NCBI GenBank assembly: GCA_964441495.1
Contig: CAYTXV010000001.1
Location: 58,851 to 122,850, forward strand
Source of the DNA: an uncultured Candidatus Saccharibacteria bacterium
Lineage (GTDB): Bacteria; Patescibacteriota; Minisyncoccia; Phycocordibacterales; UBA9973
Length of the DNA: 64,000 nt
Direction: 5' to 3'
A model generated the notes under the pieces. That model was not told the origin of the DNA, searched no databases, and saw only the letters and a program-made list of their open reading frames with translations. A program made the position numbers and the translations under genes. This document shows positions 1 through 64,000 of this stretch, piece by piece (positions within the stretch are counted from its first letter, which is position 1; each line of letters begins with the position of its first letter).

Positions 1-2953
1 CATTTCTCCGAAGCGCTGACCACCACCTTGTGCCTTACCACCGAGTGGTTGCTGGGTGATGAGTGAGTATGGTCCGATCGAACGCATGTGGATCTTGTCT
101 TCGACCATGTGGTGCAGTTTGAGGATGTACATGTATCCAACTGCGATGTCTTGTTCGTACTTCTCACCGGTTCGTCCGTCATAGAGTGGTACGAGTCCTG
201 TTTCTGGAAGTCCTGCAGCCTTGAGCTCTGCCTTGATCTCAGCATCGGTTGCACCACTAAATGGTGGAACGATCGCCTGATAGCCGAGCTCGTGCGCAGC
301 AAGTCCGAGGTGAATCTCAAGGATCTGTCCGAGGTTCATACGTGATGGGACACCGAGCGGTGTGAGTACCACATCAACCGGCTTACCATCTGCGGTATAT
401 GGCATGTCTTCTTCTGGGAGCACGACTGAGATGACACCTTTGTTTCCGTGTCGTCCTGCGAGCTTGTCTCCGACTGAGATGTTACGCAGCTGTGCAACTT
501 CGATAACGATCTTTTTGAGGACGCCTGATTCGAGACTATCTCCACGTTCTCGTGAGAACACTTTGACACGGATCACGCGACCACGCTTGCCGTGATCCAT
601 CTTGAGTGAAGTATCTTTGACGTCACGAGCCTTCTCCGCAAAGATAGATCGCAAGAGTCGCTCTTCTGGGGTAAGTTCAGTCTCACCCTTTGGTGTGATT
701 TTGCCGACCAGGATATCTCCTTCTTTGATTTCTGCACCGACACGGATGATACCTTCTTCGTCGAGGTCTTTGAGGCGAGCTTCACCAACGTTGGGGATAT
801 CACGAGTCGTGATCTCTGGACCAAGCTTGGTATCGCGAACCACACAGGTAAACTCTGCGATATAGATAGAAGTGAACTTTGAGTCTTTGATGAGTCGCTC
901 TGAGAGGATGATCGCGTCTTCGAAGTTTGCACCGTTCCATGACATGAACGCAACGCGCATGTTTTGACCGATTGCGATTTGCCCTTGATCGGTTGTTGAA
1001 GTATCTGCGAGGAGTTCGCCCTTTTTAACCTTTTGTCCGAGAGACACAACAGGACGCTGATGAAATGCACTAAACGCATTGGTTCGCTGGAAGTTTACGA
1101 GTGTGTATGTGTGGTCTTTGCCAGTCTTGTCTGATTTGACTGTGATTTTCTTGGCATCGACAGCAACAACTTCACCCGCTTCTTCTGCCATCACGAGACG
1201 GCCTGAGTATGGCGCTGCGAGTTCTTCCATACCAGTTGCAACGAGTGGTGCTTCTGGACGGATGAGTGGGACAGCTTGCTTTTGCATGTTACTTCCCATG
1301 AGCGCACGGTTTGCGTCATTGTGTTCGAGGAATGGCACCATGTTGGTTGCAACAGAAAATGCTTGACTTGGTGCGACATCGATGAAGTCAACTTCGTTTT
1401 TGGAAACGATGCCTGGTGATGTACGGATACGTGCTTCGACACGATCAGGAAGTGCACTACCGTCCTGACGCATCCCCGCGTGTGCGATGATGTAGCGCTC
1501 TTCTTCGGCAGCGTTGAGATACACGATCTCGTCAGTGATCTTGCCGTTTTTGACTTTGGCATACGGAGTCTCGATCACACCAAACTCGTTCACACGTGCA
1601 TAGATAGAGAGGCGCAAGATAAGTCCGATGTTTGGACCTTCTGGAGTATGGATCGGACACACACGTCCGTAGTGAGAGGTGTGTACGTCACGCACTTCGA
1701 GTGTTGCACGCTCACGAGTGAGTCCTCCGGGACCAAGCGCAGACACAGTACGAAGTTCCTCGATTTCTGAGAGGATGTTGTCCTGCTGCATGAACTGTGA
1801 GAGCTGGTTGGTCGTAAAGAATTCTTTGATACGAGCCTGCAGTGGTCGCTGGTTCACAACCTGGATCGGGAGCGCATTTGCAGTATCGATCGTACTCATA
1901 CGATCTTGCACGTTACGCTTGATCTGTGTGAAGCCCATGTGAATCTTGGCCTGGAGCATTTCACCGACAAATCGTACACGTCGTGATCCCAAGTGATCGA
2001 TATCGTCTGCGCGTGAACCAGGAGTTGTGTTGAGCGTGATGATGTGGCTCACGATCACTGCGATGTCTGCTGCAGAAAGTGTCTTGCGCGCCATTTCCTT
2101 GTCAGACATGTCGAGCTGGAAACGGTTGTTGAAACGAAACCGTCCAACAGATGAGAGATCGTAGCGCTCTTCACCAAAGAGTGTCTGGACGAACTCACGT
2201 GCGTTTTCTGCGTTGGCGAGGTCGCCATCACGGAGTTTGCGGTAGATTTCGATAAATGCGTTTGTTTGATCTTTGATTGCGTCCTTTTCGATAGCGTGTT
2301 TGATGACGTTTTGGATAGTGTCTCCTTTAAACTGCTTGAGGATAGAAGCATCATCTGCAAGTCCGAGTGCACGCAACAGCGTGATCACCGAAAACTTCTT
2401 TTTCTTGTCGATACGGACAAAGACTTCTCCTGAAGGATCACTTTCGAGTTCGATCCATACACCACGGTTTGGGATGATCTTTGCACCAAAGTAGCGCTTG
2501 CCTTTGATTTCAAGGTCGGTAAAGAACACACCACTTGAACGTTGGAGTTGCGGGATGATCGAGCGCTCAACACCGTTGATGATGAAGGTGCCGTGCGGTG
2601 TCATCACCGGGATGTCAGAGAGAAAGATTTCTTGCTCTTTTTCTGAGCCATTTTGTTTGTTGGTGAGTTTGATGCGTGCCTTGAGCTGTGTTTCGAGGGA
2701 GAGTTTGTTTTCCTTGGCATAGTGCTCGTCGTATGTTGGCGGCGTCAAATGAAACGATACGAGATCGAGCTGAAACTTTTTGCCAGAATAGTCGTTGATC
2801 GGGGTGAACTCTTTAAAGACTTCTTTGAGACCCTTTTCGATCAACCAGTTGTAACTGTCGATCTGGTGCTGGATAAGATTAGGAAATTCGACCAATGGTT
2901 CTTTGTACTTCGAAAAATACTTTTTTGGACGTGCTGAGGACTTGGATTTACTC
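1..2953 (-). CDS. rpoB: DNA-directed RNA polymerase subunit beta, N-terminal ~984 codons; C-terminus runs off the window start
   Basis: Reverse-complement translation from the ATG at 2953 gives MSKSKSSARPKKYFSKYKEPLVEFPNLIQHQIDSYNWLIEKGL... and later NMQKQAVPL and AVGYMYILKLHHMVEDKIHMRSIGPYSLITQQPLGGKAQ motifs. It is absent from the ORF track because the 3' end is open. Confidence 0.93.
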
Positions 2954-3075
2954 ATAAACAGTAGGTATGTAAACGCAAAAATCGCCGATGCTCTGTGCGA
3001 GCATGGCTTACTGATAAACTCTCCTAATAAAATACAGACGACAACCGCAACTCTTCCGGAAACTGTAGGAACTGC

Positions 3076-3104
3076 AGTATAGTAAAAAAGCCTTATATTG
3101 TCAA
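3076..3104 (-). promoter_or_regulatory. sigma70-like promoter for rpoB (TTGACA-17-TATACT)
   Basis: On the minus strand, rc(3099-3104)=TTGACA and rc(3076-3081)=TATACT with a 17-nt spacer, about 120 nt upstream of the rpoB ATG. Confidence 0.5.
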
Positions 3105-3155
3105 ATAAAAAGGCCCCCTGTATCAAAACAGGAGACCTATATTTACTGAACCCAA

Positions 3156-3353
3156 TTACCATTTCTCAAAATCTGCCTCTACAAACCCTCCAGGATAAAG
3201 TTCTTTTTTATCCTCTTCACCTTTTTTCGTTTGATTTTCACTAAATTCTTCTTTGTTTGGTGAAAGTGTTTGTAGTACTGGTGGCGCAGATTTTTGTTGC
3301 CCAAGTAAGTCCTCAAGCAACTTTTTTCTTTTTTTATCTTTTTGCATAACCAA
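3156..3353 (-). CDS. small lysine-rich hypothetical protein (65 aa)
   Basis: Complete ORF with its own candidate promoter just upstream; no recognisable family. Confidence 0.3.
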   Translation of the reverse strand: MVMQKDKKRKKLLEDLLGQQKSAPPVLQTLSPNKEEFSENQTKKGEEDKKELYPGGFVEADFEKW

Positions 3354-3381
3354 TATTTAAAGTACTACAATATTGTATGGT

Positions 3382-3410
3382 ATTGTACCTTATTTATAAT
3401 AATAAGTCAA
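3382..3410 (-). promoter_or_regulatory. candidate promoter TTGACT-17-TACAAT for the 65-aa ORF
   Basis: rc(3405-3410)=TTGACT and rc(3382-3387)=TACAAT with 17-nt spacing, immediately after the trmD stop. Confidence 0.35.
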
Positions 3411-3414
3411 GTTT

Positions 3415-4059
3415 TTACTTCTGCTGCTCTTTTCTCCACTCATCTATCTTTTTGTGGTCTCCCTGGACGAGGACTTTGGGAACTTTGTACGTTTTGCCTT
3501 TGTATACGAGGGTTTCTGGGCGCGTATAGACCCGAGGGCTTGCGATACGGTTCTCCTCGACACTCTCGCCTTTGCCGAGTACTCCTGGTATCTGGCGAGC
3601 TATAGCGTCTGTTATCGCAAGCGCTGGGAGCTCTCCACCGGTGAGTGTGTACGGGCCGATACTATACTCGTCCGCCTTGAGTATCTTGCGCACTCTGTCG
3701 TCTACCCCTTCGTAGCGACCACAGACAAACACGACGTCTGAGTATGTCTTTGCCATCTTTTTGGCGGCTACATTGTCAAAGAGTTTGCCGCTCGGTGAGA
3801 GCTGGATCACCTTGACCTTGCCACCCTTTTTCATCTTGAGCTTCTCATATGCGCGTAGGATCGGCTCTGCAGTCATCACCATACCTGGACCACCGCCGTA
3901 TGGACGCTCATCAGTCTTGTTGTGTCTATCTTTTGAAAAGTCCCGGATGTTTTTGACATCAAATGAGACAAGTTTGCTTTCCCCTGCCCGCTTGAGTATA
4001 GACTCGCCGATATACGAATGGATCATCTCTGGAAAGATTGTGAGAAAGTGGAATTTCAT
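3415..4059 (-). CDS. trmD: tRNA (guanine37-N1)-methyltransferase
   Basis: MKFHFLTIFPEM...GGGPGMVM...RYEGVDDRV...YSIGPYTLTGGELPA are TrmD SPOUT motifs. Start taken at MKFHF rather than the upstream ORF-track start. Confidence 0.9.
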   Translation of the reverse strand: MKFHFLTIFPEMIHSYIGESILKRAGESKLVSFDVKNIRDFSKDRHNKTDERPYGGGPGMVMTAEPILRAYEKLKMKKGGKVKVIQLSPSGKLFDNVAAKKMAKTYSDVVFVCGRYEGVDDRVRKILKADEYSIGPYTLTGGELPALAITDAIARQIPGVLGKGESVEENRIASPRVYTRPETLVYKGKTYKVPKVLVQGDHKKIDEWRKEQQK

Positions 4060-4140
4060 AGTACAACAATACAATATTTTGAGATTTAGTCAAAATAAAA
4101 AGGACATTTTTCAATGTCCTTAACTAAGGTTTAGTCTTAG

Positions 4141-4290
4141 GCAAAAAGTATATACAGAATAGCTCCGACGATAACACAGATCCACTGATATAGCCAGTAA
4201 CGTAAAGGCTCGCGCACTTTTGTATCGCCTTGTACATAATCTTTTGCAAAAAACAAACCTATGATCGGCAGAAACTTTAATTGTTTCATA
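4141..4290 (-). CDS. small membrane protein (49 aa), unknown function
   Basis: ATG at 4290 gives MKQLKFLPIIGLFFAKDYVQGDTKVREPLRYWLYQWICVIVGAILYILFA, hydrophobic. It is offset by one frame from the listed 75-aa ORF, which looks less protein-like. An extended -10 TGTATAAT lies about 25 nt upstream. Confidence 0.4.
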
Positions 4291-4318
4291 GTTTTTCTTT
4301 ATATAACCACAAATTATA

Positions 4319-4378
4319 CAAAAACAAAAAACCGGGTATATGTCCATCCAATACGATAAATGGTGTACATATCCCGGG
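4319..4378 (-). terminator. rho-independent terminator (minus-strand orientation)
   Basis: 11-bp interrupted stem ccgggtatatgt/acatatcccgg with a 23-nt loop, followed on the minus strand by TTTTTTGTTTTTG. Confidence 0.6.
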
Positions 4379-4510
4379 TTTTCGAATTCTCTCTTGAATT
4401 TGTGCCTACGATAACGGCCGCGCCCACCGTTTAAATTTTGCTCTGTAAAAGCATGAAGAAATCTAGGAAGTGCACAAAAACAGCCGAAGAAAGAACTTCT
4501 AAATCGATCT
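4379..4510 (-). ncRNA. candidate small RNA (~190 nt promoter-to-terminator transcript, no ORF); identity unknown
   Basis: Bounded by a near-consensus promoter just after the khpA stop and the strong terminator at 4319-4378. The longest ORF is 7 codons. It occupies the position rimM usually has in the rpsP-khpA-rimM-trmD cluster. Confidence 0.25.
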
Positions 4511-4516
4511 GCTTAG

Positions 4517-4544
4517 TTTATAGCAAATTTAAAATAAATGTCAA
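4517..4544 (-). promoter_or_regulatory. candidate promoter TTGACA-16-TATAAA driving the noncoding interval
   Basis: rc(4539-4544)=TTGACA and rc(4517-4522)=TATAAA. Confidence 0.4.
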
Positions 4545-4547
4545 GTA

Positions 4548-4853
4548 TTAGAGATCCTTGAGGTCTGCCATCGCGTCATCGAGGTCTGCGACGTCTGGCT
4601 GGCCTTTGTAGCCTGCTGGCTCGTTGATCTTGAGGTTTACCCGAGCATTGTGCTTCATACCCACGACACGCAGGAGGGTGCGGATGGCCTTTGCAGTGTT
4701 GCCCTGGCGGCCGATGATCTTGCCCATATCGACCGGGTTGACTGAGAGCGTCAGGAGTACCCCCATCTCATCCACTGTCCTATCGATGACGACATCGGCA
4801 GGGTTATCTACGAGCGCTTTTACCACGAGTTCTAGAAATTCTTTGTCAGACAT
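4548..4853 (-). CDS. khpA: KH-domain RNA-binding protein (KhpA/YlqC family)
   Basis: 101 aa with a GKIIGRQGNTAKAIRTL KH-type GXXG loop, directly downstream of rpsP as in the conserved operon. Confidence 0.8.
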   Translation of the reverse strand: MSDKEFLELVVKALVDNPADVVIDRTVDEMGVLLTLSVNPVDMGKIIGRQGNTAKAIRTLLRVVGMKHNARVNLKINEPAGYKGQPDVADLDDAMADLKDL

Positions 4854-4904
4854 AATGCTTCACTCAATTGAATCCAGTAATAACAGATCTCAGTATATCA
4901 TAGC

Positions 4905-4966
4905 AAAACACACAATTTCTGAGTGTCTGGTGAACTGACCCGAGGACCGAAGAAATTGTGTGTTTT
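4905..4966. repeat. perfect 16-bp inverted repeat with 30-nt loop between rpsP and khpA
   Basis: aaaacacacaatttct (4905-4920) pairs with agaaattgtgtgtttt (4951-4966). Possible attenuator, RNase III site or operator. Confidence 0.5.
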
Positions 4967-4975
4967 GCGGAGATA

Positions 4976-5281
4976 TTATTTTTTCTTTGCTTCCTTGCGC
5001 TTGACGGTTGGAGATTTCTTGGAAAGCACGTTCTTCTTTTTACCTTCTACTATCCCTGCCTTGACAAGCATGTTGTGCGCTGTTGGAGAGACCTGTGCAC
5101 CCATTTTGATCCAGTGCTGGATGCGCTCTTTGCTGAAAGAAACAGCATCGTTTTTGACAGTGTGAGAGCCGAGGATCTCGAGGAACTTGCCACTTTGCGC
5201 TGCGTTTTTGTGATCGGTCACCACCAAGCGAAAAGCTGGTTCGTTTTTGCGTCCGATACGTTGTAGTCTGATCTTTAACAT
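4976..5281 (-). CDS. rpsP: 30S ribosomal protein S16
   Basis: MLKIRLQRIGRKNEPAFRLVVTD... is a typical bS16 N-terminus. Confidence 0.95.
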   Translation of the reverse strand: MLKIRLQRIGRKNEPAFRLVVTDHKNAAQSGKFLEILGSHTVKNDAVSFSKERIQHWIKMGAQVSPTAHNMLVKAGIVEGKKKNVLSKKSPTVKRKEAKKK

Positions 5282-5347
5282 GTAGGCACGATAATAGCAG
5301 GGATTGTCAGATTATGCAATACAAAGACCTCATGTTAAAGTGTTTCC

Positions 5348-7279
5348 ATGGAAAACGTCTCTGTCGGGGCTGAGTATGAGGGCTCGATCAATATTTCAAC
5401 CAAAGGTATCGGCTTTGTAAAGATCCGCGATCTCAAGATCGCGATAGAAGTCCCTCGCGAAGCACTCAATCGCGCATTTCATGGTGACACAGTACGTGTA
5501 GAGGTGACCGAACTTGCAAATGCGAACCACGAAAACCCCTATGGCAAAGTGGTAGACATCACCCGCCGTGCAAAGGTTGGCTACTCTGGCACGCTCAGTT
5601 TCGAACAAGGCGCGCACTGTATCGTCACTAACGACGGTCGTATGTACACACCGATCACGATCCCACAGGAGAAACTCGGTGGTGCAAAGCAGGGTGACAA
5701 AGTGTTCTGCGCGATCACTGACTGGCCAGACCCGATGAGCTCTCCGACAGGTGAAGTCGTCAAAGTGCTCGGTAAGCCGCTCGAGAACAACGCCGAGATG
5801 CTCTCACTCGCACTCGAAAAGGGATTTGATAGCGACTACCCTCCTGCGGTTGCTGCAGAAGCTACTGCGATCAAAGCGCACGGCATAACTCCTGACGAAA
5901 TCGCACACCGCCGCGACTTTCGCCAGATCACAACGTTTACGATCGACCCCGAAGACGCCAAAGACTTTGATGATGCGATATCAGTACAGTTCTTGGATGA
6001 TGGCAAAGTAGAAATCGGTATACACATCGCAGATGTCTCGCACTACGTGCGTCCTGATACTGCGCTCGATGCAGAAGCGTACCGACGCGCGACAAGTGTC
6101 TACCTCGTCGACCGCACAATACCCATGCTCCCCGAAGCACTCTCGAACGACATGTGCTCACTCAACCCTGATGTCGACCGACTCACCATGTCTGCAGTGT
6201 TTATCATCGACAAAGACATGAAGATCGTCGATGAATGGTATGGCAAGACAGTCATACACTCACACCAGCGCTTCACATACGAGGGTGCACAAAAAGTACT
6301 CGATACAAAAGAAGGACCATTTTTGAAAGAGCTTGAAGCAGCGCTCAAGATTGCACAACACCTCGAAAAGGAACGCTTCAACAATGGCGCGATGGTGCTT
6401 GATACTGTCGAAGTGAAATTTAAACTCGATGAACACGGCGTACCGCTCTCTGCGTACGTCAAACAGCGCGGTCCGACACATCACATGATCGAGGAGCTCA
6501 TGCTCCTTGCCAACCGCAAAGTTGCAGAGTTCATCACCACTGGTGACAAAGACAACTCGCGCGTGTTCGTCTACCGCATCCACGATGCACCCGATCCAGA
6601 ACGTATGGAAGACCTCAAGGTGTTTCTCAAGCGTATGGGGTACACACTCCCTGTCGATGACGATGGCATCATCCCCGCGCGAGCGCTCAATGATCTCGTC
6701 CAGTCGCTCGATGGCAAACCAGAAAAGGAAACAATCCAAACCGCAATCGTCCGCTCAATGGCAAAAGCAATCTATAGCACCAAAAACATCGGTCACTATG
6801 GACTTGCATTTGAGTTTTACACTCACTTCACTTCTCCGATCCGTAGATACCCAGACACTGTCGTACATCGACTCCTCACCCACTACCTCGGCAACGGCAC
6901 CATCCCCAAAGAAATGTGGGAGTACTACGACAAAGTTTGCCAGCACTCATCAGTACGCGAAAAGGAAGCTGCAGATGCAGAACGTGCATCTATCAAATAC
7001 AAGCAGGTTGAGTACATGTCGACTCGTGTAGGCAAAGTGTTTGATGGCACAATCACTGGCGTATCTCCAAACGGTATATTCATCGAAGAAAAAGAAACTC
7101 GGTGTGAAGGCATGGCACGACTGCGTGACCTCGGGAGTGATTTCTTTGAGTACAACGAAAAGGAACTTGCCATCGTTGGTCGCAAAACACGCAAAACATT
7201 TCGCATCGGTGACACTGTCAGGTTCAAAGTCAGCAATGCCGATATCGTGAAGCGATTACTTGATTATGTACTGGTATAA
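5348..7279 (+). CDS. rnr: ribonuclease R (RNB family 3'-5' exoribonuclease)
   Basis: N-terminal cold-shock/OB region, RNB motifs (FTIDPEDAKDFDDAISV, IHIADVSHYV) and a C-terminal S1 domain. Confidence 0.9.
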   Translation: MENVSVGAEYEGSINISTKGIGFVKIRDLKIAIEVPREALNRAFHGDTVRVEVTELANANHENPYGKVVDITRRAKVGYSGTLSFEQGAHCIVTNDGRMYTPITIPQEKLGGAKQGDKVFCAITDWPDPMSSPTGEVVKVLGKPLENNAEMLSLALEKGFDSDYPPAVAAEATAIKAHGITPDEIAHRRDFRQITTFTIDPEDAKDFDDAISVQFLDDGKVEIGIHIADVSHYVRPDTALDAEAYRRATSVYLVDRTIPMLPEALSNDMCSLNPDVDRLTMSAVFIIDKDMKIVDEWYGKTVIHSHQRFTYEGAQKVLDTKEGPFLKELEAALKIAQHLEKERFNNGAMVLDTVEVKFKLDEHGVPLSAYVKQRGPTHHMIEELMLLANRKVAEFITTGDKDNSRVFVYRIHDAPDPERMEDLKVFLKRMGYTLPVDDDGIIPARALNDLVQSLDGKPEKETIQTAIVRSMAKAIYSTKNIGHYGLAFEFYTHFTSPIRRYPDTVVHRLLTHYLGNGTIPKEMWEYYDKVCQHSSVREKEAADAERASIKYKQVEYMSTRVGKVFDGTITGVSPNGIFIEEKETRCEGMARLRDLGSDFFEYNEKELAIVGRKTRKTFRIGDTVRFKVSNADIVKRLLDYVLV

Positions 7280-7282
7280 CGT

Positions 7283-8290
7283 ATGCGGAGTATCGTTCGA
7301 TATGTAATCGGGTTTGTTGTGGTTGCAGGTATCATCGGTACCGGCGTGCTGTGGGCTGAAGCACCGACAAGTGTGTTTGTGCGTCCAGTACCCACTGACC
7401 AAAACATCACTATCGGATGGGTGGGTGACATGGTGCCAAGCACTGACACACTCTACAACAGAAGCGCGTTTGTATCTGTACAAGAAGAGCTCCAAAAACC
7501 AGATCTCATGATCGGCAACCTCGAAGGAACATTTGCACAAGAAGGACGCGTGGACAAATGTGTGTTTCTCGCCTCAGATCAATGCCACTCGTTTCGCGGA
7601 GATCTGTCGTTTGCATATGCACTCACAGATGCAGGATTTGATTTCGTCTCACTCGTCAACAACCACTCGTATGATTTCCTTGAGGAAGGACTTGCTGACA
7701 CTGAGCGTGTCCTGGATGAAGTAGGTATACCCTATATCTCACCAACCAAACCGACAACAAGCATCACCGTCAAAGACAAAACAGTTGGTATCCTTGGCCT
7801 TTCAAGTACTCCTCCTGCGCAGACGATCGCTGACTACGAATTTATTGCACGAGAAACACAGAGACTTTCACAAGAAAATGATTTTGTGATTGTTATCTTT
7901 CATGGAGGCGCAGAAGGTAGCGACAAGACAGCCGTCCCAAATACAACTGAGTACGTCGGTAGCGAAAATCGTGGTGACGTAGCTCAAGTCGCACGTGTTG
8001 CGATAGATGCAGGCGCGGATCTCGTACTCGGATCTGGACCACACGTACTTCGCAAGATAGAAACATATCAAAGCGCGCCCATCGCATATAGTCTGGGCAA
8101 CTTTGTCGGTGGACGAAGGCTCATCATGGGAGGAAGCCTTTCGATCTCTGGCATCTTTACCGCAACACTACAAAAGGATGGCCCTGCAACATATGATTTC
8201 GTCTCTGTACTCCTCGGACCGGATGGTATCCCAACTCTCGATCCGCTCGAACAAGGCAGATCGCTCATGCAGGAGCTTTCCAGAGAGTAA
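7283..8290 (+). CDS. CapA/PGA_cap family metallophosphoesterase-like protein, membrane anchored
   Basis: N-terminal TM helix, then IGNLEGTF, FDFVSLVNNHSYD, FHGGAEG and GSGPHVL motifs typical of poly-gamma-glutamate CapA-like proteins. Confidence 0.7.
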   Translation: MRSIVRYVIGFVVVAGIIGTGVLWAEAPTSVFVRPVPTDQNITIGWVGDMVPSTDTLYNRSAFVSVQEELQKPDLMIGNLEGTFAQEGRVDKCVFLASDQCHSFRGDLSFAYALTDAGFDFVSLVNNHSYDFLEEGLADTERVLDEVGIPYISPTKPTTSITVKDKTVGILGLSSTPPAQTIADYEFIARETQRLSQENDFVIVIFHGGAEGSDKTAVPNTTEYVGSENRGDVAQVARVAIDAGADLVLGSGPHVLRKIETYQSAPIAYSLGNFVGGRRLIMGGSLSISGIFTATLQKDGPATYDFVSVLLGPDGIPTLDPLEQGRSLMQELSRE

Positions 8291-8334
8291 ATTGCTCAGG
8301 GTTCTTGTTTGTGCTATCATAAGACGTTTCACCT

Positions 8335-8553
8335 ATGGCAAATATACTGCATCTCGTACAAATCATCTCAAGCATCGCGCTCATCGTTCTCGTACTCCTC
8401 CAACGGACACAGGGCGATACGAGTAGTTGGCTTGGTGGCGACAATAGTTCGTTTTTACAAACCAGACGCGGAGCTGAACGTTTCTTGTTCGTGCTCACGA
8501 TCATCGTCGCGGTTATCTTTGTCGGCGCAAGTCTTGCAGTCATCGTACTCTAA
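8335..8553 (+). CDS. secG: preprotein translocase subunit SecG
   Basis: 72 aa with two TM helices and a VLLQ...G motif typical of SecG. Confidence 0.8.
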   Translation: MANILHLVQIISSIALIVLVLLQRTQGDTSSWLGGDNSSFLQTRRGAERFLFVLTIIVAVIFVGASLAVIVL

Positions 8554-8567
8554 TCCATAGGTCGTGT

Positions 8568-9977
8568 ATGTCGACCTTTTTTACATTCATCAAACAATAC
8601 AAACTTCCACCGCAGTTTGCTCGAGCAAAACTCTTTGCTCGTCCACTGACTTGGCAAGGACTCGTCCTATCGATCCTCTTTGCGCTCACGGTAATCGCAG
8701 GGTATGTATTTCTGATCACATTCAACGATAGGCTGCTCGTCAAAGTACCTGCGCACGGAGGCACACTGACTGAAGGAGTGATCGGCGCGCCACAGTTTAT
8801 CAACCCACTTCTAGCAACAACTGAGACGGACCAAACACTCACCACCCTTGTCTACTCAGGACTCATGCGCATAACTGCCGATGGGACTATCCAACCAGAC
8901 CTCGCCGAATCATATAGTGTCTCACCTGACGGACTTCGCTATACGTTTACACTCGCACCGAACCTCAAGTGGAGTGACGGCAAACCACTCACAAGTAGTG
9001 ATATCTCTTTTACATACGGACTCCTTGCCAAGACTGATCAGCTCTCCATGTGGCAAACGATCGCGATAGATACACCGACACCACAAACTGTAGTGATAAC
9101 ACTTCCCGCTCCTGATAGCACGTTCCTCAAGGAAACAACACTGAGGATACTGCCTGCACACCTGTGGAGCGATCTCCCGATAGAAGCACTCTCTGATAAC
9201 CCATATAACCTCCGTGGTGTTGGAAGTGGTCCGTGGCGTATCGCACATGTTGCGCAGACAAATGGTGTCACTTCAGAAATCACACTCAAACGCAACAAGC
9301 ACTACAACCATACCCACCCATATATCGACACATACCGATTTGCGTTTTTTGCAAATCAAACAGCGCTGCAAAATGCACTTCTTGATACATCAATCGATAT
9401 GACCTTTGATGCAACGATCCCAACAGTACGTACACTTCCCAATAACTATCGTCTCAAACGAGTCGCGTCTCCAGACGTGTACAGTATCTTTGCACAACAG
9501 GGCGCACTCTCTGAGCAGATAGTTGCCCGTGCACAAGAATCGATTGACAAAGACACCATCCTTGCTATAGTAGAAAGCGGTTATGTGGAAGCTCCTGTAG
9601 CATCCAACCCTCCTCTAGACTCCTCGTTCTCTCTTGCAGTAGAAAATGATCCTTCACTTCTTGCGCTTGCTCGAGCACTCAAAGAAACGCTCGCGACTGC
9701 TGGGATTGATCTAACTATCAAAGCATTTGATTACGGTATCTTTGAGGATGGTATACAGCGCCAACAGTATCCAATCATCCTTGCAGCACGTGCACCCCTT
9801 GGATACAAGACTGTCGTCCCACTCTATACAAAATCATATCTTTTGGTACACGACAGCGATATAACAATCACTACTCCAGAAATCCTTACCAGTCCAACTG
9901 ACCGCTATCGCGATACGAGTACCTGGTATGTGAGATACAACAAAGTCTGGCGTATCTTTGCAAACAATAATCGATAA
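8568..9977 (+). CDS. membrane-anchored extracellular solute-binding protein, family 5 (peptide/nickel SBP-like)
   Basis: N-terminal TM anchor followed by the GGTLTEG..INPLLA start typical of SBP_bac_5; size 469 aa. Confidence 0.6.
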   Translation: MSTFFTFIKQYKLPPQFARAKLFARPLTWQGLVLSILFALTVIAGYVFLITFNDRLLVKVPAHGGTLTEGVIGAPQFINPLLATTETDQTLTTLVYSGLMRITADGTIQPDLAESYSVSPDGLRYTFTLAPNLKWSDGKPLTSSDISFTYGLLAKTDQLSMWQTIAIDTPTPQTVVITLPAPDSTFLKETTLRILPAHLWSDLPIEALSDNPYNLRGVGSGPWRIAHVAQTNGVTSEITLKRNKHYNHTHPYIDTYRFAFFANQTALQNALLDTSIDMTFDATIPTVRTLPNNYRLKRVASPDVYSIFAQQGALSEQIVARAQESIDKDTILAIVESGYVEAPVASNPPLDSSFSLAVENDPSLLALARALKETLATAGIDLTIKAFDYGIFEDGIQRQQYPIILAARAPLGYKTVVPLYTKSYLLVHDSDITITTPEILTSPTDRYRDTSTWYVRYNKVWRIFANNNR

Positions 9978-9979
9978 CT

Positions 9980-11833
9980 ATGGAACAAAAACAACAACCA
10001 ACACAACGAAAATCATTTTCAAAACCAAAGCGCTCATTTGGCAATCGTCGTTCATTTGACCGCGCACGCCGCCCAGCACATCCAGGACTCACTGCTGATG
10101 TGATGGCAGAGCCAGTAGATCGCAAGACAGCACACATCCCTGATCCAACACCGGGAACTATACGCATCATCCCGCTTGGTGGTGTCGAAGAAATCGGCAA
10201 AAACATGACCGCGATCGAGATCGGAGACGATATCATCGTCATCGATGCAGGTATGCACTTCTCCAACGAAGCAACGCCTGGCATCGACTACGTGATCCCC
10301 AACACACGCTACCTCGAAGAACGCAAAGGCAAAATCCGTGCGCTCATCATCACACACGGACACCTTGATCACATCGGTGGTGTACCACTCGTACTCTCAC
10401 GTATCGGCAACCCACCACTCTACTCTCGCAACCTCACCGTGCTTATGTGTCAGAAACGACAAGCAGAGTTCCCGCACCTGCCTCCGATGAACGCAATCGT
10501 CGTCGAAAACGACCAATCAATCACGCTCGGAAACATGAAGGTGCGCTTCTGGGGTGTGACACACACAATCCCTGACTCAATGGGTATCATCGTTGAGACT
10601 CCGTACGGCAACATCGTCACCCCTGGAGACTTCAAGCTCGACCAGATCGATGGTGTCGTTTCAGAGCGCGAAGAAGAAGAGTACAAGCAGTTTGACAATG
10701 CAAACAACCTCCTCTTGATGACTGACTCTACCAACATCGAAAACGAAGGGTTCTCGCTTGCAGAAATCAAAGTACACCAAGGTATCGAAGCGATTCTTCG
10801 TCGTGAGAAAAACAACCGCATCTTTATCGCAGCGTTCGCATCGCACATCACTCGCCTCATCCGTATCGTTGAGATCGCAGAAGAGCTCGGCAAAAAGGTC
10901 GTGGTCGAGGGTCGCTCGATGAAAACCAACATCGATGTCATCATCCAAGCAGGACTCCTCAAGCCACAAAAGGGGACAATCATCCCTGTTGAAGATATCG
11001 ACAAGTACCCACCTGATCGCGTCCTCGTACTCATCACAGGAGCGCAAGGTGAAGAGTTTGGTGCGCTCAACCGTGCGGCAAACAAAACCAACAAAAAGAT
11101 CTCGCTTCGCAAAGGCGATCGCATCATCCTCTCTGCATCTGTTGTCCCTGGCAACGAACGTGCAGTCCAAGCAATGAAAGACGGCCTTTCTCGACAAGGT
11201 GTGAAGATCATCTCATACCGCACTCCTGGCGAAGAATACGTCCACGCAACTGGTCACGGTAACAAAGAAGACATCAAATGGCTCCACCGCAAGATTCATC
11301 CCAAGTTCTTCATCCCGATCCACGGCCACCACTACCACCTCGAACTTCACAAAGAGCTCGCGATGGAGCTTGGCATGCCTGAGGCAAACATCGTTGTCCC
11401 TGACAACGGAACTATCATCGAGATAACCCATGAAGGCACCAAAATCGGTGTTCGCAAAGAAAAGGCACCATCGTCTCCGATGATGGTTGATGGGTTCTCT
11501 GTCGGTGACGAACAAAACGTCGTCATCCGCGATCGTCAGATGCTCGCAGAAGACGGTATGTTTGTTGTGGTTGCAGTTGTCGATAGCAAAAACGGACTCC
11601 TACGCAAAAGCCCAGATCTCATCTCTCGCGGATTTGTGTACCTCAAAGAAAACCAAGAACTCTTGAGACAAACACGTATCCTCGTCAAGCGCACAGTTGA
11701 AACTTCTTGGAAAAACATCAACCAAGCAGACCTCGATCCACTCAAAAACATCGTTGCAGAAACAGTGAGTAAATACTTGTTCCAAAAAACTGCAAAGCGT
11801 CCACTCGTGATCCCTGTTATACTAGTGTTGTAA
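9980..11833 (+). CDS. rnj: ribonuclease J (metallo-beta-lactamase / beta-CASP)
   Basis: HGHLDHIGG, beta-CASP motifs and a C-terminal domain; basic N-terminal extension. Confidence 0.9.
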   Translation: MEQKQQPTQRKSFSKPKRSFGNRRSFDRARRPAHPGLTADVMAEPVDRKTAHIPDPTPGTIRIIPLGGVEEIGKNMTAIEIGDDIIVIDAGMHFSNEATPGIDYVIPNTRYLEERKGKIRALIITHGHLDHIGGVPLVLSRIGNPPLYSRNLTVLMCQKRQAEFPHLPPMNAIVVENDQSITLGNMKVRFWGVTHTIPDSMGIIVETPYGNIVTPGDFKLDQIDGVVSEREEEEYKQFDNANNLLLMTDSTNIENEGFSLAEIKVHQGIEAILRREKNNRIFIAAFASHITRLIRIVEIAEELGKKVVVEGRSMKTNIDVIIQAGLLKPQKGTIIPVEDIDKYPPDRVLVLITGAQGEEFGALNRAANKTNKKISLRKGDRIILSASVVPGNERAVQAMKDGLSRQGVKIISYRTPGEEYVHATGHGNKEDIKWLHRKIHPKFFIPIHGHHYHLELHKELAMELGMPEANIVVPDNGTIIEITHEGTKIGVRKEKAPSSPMMVDGFSVGDEQNVVIRDRQMLAEDGMFVVVAVVDSKNGLLRKSPDLISRGFVYLKENQELLRQTRILVKRTVETSWKNINQADLDPLKNIVAETVSKYLFQKTAKRPLVIPVILVL

Positions 11834-12975
11834 TGAAACACCTGCGACCAGTATTTTTTGCATCGTTTTTTTTCTCACTACACCTCGCACTCCTCTCGTA
11901 CCTCAACTCGACCGTACTTGCGCTTCACACCAGTCCGCTTGGTGTAAGTAGTGCGTATACCATCGCATCAGCACTCTCACTCCTCCTCCTTATCGGAGCT
12001 GGCAATGTCGTGCGCAAAACTGGCTCGAGTAGATTTCTGATTGGGACACTGCTGTGTGCGGCACTTCTCCTTCTTGCGCTTGGTACGATCGCTCAGACGC
12101 ACTGGTTTGTGAGTGTGTTTATCGTGTATTTCTCGCTCAACAGTGTCATCTGGTACGGCTTTGACCTCGTGGTCGAGCACTATAGTCGTGAGCACAACAC
12201 GGGCAATATCCGCGGTATCTATCTGACCCTCAACAATGCAGGCTGGGTACTCGCACCGATGGCAGCAAGCCTCATCGCAACAACGATCGGCCTCACGGGG
12301 ACATACATTGCAGCGGCCATAGCGCTCGTTGCTGCCTGTGGACTCCTCCTTGGTATCAAACGTATCCGCAGCAGCACGCACCTTCCCAAGATCTCATTTA
12401 CCAAATCATTTCAAGCGCTCAGTGCACACCCGTATGCACGAAGGCTTGTCGTACTGTATTTTGTGATTCAGTTTTTCTTTGCATGGATGGTGATCTATCT
12501 GACTCCATACCTGACGAGTCTCGGATTTTCGATCGGGATGATCGGTATCATCCTCTCTGTGATGCTGCTGCCGTTTGTGTTGCTGCAATACTGGACAGGA
12601 AAGATTGCAGACAAACTTCACAATGAAAAGCAGCTCCTCATGGGAGGATTTGCGATTGCAGGGATTGCGACATATCTCCTTGCGCTTGATATCTCAACAA
12701 GCGCGCTCTTTTTTGCACTTGTACTGTTTGTGACACGTATCGGTGCGAGCATCATCGAAGTTGCAGCGGAAAGCGCGTTTTTCAAGCATGTCAGCGAGCG
12801 TGACACTGCGCTCATCGGGACGCTCCGTATGACTCTCCCGCTTGCCTACATCAGCGCACCACTTGCTGGCGCACTCGTACTTACCATCGGTAACACATCG
12901 CTTCTCTTTGGTGTACTGGCAACGATACTTATCCTTGCAGTTGTGTACGCTTCACGACTCGATCAGAGTGCATAG
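11833..12975 (+). CDS. MFS transporter
   Basis: 380 aa with about 12 predicted TM segments in a 6+6 organisation. Confidence 0.75.
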   Translation: MKHLRPVFFASFFFSLHLALLSYLNSTVLALHTSPLGVSSAYTIASALSLLLLIGAGNVVRKTGSSRFLIGTLLCAALLLLALGTIAQTHWFVSVFIVYFSLNSVIWYGFDLVVEHYSREHNTGNIRGIYLTLNNAGWVLAPMAASLIATTIGLTGTYIAAAIALVAACGLLLGIKRIRSSTHLPKISFTKSFQALSAHPYARRLVVLYFVIQFFFAWMVIYLTPYLTSLGFSIGMIGIILSVMLLPFVLLQYWTGKIADKLHNEKQLLMGGFAIAGIATYLLALDISTSALFFALVLFVTRIGASIIEVAAESAFFKHVSERDTALIGTLRMTLPLAYISAPLAGALVLTIGNTSLLFGVLATILILAVVYASRLDQSA

Positions 12976-13757
12976 CTCTTGCCACGCTTGTGTACCAAGC
13001 CTTCAGCGATGAGTGTTGGGAGTACTTCGTGTGCACGAGGGACTTTGGCAAGGAGCTTCGCTTCAGGTAGCGAACCGCCTACGAGTGTTTTAAGTACCGC
13101 ACCGCGCACTTCTCGAAGCGATCCTTTGAACACTGTCTGTTTCGTATAATGTGCACTCTGTGCATTGTTTTTTATACCGATACTTTTGAGATATGTGCCA
13201 TAGTCCATGAGGGCCCAGTACCACTGGCGTGGATTTGTTTTGCGCATTGTCCGCTTGATGATAGGCATGAGCTGTTTGTCACTGACACCCTCTTTGTCTT
13301 TGAAAAAGTGGTGGATATAGACAGTGCGTATGTTGGTCTCAATCACCGGCCAGGCTTTGTTGTATGCAAATGCATAGATTGCTCCAGCAGTATATGGACC
13401 GATGCCGGGAAGCTTCTCTAGACCCTCGATAGTCTCTGGAAATGTTCCTTTGTATTTCTCGACAACCACTTGTGCCATGTTGTAGAGAAATTTGGCGCGA
13501 CGATTATACCCGAGCCCGCTCCACAGATGAAGCACGTCTCGAAGGGACGCGCGCGCGAGTGCACGAACTGTTGGAAATGCCTTGATGAAGGCTTGATACT
13601 TGGGTAGTACACGAGCAACTTGGGTCTGCTGCAGCATGAGCTCAGAAACAGCGATCCTGTACGGATCACTGGTATGTCGCCATGGGAGGTCATGCCTCCC
13701 GTGGACTTTGTAGTACTTCATAACAGTTTGTACAAACTGGCGCTCTTGAGGAAACAT
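12963..13757 (-). CDS. HhH-GPD DNA glycosylase, MutY-like, lacking the Fe-S cluster loop and the NUDIX-like C-terminal domain
   Basis: VSELMLQQTQVARVLPKY...LHLWSGLGYNRRAKFLY...LPGIGPYTAGAI aligns with the MutY catalytic core. No Cys-X6-Cys-X2-Cys-X5-Cys motif is present; it overlaps the MFS 3' end convergently. Confidence 0.7.
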   Translation of the reverse strand: MFPQERQFVQTVMKYYKVHGRHDLPWRHTSDPYRIAVSELMLQQTQVARVLPKYQAFIKAFPTVRALARASLRDVLHLWSGLGYNRRAKFLYNMAQVVVEKYKGTFPETIEGLEKLPGIGPYTAGAIYAFAYNKAWPVIETNIRTVYIHHFFKDKEGVSDKQLMPIIKRTMRKTNPRQWYWALMDYGTYLKSIGIKNNAQSAHYTKQTVFKGSLREVRGAVLKTLVGGSLPEAKLLAKVPRAHEVLPTLIAEGLVHKRGKSYAL

Positions 13758-13809
13758 ATAGCGCTATAGTAACACAACAAAAGCCCCTTTAGGGCCTTTG
13801 AAACTATTG

Positions 13810-14088
13810 CTATTTGATAAGTTCGCGAAACTGGTTTTTGGTAATGCTGTACTTTTTCATGATCTCTTTGGGGCTTTTGCCGAGCGCGAGATCTTTGGCA
13901 AATTCGGCAGGATCAATGCCGAGCTTGTGCGTGAGTCGTTCAAATCGTGAGGTGCTGTTCTGGTGGTACTTGGGACCTTGGACAACGTCTGTTGCGACTA
14001 TCTCTGGCATCGCTGCAGCTATCGCTCCAGTTGAGTTGAAGTAGAGTATATACGCAAGCAGACCACTCGTTGCGATGATTTTTTTCAT
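13810..14088 (-). CDS. small secreted protein (signal peptide), unknown function
   Basis: 92 aa beginning MKKIIATSGLLAYILYF...AAAMPE. Confidence 0.4.
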   Translation of the reverse strand: MKKIIATSGLLAYILYFNSTGAIAAAMPEIVATDVVQGPKYHQNSTSRFERLTHKLGIDPAEFAKDLALGKSPKEIMKKYSITKNQFRELIK

Positions 14089-14234
14089 AATGTTTCAAAA
14101 TGCAATTACTTGTAGTAGTTGTGTGGCACGTACCTGTGCGATCCATCGATGTGCCACATATATCCACTATACCATGCACCACCAGGTGGTAGTATTAGAA
14201 TTGTGAATTGAGAAAAGTCAATACTACGAAACCC

Positions 14235-14609
14235 TCATTTATCCAAACTCTTGGACAAACCACAGTAGTCATCTCTACCTTGTAGCCATACCGCACCAAG
14301 CGCTACAAGGAGCCCTATATCACGAATACCGACTGCAGTAAGTCCAAGTGTCCAAACAATCATCAAAAGATGAAGTACAAGTAATGGCACTACAAATCGT
14401 ACCCCTACACCAAACACAAGAAGTGATCCTGTGATGATTTCAAACACAGCGTTGAACAACACCCACGTCTCTGCAGACGCAACCTTGGTGAGAAACTCTG
14501 GGATAAGTCCAGTCCACATAGTTTGGTCATAGAGCTGCGTAAACCCAAACCAGAGAAACACAAATGCAAGTCCAGTCCGAAGGACAAGTGGCGCGTATGA
14601 TTTATACAT
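14235..14609 (-). CDS. DoxX family membrane protein
   Basis: 124 aa with 4 TM segments in a DoxX-like pattern (LRTGLAFVFLWFG...). Confidence 0.7.
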   Translation of the reverse strand: MYKSYAPLVLRTGLAFVFLWFGFTQLYDQTMWTGLIPEFLTKVASAETWVLFNAVFEIITGSLLVFGVGVRFVVPLLVLHLLMIVWTLGLTAVGIRDIGLLVALGAVWLQGRDDYCGLSKSLDK

Positions 14610-14620
14610 ATAAACTACTC

Positions 14621-15085
14621 TTATTTGGCAAGTGTGCCTATTTTATAACTTGCAAGGACTCGTTCTGGACCACCCTGTCCACCATGTTGTTCGTTAAACG
14701 ATTCAGAACTATCCTCTCCACACATACTCAAGATAGCGCGTGATCCGCCTGGGTGTTTGGAAACCCAACTCGTGAGGTTGTACACGCCACCATTAACAAT
14801 GGTCCAACAATCAGACTGACTGCTGTGTGTTGCAACTTGTGCTGCAGTATACGTCTTGGGACCTGCTGTTGGAGTACTTGTTGTAGAAGTAGTTGGAGTT
14901 GTTGTTGGTTTGGGCGCGACAGGAGTAGTTGTCGGGCGAACAGATTCGCTTGGAGCTGATGTTTGCTCTGAAGCAACCTTGCTTTCTTGATCTACCTTTT
15001 GTGCATGTTGTACACCTGCGATGACAAGCGCAATAACTATGACGAGCACTCCTACAATGGCGGTGATTGATTTGGTATTTTGCAT
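14621..15085 (-). CDS. membrane-anchored cytochrome b5-like heme-binding domain protein
   Basis: N-terminal TM helix, Pro/Thr-rich linker, then YTAAQVATHSSQSDCWTIVNGGVYNLTSWVSKHPGG, a Cyt-b5 signature. Confidence 0.65.
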   Translation of the reverse strand: MQNTKSITAIVGVLVIVIALVIAGVQHAQKVDQESKVASEQTSAPSESVRPTTTPVAPKPTTTPTTSTTSTPTAGPKTYTAAQVATHSSQSDCWTIVNGGVYNLTSWVSKHPGGSRAILSMCGEDSSESFNEQHGGQGGPERVLASYKIGTLAK

Positions 15086-15103
15086 ATGCCTTCCAGTATA
15101 ACA

Positions 15104-15529
15104 CTAAACACCGAGCCGGGTCTTTGCGAAGGATTTGACGATCTCATGACTTTGTTGCCATGCATGCCAGACTGAAGCAGTCCACAGACCGATCATCGCA
15201 TCGCGTTTGGCTCCGTGTGGCTCACGGACAACCGTCGCAGCAGTGATCGAGCCACGCTTCTGAGGAAATATCACCGCCGGCCACTGATGCGGCCCAGCCG
15301 CAAGCTGCATGTGCGCATCCTGGATCTGCCGACCGGTATAGTGATGCTCGACGTGTAAGTACAGTCCGACAAGCGCAAAGATGAGTGCGATCGGCTTGGT
15401 GTCGAGTGTCGCAGTCTGTGCAGTATATGCATCAACGATGTACTGATGCACGAACTGCTCATCGGCTCGATGCAATGTGTCTACTGACAAGAGATCATAT
15501 GCGATACGGTCACTACGAGATGCGTCCAT
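15104..15529 (-). CDS. hypothetical protein with HVEHHY motif
   Basis: Complete ORF; start chosen at MDASRSDR. No confident family assignment. Confidence 0.45.
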   Translation of the reverse strand: MDASRSDRIAYDLLSVDTLHRADEQFVHQYIVDAYTAQTATLDTKPIALIFALVGLYLHVEHHYTGRQIQDAHMQLAAGPHQWPAVIFPQKRGSITAATVVREPHGAKRDAMIGLWTASVWHAWQQSHEIVKSFAKTRLGV

Positions 15530-15618
15530 GGTGTAAGTATAGCGCAGTTTTGCTTTTGTGTTACACAAAAATTGACTTATTTATAAAATATTATATAATG
15601 ATTAAAAATCTATCGCGT

Positions 15619-16548
15619 ATGAAAAAGTTCTTTTTATTTGTAATACCAAATTTTATCTTCTTAGTATTTGCTACCGCGCAAACCAAAGTTTACAAGACAA
15701 ATCATTTAAACATTGGTTTTGGTAAAGCAAGTAATTGCATTGAAAACAATCTTCTAATTTTTTGCGTTAACGGACCACTTGTCGACTCTGTTCATTACCC
15801 TGTTGGTGGATACATTGACAACGGTATCCGGAAACAAAAATGGATTGATCCTTTAAAAGCTACTGGAAATTTTTCTGTTGATAACGCTGTATTTGGCTTA
15901 GGTACAAATGGAAATTTCTGTATGATACCTTATTCGGATATAGCATCACTACCAGCTCTCACATGGGGATTTCAAAATGGACCCATGTTGGTAAAAAATG
16001 GAAAAAATATTCGAGGAACCTCAACAACTAAGTATCCGCGCTCCGGTAAGGAACTTTATGATCAGGTTCAAGGTCAGGTAAAAAGCCAGGTACTACGAAT
16101 ACAAGAACCGAAAGAATTCGCTTTCACAAAGATGATGTCGTGTGGTCTATGCGACTCTGGGATCTGTGCAGATGAGAAGTTTAAGAAGCTTAAAGATGGA
16201 TCTGTGAATAGGCACGTTTACTACAGCTGTACGAAGTCAAAAGATAAGTACTGCAAGTGTGGGTACATAAACGAAGTAGACCTTATAGAGCAATTTGAGA
16301 AACTACTCGATCGCATCAATATCAGTGAAATCGGAATGAAAGATAAGATCAAATACGAGGTTGAGCGAATTAAGAAGTTTCAACAATCAGTTTTGAATAT
16401 TAAACAGCAGATACAAATCAAAGACGTAGATATAAGAGACTACGCTAAATTTATTTTAAAGGACGGAGCAATTGAAGAGAAACGAGAACTGCTTACTTGC
16501 TTTAAGAGTAAAATACTACTCAAAGAAAAACAGATATACATTAGCTAA
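15619..16548 (+). pseudogene. chimeric ORF: secreted phosphodiester glycosidase-like N-terminus (15619-16047) fused in frame to a large-serine-recombinase zinc-ribbon + coiled-coil C-terminus (16048-16548)
   Basis: The signal peptide and GTNGNF...QNGPMLVKNGK resemble DUF2233/phosphodiester glycosidase proteins. The 3' part, FTKMMSCGLCDSGICADEKF...YYSCTKSKDKYCKCGYINE, matches the recombinase zinc beta-ribbon and tail. The region is AT-rich. Confidence 0.55.
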
Positions 16549-16936
16549 AATTAACTACAAAGTTATACATCCCCATACCACAAACTCCTTGGAGTGGTTC
16601 TCCTGCCTTGGGTGTTCCTACATCAATCACTTCTTCTCCAGTTTGAGCTAATATCTTTTGATATCCCAATGACTTGATTACAAGTGATGAAGAACAGTCG
16701 TAAGTACCGTTTGTCTTCATAATTAGTTTTGTAGGAATCCCTGCTTTTGCGTTAGATAGTTTTGGGGAGTATCCACCTTTAGCATCGACGGTTATGTATT
16801 GAATTCCATCTCTTACCTCAACATTCTGCATAGCCTGTGTTGATGCAGTTTTATCGCTACCTTTCGAACCTACAAAAATAGTACCGATTCCAATAATGAG
16901 TCCGATAGTGATAATTGATAAAGCAATTTTATTCAT
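16541..16936 (-). CDS. cupredoxin-like secreted/lipoprotein (copper operon accessory)
   Basis: N-terminal signal/TM, then CSSSLVIKS...GVCGMGMYNFVVNF, a cupredoxin-type Cu-site motif. It is the last gene of the cop operon. Confidence 0.6.
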   Translation of the reverse strand: MNKIALSIITIGLIIGIGTIFVGSKGSDKTASTQAMQNVEVRDGIQYITVDAKGGYSPKLSNAKAGIPTKLIMKTNGTYDCSSSLVIKSLGYQKILAQTGEEVIDVGTPKAGEPLQGVCGMGMYNFVVNFS

Positions 16937-16944
16937 AAAGTTAA

Positions 16945-17952
16945 TTATATATTAAATAATGGATTGATAATTCCGAGTCCTGCCAAGCCAGCAAGTAGTG
17001 CGAATAGTCCAAGACCGATCACCACAACTCCTGCGGATTTAAAGAATAAAGGCGCATGTCTTCCGTGCGCGAACGACGCAGACCCGAACGAGAGAAGTAA
17101 AAGCACTGGTAACGTCCCGAGGGCAAAAGCTAGCATGATAAACATTCCTGAACCAAAAGATCCACTACCTAATGCGGAAACCTGCATTGATTGGGTAAAG
17201 CCGCACGGTAAGAAAAATGTGGCAAAACCGAGAATGAGTGGAGTAAACGTTTTATGCTCAATTCTCCTGAAGAAATTAAAGATTCCAGACGGCAGAGCAA
17301 TTTTGTTCTTTTTAAAAACTCCAACCAGATTCAAACCTAACGTGAGCATCACAAGCGATGCCAAAAGACCTAATATTGCCGTAAGGGTAAAATTAATGCC
17401 GATAGCACTTCCTACAGCGCCAAGCACCCCACCCAATATTGCAAAGCTGACAATTCTTCCTATATGGAAGAGTAGAAACGTTTTGGTATCGCTCACATTG
17501 TCTTGAGATATCTTTGCTGATAGAGACAAAACCAATCCTCCCACTATAGCAAGACAGCTTGAAACCGAAGCTATGAGCCCAATAATGAAGCTTGTGATTG
17601 GTGTGGTCTGCCCACCGATCCCAAGATTAAGAATTCCTGATTTCTGTAATAAAAAGAACAACACCAGGAAACCAAGTCCAATCGGGAGAGCTTTCCAAAT
17701 AACATCGTCACTTTGTTTTTCCTTGACCGTTTTTTCAACGGAAAGAATATAACCATTAGATTTGATTTTATCTGTCAGCATATCTGCTAATTTTTCAGAG
17801 GAATAATCACTGTCAGTTTCTATTTCCACAATTTCATTCTTCAGATTGACTCGTGCATTTTGTATGAAGTCTTGTTCATTCAAGACATCCTCGATCAAGA
17901 TTTTGCATGATGCACAATGCGTACCAGATACGTGTAATATGTGTGTTTTCAT
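16945..17952 (-). CDS. HMA-domain fused to TauE/SafE (DsbD_2-like) permease
   Basis: N-terminal MxCxxC-like HCASC metal-binding domain followed by about 8 TM segments. Confidence 0.7.
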   Translation of the reverse strand: MKTHILHVSGTHCASCKILIEDVLNEQDFIQNARVNLKNEIVEIETDSDYSSEKLADMLTDKIKSNGYILSVEKTVKEKQSDDVIWKALPIGLGFLVLFFLLQKSGILNLGIGGQTTPITSFIIGLIASVSSCLAIVGGLVLSLSAKISQDNVSDTKTFLLFHIGRIVSFAILGGVLGAVGSAIGINFTLTAILGLLASLVMLTLGLNLVGVFKKNKIALPSGIFNFFRRIEHKTFTPLILGFATFFLPCGFTQSMQVSALGSGSFGSGMFIMLAFALGTLPVLLLLSFGSASFAHGRHAPLFFKSAGVVVIGLGLFALLAGLAGLGIINPLFNI

Positions 17953-17954
17953 AC

Positions 17955-20249
17955 TTATAATTTCTTAGCTTTAATGCGAAGTGAGTTCGAGACTACGGAG
18001 ACCGACGACATCGCCATAGCAAATCCAGCAAAAATAGGATTCAAAAGCCAACCAAAGATTGGATAGAAAGCACCTGCCGCAAGCGGTATACCAACGATGT
18101 TGTATATGAATGCCCAGAAAAGATTCTGCTTGATTCCTCTCATGGTAATTTTTGAAAGCTTAATGGCTTTTACGAGCTTTGAAATGTCCCCTCCAAGGAG
18201 GGTGATTCCTGCCGACTCAATCGCGACATCCGTACCTGTTCCCATGGCAATACCGACGTCAGCTTGGGCAAGTGCGGGAGCATCATTCACCCCATCACCT
18301 GCCATAGCGACAATACGACCCTGTGACTGGAGCTCTTTTATTTTTTCAAGCTTATCTTGTGGTAATACATGCGCCACAATGTCATCAATACCAACGAGTG
18401 ATCCGATATACTTAGCGGCTTTTTCATCGTCTCCTGTAAGCATAACCACTTTTATGCCGAGAGCATGAAGACTTTTGATAGCCTCTACTGACTCAGCCTT
18501 TATTTCGTCTGCCACCATCACAAAACCGAGTACCTTCTCTTTGGTAGCAAGAATGACTGGTGTCTTTCCTTGCGAGGTAAACTCATTTAACCTATCAGCG
18601 TCAAATGAAATTTTTAGGTCGGTCACAAGCTTCGCATTGCCCACAAAATATTCAGTGCCCCTGATCTCTCCCTTGAGACCTTTTCCTTGTATTCCTGCAA
18701 AGTTTGAAACATCAGATATCGAGATATTTTTCTCCTGTGCGTAGTTTACGATTGCATGTGCGATCGGATGCTCAGATTTTTTCTCAAGCGAAGCGAGAAT
18801 TGAAAGAAGTTCATCATCTTTCAAGTTTGCGAGGTTTTGTATGTCGACAAGTGTCGGCTTTCCTTTGGTTATTGTTCCTGTCTTGTCGACCACAACTGTG
18901 TTTACCTTATGAAGCTTTTCGAGAGTAGCCGCATCTTTGATGAGAATTCCTTCCTTGGCACCTTTGCCGACTCCAACAATTATTGCAGTTGGAGTAGCGA
19001 GACCAAGTGCACATGGACAAGCTATTACTAGGATTCCCACAAAGGATACGAGACCGAATGAAAGTGCCTGAGAAAATCCTAGATACTGCGACCCAATAAT
19101 GAGCCATGCACCGAGGGTAAGAAAAGCGATTATAAGAACTATGGGCACAAAGATGGCTGATATTTTGTCTGCCATTGCCTGTATTGGCGCCTTGCTTCCT
19201 TGAGCATCTTCAACCATCTTTATGATCTGAGCGAGCAGTGTCTCTGAACCAACCTTTGTAGCTTTAAAGGTGAATGATCCACTTGTATTCATTGTGCCAG
19301 ATACGACATTGTCGCCAATCTTTTTCTGGGCAGGCATCGGCTCTCCTGTAACCATCGATTCATCAATAAAAGATGAGCCTTCAGTGATGACACCATCAAC
19401 AGGAATTTTTGAGCCTGGCTTCACGATAATCAGATCTCCATGCTTTACGTCGTTTACTGGAATCTCTATTTCCTTTCCGTCACGAACAACCAATGCTGTT
19501 TTGGCTTGAAGATTGAGAAGTTTCTCGATCGCATCACCAGTCTTAATTTTAGACCTGGCTTCGAGGTATTTACCGAGCGCAATAAAGGTAATAACCACTA
19601 TCGTCACGTCATAGTACTGGTACTCGACGTTAATAAACGGCTTAAGAACGTCCTCAAAAGCACTGACGGCGAAACTGTATAAAAAAGCGGCTACCGTACC
19701 GATACCAATAAGGGTATCCATATTCGCTTTGCCGTATCGGAGAAATCTATAAAAACCAAGGAGGTACGGCTTACCAACTACAAAAAGGATATAGGTGGCA
19801 AATATCGGGAGAAGATGATGAAAGAATTCCTTGAGTGTGTAGCTCATTGCAGGAACGATGCTGTACTCAGCGAGAATATCCCAACCCATAACGAAAGCAG
19901 CAAAAACTGCCAGAGGAATTGCAGAGAGCACTTTCGTCCGCATGTCCGCAACTTCATTGAGCTTCTCTTTCTTTGACTGATTCAATCCCAAGTGAGCCGC
20001 ATGCTCACTTTCAGACATACCCATCTCGTTCGCTGTCTCGGGGACATCGAGTGAATATCCGAGAGGTTCGATATGCTTAGAGAGGTCGTGAGGACTTATT
20101 TTTGAAGGATCAAAGGAAACCTTGGCCTTCTCCGTTCCATAGTTCACCTCTGCAGAATGCACACCATCAACTTTCTTAAATGTTTTTTCAATAACAGATG
20201 AACATGAGGCACAATGCATTCCTTTTACGTTGTATGTTTGTGTGTGCAT
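17955..20249 (-). CDS. copA: copper-translocating P1B-type ATPase
   Basis: HMA domain (GMHCASC), CPC motif (ACPCALGLATP), DKTGT, TGDD and GDGVNDAP motifs. Confidence 0.9.
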   Translation of the reverse strand: MHTQTYNVKGMHCASCSSVIEKTFKKVDGVHSAEVNYGTEKAKVSFDPSKISPHDLSKHIEPLGYSLDVPETANEMGMSESEHAAHLGLNQSKKEKLNEVADMRTKVLSAIPLAVFAAFVMGWDILAEYSIVPAMSYTLKEFFHHLLPIFATYILFVVGKPYLLGFYRFLRYGKANMDTLIGIGTVAAFLYSFAVSAFEDVLKPFINVEYQYYDVTIVVITFIALGKYLEARSKIKTGDAIEKLLNLQAKTALVVRDGKEIEIPVNDVKHGDLIIVKPGSKIPVDGVITEGSSFIDESMVTGEPMPAQKKIGDNVVSGTMNTSGSFTFKATKVGSETLLAQIIKMVEDAQGSKAPIQAMADKISAIFVPIVLIIAFLTLGAWLIIGSQYLGFSQALSFGLVSFVGILVIACPCALGLATPTAIIVGVGKGAKEGILIKDAATLEKLHKVNTVVVDKTGTITKGKPTLVDIQNLANLKDDELLSILASLEKKSEHPIAHAIVNYAQEKNISISDVSNFAGIQGKGLKGEIRGTEYFVGNAKLVTDLKISFDADRLNEFTSQGKTPVILATKEKVLGFVMVADEIKAESVEAIKSLHALGIKVVMLTGDDEKAAKYIGSLVGIDDIVAHVLPQDKLEKIKELQSQGRIVAMAGDGVNDAPALAQADVGIAMGTGTDVAIESAGITLLGGDISKLVKAIKLSKITMRGIKQNLFWAFIYNIVGIPLAAGAFYPIFGWLLNPIFAGFAMAMSSVSVVSNSLRIKAKKL

Positions 20250-20252
20250 AAA

Positions 20253-20528
20253 TTATTTTCTCTTTAGCTTATAAACTTTTAAAATCTCCTGTTTTGCTTT
20301 TTCGGTCTGTCCAGCCTTAACCTGATTCAGAATGCACCCACCAAGATGATTTTCAAGCAACAAATCTTCAATATTTGAAAGTGCTTGTTTGACTGCGGAA
20401 GTTTGGGTGATCACGTCAATACAGTAGGTGTCACTTTCGATCATCTTTTGCAGACCTCGAATCTGACCCTCAATGAGCTTGAGGCGACGAATGATTTTGA
20501 CCTTACTTTTGTCTTCCATATATTTCAT
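20253..20528 (-). CDS. csoR: CsoR family copper-sensing transcriptional repressor
   Basis: MKYMEDKSKVKIIRRLKLIEGQIRGLQKMIE...YCIDVITQ...ENHLGGC is the DUF156/CsoR signature. Start trimmed to the internal Met downstream of the operator. Confidence 0.8.
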   Translation of the reverse strand: MKYMEDKSKVKIIRRLKLIEGQIRGLQKMIESDTYCIDVITQTSAVKQALSNIEDLLLENHLGGCILNQVKAGQTEKAKQEILKVYKLKRK

Positions 20529-20537
20529 ACATAGTAT

Positions 20538-20561
20538 TATATACCCCCTGGGGGGTATATA
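20538..20561. promoter_or_regulatory. CsoR-type operator: GC-tract inverted repeat TATATACCCCC-T-GGGGGGTATATA
   Basis: Near-perfect 11/12-bp inverted repeat immediately upstream of csoR-copA. It resembles the B. subtilis copZA operator TACCC..GGGTA type. Confidence 0.6.
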
Positions 20562-20574
20562 GCAAGTCAAACAT

Positions 20575-20598
20575 AAAAGCACCCGATTGGGTGCTTTT
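20575..20598. terminator. bidirectional hairpin aaaagcaccc-gatt-gggtgctttt
   Basis: Perfect 10-bp stem flanked by A and T runs; it insulates the cop promoter from upstream transcription. Confidence 0.5.
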
Positions 20599-20880
20599 AT
20601 GTTCTGGATACTGCTCTCAGCAGGTATGCAATTTACAGTATAGTTGTCTCTTACTAGCCCTATCTTTGAGCTAGCTCAAGTTTGCTGGCTGTCGTGGTCT
20701 TGAACCTGCGTGATAAGACACCGTAAGGCTTTCTTGTGACCCCTTCTACTCCTTAGTCGAGGCGTCTCGGTCTCTAGGGTGTTTTTTCGCATCAAGCAAA
20801 CTAAGCGTATTTCACCCGTCTCGGTCACTGTCTCATTTTGAAATCAAGGCAGATTAAGGGTTCTTTGAAGAATAAGGGTG

Positions 20881-20936
20881 GTTTAGGAAAATGAGACAGA
20901 ATAAGACACTTTGGCGGTTATTGAAATCGTGTCTCA
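20881..20936 (-). terminator. possible terminator after the DHH gene
   Basis: 7-bp stem tgagaca/tgtctca with a long loop, followed on the minus strand by TTTTCC. Weak. Confidence 0.3.
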
Positions 20937-22193
20937 CTTTTTGGCGAAGTAAGCCTTGAGTAATGGCGTTACCTCCTTACGCATAATAAAATCTGATCGA
21001 ATTGCAACATTATCTTCAAAAGAAATGTTGAGCACCTTAGAAAGCACGTTCTTCATATGCTCATCATCGGATACGAACACATTGAAGCCGCCACCAAGAT
21101 CTATGAAAGAGATAAAGATATGATCCACACCTTCTTTTGATTTCAAGTCATTCAATATTTCAAACAGTTCATTCTTATGGGTTTCAACAAGTTGCTTAGC
21201 ATCCATCATTTCAAGCTGAGCGTAGCCAATCTTATTGCCAATTCCACCGAAATCGAACCAAGCAAAGTCAGCATCTACCGCTTGAGCAAGCCGGTCACCA
21301 TCCATATTGGACTTTGCGCGGAACATGTCGTCTATAAATTCCTTAGTGAGTCCGAGCTTTTGATTCAACCAATCAGCCATGAGTCGGTCGCGATCAGTCG
21401 TTACCTTCGCTCGGAAGTTGAGTGTGTTGGAGACGATTGCACCATAGAGCATGGTTGCTGTCGGTACTGAAATCTCTACATTATTCGCATGGAATTTCTC
21501 GGCAATAAGGGTAGCGGCCGAACCGACAAGCTCTATCTGAATCTTTGCGTTCTTGAACGCATCCGCATCATTGAACTTGCGGTGGTCAATGATTTCAACA
21601 ATATTCTCTGGCTTGATGAATTTATCGAGATCACGCAATTCACTGGCATCCGTAAGCACTACTTTTTCCAAAGAAGCGTTATTGTCCTCTTCGAAATGAA
21701 AGCCGAACTTCTCGACCAAATGTTGGACCTCAATATGTGGAGTACCAAAAATACGCACAACCGCAGGTGTGCCTGTTTTATTTAAAAACTCAGCATAGGC
21801 GACTGAACACGCATATCCGTCGAGATCGGGCTCGGTATAACTCGTTACGACCACTTCATGACTGTTGTCATCAATGACGAAATCAAGTTGTTCCGATGGT
21901 ATGCCGATGGACTGACCATAAGCGACTGCTTCGGACCACGTAGACTTGTCTGAGTGTTTGATTGAAAAATTCTTACCCTTATATACAACGAGCACATCAT
22001 CTTTGCCTGGCTCCCAGAAATGGATGTACCAAGGGCCATCAGCAAGATAATTGCCGATCTGCTTTGCCGTTTCCTCCTCGACCAAGACGTTGTGAAGAAT
22101 CCAATTGCCAGATTGCCACGTCTTCTCGATTTTTATTTCCGAGAGAATACTTTTATCTACCAAGCTATTTTCAACAATGGTTCCCTTGAGCAT
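20934..22193 (-). CDS. DHH/DHHA2 protein homologous to family II inorganic pyrophosphatase, with substituted catalytic motifs and a ~120-aa N-terminal extra domain
   Basis: DLDGYACSVAYAEFL and GSAATLIAEKF align to PpaC. The conserved DHN is DAS, DHH is DHR, and the Ser of DS is N. A DHHA2-like GGG motif is present; the N-terminal 120 aa have no recognisable family. Confidence 0.65.
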   Translation of the reverse strand: MLKGTIVENSLVDKSILSEIKIEKTWQSGNWILHNVLVEEETAKQIGNYLADGPWYIHFWEPGKDDVLVVYKGKNFSIKHSDKSTWSEAVAYGQSIGIPSEQLDFVIDDNSHEVVVTSYTEPDLDGYACSVAYAEFLNKTGTPAVVRIFGTPHIEVQHLVEKFGFHFEEDNNASLEKVVLTDASELRDLDKFIKPENIVEIIDHRKFNDADAFKNAKIQIELVGSAATLIAEKFHANNVEISVPTATMLYGAIVSNTLNFRAKVTTDRDRLMADWLNQKLGLTKEFIDDMFRAKSNMDGDRLAQAVDADFAWFDFGGIGNKIGYAQLEMMDAKQLVETHKNELFEILNDLKSKEGVDHIFISFIDLGGGFNVFVSDDEHMKNVLSKVLNISFEDNVAIRSDFIMRKEVTPLLKAYFAKK

Positions 22194-22195
22194 AG

Positions 22196-22744
22196 TTATT
22201 CAAGTGTGTACTCCCATCCTGGCTTCCACGACTTTGTCTTTCTCCAATCATTAGCTAGTGCTTCATCCCAAGTAAAACCCTTCAGCAAAACATCAAGCGC
22301 GAGCTGGGGTGCTTTATGTCCAACAAGAGCGACGTTTTTACCATCGTAATTCTCCTTGAGGAACTTTAAGAAATCATCTACTCGATTCTTAACATCTTCA
22401 TAACTTTCACCGTTTGGGAATGGTTTGAAATGCATTTCTTTCTCTTGGAGCGGTTCAACCTCCTCTGAAGGGTGGCCGTTCAAATCGCCGTAGTTGCATT
22501 CCCGAAGTCTCGCGTCAGGAATGATTTCGTACATATCACCCCACGCAAGTTCCGCTGACTTTCGTGCTCGTTGAAGATCAGAGCAAAAAACTACATCAAA
22601 ATGTTTGTCTTTGGTCTGCTCTTTAAGCGCAATTGATTGCTGTTCACCCAGCTCAGAAAGTGGTGCATCAGACCAGCCTGAGGAAATTTCATTCTGGTTG
22701 TCTACAGTCGTACCGTGAACAAAATAAGTGATTTTTACAGACAT
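22196..22744 (-). CDS. histidine phosphatase superfamily (phosphoglycerate mutase-like) protein
   Basis: ITYFVHGTT (RHG-type catalytic His motif region), ...GHKAPQLAL. Confidence 0.75.
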   Translation of the reverse strand: MSVKITYFVHGTTVDNQNEISSGWSDAPLSELGEQQSIALKEQTKDKHFDVVFCSDLQRARKSAELAWGDMYEIIPDARLRECNYGDLNGHPSEEVEPLQEKEMHFKPFPNGESYEDVKNRVDDFLKFLKENYDGKNVALVGHKAPQLALDVLLKGFTWDEALANDWRKTKSWKPGWEYTLE

Positions 22745-22748
22745 AAAT

Positions 22749-23216
22749 TTATTCGATATTCCCACCGTGATACCAACAACGGTATATTAATTCTCCATTG
22801 AGGTAAATATTTTCCTCACCAGAGAATCTGTCGAGTGCTCCTTCGACCTTGTTTGTATATTTGCTGTTCTCTAAAACGTATTCTTTTGGACCACGTACTG
22901 GAAGAATATCGTCATATTCTTGCATAAGCGCAGGTCGAAGAATTGTGTACGCATCCTTGGTAGAAATATCGGGATTCAGGACATGACCGTAATAGTTCAT
23001 TCCCCAGACTGGCGCGCCAGCTTTATAGACAACTTCCTCTCCTATAAAATCTCGAGCACCGAAGTACGTGTCGTGGTATGTAAGGTCTCTCTGCTCAAAG
23101 TGATAGTCCTCGGAAGACGGTCTTAGAGAGGTAGCCTTCGATGCTTCCTTATTCGCATATGTTGCCTTATTCGCGGCATTTAGGAATTTGGTGAGTTCCT
23201 CGTGCGAAATTTTCAT
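22749..23216 (-). CDS. hypothetical protein (DUF-like; YHDTYFG...PVWGMNYYG motifs)
   Basis: First gene of a 3-gene minus-strand operon, with an extended -10 TGGCATAAT 10 nt upstream of the ATG. Confidence 0.5.
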   Translation of the reverse strand: MKISHEELTKFLNAANKATYANKEASKATSLRPSSEDYHFEQRDLTYHDTYFGARDFIGEEVVYKAGAPVWGMNYYGHVLNPDISTKDAYTILRPALMQEYDDILPVRGPKEYVLENSKYTNKVEGALDRFSGEENIYLNGELIYRCWYHGGNIE

Positions 23217-23332
23217 ACAAGCATTATGCCATAAAATGAAGCTTATCTAAAGGGCTCTTTGTCTCCTTTTCTGTGAGGAGGAAAATATAGATACGGGGTA
23301 AAAACCGTGTTTATAAACTAGCCATAAAATAT

Positions 23333-23708
23333 ATGGAAATATCAAAAGAATTGCGCGAGAAGTTTCGAGAGGAATTTAAGAAGAAAGGCGCGGAGTATAC
23401 GGAAGCCGAAGAAACCGAGGCAATTAATAATCTGACTGGTTTCTTCGAGCTGATATACGACTTCGCCAAACGAGACACTATCTTGCACAAGAGATTGAAG
23501 AAAGAGCCGAAATCGAATCCCACAATGAGTTTCAAGAGTCGGTGCTAGGGCGAGAAGTTAAAGAAAAGATAAAGATCAAGGAAATCGACATCAGGAATTA
23601 TGCAAAACATATTTTAAGAAAGAGACCAATGTATGAGAAGCGAGAATTACTGAGTCATCTGAGAAGCAAGCTGGTGTTGAAGGAGAAGCAACTGACATTG
23701 GTGAAATA
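23333..23708 (+). pseudogene. frameshifted remnant of a large serine recombinase C-terminus (second copy)
   Basis: Frame A gives MEISKELREKFREEFKKK...INNLTGFFELIYDFAKRD. After a frameshift, ...AQEIEERAEIESHNEFQESVLGREVKEKIKIKEIDIRNYAKHILRKRPMYEKRELLSHLRSKLVLKEKQLTLVK. This is homologous to the tail of the 15619-16548 ORF (KFQQSVLNIKQQIQIKDVDIRDYAKFILKDGAIEEKRELLTCFKSKILLKEKQIYIS). Confidence 0.6.
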
Positions 23709-23718
23709 GTGAGCAAAC

Positions 23719-23753
23719 AAAAATCATCAAATGAATGGTGATTTTTGTTTTTT
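23719..23753 (+). terminator. hairpin plus T-run after the recombinase remnant
   Basis: aaaatcatca...tggtgatttt followed by tgttttttg. Confidence 0.4.
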
Positions 23754-23839
23754 GAGACTAGTTCGAGCCCATGACTGGTTCTCAAAACTATTCCTCCTAA
23801 ACAGCCGTTTTAGGCGTTTAGGTAGGTCTCACATGACTG

Positions 23840-23910
23840 CTGCCCGACAGGGACTCGAACCCCAATTTACGGTGCCAGAAACCGGCGTCCTACCATTAGA
23901 CGATCGGGCA
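23840..23910 (-). tRNA. tRNA-Gln (anticodon CUG)
   Basis: Hand-folded cloverleaf: U1-A72 acceptor tgcccga/tcgggca, D-arm, anticodon loop uuCUGgc, T-loop ttcgagt. CCA is not encoded. Confidence 0.8.
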
Positions 23911-24150
23911 AATTAAATTTTTTATAATTTGCTCTTTTAACACCCTTTGCTGTTTAACTTTCTTTTCGAAAGCTCTTGCCCCACTTTCTTGTGCAAATTC
24001 CTGGCTATGCACAAGAGTGAGTGGTATATGGTGCCTAGTCGAACTCACCATGCCAGCATTGTGTTGGTGCAACCTTCTTTGAATATCGTTGGTACTACCT
24101 ACGTAATACCAGTTTTTCTTAGAGGATTTGAGAAAATAAACGAACCACAT
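23896..24150 (-). CDS. GIY-YIG nuclease family protein (UPF0213/YhbQ-like)
   Basis: MWFVYFLKSSKKNWYYVGSTNDIQRRLHQHN matches the GIY-YIG signature. The 3' end overlaps the first 15 nt of tRNA-Gln. Confidence 0.75.
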   Translation of the reverse strand: MWFVYFLKSSKKNWYYVGSTNDIQRRLHQHNAGMVSSTRHHIPLTLVHSQEFAQESGARAFEKKVKQQRVLKEQIIKNLICPIV

Positions 24151-24154
24151 ATCA

Positions 24155-24200
24155 TTATCCTACCATTAGACCTGCCTGCGCAGGCAGGCGATCGGGCAAT
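24155..24200. repeat. second copy of the tRNA-Gln 5' half (about 25 nt) interrupted by an 18-nt GC-rich palindrome
   Basis: tcctaccattagac-CTGCCTGCGCAGGCAGGC-gatcgggca, versus the intact tRNA tcctaccattagac-gatcgggca at 23886-23910. Together these form direct repeats flanking the GIY-YIG ORF. Confidence 0.6.
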
Positions 24201-24243
24201 GATCGTGCGCCCTACTATACCGGAAAAATGGGCTTTTTTCAAC

Positions 24244-25167
24244 TTAGACGTTGAGATACTTGCGCACTGCAAGGATGCTCGAGATAGCGCCGAGCAGTAG
24301 TCCGATACCGAGCACTATGCCACCGATAGAAAAGATGTGTGAGATGTAGTAACTATAGATGTTGAACCCGAGCACATCTGTAGCGTGTCGTCCGAGGAAG
24401 TATGTGAGCGGGAGAAATATCGCAACAGAGATGAGAAATGCAAACACACCGTAGAGTAACCCTCCGACGATAAACGGTGCTCGGACGTACGACTCACTCG
24501 CACCAACAAGCTGCATGATACCGATTTCTTCTTTGGCAGTGTAGATAGTGAGGCGCACTGTCGTGTAGACGATCACGATAGAGATAAGCGCGAGCACAAA
24601 TGTCACTGCCCCGCCCACACTACGCGCGTTGCTGATGAGCATGTTGAGGCGATCGATCACGACCTTGTTCTGAGAATAGTTGATCCGTTCGATGATCGAT
24701 GCGTTGTCGCGCGCGATCTGACTGTCACCCTGGAGGACCTTGGCGATTGCTTCATACTGGGTCGAATCTTTTGCTTTGACAAGGAGTGAACCACCGAACG
24801 GATTGTCGCCAAGCTCATCGAGTGCTTGGAGCGTGAGGTAGTCATCTGCGTGCCTATCACGAAACGCGAGTACTTGTTCATCTGCTGAGGTGTAGGTCAC
24901 CGCTGCAACTTCGGGAAGTTTCTCGAGTGTCGCCTGGAGGTCAAGGATACTCTCCTCGGGTGCGTCAACGGTGAAGTACACCGCGATGTCTACCTTTTGC
25001 TGGACTTGCTCGATAGCATTACCCAGAAGTGCTTGGAACAGCAATATGCCGGTTGCAACACAGAGCGTGATCGTTGTCACCAGGATAGCCGCATAGGACA
25101 CAAGTCCATTTCGTTTGAAATTGTTCCATCCGCTCTTTAGTACTCGTTGTAGTCTGACCCAAAACAT
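24244..25167 (-). CDS. ftsX: cell division permease FtsX
   Basis: 4-TM FtsX topology with a large first extracytoplasmic loop, directly downstream of ftsE. Confidence 0.85.
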   Translation of the reverse strand: MFWVRLQRVLKSGWNNFKRNGLVSYAAILVTTITLCVATGILLFQALLGNAIEQVQQKVDIAVYFTVDAPEESILDLQATLEKLPEVAAVTYTSADEQVLAFRDRHADDYLTLQALDELGDNPFGGSLLVKAKDSTQYEAIAKVLQGDSQIARDNASIIERINYSQNKVVIDRLNMLISNARSVGGAVTFVLALISIVIVYTTVRLTIYTAKEEIGIMQLVGASESYVRAPFIVGGLLYGVFAFLISVAIFLPLTYFLGRHATDVLGFNIYSYYISHIFSIGGIVLGIGLLLGAISSILAVRKYLNV

Positions 25168-25182
25168 ATATGTATAAGTATA

Positions 25183-25863
25183 CTATTTTTCTTTGACTTT
25201 GCGGTGCTCGTCACCAACGACCCGACCCTTTTCCATCGTGATGATACGGTTGCCGACTGAGTGAATGAGGAGTGGATCATGTGTGGTGAGGATCACGGTA
25301 GTGCCGAGATCATTGATCTTTTTCAAGATATGGATTACTTCACGAGTGTTTGCTTCATCGAGGTTCCCAGTTGGCTCATCTGCGATGAGGACTTCTGGTT
25401 GGTTGATGATCGCACGCGCGATTGCGAGGCGCTGCTTCTCTCCCCCAGAGAGCTGGTTGGGGAAATGATACATGCGGTCCTGTAGATCAACGAGCTGAAG
25501 CACGTGTGGTACATCAGAGACGATCTCTGCATCGGTCTTGCCTGCTGCCTCCATCGCAAATGCGATGTTTTCGTATGCAGTTTTGCTACTGAGCAAGCGA
25601 AACTCTTGGAACACAGTACCGATACGACGACGAAGTCCTGTGATCTCACTGCGATTGAGTGTGTTGATATCGATGTTTTCAAACAAAACACTTCCCTCAC
25701 TTGGCTCTTCTTCGGCGAGGATCATTTTGGTAAGGGTGGTTTTGCCGGCACCCGATGGACCGATGATAGTGATGAACTCACCTGTTTCGATTTCGAGGTT
25801 GACGTTCTCGAGCGCCACAGCGCCGTTACGATACACCTTTGAGACGTTTACGAACTTAATCAT
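25183..25863 (-). CDS. ftsE: cell division ATP-binding protein FtsE
   Basis: Walker [13 protein letters not shown] signature LSGGEKQR, Walker [12 protein letters not shown]. Confidence 0.9.
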
Positions 25864-25882
25864 GGACTCTCAGTATAGCATA

Positions 25883-26764
25883 CTAGAGCTGCTGTTCCGC
25901 TTCGATAAATGCATCGATATCCCCATCTTCGAGGACCTTGTCGACGTTGCCAGTCTCGACATCAGTGCGATGATCTTTGATCATTTTGTATGGATGGAGC
26001 ACATATGAACGGATCTGATTGCCCCATTCGATATCGGTTGTTTTGGATATATAAAGCCCCTTTTCTTGTGCGATGCGTTCTTCTTCTTGTCTCTTGTAGA
26101 GCTTGCCTTTGAGAAGCTCGAGCGCACGATCACGGTTCTGCTCCTGACTACGCTCAGTCGTCACGTGTACTGCGATCCCTGTGGGGATGTGTACCATACG
26201 CACTGCAGTCTCACGTTTGTTGACGTTTTGTCCACCAGGACCTCCGGCGCGCGCAAACGATACTTCAAGGTCAGTCTCAGGGATCACCACCTCTGTGTCT
26301 GCTTTGGTAAGCTTGGGGATCACTTCGACAAGAGAGAACGACGTCTGTCGCTTGCTGTTTGCGTTAAACGGTGAGATGCGTACGAGACGGTGTACACCTG
26401 ATTCGTTTTTGAGTAGTCCAAATGCGCCCTTGCCTTCTATCTCGATACTCACGTTGCGATAGCCTCCGTGATCGTTGTCGTTGCTATGGATGAAGCTCAC
26501 GCCCCAGCCTTTGCGTTCTGCATACCTGGTATACATACGTAGCAACATCGCACTGAAGTCCTCCGCATCATCGCCTCCTGCACCTGAAAATATCGTGAGA
26601 ATCGCATTTCCCTTGTCATACTTGCCGACACCTTCGAGTTTGTCTTTGAGTTCTTGGAGCTCCTTGATCTGTGCTTGTGCGCGCACCTTGTCAGCCCAAA
26701 AGTCACCTGCCAGCATAGCGGTTTCGATGTCGTGTATACGTGATTGGATCTGTTCTTTGTCCAT
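25883..26764 (-). CDS. prfB: peptide chain release factor 2 (short N-terminus, no frameshift leader)
   Basis: SPF motif ([15 protein letters not shown]) and GGQ motif ([11 protein letters not shown]). The start codon abuts the tRNA-Thr 3' end, so there is no room for the programmed +1 frameshift leader. Confidence 0.85.
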
Positions 26765-26837
26765 GAGCCACCTCCGAGGATCGAACTCGGGACCTATGGT
26801 TTACGATACCATTGCTCTACCAGCTGAGCTAAGGTGG
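26765..26837 (-). tRNA. tRNA-Thr (anticodon CGU)
   Basis: Hand-folded: acceptor gccacct/aggtggc, anticodon loop atCGTaa, T-loop ttcgatc. Confidence 0.85.
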
Positions 26838-26840
26838 CCT

Positions 26841-26857
26841 ATCTGCGCAGGCAGGCG
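26841..26857. repeat. copy of the palindromic motif CTGCGCAGGCAGGCGAT also present in the tRNA-Gln fragment at 24167-24187
   Basis: 17-mer identity between 24171-24187 and 26841-26857, both immediately 5' of tRNA sequence on the minus strand. Confidence 0.5.
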
Positions 26858-26869
26858 ATACTCGCTATG

Positions 26870-27577
26870 CTACCTCTTTTCAAAATAACACACAACACTA
26901 CGGCGCTTCGCGGGCTTGCCTTTGATGTGGTGCTTGCCCGAGAGTTCCTTTTTCATCATGATAAAATCATTTTCAAATGCCCGTGCGAGCGCCTCGTCGG
27001 TCCACACGTACTCATACACTTTGAGCTTGGGGTGGATGTATGCGTTTTCTTCACCAGCGCCATGTTTCTCGAGAAGCTCTTTGGTGTGACTATCACGCTC
27101 TGCATAAAATGATTTGAAAAAGAGCACCCCTTGCGATTTGAGCACACGTGCAACTTCCTTGATAAATCTTTCTCGCTCAACATTCTTGAGAAAGTGACTA
27201 CTCATCGCGTCAATAACAAGATCGACTGATTGGTCCTCAAGTGGGATCAGTTCATCAAGTGATCGTACCTTAAATGTAAGCTTGCTTCCCCACTGCTGCT
27301 TCGCAGCGTTTTTTTGTGCCTGAGCAATCGCTTCATCAGAGATGTCATAGCCGACACCACCAAGTCTGAATGTCTCATTGAGCCACAATAAGTTCCGTCC
27401 ATTGCCACACCCCGCATCGAGCACAACGGTGTCTGGGCGAAATACATCCTTGCCATACTCCTTCATCATCCACCTGACGCATTTCACCAAGTCTGCCGAG
27501 ACTTCATCCGAGAGCGCAAACATCCCTGGATCCTTGTACTCCTTATTCCAAAATTCTTTGAGCCGCTTTTCGTTCAT
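26870..27577 (-). CDS. class I SAM-dependent methyltransferase (small-molecule type)
   Basis: VLDAGCGNGRNLLWL is motif I; Rossmann fold. Start set at MNEKRLKEFW, downstream of the promoter module. Confidence 0.75.
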   Translation of the reverse strand: MNEKRLKEFWNKEYKDPGMFALSDEVSADLVKCVRWMMKEYGKDVFRPDTVVLDAGCGNGRNLLWLNETFRLGGVGYDISDEAIAQAQKNAAKQQWGSKLTFKVRSLDELIPLEDQSVDLVIDAMSSHFLKNVERERFIKEVARVLKSQGVLFFKSFYAERDSHTKELLEKHGAGEENAYIHPKLKVYEYVWTDEALARAFENDFIMMKKELSGKHHIKGKPAKRRSVVCYFEKR

Positions 27578-27595
27578 GCTGTATAACTCTTGTGT

Positions 27596-27629
27596 TTGAC
27601 ATTCTATCAGAAAAGTTGTAATGTTGCAA
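27596..27629. promoter_or_regulatory. divergent promoter module A (minus TTGCAA-17-TAGAAT; plus TTGACA-17-TAATGT)
   Basis: A 43-bp element, tgtttgacattcta(t/a)cagaaaagttgtaatgttgcaaaaaaca, repeated almost identically at 28592-28634. Confidence 0.5.
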
Positions 27630-27720
27630 AAAACACAAATTATGTTAAAAAAACTTTTTGACACGCCACCGAAACGACAATATAGCTCTAGGTTATATGG
27701 AGGAAGGTTGTCATCTGAAG

Positions 27721-27912
27721 ATGACAGAAGATGATTTGGTAAAATGGTTTACTGACCCGCAACTTTTTTCGACCCCATTTACAAAACCCGAAGAGATTGA
27801 GATTTATGAAAATACAGAAAATGCTTTTTCTTTTGAGGAGCTTTCTAAAAAGGCAAAATCTCAACTCCGCACAGATCTGGTCAAACAAATTATTGAGCGA
27901 AGGTCAAACTAA
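27721..27912 (+). CDS. small acidic hypothetical protein (about 63 aa)
   Basis: ATG preceded by GGAGGAAGG; lies between promoter module A and terminator A. No family. Confidence 0.3.
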   Translation: MTEDDLVKWFTDPQLFSTPFTKPEEIEIYENTENAFSFEELSKKAKSQLRTDLVKQIIERRSN

Positions 27913-27932
27913 AATGTTTATGCCTTAAATGA

Positions 27933-27961
27933 AAATCCCTGGAGTATATCCAGGGATTTTT
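27933..27961. terminator. hairpin aaaatccctgga-gtatat-ccagggatttt
   Basis: Perfect 12-bp stem with flanking A and T runs (bidirectional). Confidence 0.6.
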
Positions 27962-28592
27962 TACGCTTTTCTCTTCGCCTTTGCTCGCTCTGTTTCAGTG
28001 AGAAATCTTATGAAAAACTTCAAATCTTTTAGCGTATTTATATTTATACAATCACTCGAATAAGGAATTGCTGAAACATGTTTTTTAAGAAATGCTTGAA
28101 TATTGAGAGACGAAATATAACTCAACAAATCTGCTTCTGTTTTTTGAAATAAAACAGGTACAGAGTACAAGTTTTTGTGAGCATCATACATGCATACACT
28201 TTTTTACTACCAAAAGCTTTGTATTTCTCAAGAATCTCTGAGTTGTAAAAAATATCTCCGTGACTAAATATAAAAGCGCTATTTGTAATAAATGATTGTA
28301 TTTCTTTGTAAGCAAAAGGATTTTTGCTTTTTTGCCAATCAAGAACACAAGTTCGATAACGAGCCTTTGGGAAAAAATTATTTTGTACAAAGTTTTGAAA
28401 TAATGCTACCTGCCAATCTTTTTCAAACACAAGAAGAAAATCTTTTACTCCAAACAAAACAAGTATTTGAATCTGGTATGTCAGTAACGGCTTACCCTTT
28501 ATGAAACAAAGCGACTTGGGAATGATACCACCTGTTAGTTCAGGAATTCTTTTTCCTTGCCCACCTACCACCAACACCGCTTTTTTGAACAT
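27961..28592 (-). pseudogene. sugar-phosphate nucleotidyltransferase gene interrupted by a frameshift, ending in a typA-like 3' tail
   Basis: MFKKAVLVVGGQGKRIPELTGG...GKPLLTYQI is the NTP-transferase N-terminus. The reading frame breaks near 28122-28191, and the protein continues in the 27961-28191 ORF ending ...FLTETERAKAKRKA. The last ~46 nt are about 80% identical to the typA 3' end at 29003-29048. Confidence 0.55.
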
Positions 28593-28594
28593 GT

Positions 28595-28628
28595 TTGACA
28601 TTCTAACAGAAAAGTTGTAATGTTGCAA
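28595..28628. promoter_or_regulatory. divergent promoter module B (copy of module A)
   Basis: Same TTGACA / TAGAAT / TTGCAA arrangement. The minus-strand TSS is predicted at or near the NTase ATG (leaderless). Confidence 0.5.
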
Positions 28629-28655
28629 AAAACATTTCTAACTAAAAATAATTTT

Positions 28656-28958
28656 ATGACGAAAGAAAAAGAGAGGTTACCTAGAGAAACATATTCTATA
28701 GGTGATAATATCATCCTTGAAAACAGAGAACCCTTGAAAGGAAATGATATAGCTCCCCCGTTTCCAAAACGAAAGAAAAACTACAAAGTACTGAGGATAG
28801 AGCTCGACTCAAAAGGCAACCAACATTTAGGAGTTGGCTTAAAATCAAAAGTTAACTTTGTGAGATCATATGAAACAGGTGAACGCCTTACTGGGAGTGG
28901 TAATACACATTATTGTCACCCTTCTCGATTTAGAAAAAAAGTAAAAAGAAACAAATAG
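28656..28958 (+). CDS. small basic hypothetical protein (100 aa)
   Basis: MTKEKERLPRETYSIGDNI...GNTHYCHPSRFRKKVKRNK; no family recognised. Confidence 0.3.
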   Translation: MTKEKERLPRETYSIGDNIILENREPLKGNDIAPPFPKRKKNYKVLRIELDSKGNQHLGVGLKSKVNFVRSYETGERLTGSGNTHYCHPSRFRKKVKRNK

Positions 28959-28970
28959 TTTCCTCTAACA

Positions 28971-29000
28971 AAAATCCCCGATCACATGATCGGGGATTTT
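28971..29000. terminator. hairpin aaaatccccgatc-acat-gatcggggatttt
   Basis: Perfect 13-bp stem; bidirectional terminator shared by typA and the small ORF. Confidence 0.6.
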
Positions 29001-29002
29001 CT

Positions 29003-30802
29003 TTACACTTTTCTCTTTGCCTTTGATCGCTCAGTCTCCGTGAGATATTGCTTACGAAGTCGGACACTCTGCGGAGTAACTTCGAGAAATTCATCGTCTT
29101 GCATGACTTCAAGTCCGCGTTCGATCGAGAGTGTCCATGCGGGCACGAGCGTGACCGCTTCGTCAGAGCCAGATGCGCGCATGTTGGTGAGCTGTTTGCC
29201 TTTGGTTGGGTTTACGGTCATTTCTTCACCCTTACTTGTGTTACCGATCACCATACCTTCATATACTTCAGTAGTCGGAGTTATGTAGAGCGTACCGCGA
29301 TCCTGCAGTCCCCAGAGTGCAAATGCAAGCGCCTTGCCAGACTCCATACTGATCATACTTCCTACTTGTCGACGTGTGATCTCGCCTGCGTATGGTTTAA
29401 ATCCGATAACACGTGCGCTCATGATCCCCTCTCCACGAGTGTCGACGAGGAACTGGTTGCGGTAACCGAGGAGGCCGCGTGTCGGTCCAGTGAACACCAT
29501 GCGCACAGTGTTGTTCTTGAGGTTCATATCAGCCATGACAAATCCGCGCATGCCGAGCTTTTCGATGACGACACCCTGATAGTCTGCTGGTGCATCGATT
29601 GTAACTTCTTCAAATGGTTCACTTTTGACCCCATCGATATCTTTGATGATGACTTGTGGTTGAGATACCTGCATTTCATAGCCTTCACGACGCATCGTCT
29701 CAAGGAGGACTGCGATGTGCATCTCACCACGACCAAACACTTTGAATCCTTCAACCGTACGGTTTGGATCTGGAGCAAAGTCAACTTTGAGTCCGACGTT
29801 CACTTCGAGCTCTCGTTCGAGTCGCTCACGGATCTGACGAGAGGTGACAAACTTACCTTCCTTGCCTGCAAATGGTGAGTTGTTGACGAGGAAATCAAGC
29901 ACGATCGTTGGTTCGTCGATGGTGATCTCTGGGAGAAGCTCCGCGTCTTTGTTCGTAGAGATAGTCTCTCCGATAAAGATGTCTGGGATACCAGCAAGCA
30001 TGACAATGTCTCCTGCTACCGCTTCTGCTACTTCTTCGCGCTTCATACCCATAAAGGTGAAGAGTTTGGTGATCTTTGCAGTACGTGTATCACCGCTGTT
30101 GGTTTTGACATACACTGTATCGCCTACCTTTGCGACGCCTTCGTACACACGACCAGCTGCAAGACGTCCGAGGAAGTTGTCATACGCGAGGTTAAACGCC
30201 TGCATACGAAACTGTTTGGTTGTATCGTTAAGCGCAACTGGCACCTTCTCAAGGATCACATCAAAGAGTGGTTTGAGATCTTTGCGCTCGTCAGTTTCAG
30301 TACGCATCGCAACTCCTTCGCGTCCGATTGCATACACTGTTGTGAAGTCGAGCTGCTCGTCAGTTGCACCAAGCTCCATAAAGAGTTCAAACACTGCATC
30401 GTGTGTTGCACTACAGTCTGCACCTGGCTTGTCTATCTTGTTGATCACGACGATCGGCTTGAGTCCGAGCTCAAGTGACTTTTTCAAAACAAAGCGAGTT
30501 TGTGGCATGGGACCTTCTTGTGCATCTACAATGAGAAGCACTGAGTCGATCGAGCGAAGTACACGCTCAACTTCAGAACCAAAGTCCGCGTGACCTGGAG
30601 TATCGACGATGTTGATCTTGGTGCCTTCGTACATCACTGCGGTGTTCTTGGCATAGATAGTGATCCCGCGCTCTTGCTCGAGCTGGTTGGAGTCCATAGA
30701 TGCACCCGCGAGTTCTACTCCACAAAACTGGAGCATTTTGTCTGTAAGGGTTGTCTTGCCGTGGTCCACGTGCGCGATGATGGCGATGTTTCTGATTTGC
30801 AT
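29003..30802 (-). CDS. typA: translational GTPase TypA/BipA
   Basis: AIIAHVDHGKTTL, DTPGHADF and NKIDK G-motifs; 599 aa, ending ...LTETERSKAKRKV. Confidence 0.95.
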   Translation of the reverse strand: MQIRNIAIIAHVDHGKTTLTDKMLQFCGVELAGASMDSNQLEQERGITIYAKNTAVMYEGTKINIVDTPGHADFGSEVERVLRSIDSVLLIVDAQEGPMPQTRFVLKKSLELGLKPIVVINKIDKPGADCSATHDAVFELFMELGATDEQLDFTTVYAIGREGVAMRTETDERKDLKPLFDVILEKVPVALNDTTKQFRMQAFNLAYDNFLGRLAAGRVYEGVAKVGDTVYVKTNSGDTRTAKITKLFTFMGMKREEVAEAVAGDIVMLAGIPDIFIGETISTNKDAELLPEITIDEPTIVLDFLVNNSPFAGKEGKFVTSRQIRERLERELEVNVGLKVDFAPDPNRTVEGFKVFGRGEMHIAVLLETMRREGYEMQVSQPQVIIKDIDGVKSEPFEEVTIDAPADYQGVVIEKLGMRGFVMADMNLKNNTVRMVFTGPTRGLLGYRNQFLVDTRGEGIMSARVIGFKPYAGEITRRQVGSMISMESGKALAFALWGLQDRGTLYITPTTEVYEGMVIGNTSKGEEMTVNPTKGKQLTNMRASGSDEAVTLVPAWTLSIERGLEVMQDDEFLEVTPQSVRLRKQYLTETERSKAKRKV

Positions 30803-30931
30803 AAAATATTTCTATAAAATAAGGCCCGTTTGGGCACTAAATTGAGTGCTATTTATATCATAAAAATGAGAAAATGCAAAGAAAAAGCCCGACCATTTCT
30901 GATCGAGCTTTGAAATTCAATGTTCAACAAA

Positions 30932-32698
30932 TCATTCTTTGCCAAGAAACTTTGTCCACCCAGGAAAATCAGGATAAATCCGCCGAGGATCGTAGACTAG
31001 CCCCGGATCTTTTTTATAGGATTGTTTATAGCTAGTTATAGAATTTATTCCTAAAGTTTTACAAGCTTTTGAGGCTTCTTTCCAATTCTTATATCGGGCT
31101 TTACCTAAAAACACAACGTAACCAGGAAAATCTGAGTACACTGTTTCAGGGCGCGAAGGAAGTTTTGGATCTTTTTTAAAATCAATTTTATATTGATCAA
31201 AAGTTTTAATCCCTAATTTGATTGCAGCTTTAGATGCTAACTTCCAAGACTTGTAAAAATTTTTTGGTTTTCTTCCAAGGAAGATGTACCACTTTGGAAA
31301 ATTTTTATATGTCCTATTTGGATTTCCTGGAAGTCTTGGGTCTTCTTTAAATCTATTTTTATAATCCGTATAATTTTTGATTCCCAATTTAACAGCTGCC
31401 TCAGAAGCTTCCTGCCATGTCGGGTAAAAATCTTGCCCCAATCTCTCAAACACAGAGAATAAATTTACAACCTGATCTGAGAAGTCAAAACTAAATCCTT
31501 TTCCTTCAACATGAAGCGGAGACATATTCGGTGTGCCATTCTTCTTCCGTTCAATTCCGGCGATTGTTTCAATCTCCAGTGCAAGTTTTGCAACCTGTTT
31601 GATCCGTTCAATGTTTCCGACAAAGTCCAGTACGACAACTTTTTCTTTTCCAGGAACTTTTCGCAACCCTCTTCCGAGCTGTTGATAAAAAATCCGTTCA
31701 GATTCAGTACGCCTGAGGAAACTCAGAAGTTCTGTATCAGGAATATCAATACCTTCATTGAACTTATCAACGACTAGCACATGTTTAACTGCGCCGGTTT
31801 CGAATAGTTCATAGTTAGCATCATTTACCCCTGTTGCCTGTTGTGAATGGATAGATACGGAGGATGGAAGCAAGAAACTGATGTGCTGTGCGTGTTGGAT
31901 ATTTTCGCAAAACACAATCGCTTTCCTTGTTTTTGAATACTGTTGAATGATTTTGCACTGCTCCTGAGAACGGACTTTGATAAAGATCTTTTCATTGATT
32001 TGCTTTTCTGTCATACGAACATTGTCGTCGAGGACATCTTTGCAAATTTGTCTGATTTTTTCTTCATCAAGTCCATCAGAAAGCAATTTGTATTCAACAG
32101 GGGTCAACCATCCTTTTGCGATTGCTTCGGGTAAGAGGATTTTTACAACCTCTTCTCCGAATATGTCGCGGATATCTTCTCCATCTTCACGATCAGGAGT
32201 TGCGGTCATGCCAAGCTTATACTTTGGCTTGAAGTAATTGATTACTTCAGCGTAGGTTTCCGCTTGAGCGTGATGACTTTCGTCTACCACAATAAACGTA
32301 AAGTGCTTTGGAGAAAATAATTTCTTCTTTGCCTTTGGATTATTGAGGTGCGCAAGAACTGATTGGAATGTGGCAAACACGAAATTGTGTTTATCTGCCT
32401 CCCAGTCTTTTTGGGTGCCATAAAATTTGGCATAGGTGTATGATTCCCCGATATACTTTCTGTAATCCTTGTATGTCTTGTTTAAGATGCCATTATCGTG
32501 GCACAGAAAAAGTACTCTGTCTTTCGGGGTAATGAAATATTTCACCACCTCGATCGACACAATCGTTTTTCCCAAACCAGTAACCATGACCATAAGGGCA
32601 CGGAAGGTTTTCTTAAGCGCAGCAACAAGTTTCTTGAAAGCTATACCTTGGTAATCATACAGTTTGATTTGTTTACTGTTTGATTTTGAATGTGCCAT
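30932..32698 (-). CDS. SF2 DExH helicase (ResIII + helicase C) with three tandem ~55-aa C-terminal repeats
   Basis: YDYQ, GLGKT and VVDESHH motifs, a helicase C domain (QQLGRGLR), then three repeats of W.EAS.AA.KLGI..(5)YK..FKKDP.LP..P..(V/I)Y.(D/N)FPGW..FLGK. AT-rich gene. Confidence 0.8.
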   Translation of the reverse strand: MAHSKSNSKQIKLYDYQGIAFKKLVAALKKTFRALMVMVTGLGKTIVSIEVVKYFITPKDRVLFLCHDNGILNKTYKDYRKYIGESYTYAKFYGTQKDWEADKHNFVFATFQSVLAHLNNPKAKKKLFSPKHFTFIVVDESHHAQAETYAEVINYFKPKYKLGMTATPDREDGEDIRDIFGEEVVKILLPEAIAKGWLTPVEYKLLSDGLDEEKIRQICKDVLDDNVRMTEKQINEKIFIKVRSQEQCKIIQQYSKTRKAIVFCENIQHAQHISFLLPSSVSIHSQQATGVNDANYELFETGAVKHVLVVDKFNEGIDIPDTELLSFLRRTESERIFYQQLGRGLRKVPGKEKVVVLDFVGNIERIKQVAKLALEIETIAGIERKKNGTPNMSPLHVEGKGFSFDFSDQVVNLFSVFERLGQDFYPTWQEASEAAVKLGIKNYTDYKNRFKEDPRLPGNPNRTYKNFPKWYIFLGRKPKNFYKSWKLASKAAIKLGIKTFDQYKIDFKKDPKLPSRPETVYSDFPGYVVFLGKARYKNWKEASKACKTLGINSITSYKQSYKKDPGLVYDPRRIYPDFPGWTKFLGKE

Positions 32699-32710
32699 TT
32701 TTTTGATTTT

Positions 32711-32763
32711 TAGTGGGTTATTTCAAATTCCTAAAACATTTGAGAACCTAAAATAACCCACTA
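32711..32763. repeat. perfect 13-bp inverted repeat (tagtgggttattt / aaataacccacta) with 27-nt loop upstream of the helicase gene
   Basis: Lies between the intron-containing tRNA and the helicase start; could be an operator or a processing hairpin. Confidence 0.5.
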
Positions 32764-32806
32764 ATTTTTCAATATTATACTATATTTAGACAATAAAGTC
32801 AAATAT

Positions 32807-33060
32807 TTGGAGCCAATGATCGGGATTGAACCGATGACCTCCCCCTTCGCTCCTACCTCAATTTCGAAACCTTATATGAGGGCTAGACTGTATCTTTACG
32901 CCTATGGCGTACCCTTGTCAGTCGTTCGGGCGAGTACATCGCCACGGTCTTGTCTCTTTCAAGATATTAACCGTTATTCGGGATTCACCACAAAATTACT
33001 TTTATGGTGGGCAGAAACGCGTTCTACCATGGGGGTGCTCTACCAACTGAGCTACATTGG
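32807..33060 (-). tRNA. tRNA-Thr (anticodon GGU) interrupted by a 178-nt intervening sequence between positions 36 and 37; CCA encoded
   Basis: Exon 1 (33060-33025) is gccaatg-ta-gctc-agttggta-gagc-a-ccccc-atggt. Exon 2 (32846-32807) is aa-ggggg-aggtc-atcgg-ttcaatc-ccgat-cattggc-t-cca. The acceptor halves gccaatg/cattggc pair perfectly, and the spliced loop reads auGGUaa. Confidence 0.6.
32847..33024 (-). ncRNA. group I-like intron in the tRNA-Thr anticodon loop
   Basis: The 5' splice site follows U with a possible P1 (exon GGU + intron AG pairing with CUGCC, U.G wobble at the junction). Candidate P7 GACUG/CAGUC flanks a P8 hairpin guacgcc-aua-ggcguaa, and the intron ends in G. Hand-folded only. 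Confidence 0.4.
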
Positions 33061-33083
33061 CGTGGTATTGCTCCTGCAAAATA

Positions 33084-33680
33084 TCACATTTTGCGTACTT
33101 TTTCAAGAGAATCAATAATAAGATCTCGAAGTTTCTTATTGTTCATAAACACTGTAAGAACTCCATATTTTACTTTATTTGCATATGTTCCTTTTTTATT
33201 AGAAATGCTAATCGTTGTTTTATAAAATTGGTTTTCTGAAACATTAAGATGTTTAATCCAAAATTTTTTTGCCTCTTTTTCACAAATATCAGTAAAAAGT
33301 TGTAATCCGAAGTGTAACTGTTCTTTTTTGATTGAATAAGTCTGATTAAGAAATTCAATGAATTTTTTTATTAAATCTGGATCGGTGTTACCGAGTCGTA
33401 CTGAATGCGTTGAGCGTTTTGTTCCCTCGCCCCAATAAAGTCCCAATCCCATACCATACAAAAACCATTCTTTACTAGTTTTTGGTTGATTAAAAACAAA
33501 TGGATCTCCTTTTGGGTTTTTTAATGTATATATTGCATCAGAGATAGAACGTTTCTTAATTGCATATTTTTGCAAATAATAATTGATTGTCGATGTTCCA
33601 ACTGAAAGCTTTTTTGCTATTTGTGCAGCAGAAAGACTTTTCTTAGTATACAGAGTATCAAGAATCTTCTTGGTAATCAT
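33084..33680 (-). CDS. HTH + LAGLIDADG-like (single-motif) homing endonuclease-like protein, free-standing upstream of the intron-bearing tRNA
   Basis: N-terminal helix-turn-helix (LSAAQIAKKLSVGTSTINYYL), then WFLYGMGLGLYWGEGTK resembling a degenerate LAGLIDADG block with an acidic residue retained. AT-rich. Confidence 0.45.
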   Translation of the reverse strand: MITKKILDTLYTKKSLSAAQIAKKLSVGTSTINYYLQKYAIKKRSISDAIYTLKNPKGDPFVFNQPKTSKEWFLYGMGLGLYWGEGTKRSTHSVRLGNTDPDLIKKFIEFLNQTYSIKKEQLHFGLQLFTDICEKEAKKFWIKHLNVSENQFYKTTISISNKKGTYANKVKYGVLTVFMNNKKLRDLIIDSLEKVRKM

Positions 33681-33733
33681 AGTAGATACTGTACAGTATA
33701 GTATATAGTTCTACTATTTTTATCTTTTTTCAA

Positions 33734-35107
33734 TTACCGCACGAAGGTAAGCGCAGTTCCCTTTTTGGTACCGCGACCGGTACGGCCGATGCGGTGGATG
33801 TAGGTATCGTACGTAGACGGTGTGTCATAGTTGATCACGTGCGAGACATCTGCGATATCGATACCACGTGCCGCAACGTCTGTTGCGATGAGTGCTTGGA
33901 TCATCCCCTTTTTGAGACTGTCCACTGCGCGGTTACGTTCACGCACGCGCATGTCACCATGGAGTGCTTGGACTTTGAACCCTCTTGATCGAAGCTCTCG
34001 AGCAAGCTCATCGGTGTGACGCTTGGTCTCACGGAAAATGATTGCTTTGGTGACTTCTGGACGAGCGAGGATCTCATGGAGTTTGTCTATCTTGTTTGCA
34101 CCACCAACACGCACGATGTCCTGATCAACACTTGCTGAAGTGTCGCGGGTCTTGAGCGACACTGTCACTGGATCACGGAGGAAGTCTGTACAAAGGCGCT
34201 TGATGTCAGGAGAAAACGTTGCTGAGAAAAACATCCCTTGTTTACCAACAGGCATCTTGCCGAGGATATCGCGCATGTCGTCGATAAATCCCATATCAAG
34301 CATACGATCTGCTTCATCGAGCACGACAGTGTTGAAGTTGGTGATGTCGAGCTTGCCGCGTTCGATCAAGTCTTTGACACGCCCTGGTGTACCGATCACG
34401 ATGTGTACACCGAGATCTATCTCTTTGATTTGTTTGCTGATCGGAAGCCCACCAACTGCAGAGACACTAAAGAGTCGCATCCCAAACGTAAATGCGCGAA
34501 ACTCTTCTTCGATCTGCTGCGCGAGCTCACGTGTCGGCGCAAGCACGAGTGCTTGGTGCATACGATCATCCACAAATTTGTTGATGATAGGGATGAGAAA
34601 TGCTGCAGTCTTGCCGGTACCAGTTGCGGCGATACCGATCACGTCTTTGCCTTCGAGTGCTACAGGGATCGCCTGGTCCTGGATCGGAGATGGATGCACG
34701 AACCCTTTGCGTGCCAAGTTTTTGGCCAAACTATCATGGATGTTGAAATCTGCAAACGTATGTGTCGGCACGTATACAGCCTCCTCAGTTATCTCTGGAG
34801 CTTTGTTGATGAAACGTGACTCGTCGATGTAGTCAGCTTTGGGGCCACGCTTACCGCCGCGTGCAGTACCTCTTCCGCCAAATGATGAACGAGGACGTCC
34901 ACCGCCAAACCCACGCCCTGCAAATGGGCTCGCTGGTCGTTTACCTTCATAGCGCACACCACTACCGATTGCAGCAATGATGCGTCCTGATGAAAACCCA
35001 CCGCCTTGTCGAGAAGTAGTTCGTTTTGTAGATGATCGTCCAGCACCTGAGCTGAAACGACGAGAAACGGTGCGCCCCTCTGAGGAACGCGAATGTTGTA
35101 TAGTCAT
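33734..35107 (-). CDS. DEAD-box ATP-dependent RNA helicase with RGG-rich N-terminal tail
   Basis: Q motif, AxTGTGKT, PTRELA, DEAD, SAT and HRIGRTGR motifs. Confidence 0.9.
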   Translation of the reverse strand: MTIQHSRSSEGRTVSRRFSSGAGRSSTKRTTSRQGGGFSSGRIIAAIGSGVRYEGKRPASPFAGRGFGGGRPRSSFGGRGTARGGKRGPKADYIDESRFINKAPEITEEAVYVPTHTFADFNIHDSLAKNLARKGFVHPSPIQDQAIPVALEGKDVIGIAATGTGKTAAFLIPIINKFVDDRMHQALVLAPTRELAQQIEEEFRAFTFGMRLFSVSAVGGLPISKQIKEIDLGVHIVIGTPGRVKDLIERGKLDITNFNTVVLDEADRMLDMGFIDDMRDILGKMPVGKQGMFFSATFSPDIKRLCTDFLRDPVTVSLKTRDTSASVDQDIVRVGGANKIDKLHEILARPEVTKAIIFRETKRHTDELARELRSRGFKVQALHGDMRVRERNRAVDSLKKGMIQALIATDVAARGIDIADVSHVINYDTPSTYDTYIHRIGRTGRGTKKGTALTFVR

Positions 35108-35212
35108 TATTTTGTTACTTATATTACTTCGTCTGTGTCATCCGAGACTCCGAAGTCCTATAACACAAAATGAATAATGAACTATGATAACACTATTTCT
35201 TTTTGCTGTCAA

Positions 35213-36091
35213 TTATCCTCCAAAACTACTTGATGCAAGCTTGCGAGCGTTGTCTATCCAATCAAGCGCCTTTTTGGAATCAGCAAGTCGGTTTTTGGAC
35301 CCGAGGATCACTACGGTGATGTAGTCATACTCATCATTTCCTTGCGTCACAAATGCGAGATTTTGTCCTGCAAGTGCTGTAAGTCCTGTTTTGCCAAAGA
35401 TGACCTTATCTTTGTAGTTTTCGTCCAGATACAACGCGTTGGACTGACGCACTTCTATCGTTGTGTTGTTTTTAAGATCAGTGATATCTGCTTTGGGTTG
35501 CCCTGCAAACGCCACAATCACTGGATCGTTCCGATAAATATCACTCAGGAGTCGTGAGAGGTGGTATGGGGTCAATCTATTTGCATTACTCAATACCCGC
35601 TTGGCTGGATCAAGTCCTGATGGGTTGTAAAACGATGTTGCAGTGTATTTGTTGGTGCGCAAGATTTCATTCATCTTTGCAATAAACTTCTTTTTACCAA
35701 CACCTTCCATAAACGCTGTTGCCGCATCGTTACTTGAAGTGATGAGGAGTGCTTTCAAAAGATCGTCTCGTGTAAATTGTGATCCAACAACCATACCCTT
35801 GACCGAACCTTCTGTTGCGATAGCTGTAGATGTCATAGAAAAGATCGCATCTTTGGGATAAAGTTCTTCAACAGCTTTTGCGGTAATGAGTTTGGTGATG
35901 CTCGCAACAGGATACAATCTATGTTCATTTTTGACATACAGAGGCACTGGCTCGTCACTATCCTTTTTCCAGCCATAGATAGCGATACCTTTTGCGCTGA
36001 CCTGTGGCATCGGCACAACAGGAGCCTGTGCGCCGACAGTGACAGGTAGCATAAGGATACCGAGCATTATGATTAGACCATACCTTTTCAT
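35213..36091 (-). CDS. dacA: D-alanyl-D-alanine carboxypeptidase (serine-type, PBP5/S11 family)
   Basis: Signal peptide, then SITK (SxxK), SSN and KTG motifs. Confidence 0.85.
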   Translation of the reverse strand: MKRYGLIIMLGILMLPVTVGAQAPVVPMPQVSAKGIAIYGWKKDSDEPVPLYVKNEHRLYPVASITKLITAKAVEELYPKDAIFSMTSTAIATEGSVKGMVVGSQFTRDDLLKALLITSSNDAATAFMEGVGKKKFIAKMNEILRTNKYTATSFYNPSGLDPAKRVLSNANRLTPYHLSRLLSDIYRNDPVIVAFAGQPKADITDLKNNTTIEVRQSNALYLDENYKDKVIFGKTGLTALAGQNLAFVTQGNDEYDYITVVILGSKNRLADSKKALDWIDNARKLASSSFGG

Positions 36092-36181
36092 AAGAGATAG
36101 TATAGCATCCTGTTGAATTTTTGAGGATATATGCTATATTTTTGAAGCCTTTATAGGCAGTCTTGTTGTTATAGGCTCACT

Positions 36182-36255
36182 TGTCGGCGTAGCTCAGCTG
36201 GTTAGAGCGTAGCATTCATAACGCTAAGGTCGGTGGATCGTGCCCACCCGTCGAC
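36182..36255 (+). tRNA. tRNA with anticodon CAU (elongator Met or Ile2/lysidine type)
   Basis: Acceptor gtcggcg/cgtcgac with G1-C72 paired, anticodon loop ttCATaa. Atypical T-loop atcgtgc (A54/U58) and an A31.C39 mismatch. Confidence 0.65.
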
Positions 36256-36288
36256 ACCCGGCCCGAAATGGGCTCAAGATTAACAATT

Positions 36289-36365
36289 TGCGGACGTAGC
36301 TCAACTGGTTAGAGCACCCGCCTGTCACGCGGGAGGTTGCGGGTTCAAGTCCCGTCGTTCGCGCC
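36289..36365 (+). tRNA. tRNA-Asp (anticodon GUC), CCA encoded
   Basis: gcggacg acceptor, anticodon loop ctGTCac, T-loop ttcaagt, 3' gcca. Confidence 0.9.
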
Positions 36366-36366
36366 A

Positions 36367-36400
36367 CGCAAAAATCCCTAGGAAATCTAGGGATTTTTGC
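36367..36400. terminator. hairpin gcaaaaatccctag-gaaat-ctagggatttttgc
   Basis: Perfect 14-bp stem with T-run; bidirectional, between convergent tRNA genes. Confidence 0.7.
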
Positions 36401-36406
36401 GTTCTT

Positions 36407-36477
36407 GTTGCGGGGCCACGAATCGAACGTGGGTCTTAAGGTTATGAGCCTTACGAGATACCTCTTCTCTACCCCGC
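36407..36477 (-). tRNA. tRNA-Met (anticodon CAU), candidate initiator
   Basis: Unpaired 1:72 (A.A), 6 GC-rich acceptor pairs, A11:U24, anticodon loop ctCATaa, T-loop ttcgatt, discriminator A. Only two G-C pairs at 30-31/39-40. Confidence 0.55.
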
Positions 36478-36522
36478 TATCTGAGAGATTTCATAATACA
36501 AGAAACGCCTATTTTTCGCAAC

Positions 36523-37146
36523 TTAGGCGATCACTCCGAGATCTCGAAACACTATCTCATAGTATGAAAGCGTCCGGCGCGCCTCAGGTAGTGTGAGTGA
36601 AAAATCAGCACCATCATGTGCGATACGGTTACGCACTTTGTGTGCCTCCCAGGCGATCTGAACAGAAGGAAGTATCGCAGGAGAAACGTTTTTGAGCTTA
36701 TCTCCGAGCGTATCCCCGGGCACACCTTTGCTATCGAGTACTCTATCGAGATAGATGTCTGCCTCGATGATGCCGAGGCGCCATTCGCTTTGATTTTCGC
36801 TCAAAAGCTTAGTGCGTACATCTTCCCATGTCTCGTTGCGCGGTACCACAACTATCTCACCAGGAAGCCCTGAATCTATAGGTGTGCTTTGTGTGGGCTG
36901 GCTGGTAGTAGCGGTGACAGATGGCGCGTCATTTTTTTGCTTCTTTTTATCTTCTTGTTTGAGCTCGTAGAGTCTGACGAGACAGTAGAGTACGATAGTG
37001 ATCGCCGCAATGAGAAGCAACGAGACGATCACCTGAAGGAGTGAGAGAAATTGAACAGAAAACAATGGCGAGATGACGTTGCCCCACAACCACGAAAAGA
37101 TAAACTCGACGTTGAGAAATACTGGATCAGGAACCTGGCCTTGCAT
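36523..37146 (-). CDS. hypothetical membrane protein
   Basis: N-terminal TM helices, charged linker, conserved-looking C-terminal block WEAHKVRNRIAHDG; no family. Confidence 0.45.
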   Translation of the reverse strand: MQGQVPDPVFLNVEFIFSWLWGNVISPLFSVQFLSLLQVIVSLLLIAAITIVLYCLVRLYELKQEDKKKQKNDAPSVTATTSQPTQSTPIDSGLPGEIVVVPRNETWEDVRTKLLSENQSEWRLGIIEADIYLDRVLDSKGVPGDTLGDKLKNVSPAILPSVQIAWEAHKVRNRIAHDGADFSLTLPEARRTLSYYEIVFRDLGVIA

Positions 37147-37167
37147 ATAGAGATATTATCGCACAGA

Positions 37168-38550
37168 TTAGCGAATTTTTTCTAGGATTTTCCCAAGTTC
37201 AAACAGAGTCTCTTCATTTCCTTGCGATCCGATGAGTTGTAGTGCGATCGGAAGTCCTGCCGTTGTTGTGCCGCTTGGGATAGAGATCGCGGGGACATGT
37301 GCGATGTTGGCAGGTACAGTGAAGAGATCTGAGAGATACATTGCGATTGGATCAGAAGCTTTTTCACCGATACTAAATGCCGCGGTTGGTGTGGTTGGAG
37401 TGAGGATTGCGTCATATGTCTCAAATGCTTGGGAAAGCTCTTGTTTGATGATGTTGCGCACCGCGATCGCTTTGTTGTAGTAGGCATCATAGTATCCATG
37501 TGAGAGTACGTAGGTACCAAGGAGAATACGACGTCTCACCTCTTTGCCAAAGAGTGTGCCTCGAGTTGCACTATAGAGATCGTGGATTTTCTCTCCTACT
37601 TCACGTGGGCCGTACCGCACACCGTCAAATCGCGCAAGGTTCGATGATACTTCTGCAGGCATGAGGATATAGTAGACCGCAAGTGCGTTCTTGAAGTGAG
37701 GAAGTTCTATCTCATCGATAACATATCCTTGTGCTTTGAGTTTCTCAAGCATTGCTTCAAAGTTTGCTTGCACCTCTTCATCTACACCTCCCGCTGCAAA
37801 TATTCCTTTGGGTACTGCGAGCTTTTTCTTGGAAGCAGTTGAATGAAAAGCTTCAATCGATGTACTGTCGTATTCATCTTTACCTTTGATCACGTCGTAG
37901 ACAATCTGTGCATCCTCTGTCGTGTGTGCAAACGGACCGATCACATCAAGAGATGATCCCATCGCCATGAGTCCGTGACGAGATACTGCTCCGTATGTCG
38001 GCAGAAGTCCCACTACTCCACAAAACGCTGCTGGTTGACGGATAGAGCCGCCCGTGTCAGACCCAAGTGAGACAACTGCAAGCCCCGCCGCAACCGCAGC
38101 TGCAGCGCCACCGGATGACCCGCCAGGAACTTTGGTTTCATCGAGAGGATTTCGTGTCACACCATATGCAGAGTTTTCGGTACTTGAACCCATCGCAAAT
38201 TCATCCATGTTGGTCCGTCCGATGATGATTGCGCCCGCCGCACGAAGCTTGGCAATAACAGTCGCATCATAACTCGCGACATACCCTTCCAGGATTTTGG
38301 AAGACGCGCCAGCGTGGTGTCCGGCAAACAATATGTTGTCCTTAATCGCAATCGGCACACCCGTAAGCGCAGTGCCTTTTCCTGATTTCAAAAGTTCTTC
38401 TGCGGCAAGTGCTTGTGCTTCGATATTATCAAATACTTCTCGAAAAATATTGCGAGTATCAGCACGCGCCTTTGCTTCGTATTCTTTTGCAATGTCGAGA
38501 ATACGTGTGCCGCTTTGGATTCTGTGTTGGATGTCTTTGATAGTTTCCAT
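37168..38550 (-). CDS. gatA: Glu-tRNA(Gln)/Asp-tRNA(Asn) amidotransferase subunit A
   Basis: Amidase signature GGSSGGAAAAVAAG. Confidence 0.9.
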   Translation of the reverse strand: METIKDIQHRIQSGTRILDIAKEYEAKARADTRNIFREVFDNIEAQALAAEELLKSGKGTALTGVPIAIKDNILFAGHHAGASSKILEGYVASYDATVIAKLRAAGAIIIGRTNMDEFAMGSSTENSAYGVTRNPLDETKVPGGSSGGAAAAVAAGLAVVSLGSDTGGSIRQPAAFCGVVGLLPTYGAVSRHGLMAMGSSLDVIGPFAHTTEDAQIVYDVIKGKDEYDSTSIEAFHSTASKKKLAVPKGIFAAGGVDEEVQANFEAMLEKLKAQGYVIDEIELPHFKNALAVYYILMPAEVSSNLARFDGVRYGPREVGEKIHDLYSATRGTLFGKEVRRRILLGTYVLSHGYYDAYYNKAIAVRNIIKQELSQAFETYDAILTPTTPTAAFSIGEKASDPIAMYLSDLFTVPANIAHVPAISIPSGTTTAGLPIALQLIGSQGNEETLFELGKILEKIR

Positions 38551-38555
38551 ATAAC

Positions 38556-38831
38556 TTACTCGGTAATAACCTTAGGAACTTTTACAAAATGATCTTGGTG
38601 AAGTGCCGCTGCTTCGACCAAGTCATGTGCAGGTGCAATAGGTGCGACGGTATCATCGCGAAATACATTAATCTCAGATGTCTTTGCTTCTGCAGTATCG
38701 ATCTGTACCTTTTGAATCTCATCTACAAATCCCAAGATCGTCCCCATCTCGCTCGCTACCTGCGCAAGCTCTGCCTCAGGCACATCAAGTCGTGCCAAAT
38801 GTGCCAATTTCTTTACCTGTTCGATATCCAT
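38556..38831 (-). CDS. gatC: Glu-tRNA(Gln) amidotransferase subunit C
   Basis: About 92 aa, MDIEQVKKLAHLARLDV... GatC-like, directly upstream of gatA. Confidence 0.8.
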   Translation of the reverse strand: MDIEQVKKLAHLARLDVPEAELAQVASEMGTILGFVDEIQKVQIDTAEAKTSEINVFRDDTVAPIAPAHDLVEAAALHQDHFVKVPKVITE

Positions 38832-38922
38832 AGTGCATTTACTATAGCAGAATACCGGCATTTTGAGGATGGTATTGACTTATATGTTTAAAAGTAGTAT
38901 AATTAAAACAAGTTAAAGTACA

Positions 38923-39192
38923 ATGAAAAAAGCAGCTATTTGGGGTCAAGCAACCAAAATAATAGTCATTATATATGTAACTATTGGTGGTGGATATGAA
39001 ATTTACTCAGGTATCATTACCCGCCATATGCATTCAAGTTTCATATTTGCATTTCTTTCCGGCTCTATCTTTATTGGAAGAATAGGATACGGAATAACAT
39101 CAGGTGCAAAGAAAACAGTTCCTGCTGATATTTACGGATTGATTGTAATGTGGACAATTGCTGGCATGAGACTATATTTTGACGGTTTCTAA
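38923..39192 (+). CDS. hypothetical small membrane protein
   Basis: 89 aa with 3 hydrophobic segments. Confidence 0.35.
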   Translation: MKKAAIWGQATKIIVIIYVTIGGGYEIYSGIITRHMHSSFIFAFLSGSIFIGRIGYGITSGAKKTVPADIYGLIVMWTIAGMRLYFDGF

Positions 39193-39238
39193 TAAACTCC
39201 TAAAAATTTTAACAAAGCTTTCTTAAAAGCTTTGTTTT

Positions 39239-41692
<2,454 letters not shown>

Positions 41693-41711
<19 letters not shown>

Positions 41712-42337
41712 GTGAGAGTGATTGATTGAGTTGCTGATTTGGGATTGGTACCGTTGAGCCAATCCATGCGCGCAGTGACGATGAGTTGTTCCACACCATC
41801 TACGGTAACAGGTTCCATCTTGATAGTACGTACAAACGATGTTTCATATGGCTGAGCCTGTTGTGGATCTAGGTTGAGATCCTCAAATGTATTTGAATTC
41901 AAAAATCCATACCCATAAAAGCCTGCAGCTGGAAAATAATTTAACTTCGAGCAACGACCGTTGCATGCAACTACTCTATCAAGATCGTTTCGAGCATAAG
42001 GGTTCACGATGCAGCCGTCAGGATTGTTGGTCACCACACAGTTACGACCAAAGTCGCGACTAGGATCATTGAGCCACGCAGACCAGTTAGCGCCTTGTGG
42101 GAGACTAGGATCAGTATTTTGATTTTGCGCGGCAGTATCACGCGTATTTCTGATATACTCGAGCGACTCTTGGAGGAGATTTGCTGCAACAATATCGTTT
42201 TTGGCATAGCGGATAGAGAAGAATCCTCCTGCAGTGAGTGTGAGTAGTGCCCCAATCGTGAGCGCAAGGATAAGTATCGCGATGAGTGTCTCGATGAGTG
42301 TAAATCCTGATTGTTGTATGTTGTGTTTGTTGTTCAT
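41693..42337 (-). CDS. type IV minor pilin (prepilin-type N-terminal methylation domain)
   Basis: QSGFTLIETLIAILILAL. Confidence 0.7.
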
Positions 42338-42342
42338 AGATA

Positions 42343-42960
42343 TTATGTTCCTACACTAGGCTCTGGAGTACGCTGCGAGAGTAGTGTCTGTATCGCAAAC
42401 GGAACCGATGTGCCGCCTTGCACCGACGCAACTCCTTCAAGTTTTATGATAACACTCGGTTGTTCTCCGTCAGTATAACTTGCACCACTAACATAAAAAC
42501 GCATGTTTTCGATGCTGATCTCTGGAGAAGTGATCGCTATCCATGACCCTGGAGCACCGGGTCCACTCGTCGGATCTCCTACTACCAGAAACGGTGTGTT
42601 TCTTTTATATATTGCCCCGTTTTCAAATTTGTATTCAACAATCTGGCTTTTGCCGAGCGTACTGTGCATCGAGATATTTGCCGTACCTGCACCACTTATC
42701 CCTATTGGGCAACTTACCTCGCGAGCACCATCTATCTCACTACCACAGGTGATATCTTCACTCGTCTTGATATTGCGACTCATCGACTCCATCGCAAAGT
42801 TGATGTTGTCCATGACGGTACGCATCGCTTGGACACGCTTGGATGCATCGTTGACAGTATAGAGCGATCCGACGAGCGCAAGTACCACGATGATAAAGAG
42901 CGAGAGCGATACCATGAGCTCGACAAGTGTAAATCCTGATTGTGAAGAGTGGTGCTTCAT
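42343..42960 (-). CDS. type IV minor pilin
   Basis: QSGFTLVELMVSLSLFII. Confidence 0.7.
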   Translation of the reverse strand: MKHHSSQSGFTLVELMVSLSLFIIVVLALVGSLYTVNDASKRVQAMRTVMDNINFAMESMSRNIKTSEDITCGSEIDGAREVSCPIGISGAGTANISMHSTLGKSQIVEYKFENGAIYKRNTPFLVVGDPTSGPGAPGSWIAITSPEISIENMRFYVSGASYTDGEQPSVIIKLEGVASVQGGTSVPFAIQTLLSQRTPEPSVGT

Positions 42961-42964
42961 ACAA

Positions 42965-43630
42965 CTATTGTACGCTGATCTGTCCGGTAGACCAAACAGT
43001 CACTGAGCGTTTGAGACCTTTTGCTGACTCAAGGTTAAGTGTGACATAAGGGATGTCACAGAGATATTCAGCTGTATTTGATCTCATGCAGATAACTGCA
43101 TCAGGGCTTGGTCGTTCAAACGTGATGGCAACGTCTGCGTCATCAGTAAAGCATGCAGGACGACTACCACTTACTACAACAGCACAGATACTTGAGATCT
43201 TGTCTGCAGTCGTGATAGTGAAGCTTTCAAGGCATTCGTCATCAGGTGCAGGATTGCCGCACTGTGTACCTTTTTCGTATAGGTTTTGACCGTTACTACC
43301 TGTTTGTGCAAAGAGTACAAACTGCTTGGGTCCTGGCGTCATAGGATCTGGCGGAGTAAGCGGGCCATCGACAGCGAAACTAATGCCGTACCCAGGAAAT
43401 GTCTGACTATCGACACCACTGAGTCCTTCGATTGGGCGTGCACTTGTTGCATAGGTTTGTGCTTTGCGGATAGAGAGCGCGACTTCTTGCGCGAGGTTGC
43501 GCACTGACACATTGGTGCTAAAGTCTGAGTAGTTGAAGATGATCACACTCGACACCGCAGCGATAATCGCAACGACGACGATCATCTCGATGAGTGTCAC
43601 ACCTGCTTGTAAGGGGTTCTTTAGTGCCAT
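42965..43630 (-). CDS. type IV minor pilin
   Basis: AGVTLIEMIVVVAIIA. Confidence 0.65.
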   Translation of the reverse strand: MALKNPLQAGVTLIEMIVVVAIIAAVSSVIIFNYSDFSTNVSVRNLAQEVALSIRKAQTYATSARPIEGLSGVDSQTFPGYGISFAVDGPLTPPDPMTPGPKQFVLFAQTGSNGQNLYEKGTQCGNPAPDDECLESFTITTADKISSICAVVVSGSRPACFTDDADVAITFERPSPDAVICMRSNTAEYLCDIPYVTLNLESAKGLKRSVTVWSTGQISVQ

Positions 43631-44409
43631 ACTGGAAAGAGTGATTGTATTGTAACACCCCACAGCACTACGATACAAAGTCCGATGATGAGAAATGGCC
43701 CAAATGCAATCTCACTCTTCATCCCGTAGCGACGCGAGATACCGATGAGGAGTAGTCCAACGATTGCTCCAATCCAAAACGCAAGGAGTACTGCAGTAAA
43801 TCCTTGTACAAGTCCAACAAGCCAGCCGATCGCAAGTGCAAGCTTCACATCACCAAACCCCATCGCTCTGCCTTTGGAGAAATACCATAATGCAAAAAAC
43901 GGAAGTGTAACGATCGTCCCCTCAAGGATGCGTCCCCATGGCAAAAACAGTGGATCCTGCACTGCGCTCCAGATGATCGATGCAAATGCAAGTAGTATCA
44001 GCGGGTACACCACGGTATCGGGGATAATCTTGTGGCGAAGGTCATAGACAGTGATCACGATAAGCAGGGACGCAACCGTTGCAGCAAATCCCCAACTGAT
44101 GAGCGCGTACATGCTCAATCCACCAATCAAGAACTTGGTGTACAGAAGCACAAACACAATCGCAGTCACGAGCTCGACGATCGGGTACTGCACCGAGATA
44201 TCTCTGCGACAGGTGCGACACTTGCCACGTAGTCCGATGAACGAAAACACCGGGATGAGCTCATACCAGCGGAGCGTATGGTTGCAGCGTGCGCAGGCAC
44301 TGCGCCCAGTGACGACAGATCGCCCCGTGTTGAGACGCAGTATAACAACGTTGAGGAAACTCCCTACCAGGAGTCCGAGTGTAAATACAAGTAATGGGAT
44401 AAATATAAG
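43621..44409 (-). CDS. pilD: prepilin peptidase (A24 family)
   Basis: N-terminal CxxC...CxxC zinc-binding region, multi-TM, DUF/peptidase A24 layout. Start trimmed to avoid overlap with pilA. Confidence 0.8.
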   Translation of the reverse strand, partial: LIFIPLLVFTLGLLVGSFLNVVILRLNTGRSVVTGRSACARCNHTLRWYELIPVFSFIGLRGKCRTCRRDISVQYPIVELVTAIVFVLLYTKFLIGGLSMYALISWGFAATVASLLIVITVYDLRHKIIPDTVVYPLILLAFASIIWSAVQDPLFLPWGRILEGTIVTLPFFALWYFSKGRAMGFGDVKLALAIGWLVGLVQGFTAVLLAFWIGAIVGLLLIGISRRYGMKSEIAFGPFLIIGLCIVVLWGVTIQSLFPVWH

Positions 44410-44416
44410 CATATAA

Positions 44417-44953
44417 TTATAAACACCGAGCGCCGGTGGTAGTAAACAGTCCACTAGCATTTGCAGTAACTGGGGAGTTTTGCTGTTTTGCAATTCCCTG
44501 TGCATCGACACACCAAGACTTGGTTGGGTCTGATTTGAGTGTCACCGCAACAGCCCAATCAGTGCTCGTACTAGTACACGCAGTATTCCAATAGATGTGT
44601 GTTGCTGCTCCTCCTGACTGCTTATTTGCTTCCGCAATAATCTGATTTATTTTGACCGACTGAGGAGAAGCTGCTTTTTGGAATATATTATCATCGGCAC
44701 TAAGGTTAACTGGGCAATACCCTCCTGGATTACCAGTATTGGGGTATGGGACTGATCCAAAACTCCCCTGATCGATACTATAAAGCTGCCCTTCAGTTCT
44801 GATTTGCGCAAGACCTGCTTTGATGTTTGCATCAGCTGCTTTGTCGCGAGCAGAACGAAGTGACGCAAGCACCACAGACGCAAGGATACCAATGATTGCG
44901 ATCACCACGAGGAGTTCGATGAGGGTGAAGCCTTTTTGATAAGGTGATTTCAT
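44417..44953 (-). CDS. pilA: type IV major pilin paralog 1
   Basis: KGFTLIELLVVIAIIGILASVVLASL class III signal. Confidence 0.85.
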   Translation of the reverse strand: MKSPYQKGFTLIELLVVIAIIGILASVVLASLRSARDKAADANIKAGLAQIRTEGQLYSIDQGSFGSVPYPNTGNPGGYCPVNLSADDNIFQKAASPQSVKINQIIAEANKQSGGAATHIYWNTACTSTSTDWAVAVTLKSDPTKSWCVDAQGIAKQQNSPVTANASGLFTTTGARCL

Positions 44954-45036
44954 ACAACACAAAGTATATCACCGCCCCAAAACAAAAAACACCCCGAAGG
45001 GTGTTTTTTGTTTTGAGATTCGAAAAATAGCCCTGA

Positions 45037-45498
45037 CTAGTTACACGCGGTAAGATTAGCTGTAACAATAGTTCCATTTCTTGATGCACCAGTACTATCT
45101 ACACAGTAGAATGTTGTTGGTGCAGTTTTTAATGGTACTGCTGCTGCCCATGCACTAGCACTGTCATTACAAACAGCTACGGGTGTAGTTGTACTTGTGG
45201 CACCTGTAGCAACTGTTGCTGAGTTCCCAAGAGATGTTACTGCTGCTGCCGCTATTAATGCTTTGATTCCACCGGTTGTAGCGGTACACACACCGGTATA
45301 TGTTGATGTTGTACCGTTATCATAGAACAACTCTGCCTGCGCACGAGCGTTTGCAAGGTTTGCTTTGATGTTTGCATCAGCACCCTTTGCACGTGCAGTG
45401 TTGAGTGACGCAAGCACCACAGACGCAAGGATACCAATGATTGCGATCACCACGAGGAGTTCGATGAGGGTGAAACCGCCTTTAAAATTCTTTTTCAT
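45037..45498 (-). CDS. pilA: type IV major pilin paralog 2
   Basis: GGFTLIELLVVIAIIGILASVVLASL. Confidence 0.85.
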   Translation of the reverse strand: MKKNFKGGFTLIELLVVIAIIGILASVVLASLNTARAKGADANIKANLANARAQAELFYDNGTTSTYTGVCTATTGGIKALIAAAAVTSLGNSATVATGATSTTTPVAVCNDSASAWAAAVPLKTAPTTFYCVDSTGASRNGTIVTANLTACN

Positions 45499-45594
45499 AA
45501 ATGAAATCTAATCAAGATAATTGATAATAATCGATTATTACAAATGTCTTTGTAACGCCTTACAGTATAGCATTCTTTCAGGTATCCCTAGAAG

Positions 45595-46125
45595 TTATTC
45601 ACAAACCCCAGCTCGAGGACAAGTATTTGGTGGCTGCTCTACTCGCGTGCAGTTTATTGCCATATTATCAAGTCTTTGAATATATGCTTGGGCTCTACCA
45701 CTACTATCTATGCACCAGCCTCCGGGATATACTGATTTAATTGCTCCATAAATAGTGTATGAGGAAGTAGGTGTTGTTGTTATATTTATACGAACAAAAT
45801 TACCTGGTTCTGCGTTTCTCTTTGCCATGTCTGTAAGCATTGCAAGTATGGTTTGATCATTTAAGATGGTACACCCTCCTAATACGCTACCAGTAGAACT
45901 AACCTGACACCAATCTGCAGTTCCATAATCTTTATTGGTATCATAATAGTTTTCCATTTGCGTGCGCAGTTGACTAAATGTTGACTTAATGGCAGCGTCA
46001 GCACCCTTGTTGCGTGCACTATTGAGGCTCGCAAGCACCACAGACGCAAGGATACCGATGATTGCGATCACCACGAGGAGTTCGATGAGGGTGAAACCGC
46101 CTTTAAATTTAAAATTCTTTTTCAT
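45595..46125 (-). CDS. pilA: type IV major pilin paralog 3
   Basis: GGFTLIELLVVIAIIGILASVVLASL; start at MKKNFKFKGG. Confidence 0.8.
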   Translation of the reverse strand: MKKNFKFKGGFTLIELLVVIAIIGILASVVLASLNSARNKGADAAIKSTFSQLRTQMENYYDTNKDYGTADWCQVSSTGSVLGGCTILNDQTILAMLTDMAKRNAEPGNFVRINITTTPTSSYTIYGAIKSVYPGGWCIDSSGRAQAYIQRLDNMAINCTRVEQPPNTCPRAGVCE

Positions 46126-46138
46126 GATGTTGCAGAGA

Positions 46139-47347
46139 TTAGCTGATACCACTTGCGATGTTGTAGATAGGGACGAGGATAGAGACAAGGAGGAGTCCAA
46201 CCCCCACACCGAGCGATATGATCATGAACGGCTCAATGAGTCCGACGAGTGTATCGACTGCTTCGTCGACTTCTCGGTTATAAAACTTTGCAAGCATTTT
46301 GAGGATAGAACCCATCGAACCGGTTTCTTCACCGACGAGGATGATCTGCGTCATGATCTTGGGGATCTCGGTTGGGTGCACAGAGAGTGCTTGTGAGAGT
46401 GGCTTACCAGCCTTCACAGACTCCATGGCGTCCAGCATCACTGCTTGGTAGCGCTTGTTGCCAACGACAGTTGCCGTGATCTCTATCGCGCGGATGATCG
46501 GGATACCTGATGAGAGCATCGTGTCCATGTTGTCAGCGATACGCGCCAAGTAAAGCTTCTGATAGAGGTTGCCGACAACAGGGATGCCGAGACGTGCTTC
46601 ATCGAGCACTTCTTTACCGCGTTTGGTACGCGAGAGTTTGATGAGATAACCCGCGAGGATCACGACACCGATCAAGAGAAATATCCCGTACTGCACGAGG
46701 AAGCTTGAAACTGCCATGACTATCTTGGTATAAAATGGTACATCTTGTCCGGACTCTTGGATGATCGCAGAGAGTTTGGGAACAACAACAGTAAACATGA
46801 GGATCATCACTGCGATAAATATACCGATGACGAACGCCGGGTACACAAGCGCATGCTTGGTCTTGGACGTGAGGGCGTACTGACGATCGAGGTAGTCTGC
46901 CATGTAGGCAAATACCTGGGTGAGCTTACCACTCTCCTCTCCGGCTTTGACCATGTTGACATAAAAGTCTGAGAACACATCAGGGTGCTTGGCAAGTGCT
47001 GCAGCGATAGCAGATCCTGCCTGCAAATCAGAGACGATTTGTTGGAGTTTACCAGCAAGCAGTTTGTTCTCAGTATTGTCCGCAAGGAGTGAAAATGCTT
47101 TGAGTGCAGACACCTGAGCATCAAAGAGTGTTGAGATTTGTCGCGAGAGGATCACGACTGACTTCATCGGGATCTTTTCGTAGATAGAAAGTTCAAACCA
47201 TTTCTTTTGCTCCTTTTCGTCTTTGATACTGGTGACGATGAGTCCTCGACGCTGGAGCCCTGCCACAGCAAGGTCACGATTGACCGCTTCGATCACTCCT
47301 TCTCGTTTCTCTCCTGCAGTAGTAATGGCTTGGTATTTGAAATTCAT
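46139..47347 (-). CDS. pilC: type IV pilus assembly platform protein PilC (GspF family)
   Basis: 402 aa with two T2SSF domains and 3-4 TM helices. Confidence 0.9.
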   Translation of the reverse strand: MNFKYQAITTAGEKREGVIEAVNRDLAVAGLQRRGLIVTSIKDEKEQKKWFELSIYEKIPMKSVVILSRQISTLFDAQVSALKAFSLLADNTENKLLAGKLQQIVSDLQAGSAIAAALAKHPDVFSDFYVNMVKAGEESGKLTQVFAYMADYLDRQYALTSKTKHALVYPAFVIGIFIAVMILMFTVVVPKLSAIIQESGQDVPFYTKIVMAVSSFLVQYGIFLLIGVVILAGYLIKLSRTKRGKEVLDEARLGIPVVGNLYQKLYLARIADNMDTMLSSGIPIIRAIEITATVVGNKRYQAVMLDAMESVKAGKPLSQALSVHPTEIPKIMTQIILVGEETGSMGSILKMLAKFYNREVDEAVDTLVGLIEPFMIISLGVGVGLLLVSILVPIYNIASGIS

Positions 47348-47360
47348 AGGTTAGATTTGA

Positions 47361-48419
47361 TTATAGCAAGCGCTCAAGGTTCTTGGGGTTGAGTGAGTAT
47401 GCGTATGCGTTCTCTATCGTGATTTCACCTTGGCGCACGAGCTCGATGAGTGAACGGTTCATATCGACCATCCCCTGTTCAAACCCTGTCTCGATCACCA
47501 TATCTATCTCATGGGTACGCTTCTCGCGGATGAGGTTGGCAACTGCAGGAGTGTTGATAAGGAGTTCATATGCTGGGATACGTCCACCAGCAACGCGCGG
47601 CACAAGTCGCTGCGAAAAGATACCGATGAGTGAGGACGCGAGCTGAACACGCACCTGATCCTGCTGAGCCGCTGGAAACGAGTCGATGATACGATCGATA
47701 GTTTGTGATGCGTTGTTGGTGTGAAGCGTCGAGAGAACCAAGTGTCCTGTCTCTGCTGCAGTGACGGCAGCAGCGATTGTTTCTGGATTTCGCATCTCGC
47801 CGATAAGGATAGCGTTGACGTCTTGGCGAAATGCTCCGCGGAGCCCTGCTTCGAAACTTGCGGTATCGATACCGACTTCGCGCTGATCGATGATTGCCTT
47901 TTTGGGTTCGTACACGTACTCAACAGGATCTTCGATCGTGAGAATGTGTGCTGCACGCTCTTCATTGATGACGCCAACCATCGATGACATTGTCGCGCTT
48001 TTACCTTGCCCCACAGGACCAACTACAAGGAAAAACCCCTGTCGCTTGCGTGCAAACTCAGCAAGGATTGGTGGCAGATTGAGCTCTTGGAGTGTTTTGA
48101 CATGGGGGATAAGTCGAAGCACCATCGAGTATTTGTTTTGTTGTACAAAGACGTTGCCGCGCAATCGAATGTGTCCTTGGTATTCGTACGAAAAATCAAG
48201 CTCTTGAGTATCGACAAAGTGTTTGTAGTGCTCAGGACTCAAGATAGCCTGGATGATGCCCTCCATGTCAGCTTGCGTCAGAGCTTGCCTGTTCATGAGA
48301 AAGATAAGCTCGCCGTTGACGCGCACTGCTGGGAACCGCCCAGTCGAAAGATGCAGATCTGAACCATCTTCTCGGATGAGTGTCTCAATCAATTCTTCAA
48401 ACGTCTTTTTATACTCCAT
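47361..48419 (-). CDS. pilT: twitching motility / pilus retraction ATPase PilT
   Basis: Walker A GPVGQGKS, Asp box, His box; 352 aa. Confidence 0.9.
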   Translation of the reverse strand: MEYKKTFEELIETLIREDGSDLHLSTGRFPAVRVNGELIFLMNRQALTQADMEGIIQAILSPEHYKHFVDTQELDFSYEYQGHIRLRGNVFVQQNKYSMVLRLIPHVKTLQELNLPPILAEFARKRQGFFLVVGPVGQGKSATMSSMVGVINEERAAHILTIEDPVEYVYEPKKAIIDQREVGIDTASFEAGLRGAFRQDVNAILIGEMRNPETIAAAVTAAETGHLVLSTLHTNNASQTIDRIIDSFPAAQQDQVRVQLASSLIGIFSQRLVPRVAGGRIPAYELLINTPAVANLIREKRTHEIDMVIETGFEQGMVDMNRSLIELVRQGEITIENAYAYSLNPKNLERLL

Positions 48420-48801
48420 GTTGGTTTATGACTTCTTGCACGTGAGCGACGACCTCACTTGGTGTAGCGTTTGCTTTGACGATATAACTTGCTGCGCCGA
48501 GTGACTTGCCACGAGCGATATCTTGGTCTTGCCCAAGGTTTGAAAGATAAATCTTGATAGTAGACTTTGCGAGACCTTCTGCGTTTATCTTTTCAAGGAG
48601 TTCAAATCCGTCTGTCCCAGGCATCACCACATCAAGGAGCATGATATCAGGAACAAGTCCTCCACGAAGTTTCTCGAGCGCTTGATCAGCATTACTTGCA
48701 GTCTGTACGTCATATTTCTCTTGAGAGAAGCGCATGGCATACATGTCGAGCAAGAAACTGTCGTCATCAACAATTAAAATAGTTTTTGTATTTGCATCCA
48801 T
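48409..48801 (-). CDS. single-domain response regulator (CheY/PilH-like)
   Basis: ILIVDDD...D(57-like)...K receiver motifs. Confidence 0.75.
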   Translation of the reverse strand: MDANTKTILIVDDDSFLLDMYAMRFSQEKYDVQTASNADQALEKLRGGLVPDIMLLDVVMPGTDGFELLEKINAEGLAKSTIKIYLSNLGQDQDIARGKSLGAASYIVKANATPSEVVAHVQEVINQHGV

Positions 48802-48835
48802 ACGCCTTAGTATACTCTGCTTCCCCTGTATCCGT

Positions 48836-50575
48836 CTATAGTCCGTAGACCTCTTGCATGAGAACATCACCCTTGAGTGCCTTCAGGAGTGCATCCTCGC
48901 GCAGTGTCGTCATGCCTTTTGCTCGACATACTTTATAAATCTCTTGTTCTACTGGGTTTTTGAGGATCACTTGCTGGATATCCTTGTCAACCTCAAACAT
49001 TTCAAACACTGCAATACGGCCTCGTGTCATAGAGGGTGCCTCTGAAGATGGTTTGAACTCGTACATCTTGGTTGGGATATCGAGTGACGCTTTGGTTTGT
49101 GGATCGAGGTCTGCAAACTGCTGGTCGATAAATGCGCGTGTAGCTTCATCGATAGGTACCTCGTGACGCGCACTTGGATGCACTCGTCTGACGAGACGCT
49201 GCGCCATGGCAAGCACCAGTGTCGGCGCGATAAGGTATGGATCGATACCCATATCGACGAGACGTGGGACGATACCTATAGAGTTGTTGGTGTGAATCGT
49301 CGAGAGCACGATGTGGCCAGTGAGCGCTGCTTGGATTGCGAGCTCCGCAGTTTCTTTGTCGCGGATTTCTCCCACCATGATGATGTTGGGGTCCTGACGA
49401 AGGATAGAGCGGAGTCCTGCTGCAAATGTATAACCGATCTCGGGAAGCACTTGCGACTGGGTTACACCGGGTATTTGGTATTCGACCGGGTCTTCGAGTG
49501 AGACGACGTTAGCACTTTCGCGATCGATGTCATTGAGCATCGAGTAAAGGGTTGTTGATTTACCAGAACCTGTTGGCCCCGAGATGAGGATAAGTCCATA
49601 TGGACGTGTGAGTGCGCGACGAATCATCTCGCGCTGCTGTGGTGCCATATCGAGATCGTCGATCTTGCGGATACCGCGCTCAGAGTCGAGGATACGCATC
49701 ACGATCTTTTCACCAAAGTATGCAGGAAATGTCGATACACGAAACTCGATCTTGCGTCCTTCGATCATTGTAAAGAATGAGCCGTCTTGCGGTTTGCGCT
49801 TCTCGTCGAGACGGAGCTTGGAGAGGATCTTGACACGAGCAATGATACCGTCAAATGTGTTAAGTGGTAGTACAAGTGTCGTATGAAGCGTACCGTCAAC
49901 GCGATAGCGAACTTTGACCTGTTCCCCGTTGTTTTCGATGTGGATGTCAGATGCACCACCTTCAACTGCGTGGTTGATGATGACTGAAACGATTTTGATG
50001 ATTGGTGCGTCTTCGACGATCTTTGCATCTCCTGCTTTTGTAGCGTCTTTGATGATATCTCCCTTGCCTTGGGCGACTTCTTTGTTGGCACGCTCAAGCT
50101 CATCGTTGAGGTCATCAACCGCTTTTTCGACTTCGGTGCTGACACCTTTGTACACTTCGATAGCCTGGAGATAGTCACTATGTGAGATGAGAAATACCTT
50201 AAACGGAACAGAAAGTTTGACGGAGATGAATTGAAGCGCATTCATCGCTTCGATGTTTTCGGGTTCAGTTACTCCAATCGAAAGCACGCCATCTGCAAAT
50301 CCTATCGGAACAAATTTGTAGTGTGTTGCAGCGCTCTCTTCGATGTATTTGACGATGTCAGGTGTGAGCGCGTGAACATTTACCTTTTGATATGGGATCT
50401 TATAAAATTCAGCCTTTGCGGCAGTGATAGCGTCTTCGGAAATACCTACAGAAAGAAGCGCTCTGGTGAGATCACCAGCAAACTCGGTATCGAGTGTTGT
50501 CATCACTTTGTTGTACTGCAACTCAGTGATGGTGTTTTGTGAGAGGAGAAAGTCGAGAAACATGTTACCGAGCAA
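48836..50575 (-). CDS. pilB: type IV pilus assembly ATPase PilB (GspE family)
   Basis: N-terminal GSPII domain, Walker A GPTGSGKST, tetracysteine-less variant. Confidence 0.9.
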   Translation of the reverse strand: MLGNMFLDFLLSQNTITELQYNKVMTTLDTEFAGDLTRALLSVGISEDAITAAKAEFYKIPYQKVNVHALTPDIVKYIEESAATHYKFVPIGFADGVLSIGVTEPENIEAMNALQFISVKLSVPFKVFLISHSDYLQAIEVYKGVSTEVEKAVDDLNDELERANKEVAQGKGDIIKDATKAGDAKIVEDAPIIKIVSVIINHAVEGGASDIHIENNGEQVKVRYRVDGTLHTTLVLPLNTFDGIIARVKILSKLRLDEKRKPQDGSFFTMIEGRKIEFRVSTFPAYFGEKIVMRILDSERGIRKIDDLDMAPQQREMIRRALTRPYGLILISGPTGSGKSTTLYSMLNDIDRESANVVSLEDPVEYQIPGVTQSQVLPEIGYTFAAGLRSILRQDPNIIMVGEIRDKETAELAIQAALTGHIVLSTIHTNNSIGIVPRLVDMGIDPYLIAPTLVLAMAQRLVRRVHPSARHEVPIDEATRAFIDQQFADLDPQTKASLDIPTKMYEFKPSSEAPSMTRGRIAVFEMFEVDKDIQQVILKNPVEQEIYKVCRAKGMTTLREDALLKALKGDVLMQEVYGL

Positions 50576-51224
50576 GTGTGGTAAATGTCATGATGTTCCC
50601 AGGAACAGTGATCGACCCTTGTGCAAGCACAGCGCGTACATAGTATGTCGTTGCGGGAGCAAGATCGGTAACCCGGTACAACACCGTACCGTTTTTGCCC
50701 AGTGGTACTGGTGCTGTTGCAGAACCAAGGAGGTCGTTTGTGCCGTACTCAAACACAACAGTTGCGGTTTCTGCATTGCTCAGTATGCCTTGTGCACCAA
50801 ACTCTGCGGTTGTTGCAGTAACCTTTGCTGGCTGAATCGTATCAAACTGTACCTGTGTTACTGGCGCAATCCCACTGATCGCACCAGAGTCCACACCAAT
50901 CGGCGCAAATGGGTTTGGGCGACCTTTGGTATCTACCCCGAGTGTGATGGGGTAATCACGAAGCGCTCGATATGCGCTATTTGTAAAGAGAGTCGTATCG
51001 ATACTGATACTGCTGATAGTTGAGAGTAGTATCGAAAACTCACTTGGCGCACTACTTGCTTGCGGTATCGGCACTCCTGCTGCACGCTCTACAGAAGACG
51101 CAATACCACTACTGTTTGCAGGACTTGAAGGTTGACTACCTGATCCACCTAGAAAAGTTACTCCTGCAATGATTGCAGCAAGCACGATCCCGACGATAGC
51201 AAAGATTTTGACTTTTTTACTCAT
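50565..51224 (-). CDS. secreted pilus-associated hypothetical protein (Ser/Ala-rich, Ig/FN3-like C-terminus)
   Basis: Signal anchor, low-complexity region, TYYVRAVLAQGSITVPGNIMTFTT beta-rich end; in the PilP position. Confidence 0.4.
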   Translation of the reverse strand: MSKKVKIFAIVGIVLAAIIAGVTFLGGSGSQPSSPANSSGIASSVERAAGVPIPQASSAPSEFSILLSTISSISIDTTLFTNSAYRALRDYPITLGVDTKGRPNPFAPIGVDSGAISGIAPVTQVQFDTIQPAKVTATTAEFGAQGILSNAETATVVFEYGTNDLLGSATAPVPLGKNGTVLYRVTDLAPATTYYVRAVLAQGSITVPGNIMTFTTLAR

Positions 51225-51225
51225 A

Positions 51226-51798
51226 CTATTGTTTTAACCAATACGTTTTTAATGTGACCTTGTACGCCATACTGGTCGCAGCACTCTGTTGGACACCCTG
51301 ATTTGCGGGTGCAAACTCTATGTTCGTAACATCCACAAGGCGAAGGTTCTGTTCGAGATCAGAGAGAAATGCAAGAAAGTTTTTGTATTGCCCAGAGATT
51401 TGGAACGAGATGACGAACTCTCCATATGGACGCTTTGGAGCTGCTGGGTCTTGCACACCTGTCGTACTTGCACCTTGATCTGTTTGATAGTCAACATTTC
51501 GAAGCGAAGAAAGTCCGTTCTTTTTGGCGAGAGAATCAATCTGAATGATGAGTCTGATGTTATCGACAGAGTCTGGAAGGAGTGTCTTCAGGTTGTCGAG
51601 ATCAGTTTTGCTGATACTGTTGTACCTGAGCAATAGTTCGTCACGAGATCGTGCAAGCTTTGCTGCGGTTTCGAGGTTTGCTTGTGCGGTTGCAAGTGCC
51701 TGGCGATTTTCTTGCAATGTATCGTACTCAGGTTTGATGAGCACGATAAATGTCGTAATCGATACCGCTATGAGAAGTAGTGAGAAAAAGTATTTCAT
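51226..51798 (-). CDS. pilO: pilus assembly protein PilO-like
   Basis: Single N-terminal TM, coiled coil, 190 aa, operon position. Confidence 0.6.
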   Translation of the reverse strand: MKYFFSLLLIAVSITTFIVLIKPEYDTLQENRQALATAQANLETAAKLARSRDELLLRYNSISKTDLDNLKTLLPDSVDNIRLIIQIDSLAKKNGLSSLRNVDYQTDQGASTTGVQDPAAPKRPYGEFVISFQISGQYKNFLAFLSDLEQNLRLVDVTNIEFAPANQGVQQSAATSMAYKVTLKTYWLKQ

Positions 51799-52439
51799 AT
51801 ATTTGTTACAGCACCCTGACGTCCGAGGCTTGCGATAAATGCTTCATATGACAAAGACGCGGGATTGACGTCAAATGTCAGCTTGAAGTTAACATCATTA
51901 GTCTTTTCATCGATGGTGAGATTTGAAAAGACAGGGTTTTTTATAAGTGTGTTTTGTGTAAATGAGTCAGACTGAAGCGCAATGGTTGCATACGCTTTTG
52001 CGGTTCCGGTCAAAGTAACACGAACAACTGTTTCTTTGGTTGATTGATCGGGGGCAAATGCATAACTAAACGTTTTGTACTGAACCGACCGAAGTGTTGT
52101 TTGTTCGAGTGCTGCAAAGATAGGAGAGACAACGATATGGCTACCGATTGTTTGTTTTGCTGCATTGATACGAGCATCGAGTCGCTTCATGTCTGCGAGA
52201 AACTCTGTGCCGATACCTTTGCGAGCTTCGTTGATCTGTAGATCAGCTTTTTGTTTCTGAGCGAGCACGTTTTTTTGATAGAGGCGCACACCAACATATG
52301 AAACCCCGGCTGCAAGCACTGCTACAAACGCAAGAAGTGACAAGATCCCAACCACATGCGATTTTGGGCGCGGTGCAGACACAGGCTCAGTGCTTACTGG
52401 GCGCTTTGGGATAAACGATGTCGGCATCATTGGTTCCAT
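51795..52439 (-). CDS. pilN: pilus assembly protein PilN-like
   Basis: Single TM plus coiled coil, 214 aa, downstream of pilM. Confidence 0.6.
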   Translation of the reverse strand: MEPMMPTSFIPKRPVSTEPVSAPRPKSHVVGILSLLAFVAVLAAGVSYVGVRLYQKNVLAQKQKADLQINEARKGIGTEFLADMKRLDARINAAKQTIGSHIVVSPIFAALEQTTLRSVQYKTFSYAFAPDQSTKETVVRVTLTGTAKAYATIALQSDSFTQNTLIKNPVFSNLTIDEKTNDVNFKLTFDVNPASLSYEAFIASLGRQGAVTNI

Positions 52440-52503
52440 TGATGCATCAAGTATACAAGGAGTGCTTGTATAGATGCAATAGTGTTTTGCACAGATTGCT
52501 TAC

Positions 52504-53634
52504 TTATTGAAACTTTTTGAGTGCAAGTCCAAGTGCAATCGAAAACTCTGGGCCCGTTGTCTTGAGTACACCCGCGAGAAACACTGGTGCATCTACTTTT
52601 GCAAACGGGTCTGCGATAGTGAGCTCAGCGGCAAAGCTCTCTCGTGCGTATTCGAGTAGTCCCTTGGTCATCGCACCACCTCCTGTAAAGATGATTTTGC
52701 CAATGTTTTTGTTGTAGCGCTTTTCGTATGCGAGGATGTTGGTATTTGCTTCTTGAAAGATAGTCGCAAATTGCGTCTTCATGATATCTGCAACCGTGGG
52801 GTGCTCCGGAGACGGGATAAGGCCAAACTGCTTTTTGTATTCTTCTGCTTTTTGAAAATTGGTTTCGAGTGCGTGCGCGATCGCAGTGGTCATATCATGA
52901 CTTCCTCGATTGACGAGGCGGAACGTCTCGACGATACCATGCTCAACGATAGTAAGTTTCGTCTTTGATGCACCGATATCGATGATAAGCACTGGGAACA
53001 GCTCACGGGTAAGTACTGATCTGATATGACTAAAGATCTCGATCTCAAGTGAGTCTGTCGGGAGTCCTGCTTTTTGCATGACCTCAGTGTATTTGATAAG
53101 TGTCTCGTTAAGTGTTGCAACAACAAGCACTGACATAGTTGCTTCCCCACCACTTTCTGCAACAACTCGAGATGCGACACCTGAGTCCTCACGTCGTGGG
53201 ATGACATACCAGTCAAGCGAGACGTCTTCGATAGGAACAGGGATAAACTTTTTGGATTCTGTCGGGATCACTTGTGGCAAGCTTGCCTCTTCGACAGCTG
53301 CAGGAAGCTGCAAGATGAAAATAATACATGAGATCGACGGGATACCGACCACAACGTTTTTGCTCTGAATGTTTGTTTCTTTGAGTGCATCAAGAAGTGC
53401 TTTGGTTGTAGTATCGACATCAAGCGAAACAATCTCGCCAAGCGCGCCACCTTCTTTGTACTGTCCAAGTGAAAGTGCGCCGTATGTCGAAAGGATTGCG
53501 CGACCGTTTTCACGTTTGAGTTCAACCACCTTGATCGATGATGAACCGATGTCGATGCCGACTGCTGTGTTGTCTTGCGCCTTGCCAAAGATACCACTGA
53601 GTGCGGATTTGAGACTACCGAGTATACTGTCCAT
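52504..53634 (-). CDS. pilM: type IV pilus assembly protein PilM (actin-like ATPase)
   Basis: VGIDIGSSSIKVVEL...GGGA motifs of the FtsA/PilM family. Confidence 0.85.
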   Translation of the reverse strand: MDSILGSLKSALSGIFGKAQDNTAVGIDIGSSSIKVVELKRENGRAILSTYGALSLGQYKEGGALGEIVSLDVDTTTKALLDALKETNIQSKNVVVGIPSISCIIFILQLPAAVEEASLPQVIPTESKKFIPVPIEDVSLDWYVIPRREDSGVASRVVAESGGEATMSVLVVATLNETLIKYTEVMQKAGLPTDSLEIEIFSHIRSVLTRELFPVLIIDIGASKTKLTIVEHGIVETFRLVNRGSHDMTTAIAHALETNFQKAEEYKKQFGLIPSPEHPTVADIMKTQFATIFQEANTNILAYEKRYNKNIGKIIFTGGGAMTKGLLEYARESFAAELTIADPFAKVDAPVFLAGVLKTTGPEFSIALGLALKKFQ

Positions 53635-53669
53635 ATAGCTCTAGTATAAAGCATATCTGGATATTTCCT

Positions 53670-54290
53670 ATGGGGTCATGGATTGGGCAACTTTTGTTCC
53701 CCGAACACTGTAGTGTCTGTGGTCGTCCTGGAAGCGCGCTGTGTGGTGCGTGTATCTCGCAGCTCCCACCTGCCCCCAGGCTTCCTGCTCCAGATATCGC
53801 GCTCTACCACTACAGGACCCGTATCGTTTGGAAAGCTATCTGGGAGCTCAAGTACTATAGAAAGAGCGAGGTAGCTCGAGCACTTGCGCGCGCAGCAGTC
53901 CCTAGGATCACGGCACTCCTTGCCGATCACAAAACTATCGCCCTCGTCCCTATACCAGGAAGTCCGAAACGGTTTCGTGAGCGTGGCTACAACCAATCTG
54001 CACTCCTTGCTCTATGGTGGTGCAAGCATATCAAGCATGCGCGTGTACAACACCTCCTCTACAAATCACGATTTACACTTCCCCAAGCACGCTGCGGCAA
54101 ACATGAACGCCTCACCAATGTGAAAGACTCGATGCGCTGCACGAGAGCGCTCGATCCACACACAACATACATCATCATCGACGACGTGATAACGACCGGT
54201 GCAACTATCGCCGAAGCACGCCGCGCGCTCACCGAGCGCGGTGCCCAGCGCATCATCGCCCTTGCCCTTGCGCATGGGTATAAGCGATGA
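53670..54290 (+). CDS. comFC: ComF family protein (phosphoribosyltransferase domain)
   Basis: N-terminal CxxC...CxxC, C-terminal IIDDVITTGATI PRTase motif; divergent from pilM. Confidence 0.8.
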   Translation: MGSWIGQLLFPEHCSVCGRPGSALCGACISQLPPAPRLPAPDIALYHYRTRIVWKAIWELKYYRKSEVARALARAAVPRITALLADHKTIALVPIPGSPKRFRERGYNQSALLALWWCKHIKHARVQHLLYKSRFTLPQARCGKHERLTNVKDSMRCTRALDPHTTYIIIDDVITTGATIAEARRALTERGAQRIIALALAHGYKR

Positions 54291-54326
54291 ATTTATAAAG
54301 AAAAAACCCGAGCGATAGCTCAGGTT

Positions 54327-54827
54327 TCATGTACGTAACGGTTTGGTGATGAGTAACTGATCAAACACTTCTTGCAAAGAACTGCCAGAAACTTCTACAA
54401 CACGTTCGCCAGGTATATCTCCAAGCGAAGTAAGTTTGTGTGTCTGATAGGTGACTTTAAGCAGCTCACCATCAAGATTGATCTGTGTGAAGCTGTTAGA
54501 CAAAAACATGTCTTCTTGTGTCGTAGTAATAGGAGATACGGGTTTGTATACCTGATCAGCTTGCTCTTTGAGTCTCGGAAGATCAAGTACTTTTGCAACA
54601 AGGCATACTAGTGCGTGACGAACACCAGCTGTCCACTCAAAACGAGCGATTTCTGCATCATCTACTACATACGAAACCACAAATACTTTGTAGCGATCTC
54701 CGATAAGGATACTTCCCCCTTTACGTAATACTTGTTTTATTTGATTGTCGATATTCATGCTGATAGTGCTATTTGAGGCAATCCTATAGCTTTTTGAAAA
54801 AAAAGCAATCTGTTCCATAATAGGCAC
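54327..54827 (-). CDS. hypothetical protein
   Basis: 166 aa, no family recognised. Confidence 0.4.
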   Translation of the reverse strand: MPIMEQIAFFSKSYRIASNSTISMNIDNQIKQVLRKGGSILIGDRYKVFVVSYVVDDAEIARFEWTAGVRHALVCLVAKVLDLPRLKEQADQVYKPVSPITTTQEDMFLSNSFTQINLDGELLKVTYQTHKLTSLGDIPGERVVEVSGSSLQEVFDQLLITKPLRT

Positions 54828-56114
54828 ATGAGCGACAGCTACACCCTATATAGTCTGGTCAAAAACCAAAACTTCTCAGTGTCGACGGACACCAGGACCA
54901 TTGCTCAGGGAGATATTTTTTTTGCACTTCAGGGAGACTCGTTTAATGGAAATGCCTATGCGCAAGAAGCCCTTGATAAGGGTGCTTCTTGGGTAATCGT
55001 TGACGATGCAAATTATAAAATAAATGATTCCTGTATCGTTGTTCAAGATACACTTCGCGCACTTCAAGATATCGCACATATTCATCGAAAAACATTTACT
55101 ATTCCTGTTATTGTTGTTGGTGGTTCTAATGGTAAAACAACGACCAAAGAACTCATCGCTGCCACCCTTTCACAAAAGTACACAGTCCACACAACAAAAG
55201 ATAACCTCAACAACCATATCGGTGTTCCGTTAACCTTGCTTGGTATACGAGAACAAACACAAATAGCACTCATTGAAATTGGGGCAAACCACCCACACGA
55301 ACATACGAACCTGCTGGAAATTGTCGAACCCACACATGTACTAGTAACAAACAATGGTGCGGATCATTTAGAAGGATTCGGAACTCTTGAAGGTGTCCGC
55401 AAGGCAAATGCTGAAATATATGAATGGGCAAAAAAGAATACTGCTGTGATATTTGTGAACAAGACGTTGTCTGACTTGGTACAAGACAGCACCTCACCTG
55501 AACAATATTTATATCCGACAAAACAATGGATGAGTACTTCTGAGTTATTTGCATCAGGCATATATGATAGTATTCCTATTTATTCACAACTTTTTGGTAC
55601 ATACAACGAAGACAATATGCTTGCTGCCATCAGTTTAGGGGAATACTTTGGTGTAGATATAGCTCACATCAAAAAATCTCTCGAAGAATACGTTCCATCC
55701 CTCAAACGATCTCAGATCATCAAACAAGGTAGCACTACCGTTATCCTTGATTGTTACAACGCCAACCCTTCAAGTATGAAACTTGCGCTGCAAGATTTTG
55801 TTTCTTCATCAGTACCAGGAAAAAGGGTGCTTATACTTGGCGATATGCTAGAAATGGGAGATGTCGAAGCAGATGTTCACAAAGAGATATTGGAGTTTGT
55901 ACAAAAGTCTCAAGACCCAAACGATAGAGTGATTTGTGTTGGACCGAGATTTGGTATGTATAAAGATATGTACACATTTTCATTTTTCTCAGACTCGATT
56001 ACTGCACGAGCATATGTCAACACACTTGATTTAGATGATATGTATGTTTTCCTAAAAGCATCGAGAGGTATCAAACTTGAAGAAGTGATAAAAGAAAAAT
56101 TTCTCCTTAATTAA
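54828..56114 (+). CDS. murF: UDP-N-acetylmuramoyl-tripeptide--D-alanyl-D-alanine ligase
   Basis: VVGGSNGKTTTKEL P-loop, Mur ligase middle and C-terminal domains. Confidence 0.9.
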   Translation: MSDSYTLYSLVKNQNFSVSTDTRTIAQGDIFFALQGDSFNGNAYAQEALDKGASWVIVDDANYKINDSCIVVQDTLRALQDIAHIHRKTFTIPVIVVGGSNGKTTTKELIAATLSQKYTVHTTKDNLNNHIGVPLTLLGIREQTQIALIEIGANHPHEHTNLLEIVEPTHVLVTNNGADHLEGFGTLEGVRKANAEIYEWAKKNTAVIFVNKTLSDLVQDSTSPEQYLYPTKQWMSTSELFASGIYDSIPIYSQLFGTYNEDNMLAAISLGEYFGVDIAHIKKSLEEYVPSLKRSQIIKQGSTTVILDCYNANPSSMKLALQDFVSSSVPGKRVLILGDMLEMGDVEADVHKEILEFVQKSQDPNDRVICVGPRFGMYKDMYTFSFFSDSITARAYVNTLDLDDMYVFLKASRGIKLEEVIKEKFLLN

Positions 56115-56135
56115 GGAGAAATTGTACTGCTACTG

Positions 56136-56357
56136 TTAGGCTACCGCTGAATCTTCTTCTGGATGATTTCCTGGAATATCACACACAGGTTGACCAGAAA
56201 GATTTAATCCGACTGCAAGTTCTTTACAGAAGGAACACTCTACCTCTCTTTTTTGTATTTTTTCCAAAAGTTTGATAGCTTCATTGTTTTCAGCCCAAAA
56301 ACTTTGAGCTCCAGAAGATTGGGTTAAGCCCGTGCTTGGGTTTGCATAAACTATCAT
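56136..56357 (-). CDS. small hypothetical protein with CxxC...C
   Basis: 73 aa; weak. Confidence 0.25.
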   Translation of the reverse strand: MIVYANPSTGLTQSSGAQSFWAENNEAIKLLEKIQKREVECSFCKELAVGLNLSGQPVCDIPGNHPEEDSAVA

Positions 56358-56451
56358 AAAATATTTAGTTTAGTTTTTTTCATTATATACCATATATTTT
56401 CGCGCTTTCAAATCTTTATATAAAAACACCCCCAAAGCTTCATAGAGGGTG

Positions 56452-56757
56452 TTAAATGATAATTTCTTCCAAAACTCGATGCCTCTGCTTTACCTGTTCT
56501 TCTGATGGGGAATTTTCAGTAATTAATGCGTGTCCGTATTTTACAAACATATTTCCAATATACATTTCTTCATAAATAAGCATCTTGGAAACATTTGCAC
56601 TTTTTAGAATCTGCAAGAAATTTTGCCAATCTTCATGTTCAGCATATGAAACACTTTTTGGATATTGTTTCTGAAAAATTCGAATCGAAAGCTTGAGGTA
56701 GTTTTGAAAGTAAGGCTTAGTATAAATTAAATGCATAGACTTACTTTTACTCCTCAT
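56452..56757 (-). CDS. hypothetical protein (AT-rich islet)
   Basis: About 100 aa from MRSKSKS; overlaps the upstream ORF by 11 nt in a different frame. Confidence 0.3.
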   Translation of the reverse strand: MRSKSKSMHLIYTKPYFQNYLKLSIRIFQKQYPKSVSYAEHEDWQNFLQILKSANVSKMLIYEEMYIGNMFVKYGHALITENSPSEEQVKQRHRVLEEIII

Positions 56758-57370
56758 CAAACTGATGCAGATACTTCCATTCAAGAAATTTGGTAAACAG
56801 ATTCATCTGATGTTGTGTTCTTTTGAGGAATTTTTTCCTGAAAGGATCATTGAGAAATTCTTGTGGCATTGCAAACAAGCCAGGCACCCCTTTGTCACAT
56901 ATGAGCGCCTTTATCCCCCAATGTTTTTTGAGCGCCTCATCGAGTTCAAGCGAGGTAAGCAAACTACTTCCCTGAGCAAGAACTATATCCATTTCAAGAT
57001 GTTCTTCAAAATATGGATGCCTTACAAAATTAAATTCTGTAATTAACTCTTTTGCTTTTGAAAAATTTTTGAAAGGATCTCCTGATACTGTTTCCAACCT
57101 CGGGGTTTTTCCCTCAAGATGAAAAACTGTGTTGTGAATTAGTTCTATCTGAACATACGGGTAGAACAACCTAAACGTGTCCACTTTTTTGTACGGAGGA
57201 CAGTGCCCTTCACAAGACATCACTGTTTGGAATCCATGACACTGCAATAATGCTACTGTGTCTTCAATTTTTGGATCAAGAACTACTTCCCAATCCTCAC
57301 TATGTTTCTTGGTGACAGCAACTGAAAGATCGAGTTTTGATCGTAAATATTCTTTTTTTAACTTTTTCAT
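56747..57370 (-). CDS. hypothetical protein with CHGFQTVMSCEGHC motif (AT-rich islet)
   Basis: 207 aa, no family recognised. Confidence 0.4.
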   Translation of the reverse strand: MKKLKKEYLRSKLDLSVAVTKKHSEDWEVVLDPKIEDTVALLQCHGFQTVMSCEGHCPPYKKVDTFRLFYPYVQIELIHNTVFHLEGKTPRLETVSGDPFKNFSKAKELITEFNFVRHPYFEEHLEMDIVLAQGSSLLTSLELDEALKKHWGIKALICDKGVPGLFAMPQEFLNDPFRKKFLKRTQHQMNLFTKFLEWKYLHQFDEE

Positions 57371-57417
57371 TTTGTATAGTTTTTCACACTATACACTTAT
57401 TTATATAAAAGTCAATA

Positions 57418-59673
57418 CTACTTCGCCACCTTTACCGCCTCATCAAACTTGATCGAGAGAAGTTTGGACGCACCGTCAGAACCGAGCGTGACACCATAGA
57501 GGACATTGGCGCGAGACATCGTCTCACGGTTGTGAGTGACGACGATGAGCTGTGAGTACTCACTGAGGCGCTCGACCATCTCCCCATAGCGACGAGAGTT
57601 TGCTTCATCGAGTGCTGCATCAGTCTCGTCAAGCACGAGAAATGGTGGTGGATTGACCTGACTGATCGCAAAGAGAAGTGCAATAGAAACAAGTGAGCGT
57701 TCGCCTCCTGAGAGCATGGTGAGCTCTTTTACTTTCTTTTCGGGGAGACTCACATGTACCTCGATACCACGCTCCATAAATCGCTCGTCTGTTTGTTCAT
57801 CTTCTTGTATATCGAGCTCAAGGTCTTCTTCACCCTTTTTCTTGCGACGCTTTTCTGTAGTGATCGAGAGGAATGCACCTCCTCCACCAAACATGGTTTT
57901 GAAGAACTCGCTGAATCGTTCGTTGATGATCGCAACACCGCTTGTAAACTTGTCGTCGAGGACCTTTTTGAGATCGATGATGAGTGTCTCGAGATTGCGG
58001 ATACTACTTTCGATATCGGCAACTTCTCGCAAGAGAAATGCATCACGCTCAACAGCACTCTCGTACTCACTCACGACATCGTGTCCGATACCTGCGTGTT
58101 CATCCAGACGGATCTTGAGTCTATCGATCGTGCGTTTGAGTTCGTGCAGGTTAAGCTCTGGCACTGGAGCTGTTGCGCGAAGTGTGTGGAGAAACTGCGG
58201 ACCAAACAGTATCGCTGCTTCCTTGAGTTCCGTATCAAAGATTTCCTTGCGCGCCATCCAGGTACTGTGGCTTGCCGAGAGGATATGGAGCTCTGCATTG
58301 CACTCAGTGAGCTCCCCCTGCATCTGATACCGTGCTGCCACAGCGCTCTGCTGCGTGCGCACATGATCCTCGCGAGCCTGCTCGAGTGAAGTTATCTCGT
58401 GTAGCACTCTTTGTTCGTCTTGGACGATCGCACCAAGCTCACGCTGTAGATCCTCAAGCTCAAGCGCAATGTCTGCAAGGTTGTTTGCAGGTGCTCCCGT
58501 ATGGGCTCTACTCTCTTGTGGTTGTCGAGCGCGCAGTGAGGCAAGGAGCACCTCAATCGTCTCACGCGCACGTGAGACATCCTCCATTGATTGTGCCTGG
58601 GCAAGTACGTGTACAAAGTGCTCAAGATCGCCGAGGAGCTGCGTGTACTCAGTTGGTGCAAATGTAACACTTGGACCTTCGGGCGCCTTGTGTTCATGGA
58701 CAAGCCTGCGCTCGACTTCGATCATCCCTTCGAGTCTACCGATGCGATTTTCGATTTGGCGACGTTTGTCTCTGAGTGTGTCGAGTACCTTGCGTGCAGC
58801 GACGATAGACTGTGTGTGCTCTCCTGTGACTTCTTGAGGAAGTGATGTGAGCGCCTGCTCGAGATCTGACTTTTTGTGCTGCAATAGTTGTATCGCGCTA
58901 CTGAGACGTGCTTCTTCTTGTTCAAGGAGCATCTTTTCGGTGGCAAGGTATTGTACGAGGACACCTTCGAGTTCGGTCCGGATTGATTTACCCTTTTCTA
59001 TCTTTTCAACCTGCTTTTTGAGGAAAGTAAGATGCGGCGCAAGTTCGCGGCGAAGCGACTGGACTTCTTTGAGCGTATCAGCGCTTTTGATGAGTTTAGA
59101 TTCGGTTTCTTTGATGCGGTAGTGATAGATCTTGAGCCCGAGCGCTTCTTCGAGCATCTCGCGTCGCTCGCGCGGGTTGACGCGCAAGATACTGTCAGCT
59201 TCACCCTGAGAGATAATGTGGTGACTCGATGCGCCAATGTTGACCGACGAGAGGAGCTCGATCATTGTCTTGAGTCTGATCTCAGTACCATTCATGAGGT
59301 ACTTACTTGTCCCATCAGCAAAGAGTTCTCGGGTAAATGTAATCGTATCGAACAGTACCGGAGAATGTTCACCAGACTCACCTTCACGAAGCGGAAAGGC
59401 AAACACGTTGTCACGATTGTCAAACGTGATAGAGACTGATGCACGTGCAAGCTTGGCTGCACCGTTTGACCCACGGAAGATGAGATCGGCACCAGTTTTG
59501 CCGCGCATGCTTTTCATTGATTGCTCCCCAAGCACAAAGCGAAACGCTTCAACCACGTTTGATTTACCCGAACCGTTGGGTCCGACGACTGCGGTTACTG
59601 GGGCAGTAAACGCAAGACTACTCTTTTTTGCAAATGATTTGAATCCGACAATCTCGATGTGCTGGAGACGCAT
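57418..59673 (-). CDS. smc: SMC-like chromosome segregation ATPase (short, 751 aa)
   Basis: Walker A GPNGSGKSN, long coiled coil, C-terminal LSGGERSL signature and VLDETDAALD Walker B; rnc-smc gene order. Confidence 0.7.
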   Translation of the reverse strand: MRLQHIEIVGFKSFAKKSSLAFTAPVTAVVGPNGSGKSNVVEAFRFVLGEQSMKSMRGKTGADLIFRGSNGAAKLARASVSITFDNRDNVFAFPLREGESGEHSPVLFDTITFTRELFADGTSKYLMNGTEIRLKTMIELLSSVNIGASSHHIISQGEADSILRVNPRERREMLEEALGLKIYHYRIKETESKLIKSADTLKEVQSLRRELAPHLTFLKKQVEKIEKGKSIRTELEGVLVQYLATEKMLLEQEEARLSSAIQLLQHKKSDLEQALTSLPQEVTGEHTQSIVAARKVLDTLRDKRRQIENRIGRLEGMIEVERRLVHEHKAPEGPSVTFAPTEYTQLLGDLEHFVHVLAQAQSMEDVSRARETIEVLLASLRARQPQESRAHTGAPANNLADIALELEDLQRELGAIVQDEQRVLHEITSLEQAREDHVRTQQSAVAARYQMQGELTECNAELHILSASHSTWMARKEIFDTELKEAAILFGPQFLHTLRATAPVPELNLHELKRTIDRLKIRLDEHAGIGHDVVSEYESAVERDAFLLREVADIESSIRNLETLIIDLKKVLDDKFTSGVAIINERFSEFFKTMFGGGGAFLSITTEKRRKKKGEEDLELDIQEDEQTDERFMERGIEVHVSLPEKKVKELTMLSGGERSLVSIALLFAISQVNPPPFLVLDETDAALDEANSRRYGEMVERLSEYSQLIVVTHNRETMSRANVLYGVTLGSDGASKLLSIKFDEAVKVAK

Positions 59674-59755
59674 GATTGTACAAGTATACCACCTTGGACA
59701 AATAAAAAAGCGTCCACTTATCGTGAACGCTTAGACATTTTCTACTGCTTTACTG

Positions 59756-60244
59756 TTACCGCTGATTGAAGACAGTTTGGATTCCCCTTTGAATCATTTG
59801 AGTCGCTGCACCTATCATCATCTGACCGGTTGGTGAATTAGCGATATTTCTGAGGGTTTCTTTATTCTTGGCCTTTTTTTCAGTGGCCGCGTACGGACTA
59901 CTGTATTTAGCAACAAAGGCATGCTCTGTTACGGAATAAAAATACTTTCCTCCGTAGGAAAGCATAAGCTCTCCTTTTACTGGAGCATGAACATCAGGCC
60001 TACGATCAGCGTAGTAGTATGTATACCACCGGTCTGATTTGTACTTTTTTATCCTCTCGTACTTCATATTTTGAAGCACGATTTCGGGTACAGTATGGCA
60101 GAGACTTTTGATCGTCTGCAGTCCAGATTCGGACATGAGGTTCGTACTGTCGATAGTACTTAACCTGAACATCCCAGGTTGGGCGTACAATCGCGTAGAA
60201 ATAATCAAAATCAAAGCAAAACAAACGACAAGGAACTTTTTCAT
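59756..60244 (-). CDS. secreted hypothetical protein
   Basis: Signal peptide MKKFLVVCFALILIISTRLYA. Confidence 0.4.
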   Translation of the reverse strand: MKKFLVVCFALILIISTRLYAQPGMFRLSTIDSTNLMSESGLQTIKSLCHTVPEIVLQNMKYERIKKYKSDRWYTYYYADRRPDVHAPVKGELMLSYGGKYFYSVTEHAFVAKYSSPYAATEKKAKNKETLRNIANSPTGQMMIGAATQMIQRGIQTVFNQR

Positions 60245-60316
60245 TACAAAATGGTTTATGGTTACTGTAATTATTTTCTAAACACATTATACACCATTTG
60301 TATAAAAAAGTCAAGC

Positions 60317-61015
60317 CTATTTCCACCCTTTGATTTCAAGGGCGTTTTGGGCTGCTGCCTGCTCTGCCTCCTGTTTACTTCTCCCCTTTCCTTCTGCGAT
60401 TTTCTTCTCTCCAAAGAATATGCCGATGGTGAAGTTTTTGTCATGATCAGGACCAGTCTCTGCGACGACTTTGTATGACGGGGTCACGCCGACACGATCT
60501 TGCGCTTCCTCTTGGATGCGACTCTTAGGATCTTTCCATGACTTGTTTTTGATGATGTCGTCGAGTTTGACGAGAAGTGTTTGCTTCACAAACGTATCAC
60601 ACACATCGTACCCCTGATCAAGATAGAGTGCGCCCACAAATGATTCGTACGTGTTGGCAAGGATTGTCTGACGTGCACGTCCGGTGTCTTTTTGTTCGCC
60701 TTTTGAAAGGAGGAGATAGTCGTTCATTCCAAGCGCACCTGCAACTTCACCCATGATGACTGCGTTGACTAGTGCCGATCGGTACGCGGTGAGGTCACCC
60801 TCGTGGTTGGTCGGGTAGTTGCGAAACAGATAATCTGTCACCACAAGTTCGATAACCGCATCTCCGAGAAACTCGAGTCGCTCGTTGTGCTCAAGTCCAC
60901 TCTTGGGATTTTCGTTGATGTATGACCGATGGATAAATGCGTGCTTGAGGATATCTTTGTTGGTAAACGTGATGCCGAGAGATTGTTCAAATGGCGCAAA
61001 GTCTTTTTCTTTCAT
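60317..61015 (-). CDS. rnc: ribonuclease III
   Basis: ERLEFLGDAV RNase III signature and a C-terminal dsRBD. Confidence 0.9.
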   Translation of the reverse strand: MKEKDFAPFEQSLGITFTNKDILKHAFIHRSYINENPKSGLEHNERLEFLGDAVIELVVTDYLFRNYPTNHEGDLTAYRSALVNAVIMGEVAGALGMNDYLLLSKGEQKDTGRARQTILANTYESFVGALYLDQGYDVCDTFVKQTLLVKLDDIIKNKSWKDPKSRIQEEAQDRVGVTPSYKVVAETGPDHDKNFTIGIFFGEKKIAEGKGRSKQEAEQAAAQNALEIKGWK

Positions 61016-61077
61016 AATAAAATACGGTTAGATAAATTGGAGATTATCGACTAGTATCCTAGTCTACAATCTGCAAC

Positions 61078-61998
61078 TTACTTGCTAGTAATCTTTTCAA
61101 TCGCTTTTGCGATTAGCGGCAATATATCATCGTAGATAGTTAAGTCAACTACCTCGTGTAGCTGAAACCATTGCGCTTTGTCGAGTCCGCCGTTGGTGTG
61201 TAGATCGAGTTCTTGGTATGGTGCTGACGCGAGATAAAACACAACCTTTTTGAGAAGCTTCCCCTTTTCTGGATGAGATGCGACGTACTCGATCGCACCG
61301 AGCTCTGGACCGAGTTCAACTGTGATGCCGAGTTTTTCTTCTATCTCACGTTTTGCAGTTTGCTCAATTATCTCACCGTCCTCCATGCCACCCTTGGGGA
61401 GTGTCCAGTACCCGAACACATCGTGTACAAGTGCGACATAGTCCGCACCCTCATGACGTGCGTGCACGATACCACCACCTTTTGCTTCCACAGGAAGCTT
61501 GGAGATATCGATCGGTTCTTCTGGTTCTTTGGATTTTGGAGCGCGAGGCTTGCTTGTTTGTTCTTTGCCCGGCTCGCCGATTTCTTTGTACACCGCACCG
61601 AGCACGCCGTTTACAAACTTGCCTGAGTTCTCACCACCAAACGTCTTGGCAAGCTCAATCGCTTCATTGATGGCAACCTTGGGAGGAACCTGTTCTCGAT
61701 CACCAAAGAGAAGCTCTGCGAGCCCCATGCGCAAGATGTTGCGATCAACGTTTGAGATCTTTTCAAGAGGCCACTCTGGAGCAGCTTTGGTGAGGATGTC
61801 GTCGATGATGGTGAGTTTGCGCTGTACGAGCTCTGCAAGTGTATAGATAAATGCCTGATCACTGTGTCCTGGTGCAAACTCAGCAGTGTCGCGATCGATG
61901 ATCGCTTTCAAATCCTCGGGTTTACCCATAAAGTCCCACTCAAAGAGTGCTTGGAGAACTATTGATCGTGAAAGGTGCCGGTTTGCCATAAAGAACAA
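61078..61998 (-). CDS. nusB: NusB (N-terminal) fused to a NUDIX hydrolase domain (C-terminal)
   Basis: The N-terminal ~140 aa match NusB (PPKVAINEAIELAKTFGGENSGKFVNGVLG). A linker follows, then GGMEDGEIIEQTAKREIEEKLGI, a NUDIX box variant. Confidence 0.75.
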   Translation of the reverse strand: MFFMANRHLSRSIVLQALFEWDFMGKPEDLKAIIDRDTAEFAPGHSDQAFIYTLAELVQRKLTIIDDILTKAAPEWPLEKISNVDRNILRMGLAELLFGDREQVPPKVAINEAIELAKTFGGENSGKFVNGVLGAVYKEIGEPGKEQTSKPRAPKSKEPEEPIDISKLPVEAKGGGIVHARHEGADYVALVHDVFGYWTLPKGGMEDGEIIEQTAKREIEEKLGITVELGPELGAIEYVASHPEKGKLLKKVVFYLASAPYQELDLHTNGGLDKAQWFQLHEVVDLTIYDDILPLIAKAIEKITSK

Positions 61999-62010
61999 GA
62001 TGTTAGATGA

Positions 62011-62217
62011 TTATTTCTTTGCTTTCTTTTGCTTTTTGACGACTTTTTTGACCTGGTCCTTGCTTACTGAGCGGCCTTTGTACATACCATCAAGTGTTGC
62101 CTTGTGGCGGATGTGCGGAGTGCCTGCCGTGTCTGTAGAGAGGGCAAGTGGTTTGAGCGCGTGATGTGAACGGCGATTTGCCGTATGCGCGCGGGTGTGT
62201 CTCATTCGTACTACCAT
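62011..62217 (-). CDS. rpmF: 50S ribosomal protein L32
   Basis: MVVRMRHTRAHTANRRSHHAL... is a typical bL32. Confidence 0.85.
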   Translation of the reverse strand: MVVRMRHTRAHTANRRSHHALKPLALSTDTAGTPHIRHKATLDGMYKGRSVSKDQVKKVVKKQKKAKK

Positions 62218-62366
62218 AGTGACTCTACTATACCCTAACGGCTCAAAAAAGTAAACAAGCTCTCATGTTTCCATCCTAAAGAAAGAGTTTCTATTGACAA
62301 ATAGAAATATATTTGTTATAATAGAAATAAATACGATATTGTATTTTTACACAAAAAACATGAAAA

Positions 62367-62900
62367 ATGGTACGCAATGCAACTCAGCCAAAAATCCTTC
62401 AGAAAATTGATGAGGGAGATGCTGCAAACTTACGTGTAGGAGATAATATTTCAGTTTCAATTGCAATGTTTGCAATAAGAATCAATGAAAAAGGTTCTGC
62501 GGAAATGCTGCTTATAAGCGAATATAGCATGTTCAATTCCGACAATACCTGGAAAGCCCCTGCAGGCAAAATGCTCGCTGGTGAAAAATGGTTAGATACT
62601 GTTAAAAGAAAGTTTCCGCTAGAAACTGGTCTCGTAGCCCATTCAGCAAAATTTTGCTTCGGTGCTGAGTTCAGCTCAACACGCAAAGAGAGGCATTACA
62701 AAATCTCTGTTCTTATTGCAAATTTTGATGGCCAACTTTCTACTGACACTGACGGAAAAATCTCAAAAAGAAACTGGTTACCGATAGATGAAGTGGAAAA
62801 GAAGATCAACACGGCACAGCAATACGCTCTTCCCTATGTGATCGAGGAGGCAAAGACAATCGGTAAAGAATTCGCCATTGCATTGATGAATAATTTTTAA
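62367..62900 (+). CDS. hypothetical protein (AT-rich region)
   Basis: 177 aa; no family recognised. Confidence 0.35.
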   Translation: MVRNATQPKILQKIDEGDAANLRVGDNISVSIAMFAIRINEKGSAEMLLISEYSMFNSDNTWKAPAGKMLAGEKWLDTVKRKFPLETGLVAHSAKFCFGAEFSSTRKERHYKISVLIANFDGQLSTDTDGKISKRNWLPIDEVEKKINTAQQYALPYVIEEAKTIGKEFAIALMNNF

Positions 62901-62995
62901 AGAATCCATAGCTCGTTATTTGACCTATTTATATGTTGAATAACGAGCTATTTTTTATCTTTTATAAGCTTAAAAAGAATGCTATAGTCTGTTCT

Positions 62996-64000
62996 ATGAC
63001 CCCCGAACAACTCGCAAACCAACGACACTCTCTGGCGCACCTACTCGGCGCTGCAGTTATGGAGCTCTACCCTGACGCACAGCTCACCCTTGGGCCTTCA
63101 GTAGACGACGGTTTCTACTATGATGTCAAGTTTTCTACACCTGTCGGAGCTGATGATATGCCCAAGATAGAGGCAAAAATGCGACAGCTCCTGCCTACCT
63201 GGAAAACAGTCACACACAAAGAGGTTTCCAAAGAAGAAGCACTCACCTATTACAAAGGAAATGAGTTCAAAACAGAGCTCATCAATGAGATAGTAGATCG
63301 CGGTGAATCAATCACGCTCTATACTATGGGAGCATTTACTGATCTGTGCCGTGGTGGACACATCGACGATCTCTCGACTATAGATCCTGAGTCTTTCAAA
63401 CTTGATCGTATCGCTGGTGCATACTGGCGTGGCAATGAGGCAAACCCGATGCTCACGCGCATCTACGGACTCGCATTTGCAACCAAAGAAGAGCTTGCTA
63501 CATACCTTGAGAACCGTACTGAAGCTGAGAAACGCGACCACCGCAAACTCGGCAAAGAACTTTCTATCTTTGCATTTGATGAGATGGTAGGTGGTGGACT
63601 TCCTCTATGGCTTCCCAATGGTGCTGCCATGATCGAAGAGCTCGAAAAGCTCGCCAAAGAATCAGAGTTTGCCCAAGAGTACAGTCGTGTCCGCACACCA
63701 CACCTTGCCAAAGAATCCATGTACCTAACCTCGGGACACCTCCCCTACTACGAAGACTCAATGTACCCTCCGATGGAGTACGAAGGTGGCAAATACTATC
63801 TCAAGGCAATGAACTGCCCGCACCACCACAAGATCTTTGCGGCCGAGCCCAAGAGCTATCGCGATCTCCCGCTTCGCCTGGCTGAGTACGGCACCTGTTA
63901 CCGCCACGAAAAAAGTGGTGAACTCTTTGGACTCATGCGAGTCCGATCACTCCAGATGAACGATGCGCACATCTACTGTAGTGAAGAGCAGTTTGCAGAA
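62996..64000 (+). CDS. thrS: threonyl-tRNA synthetase, N-terminal 335 codons (no TGS domain); continues past window end
   Basis: MTPEQLANQRHSLAHLLGAAV...class II motifs, and the editing-domain HxxxH is replaced by the second additional domain layout. Not in the ORF track because the 3' end is open. Confidence 0.9.
   Translation, partial: MTPEQLANQRHSLAHLLGAAVMELYPDAQLTLGPSVDDGFYYDVKFSTPVGADDMPKIEAKMRQLLPTWKTVTHKEVSKEEALTYYKGNEFKTELINEIVDRGESITLYTMGAFTDLCRGGHIDDLSTIDPESFKLDRIAGAYWRGNEANPMLTRIYGLAFATKEELATYLENRTEAEKRDHRKLGKELSIFAFDEMVGGGLPLWLPNGAAMIEELEKLAKESEFAQEYSRVRTPHLAKESMYLTSGHLPYYEDSMYPPMEYEGGKYYLKAMNCPHHHKIFAAEPKSYRDLPLRLAEYGTCYRHEKSGELFGLMRVRSLQMNDAHIYCSEEQFAE

What the first reader, a model, noticed from the sequence alone, without database searches (positions are those of the whole stretch)
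32807..33680. tRNA-Thr(GGU) split by a 178-nt group I-like intron, with a free-standing HTH/LAGLIDADG-like ORF immediately upstream
The two tRNA halves are 214 nt apart, with acceptor strands gccaatg and cattggc. They close into a canonical cloverleaf only after removal of 32847-33024, which is inserted between anticodon-loop positions 36 and 37. The intervening sequence has group I hallmarks readable by eye. These are a 5' splice site after U with a possible U.G P1 against an internal guide CUGCC, a GACUG/CAGUC P7-like pairing around a P8 hairpin, and a terminal G. At 178 nt it would be among the smallest group I introns. An AT-rich HTH plus degenerate LAGLIDADG (MGLGLYWGEG) ORF ends 24 nt upstream of the tRNA. 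That arrangement is reminiscent of free-standing homing endonuclease genes that mobilise neighbouring introns.
Basis: partly seen in the sequence, partly recalled or inferred. Interest (0 to 1): 0.75.

Follow-up and report, generated by a model that had tools for sequence, protein, structure and literature searches.

The report
Split tRNA-Thr gene with endonuclease-like neighbour
A threonine tRNA gene of a Patescibacteria (CPR) bacterium is interrupted by a very small group I intron of a type already reported, and directly upstream sits a previously undescribed, apparently selfish, homing-endonuclease-like gene that abuts this same tRNA gene in hundreds of related species.

Summary
On the minus strand, tRNA-Thr(GGU) (33061..32808) is split after U36 by a 178-nt insert.

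Rfam RF00028 gives only 13.6 bits. However, 57 distinct homologous inserts support a full group I fold: 95% of cells are paired, against 75% in shuffles. The fold has an invariant U.G P1, covarying P2, P5, P6, P8 and P9, the P3/P7 pseudoknot, P9.0 and a terminal G. This intron class was already reported in Patescibacteria (Nakagawa 2026).

- At least 544 species genomes encode relatives.
- In 75 of 80 loci the ORF abuts tRNA-Thr(GGU). 58 of those tRNAs have the intron and 17 do not.
- Only about a third of intron-bearing loci have the ORF.
- Remnants and empty sites exist, and the ORF is AT-richer than its flanks in 76 of 76 loci.

The best reading is a self-splicing intron plus an optional free-standing homing endonuclease gene that targets the tRNA gene. 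Nuclease activity and the target site are inferred, not shown. I did not find the ORF-tRNA association in the literature I could search.

The parts
33026..33061 (-). tRNA-Thr(GGU) 5' exon (positions 1-36), ending in anticodon G34 G35 U36
   Evidence: ARAGORN with introns allowed. Boundary re-derived under the U/G rule.
32848..33025 (-). 178-nt group I intron inserted between tRNA positions 36 and 37
   Evidence: The weak RF00028 hit spans 33013..32869.
32808..32847 (-). tRNA-Thr(GGU) 3' exon (positions 37-76), with encoded CCA at 32810-32808
33010..33028 (-). P1 hairpin. Exon GGU (33028-33026) pairs with the internal guide GCC (33012-33010), with U36.G at the splice site. The P1 extension is AGA (33025-33023) with UCU (33015-33013). 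The L1 loop contains CGC (33021-33019).
   Evidence: GC, GC and UG are each invariant in 57 of 57 sequences, and the extension covaries. Coordinates.
32988..33007 (-). P2 hairpin with GUAA tetraloop (32999-32996)
   Evidence: All 8 pairs show compensatory changes. L2 is GNRA in 51 of 57 sequences.
32980..32982 (-). P3 5' strand (CCC), pairing with GGG at 32914-32912 to form the pseudoknot with P7
   Evidence: 98.2% of cells paired. CG changes to UA at each of the three pairs (1, 3 and 3 sequences).
32944..32974 (-). P4 (ACGGUU with GACCGU) enclosing P5 (UCUU-GAAA-GAGA)
   Evidence: P4 is invariant apart from one U.G/C-G pair. P5 covaries at all 4 pairs.
32929..32943 (-). P6 hairpin (GGCGAU ... 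CUCGCC)
   Evidence: 5 of 6 pairs show compensatory changes, for example GGC/GCC to CCC/GGG.
32886..32928 (-). Catalytic core: J6/7 CGAAC, P7 GACUG (32923-32919) with CAGUC (32890-32886), P3 3' strand GGG (32914-32912), P8 hairpin (32911-32897), J8/7 AAGAUA. The string AAGAUACAGUC matches the group I consensus AAGAUAUAGUC.
   Evidence: Invariant in 57 of 57 sequences. Aligned with high posterior probability to the RF00028 consensus. P8 covaries.
32848..32883 (-). P9.0 (GC 32883-32882 with GC 32850-32849), P9 hairpin (32881-32856) and the terminal guanosine omegaG (32848)
   Evidence: P9.0 is 100% paired (GC:45, AU:11, GU:1 and CG:39, UA:15, UG:3). P9 has 6 of 6 pairs covarying.
33084..33680 (-). 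198-aa free-standing ORF. Residues 1-55 form an N-terminal HTH module. Residues about 62-198 form a LAGLIDADG-like domain. The invariant motif G76-x-G78-x-G80-LYW-G84-E85-G86 is encoded at about 33455-33423.

Best explanation
There are two linked but separable elements.

(1) A compact group I ribozyme of 178 nt interrupts the apparently sole tRNA-Thr(GGU) gene between anticodon-loop positions 36 and 37. After transcription, exogenous guanosine attacks the phosphate after U36. U36 is presented as a U.G wobble in a short P1 (exon GGU with guide GCC). The terminal G then docks, positioned by P9.0, and the exons, held together by the anticodon stem, are ligated to give a normal tRNA.

(2) Directly upstream on the same strand is an optional, AT-rich gene for a single-motif LAGLIDADG-type protein with an N-terminal HTH. 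This is most likely a homodimeric free-standing homing endonuclease that recognises the tRNA-Thr(GGU) gene. It would cut alleles lacking it and be copied in by repair, using the tRNA gene as one homology arm. Where the intron is present it splits the anticodon-arm DNA. That would protect the carrier chromosome and let intron and endonuclease gene spread together (collaborative homing).

Shown here: the gene structure, the RNA fold by covariation, the protein fold class, the tight ORF-tRNA linkage, and the presence/absence polymorphism of both elements.

Inferred: self-splicing, nuclease activity, the position of the target site, and protection by the intron.
For: RNA:
- The spliced product is a canonical tRNA-Thr(GGU).
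- Across 57 distinct introns, 95.1% of cells are paired against 75.3% in shuffles (0 of 500 reach the observed value) and 35-45% with slid partners. The covariation score is 0.549 against 0.165. 39 of 55 pairs carry double changes.
- The P1 U.G, the P7 helix and the J8/7-P7 string AAGAUACAGUC are invariant.
- The P3 pseudoknot and P9.0 covary.
- L2 is GNRA in 51 of 57 sequences.

Protein:
- AF2 pLDDT is 87-88.
- GLYWGEG is invariant at the end of the first helix.
- The N-terminal HTH resembles the HTH of phage endonuclease families.
- Single-domain LAGLIDADG enzymes are active homodimers in CPR rRNA insertions (PMC11270868).

Selfish, optional behaviour:
- At least 544 species genomes encode relatives.
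- The ORF abuts tRNA-Thr(GGU) in 75 of 80 loci. 37 ORFs overlap the tRNA gene, and 25 use the tRNA's U8-A9-G10 as their TAG stop.
- ORF GC is below flank GC in 76 of 76 loci.
- Starting from the intron, of 61 informative loci, 20 have the full ORF, 2 have C-terminal remnants and 33 have none. One locus has a frameshifted copy (L074).
- Empty sites with tRNA-Tyr directly before tRNA-Thr contrast with filled sites holding the ORF between them.
- Paralogues lie upstream of other tRNA genes.
- A bona fide LAGLIDADG_3 gene lies upstream of an intron-bearing tRNA-Asp.
- Intron-plus alleles keep CC/GG at anticodon-stem positions 30-31/39-40 in 54 of 55 cases. Intron-less alleles beside the ORF do so in 4 of 18 (Fisher p = 1e-10).
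- Collaborative homing is an established pathway in phages (PMC3984707).
Against: - RF00028 scores 13.6 bits against a cutoff of 50.
- No Pfam LAGLIDADG model reaches its cutoff for the window protein. 4 of 25 relatives hit LAGLIDADG_3 weakly (best E 0.0063), and 0 of 10 divergent relatives hit at all.
- hhalign against a bona fide LAGLIDADG_3 family gives E = 0.25.
- Foldseek against the PDB finds nothing significant.
- The first beta-hairpin after the motif is modelled with low confidence.
- 17 of 75 ORFs sit next to an intron-less tRNA, and 4 of those tRNAs carry the same CC/GG arm as intron-plus alleles. The intron is therefore not required for coexistence.
- The CC/GG contrast could reflect a splicing constraint or phylogeny. 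ORF-less, intron-less CPR alleles were not sampled.
- The sequence upstream of the ORF is not conserved between species, so repair-based spread between distant lineages is hard to explain.
- No cleavage, splicing or expression data exist here.
Confidence: 0.55

Rival explanations
1. The ORF is not a nuclease. It would be a LAGLIDADG-derived nucleic-acid-binding protein that serves the tRNA locus, either as a maturase that helps the minimal intron fold, or as a WhiA-like HTH plus LAGLIDADG DNA-binding regulator of tRNA-Thr transcription.
Against: About 54-64% of intron-bearing loci have no adjacent ORF, so the intron does not depend on it. 17 of 75 ORFs and several paralogues accompany intron-less tRNA genes. 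The acidic residue of the motif (E85) is invariant, whereas non-catalytic relatives typically lose it (own knowledge). AT-rich composition in 76 of 76 loci, remnants and empty sites all point to a dispensable element.
Confidence: 0.2
2. The ORF is an ordinary conserved Patescibacteria gene that merely shares an ancestral operon with tRNA-Thr(GGU). Its adjacency to the intron would be coincidental.
For: The ORF is found across many CPR classes at 47-77% identity and always in the same orientation relative to the tRNA. All sources label it a hypothetical protein.
Against: The wider neighbourhood differs between loci while the ORF-tRNA junction is fixed. The ORF shows presence/absence at the same syntenic site, between tRNA-Tyr and tRNA-Thr. 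Truncated and frameshifted copies exist. GC is lower than in the flanks in 76 of 76 loci. The fold class is that of homing endonucleases.
Confidence: 0.1
3. The 178-nt insert is not a splicing intron. It would be a disrupted or pseudogenised tRNA, or an insertion that is removed or tolerated in some other way.
For: RF00028 falls below its cutoff. No expression data are available.
Against: This is the only tRNA-Thr(GGU) detected in the window. The exons are intact and covary as a tRNA anticodon stem. The insert is conserved at the same site in more than 130 loci, with helix-preserving substitutions throughout. Introns of related Patescibacteria tRNAs self-splice in vitro (PMC13011429).
Confidence: 0.03

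Closest known systems
Divergent group I introns at position 36/37 of tRNA-Thr(GGU) in Patescibacteria (Nakagawa et al. 2026, PMC13011429, which cites Castelle et al. 2018)
   Same: Same host gene, same insertion site, same phylum. The same behaviour with tools is seen here: RF00028 misses the intron, and ARAGORN often miscalls the gene as Arg(GCG) 34/35.
   Different: That paper lists three complete genomes. As far as I could read, it gives no structure for this intron class and no flanking ORF. [quoted passage not shown] I did not compare sequences directly with their three genomes.
Small bacterial pre-tRNA group I introns, for example Azoarcus tRNA-Ile(CAU), Agrobacterium tRNA-Arg and cyanobacterial tRNA-fMet and tRNA-Leu (Reinhold-Hurek and Shub 1992; own knowledge plus PMC3984707)
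   Same: Insertion in the anticodon loop. A 3-bp P1 made of anticodon nucleotides, with U.G at the splice site. A compact P1-P9 core without large peripheral domains. A GNRA L2 loop. Exons held together by the anticodon stem.
   Different: A different tRNA. The sequence is too divergent for RF00028. At 169-229 nt, most members are shorter than the 205-nt Azoarcus intron (that length is from my own knowledge). The subgroup (IC3-like or IA) was not determined here.
Collaborative (trans) homing of a free-standing endonuclease with an ORF-less intron: F-CphI with the psbA intron in cyanophage S-PM2, and MobE with the nrdB intron in T-even phages (PMC3984707, PMC6083498, PMC2790892)
   Same: [quoted passage not shown] Both elements vary independently in presence.
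   Different: Those cases are in phage protein-coding genes, with Endo VII-like or HNH enzymes and mapped cleavage sites. Here the host is a cellular bacterium, the target gene is a tRNA, and the enzyme is LAGLIDADG-like. The ORF physically overlaps the 5' end of the tRNA gene, and no cleavage data exist.
Single-domain LAGLIDADG homing endonucleases of CPR rRNA insertions, for example I-ShaI (PMC11270868), and I-CreI-type homodimers
   Same: Same phylum, a single LAGLIDADG-type domain, about 20 kDa, and an expected homodimer.
   Different: Those enzymes are encoded inside the intervening sequence and match Pfam LAGLIDADG models. The window protein is free-standing, has an extra N-terminal HTH, and matches no Pfam LAGLIDADG model at its cutoff.
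WhiA (bacterial LAGLIDADG-derived HTH transcription factor)
   Different: WhiA has two degenerate LAGLIDADG domains followed by a C-terminal HTH, lacks the catalytic acid residue, and is a conserved housekeeping gene (own knowledge). Here there is one domain, an N-terminal HTH, an invariant Glu, and patchy distribution.

Membership tests
Group I intron (Rfam RF00028 Intron_gpI) | Scores at or above the curated gathering threshold of the covariance model | tested here: not met
   13.6 bits against a cutoff of 50, E 0.24-0.61. Only P2 and the P8/J8/7/P7/P9 segment align with confidence.
Group I intron (Rfam RF00028 Intron_gpI) | 5' splice site follows a U that forms a U.G wobble with an internal guide sequence in P1 | tested here: met
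   Exon GGU with intron GCC gives GC, GC and UG, each in 57 of 57 sequences, followed by a covarying P1 extension.
Group I intron (Rfam RF00028 Intron_gpI) | Intron ends in G (omegaG), positioned by P9.0 | tested here: met
   G in 57 of 57 sequences. Boundaries were chosen under this rule, but it is the only choice that yields tRNA-Thr(GGU). P9.0 is 100% paired with 11 and 15 double changes.
Group I intron (Rfam RF00028 Intron_gpI) | Core topology of P3-P4-P5-P6-P7-P8-P9 with the P3/P7 pseudoknot | tested here: met
   All helices were recovered. P3 is 98.2% paired with compensatory changes at each of its 3 pairs. P4 and P7 are invariant. P5, P6, P8 and P9 covary.
Group I intron (Rfam RF00028 Intron_gpI) | Conserved core sequence at J8/7-P7 (consensus AAGAUAUAGUC) | tested here: met
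   AAGAUACAGUC aligns with high posterior probability in the RF00028 alignment. The segment ATACAGTCTA is invariant in 57 of 57 sequences.
Group I intron (Rfam RF00028 Intron_gpI) | Guanosine-dependent self-splicing | not testable with these tools
Patescibacteria tRNA-Thr(GGU) 36/37 divergent group I introns (PMC13011429) | Inserted between positions 36 and 37 of tRNA-Thr(GGU) in a Patescibacteria genome, and missed by RF00028 | tested here: met
   The homologous loci are almost all labelled Patescibacteria/CPR.
Patescibacteria tRNA-Thr(GGU) 36/37 divergent group I introns (PMC13011429) | Sequence homology to the three published examples (GCA_001029635.1, GCA_016700375.1, GCA_030583745.1) | not tested
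   Those genomes were not fetched. Homology is presumed from the identical site and host gene.
LAGLIDADG homing endonuclease | Match to a Pfam LAGLIDADG model (PF00961, PF03161, PF14528) at its gathering score | tested here: not met
   The window protein has no hit. 4 of 25 relatives hit LAGLIDADG_3 weakly, best E 0.0063. 0 of 10 divergent relatives hit. hhalign against a bona fide LAGLIDADG_3 family gives E 0.25, although the alignment is motif to motif.
LAGLIDADG homing endonuclease | LAGLIDADG core fold (alpha-beta-beta-alpha-beta-beta-alpha) | tested here: met
LAGLIDADG homing endonuclease | Gly-rich first helix ending in a conserved acidic residue (metal ligand) | tested here: met
   G76, G78, G80, W83, G84, E85 and G86 are invariant in 25 of 25 sequences, at the C-terminal end of helix 69-81. 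The equivalence of E85 to the catalytic Asp is by position, not by experiment.
LAGLIDADG homing endonuclease | Site-specific double-strand DNA cleavage, and dimerisation of single-motif enzymes | not testable with these tools
   Requires biochemistry.
Free-standing endonuclease with ORF-less intron (collaborative homing) | Endonuclease gene outside but adjacent to the intron-containing gene, with independent presence/absence of both | tested here: met
   ORF+/intron+ in 58 loci and ORF+/intron- in 17. ORF-/intron+ in 33 loci, plus 2 remnants, of 61.
Free-standing endonuclease with ORF-less intron (collaborative homing) | The endonuclease cleaves the intron-less allele at or near the intron insertion site, and the intron-containing allele is immune | tested here: inconclusive
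   Indirect evidence only. The anticodon arm is CC/GG in 54 of 55 intron+ alleles against 4 of 18 intron-less ORF-adjacent alleles. This could also be a splicing constraint or phylogeny.

The most novel reading that the evidence does not exclude
This family, with its paralogues beside tRNA-Thr(UGU), tRNA-Tyr, tRNA-Met and tRNA-Asp, would be a previously unrecognised radiation of free-standing homing endonucleases in Patescibacteria that home on tRNA genes themselves and insert exactly at the 5' edge of the gene. For tRNA-Thr(GGU), the palindromic anticodon-arm DNA would be the homodimer's target, and the ORF-less intron would act as the immunity element. That would be the first case of collaborative homing in a cellular bacterium and in an RNA gene. 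It would mean that tRNA introns of Patescibacteria are mobile after all.

There is a further twist. In a third of loci the ORF's stop codon is the tRNA's own U8-A9-G10. RNase P processing of the tRNA would then remove the stop codon from the mRNA, which could throttle endonuclease expression.
Probability: 0.35. Interest if true: 0.75.

Novelty: new variant of a known kind. Interest (0 to 1): 0.58.

Why it matters
The intron itself confirms a class already reported. It also adds what appears to be the first covariation-supported secondary structure for that class, and shows that natural group I ribozymes of 169-180 nt are common in Patescibacteria.

The neighbouring gene is the more useful result. 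A large family (at least 544 species, thousands of cluster representatives) with no annotation can now be read as a tRNA-gene-associated, LAGLIDADG-fold, probably selfish element. The published survey inferred that Patescibacteria tRNA introns lack endonucleases and are therefore rarely transferred. That survey looked only inside introns. An endonuclease gene parked just outside would change the inference.

If the protein is active, it would also be a compact HTH plus single-LAGLIDADG nuclease with a defined natural target, and a simple system for studying how introns and endonucleases cooperate in reduced genomes.

Tried and rejected
- Rfam at gathering and at permissive thresholds: only a sub-threshold RF00028 hit.
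- Profile search of the protein family against PDB sequences: no meaningful hit.
- Foldseek of the full-length model against the PDB: nothing significant.
- Pfam on 25 family members and on 10 divergent representatives: HTH only, plus 4 weak LAGLIDADG_3 hits.
- hhalign of the family against the tRNA-Asp-associated LAGLIDADG_3 protein and against its family profile: not significant.
- Idea that the AT-rich helicase downstream is an element integrated at the tRNA 3' end: no att-like direct repeat was found, and alignment with relative L001 was uninformative. Left open.
- Promoter and terminator scan of the ORF-tRNA unit: hits were no more frequent than in shuffles, so co-transcription cannot be decided.
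- ARAGORN calls of tRNA-Arg(GCG), His(GUG) and Pro(GGG) with introns at 34/35: rejected as boundary misplacements. The implied identity changes between orthologues, whereas Thr(GGU) is constant.
- Castelle et al. 2018 could not be read.
- Williams 2020 gave no detail on tRNA-Thr introns.
- I did not build a covariance model, because the comparative counts already settled the fold.
Full report
**1. The observation**

The minus strand of 33061..32808 reads GCCAATG-TA-GCTC-AGTTGGTA-GAGC-A-CCCCC-ATGGT | 178 nt | AA-GGGGG-AGGTC-ATCGG-TTCAATC-CCGAT-CATTGGC-T-CCA. ARAGORN in default mode and the Rfam tRNA model do not report it.

An A occurs at both junctions, so the boundary is ambiguous by one base. 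The ORF at 33680..33084 ends 22 nt before the tRNA gene.

**2. The insert is a group I intron, shown by comparison rather than by the Rfam model**

RF00028 scores only 13.6 bits against a cutoff of 50. It aligns with confidence only to P2 and to the string UAAAGAUACAGUCUAG, which matches the consensus AAGAUAUAGUC. The minimum-free-energy fold alone yields a P2/P4-P5/P6/P7-P8 arrangement with z = -4.87.

I collected homologous inserts in two ways:
- Through the neighbouring protein.
- Through an intron-core DNA pattern searched in metagenomes.

ARAGORN labels many of these Arg(GCG), His(GUG) or Pro(GGG). Every one resolves to tRNA-Thr(GGU) under a single rule...(A/U)UGGU | intron ...G | AAGG.... 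The published survey noted the same miscall.

In an alignment of 57 distinct introns (A2), RNAalifold recovers these helices:
- The anticodon stem.
- P1, with exon GGU pairing to guide GCC and a U.G wobble, invariant in 57 of 57, followed by a covarying extension.
- P2, P4, P5, P6, P7, P8 and P9.

I added the P3 pseudoknot and P9.0 by hand and counted pairs.

| Measure | Observed | Shuffled partners | Slid partners |
|---|---|---|---|
| Cells paired | 95.1% | 75.3% (0 of 500 shuffles reach the observed value) | 35-45% |
| Covariation score | 0.549 | 0.165 | 0.07-0.12 |

39 of 55 pairs show changes on both sides. P3 (CCC/GGG) is 98% paired, with CG-to-UA exchanges at each of its three positions. 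P9.0 is 100% paired (GC:45/AU:11 and CG:39/UA:15). P4 (ACGGUU/GACCGU), P7 (GACUG/CAGUC), J3/4, J6/7 and J8/7 are essentially invariant. L2 is a GNRA tetraloop in 51 of 57 sequences.

This is the full defining topology of a group I ribozyme. Self-splicing itself is inferred.

**3. Size**

The family spans 169-229 nt with a median of 195. The window's 178 nt is near the short end, but shorter members exist. All of these lie below or near the 184-nt minimum found in a survey of 333 bacterial tRNA group I introns.

**4. Prior knowledge**

Nakagawa et al. 2026 (PMC13011429) list tRNA-Thr(GGU) 36/37 introns in three complete Patescibacteria genomes. They describe them as highly divergent group I introns that RF00028 cannot detect, and they cite Castelle et al. 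2018. I could not read that review. The intron class is therefore already known.

[quoted passage not shown] It examined only ORFs inside introns.

**5. The ORF**

The 198-aa protein belongs to a family with at least 1,580 close relatives and 7,764 cluster representatives in a profile search. At least 544 species-representative genomes encode it, nearly all Patescibacteria. All sources call it hypothetical.

The family has invariant blocks GLGLYWGEG, RLGNTDP, FGLQ.F, GTY..K..YGVLT and NKKLR. Evidence on its fold:
- Pfam sees only a weak N-terminal HTH.
- PHROGs matches that HTH to the DNA-binding module of phage endonuclease families.
- AlphaFold models are confident: pLDDT 87.4 for the full length and 88.3 for the C-terminal domain.
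- Foldseek against the PDB is not significant.
- The Gly-rich motif ends the first helix, with an invariant Glu where LAGLIDADG enzymes carry their metal-binding acid.
- Sequence-profile tests fail. No Pfam LAGLIDADG model reaches its cutoff. hhalign against a bona fide LAGLIDADG_3 family aligns motif to motif but gives E = 0.25.

I therefore call it LAGLIDADG-fold with moderate confidence. I do not file it as a proven member of the enzyme family.

**6. Linkage to the tRNA gene**

In 80 genomes chosen through the protein, tRNA-Thr(GGU) starts within -83 to +128 nt of the ORF stop, on the same strand, in 75 of them. 58 of those tRNAs carry the intron and 17 do not. 37 ORFs overlap the tRNA gene. 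In 25 the stop codon is the tRNA's own U8-A9-G10, read as TAG.

The wider neighbourhood varies between loci. One locus, L048, has the ORF downstream of the interrupted tRNA.

**7. The ORF is optional**

I also started from the intron rather than the protein. The table covers the 61 loci with at least 700 nt of upstream sequence.

| State upstream of the intron-bearing tRNA | Loci |
|---|---|
| Full ORF directly upstream | 20 |
| C-terminal remnant only (L096, L102) | 2 |
| Distant homologue elsewhere | 6 |
| No ORF | 33 |

Further points:
- L074 carries a frameshifted copy.
- Loci such as L093, L131, L136 and L163 have tRNA-Tyr 26-169 nt upstream of tRNA-Thr(GGU). Loci such as L033, L039, L058, L078 and L081 have the ORF inserted exactly between those two genes.
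- The ORF is AT-richer than its flanks in 76 of 76 loci, by 8.5 points on average. In the window it is 0.298 against 0.457.
- Paralogues at 27-36% identity lie directly upstream of other, uninterrupted tRNA genes: Thr(UGU), Tyr and Met.
- A bona fide two-motif LAGLIDADG_3 gene lies directly upstream of an intron-bearing tRNA-Asp in L006.

Patchy presence, decay products, foreign composition and a fixed junction with a conserved gene are what is expected of free-standing homing endonuclease genes. They argue against an obligate maturase or a housekeeping gene.

**8. A possible target site**

Intron-containing alleles have the anticodon arm NNNCC-(A/U)UGGUAA-GGNNN in 54 of 55 cases. Intron-less alleles beside the ORF keep CC/GG in only 4 of 18 (Fisher p = 1e-10).

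This fits a homodimeric enzyme recognising the palindromic anticodon-arm DNA. Carriers would be protected either by the intron, which splits the site, or by arm substitutions. A splicing constraint on the exons, or plain phylogeny, would produce the same table. I could not sample alleles lacking both ORF and intron, so this step is inference only.

**9. Mechanism proposed**

The intron self-splices through the standard two-step guanosine-initiated pathway, using the anticodon nucleotides as the P1 substrate strand.

The ORF encodes a free-standing endonuclease that targets tRNA-Thr(GGU) genes and is copied in by repair. The intron acts as a frequent but not obligatory partner. This corresponds to collaborative homing, which is known from phages (PMC3984707, PMC6083498, PMC2790892).

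My confidence that the RNA is a group I intron is about 0.9. My confidence that the protein is an active homing endonuclease is about 0.5. My confidence that the intron insertion site is its target is about 0.35.

**10. Verdict**

The intron class is already published, and the LAGLIDADG assignment rests on fold rather than on sequence models.
- The new element is the conserved free-standing gene at the 5' edge of the tRNA gene. I did not find it described in the literature I could search.

Noticed in passing
window 33019-33021 (L1 loop CGC) with 32848-32850; alignment A2 columns 16-17 with 280-281: The two nucleotides before the terminal G covary with J7/9 (P9.0, 100% paired). They also covary with a dinucleotide in the P1 loop (95% paired; GC:44/AU:7 and CG:39/UA:9). 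The two pairings are mutually exclusive. This may reflect different steps of splicing, or a P10-like substitute. It is unexplained.
   Followed up: partly
L111 99-443, L156 337-888, L160 2184-2735, L115 4430-4708: Paralogues of the 198-aa ORF (27-36% identity) lie directly upstream of other, uninterrupted tRNA genes: tRNA-Thr(UGU), tRNA-Tyr(GUA) and tRNA-Met. The superfamily as a whole appears to be associated with tRNA genes.
   Followed up: partly
L006 5529-6152 (-) with tRNA-Asp at 5238-5551 (-): A bona fide two-motif LAGLIDADG_3 protein (Pfam 32.2 bits; phrog_4645 E 8e-33; family of at least 2,122 members) overlaps the 5' end of a tRNA-Asp(GUC) gene that carries a 239-nt insert. This is the same ORF-then-interrupted-tRNA arrangement, with a different enzyme family.
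   Followed up: partly
proteins P0134, P0135, P0138, P0254 and others: Proteins of 260-820 aa consist of 5-14 tandem copies of a roughly 58-aa unit homologous to the ORF's N-terminal HTH module (PSKEEL..LY..E..S..EIAK.LGVS..TV..WL..Y.I..RS.SEA). This is a modular array of DNA-binding units of unknown function.
   Followed up: no
window 30932-32698 (-): A 588-aa ResIII/SNF2-type helicase with C-terminal 'integrase repeat' units (Pfam INT_rpt). It is phage-like (phrog_16, E 2e-67) and AT-rich. It lies between the tRNA and the BipA gene, and is absent from that position in the close relative L001. No att-like repeat was found.
   Followed up: partly
window 32774-32802 (-): A near-consensus sigma-70-type promoter (TTGACT-17-TATAAT, 11 of 12) lies immediately after the tRNA 3' end, facing the helicase gene. 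A weaker promoter-like site (33106-33078) lies inside the 3' end of the ORF, just before the tRNA.
   Followed up: no
window 43481-43644 (+): ARAGORN with introns allowed also calls a tRNA-Ile(tat) with a 76-nt insert. It lies inside two minus-strand ORFs (42965-43678 and 43621-44511) and is probably a false positive.
   Followed up: partly
L042 2132-2426; L051 185-472 (-); L137 9694-10032: Further interrupted tRNA genes occur in related Patescibacteria loci: tRNA-Tyr(GUA) with 212 nt, tRNA-Asp(GUC) with 213 nt, and a call of tRNA-Leu(CAG) with 267 nt. Several tRNA genes per genome can carry introns.
   Followed up: no
window 27600-29000: A second AT-rich stretch (GC 0.29-0.36, against about 0.47 around it) lies upstream of the BipA gene. 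Its content was not examined.
   Followed up: no
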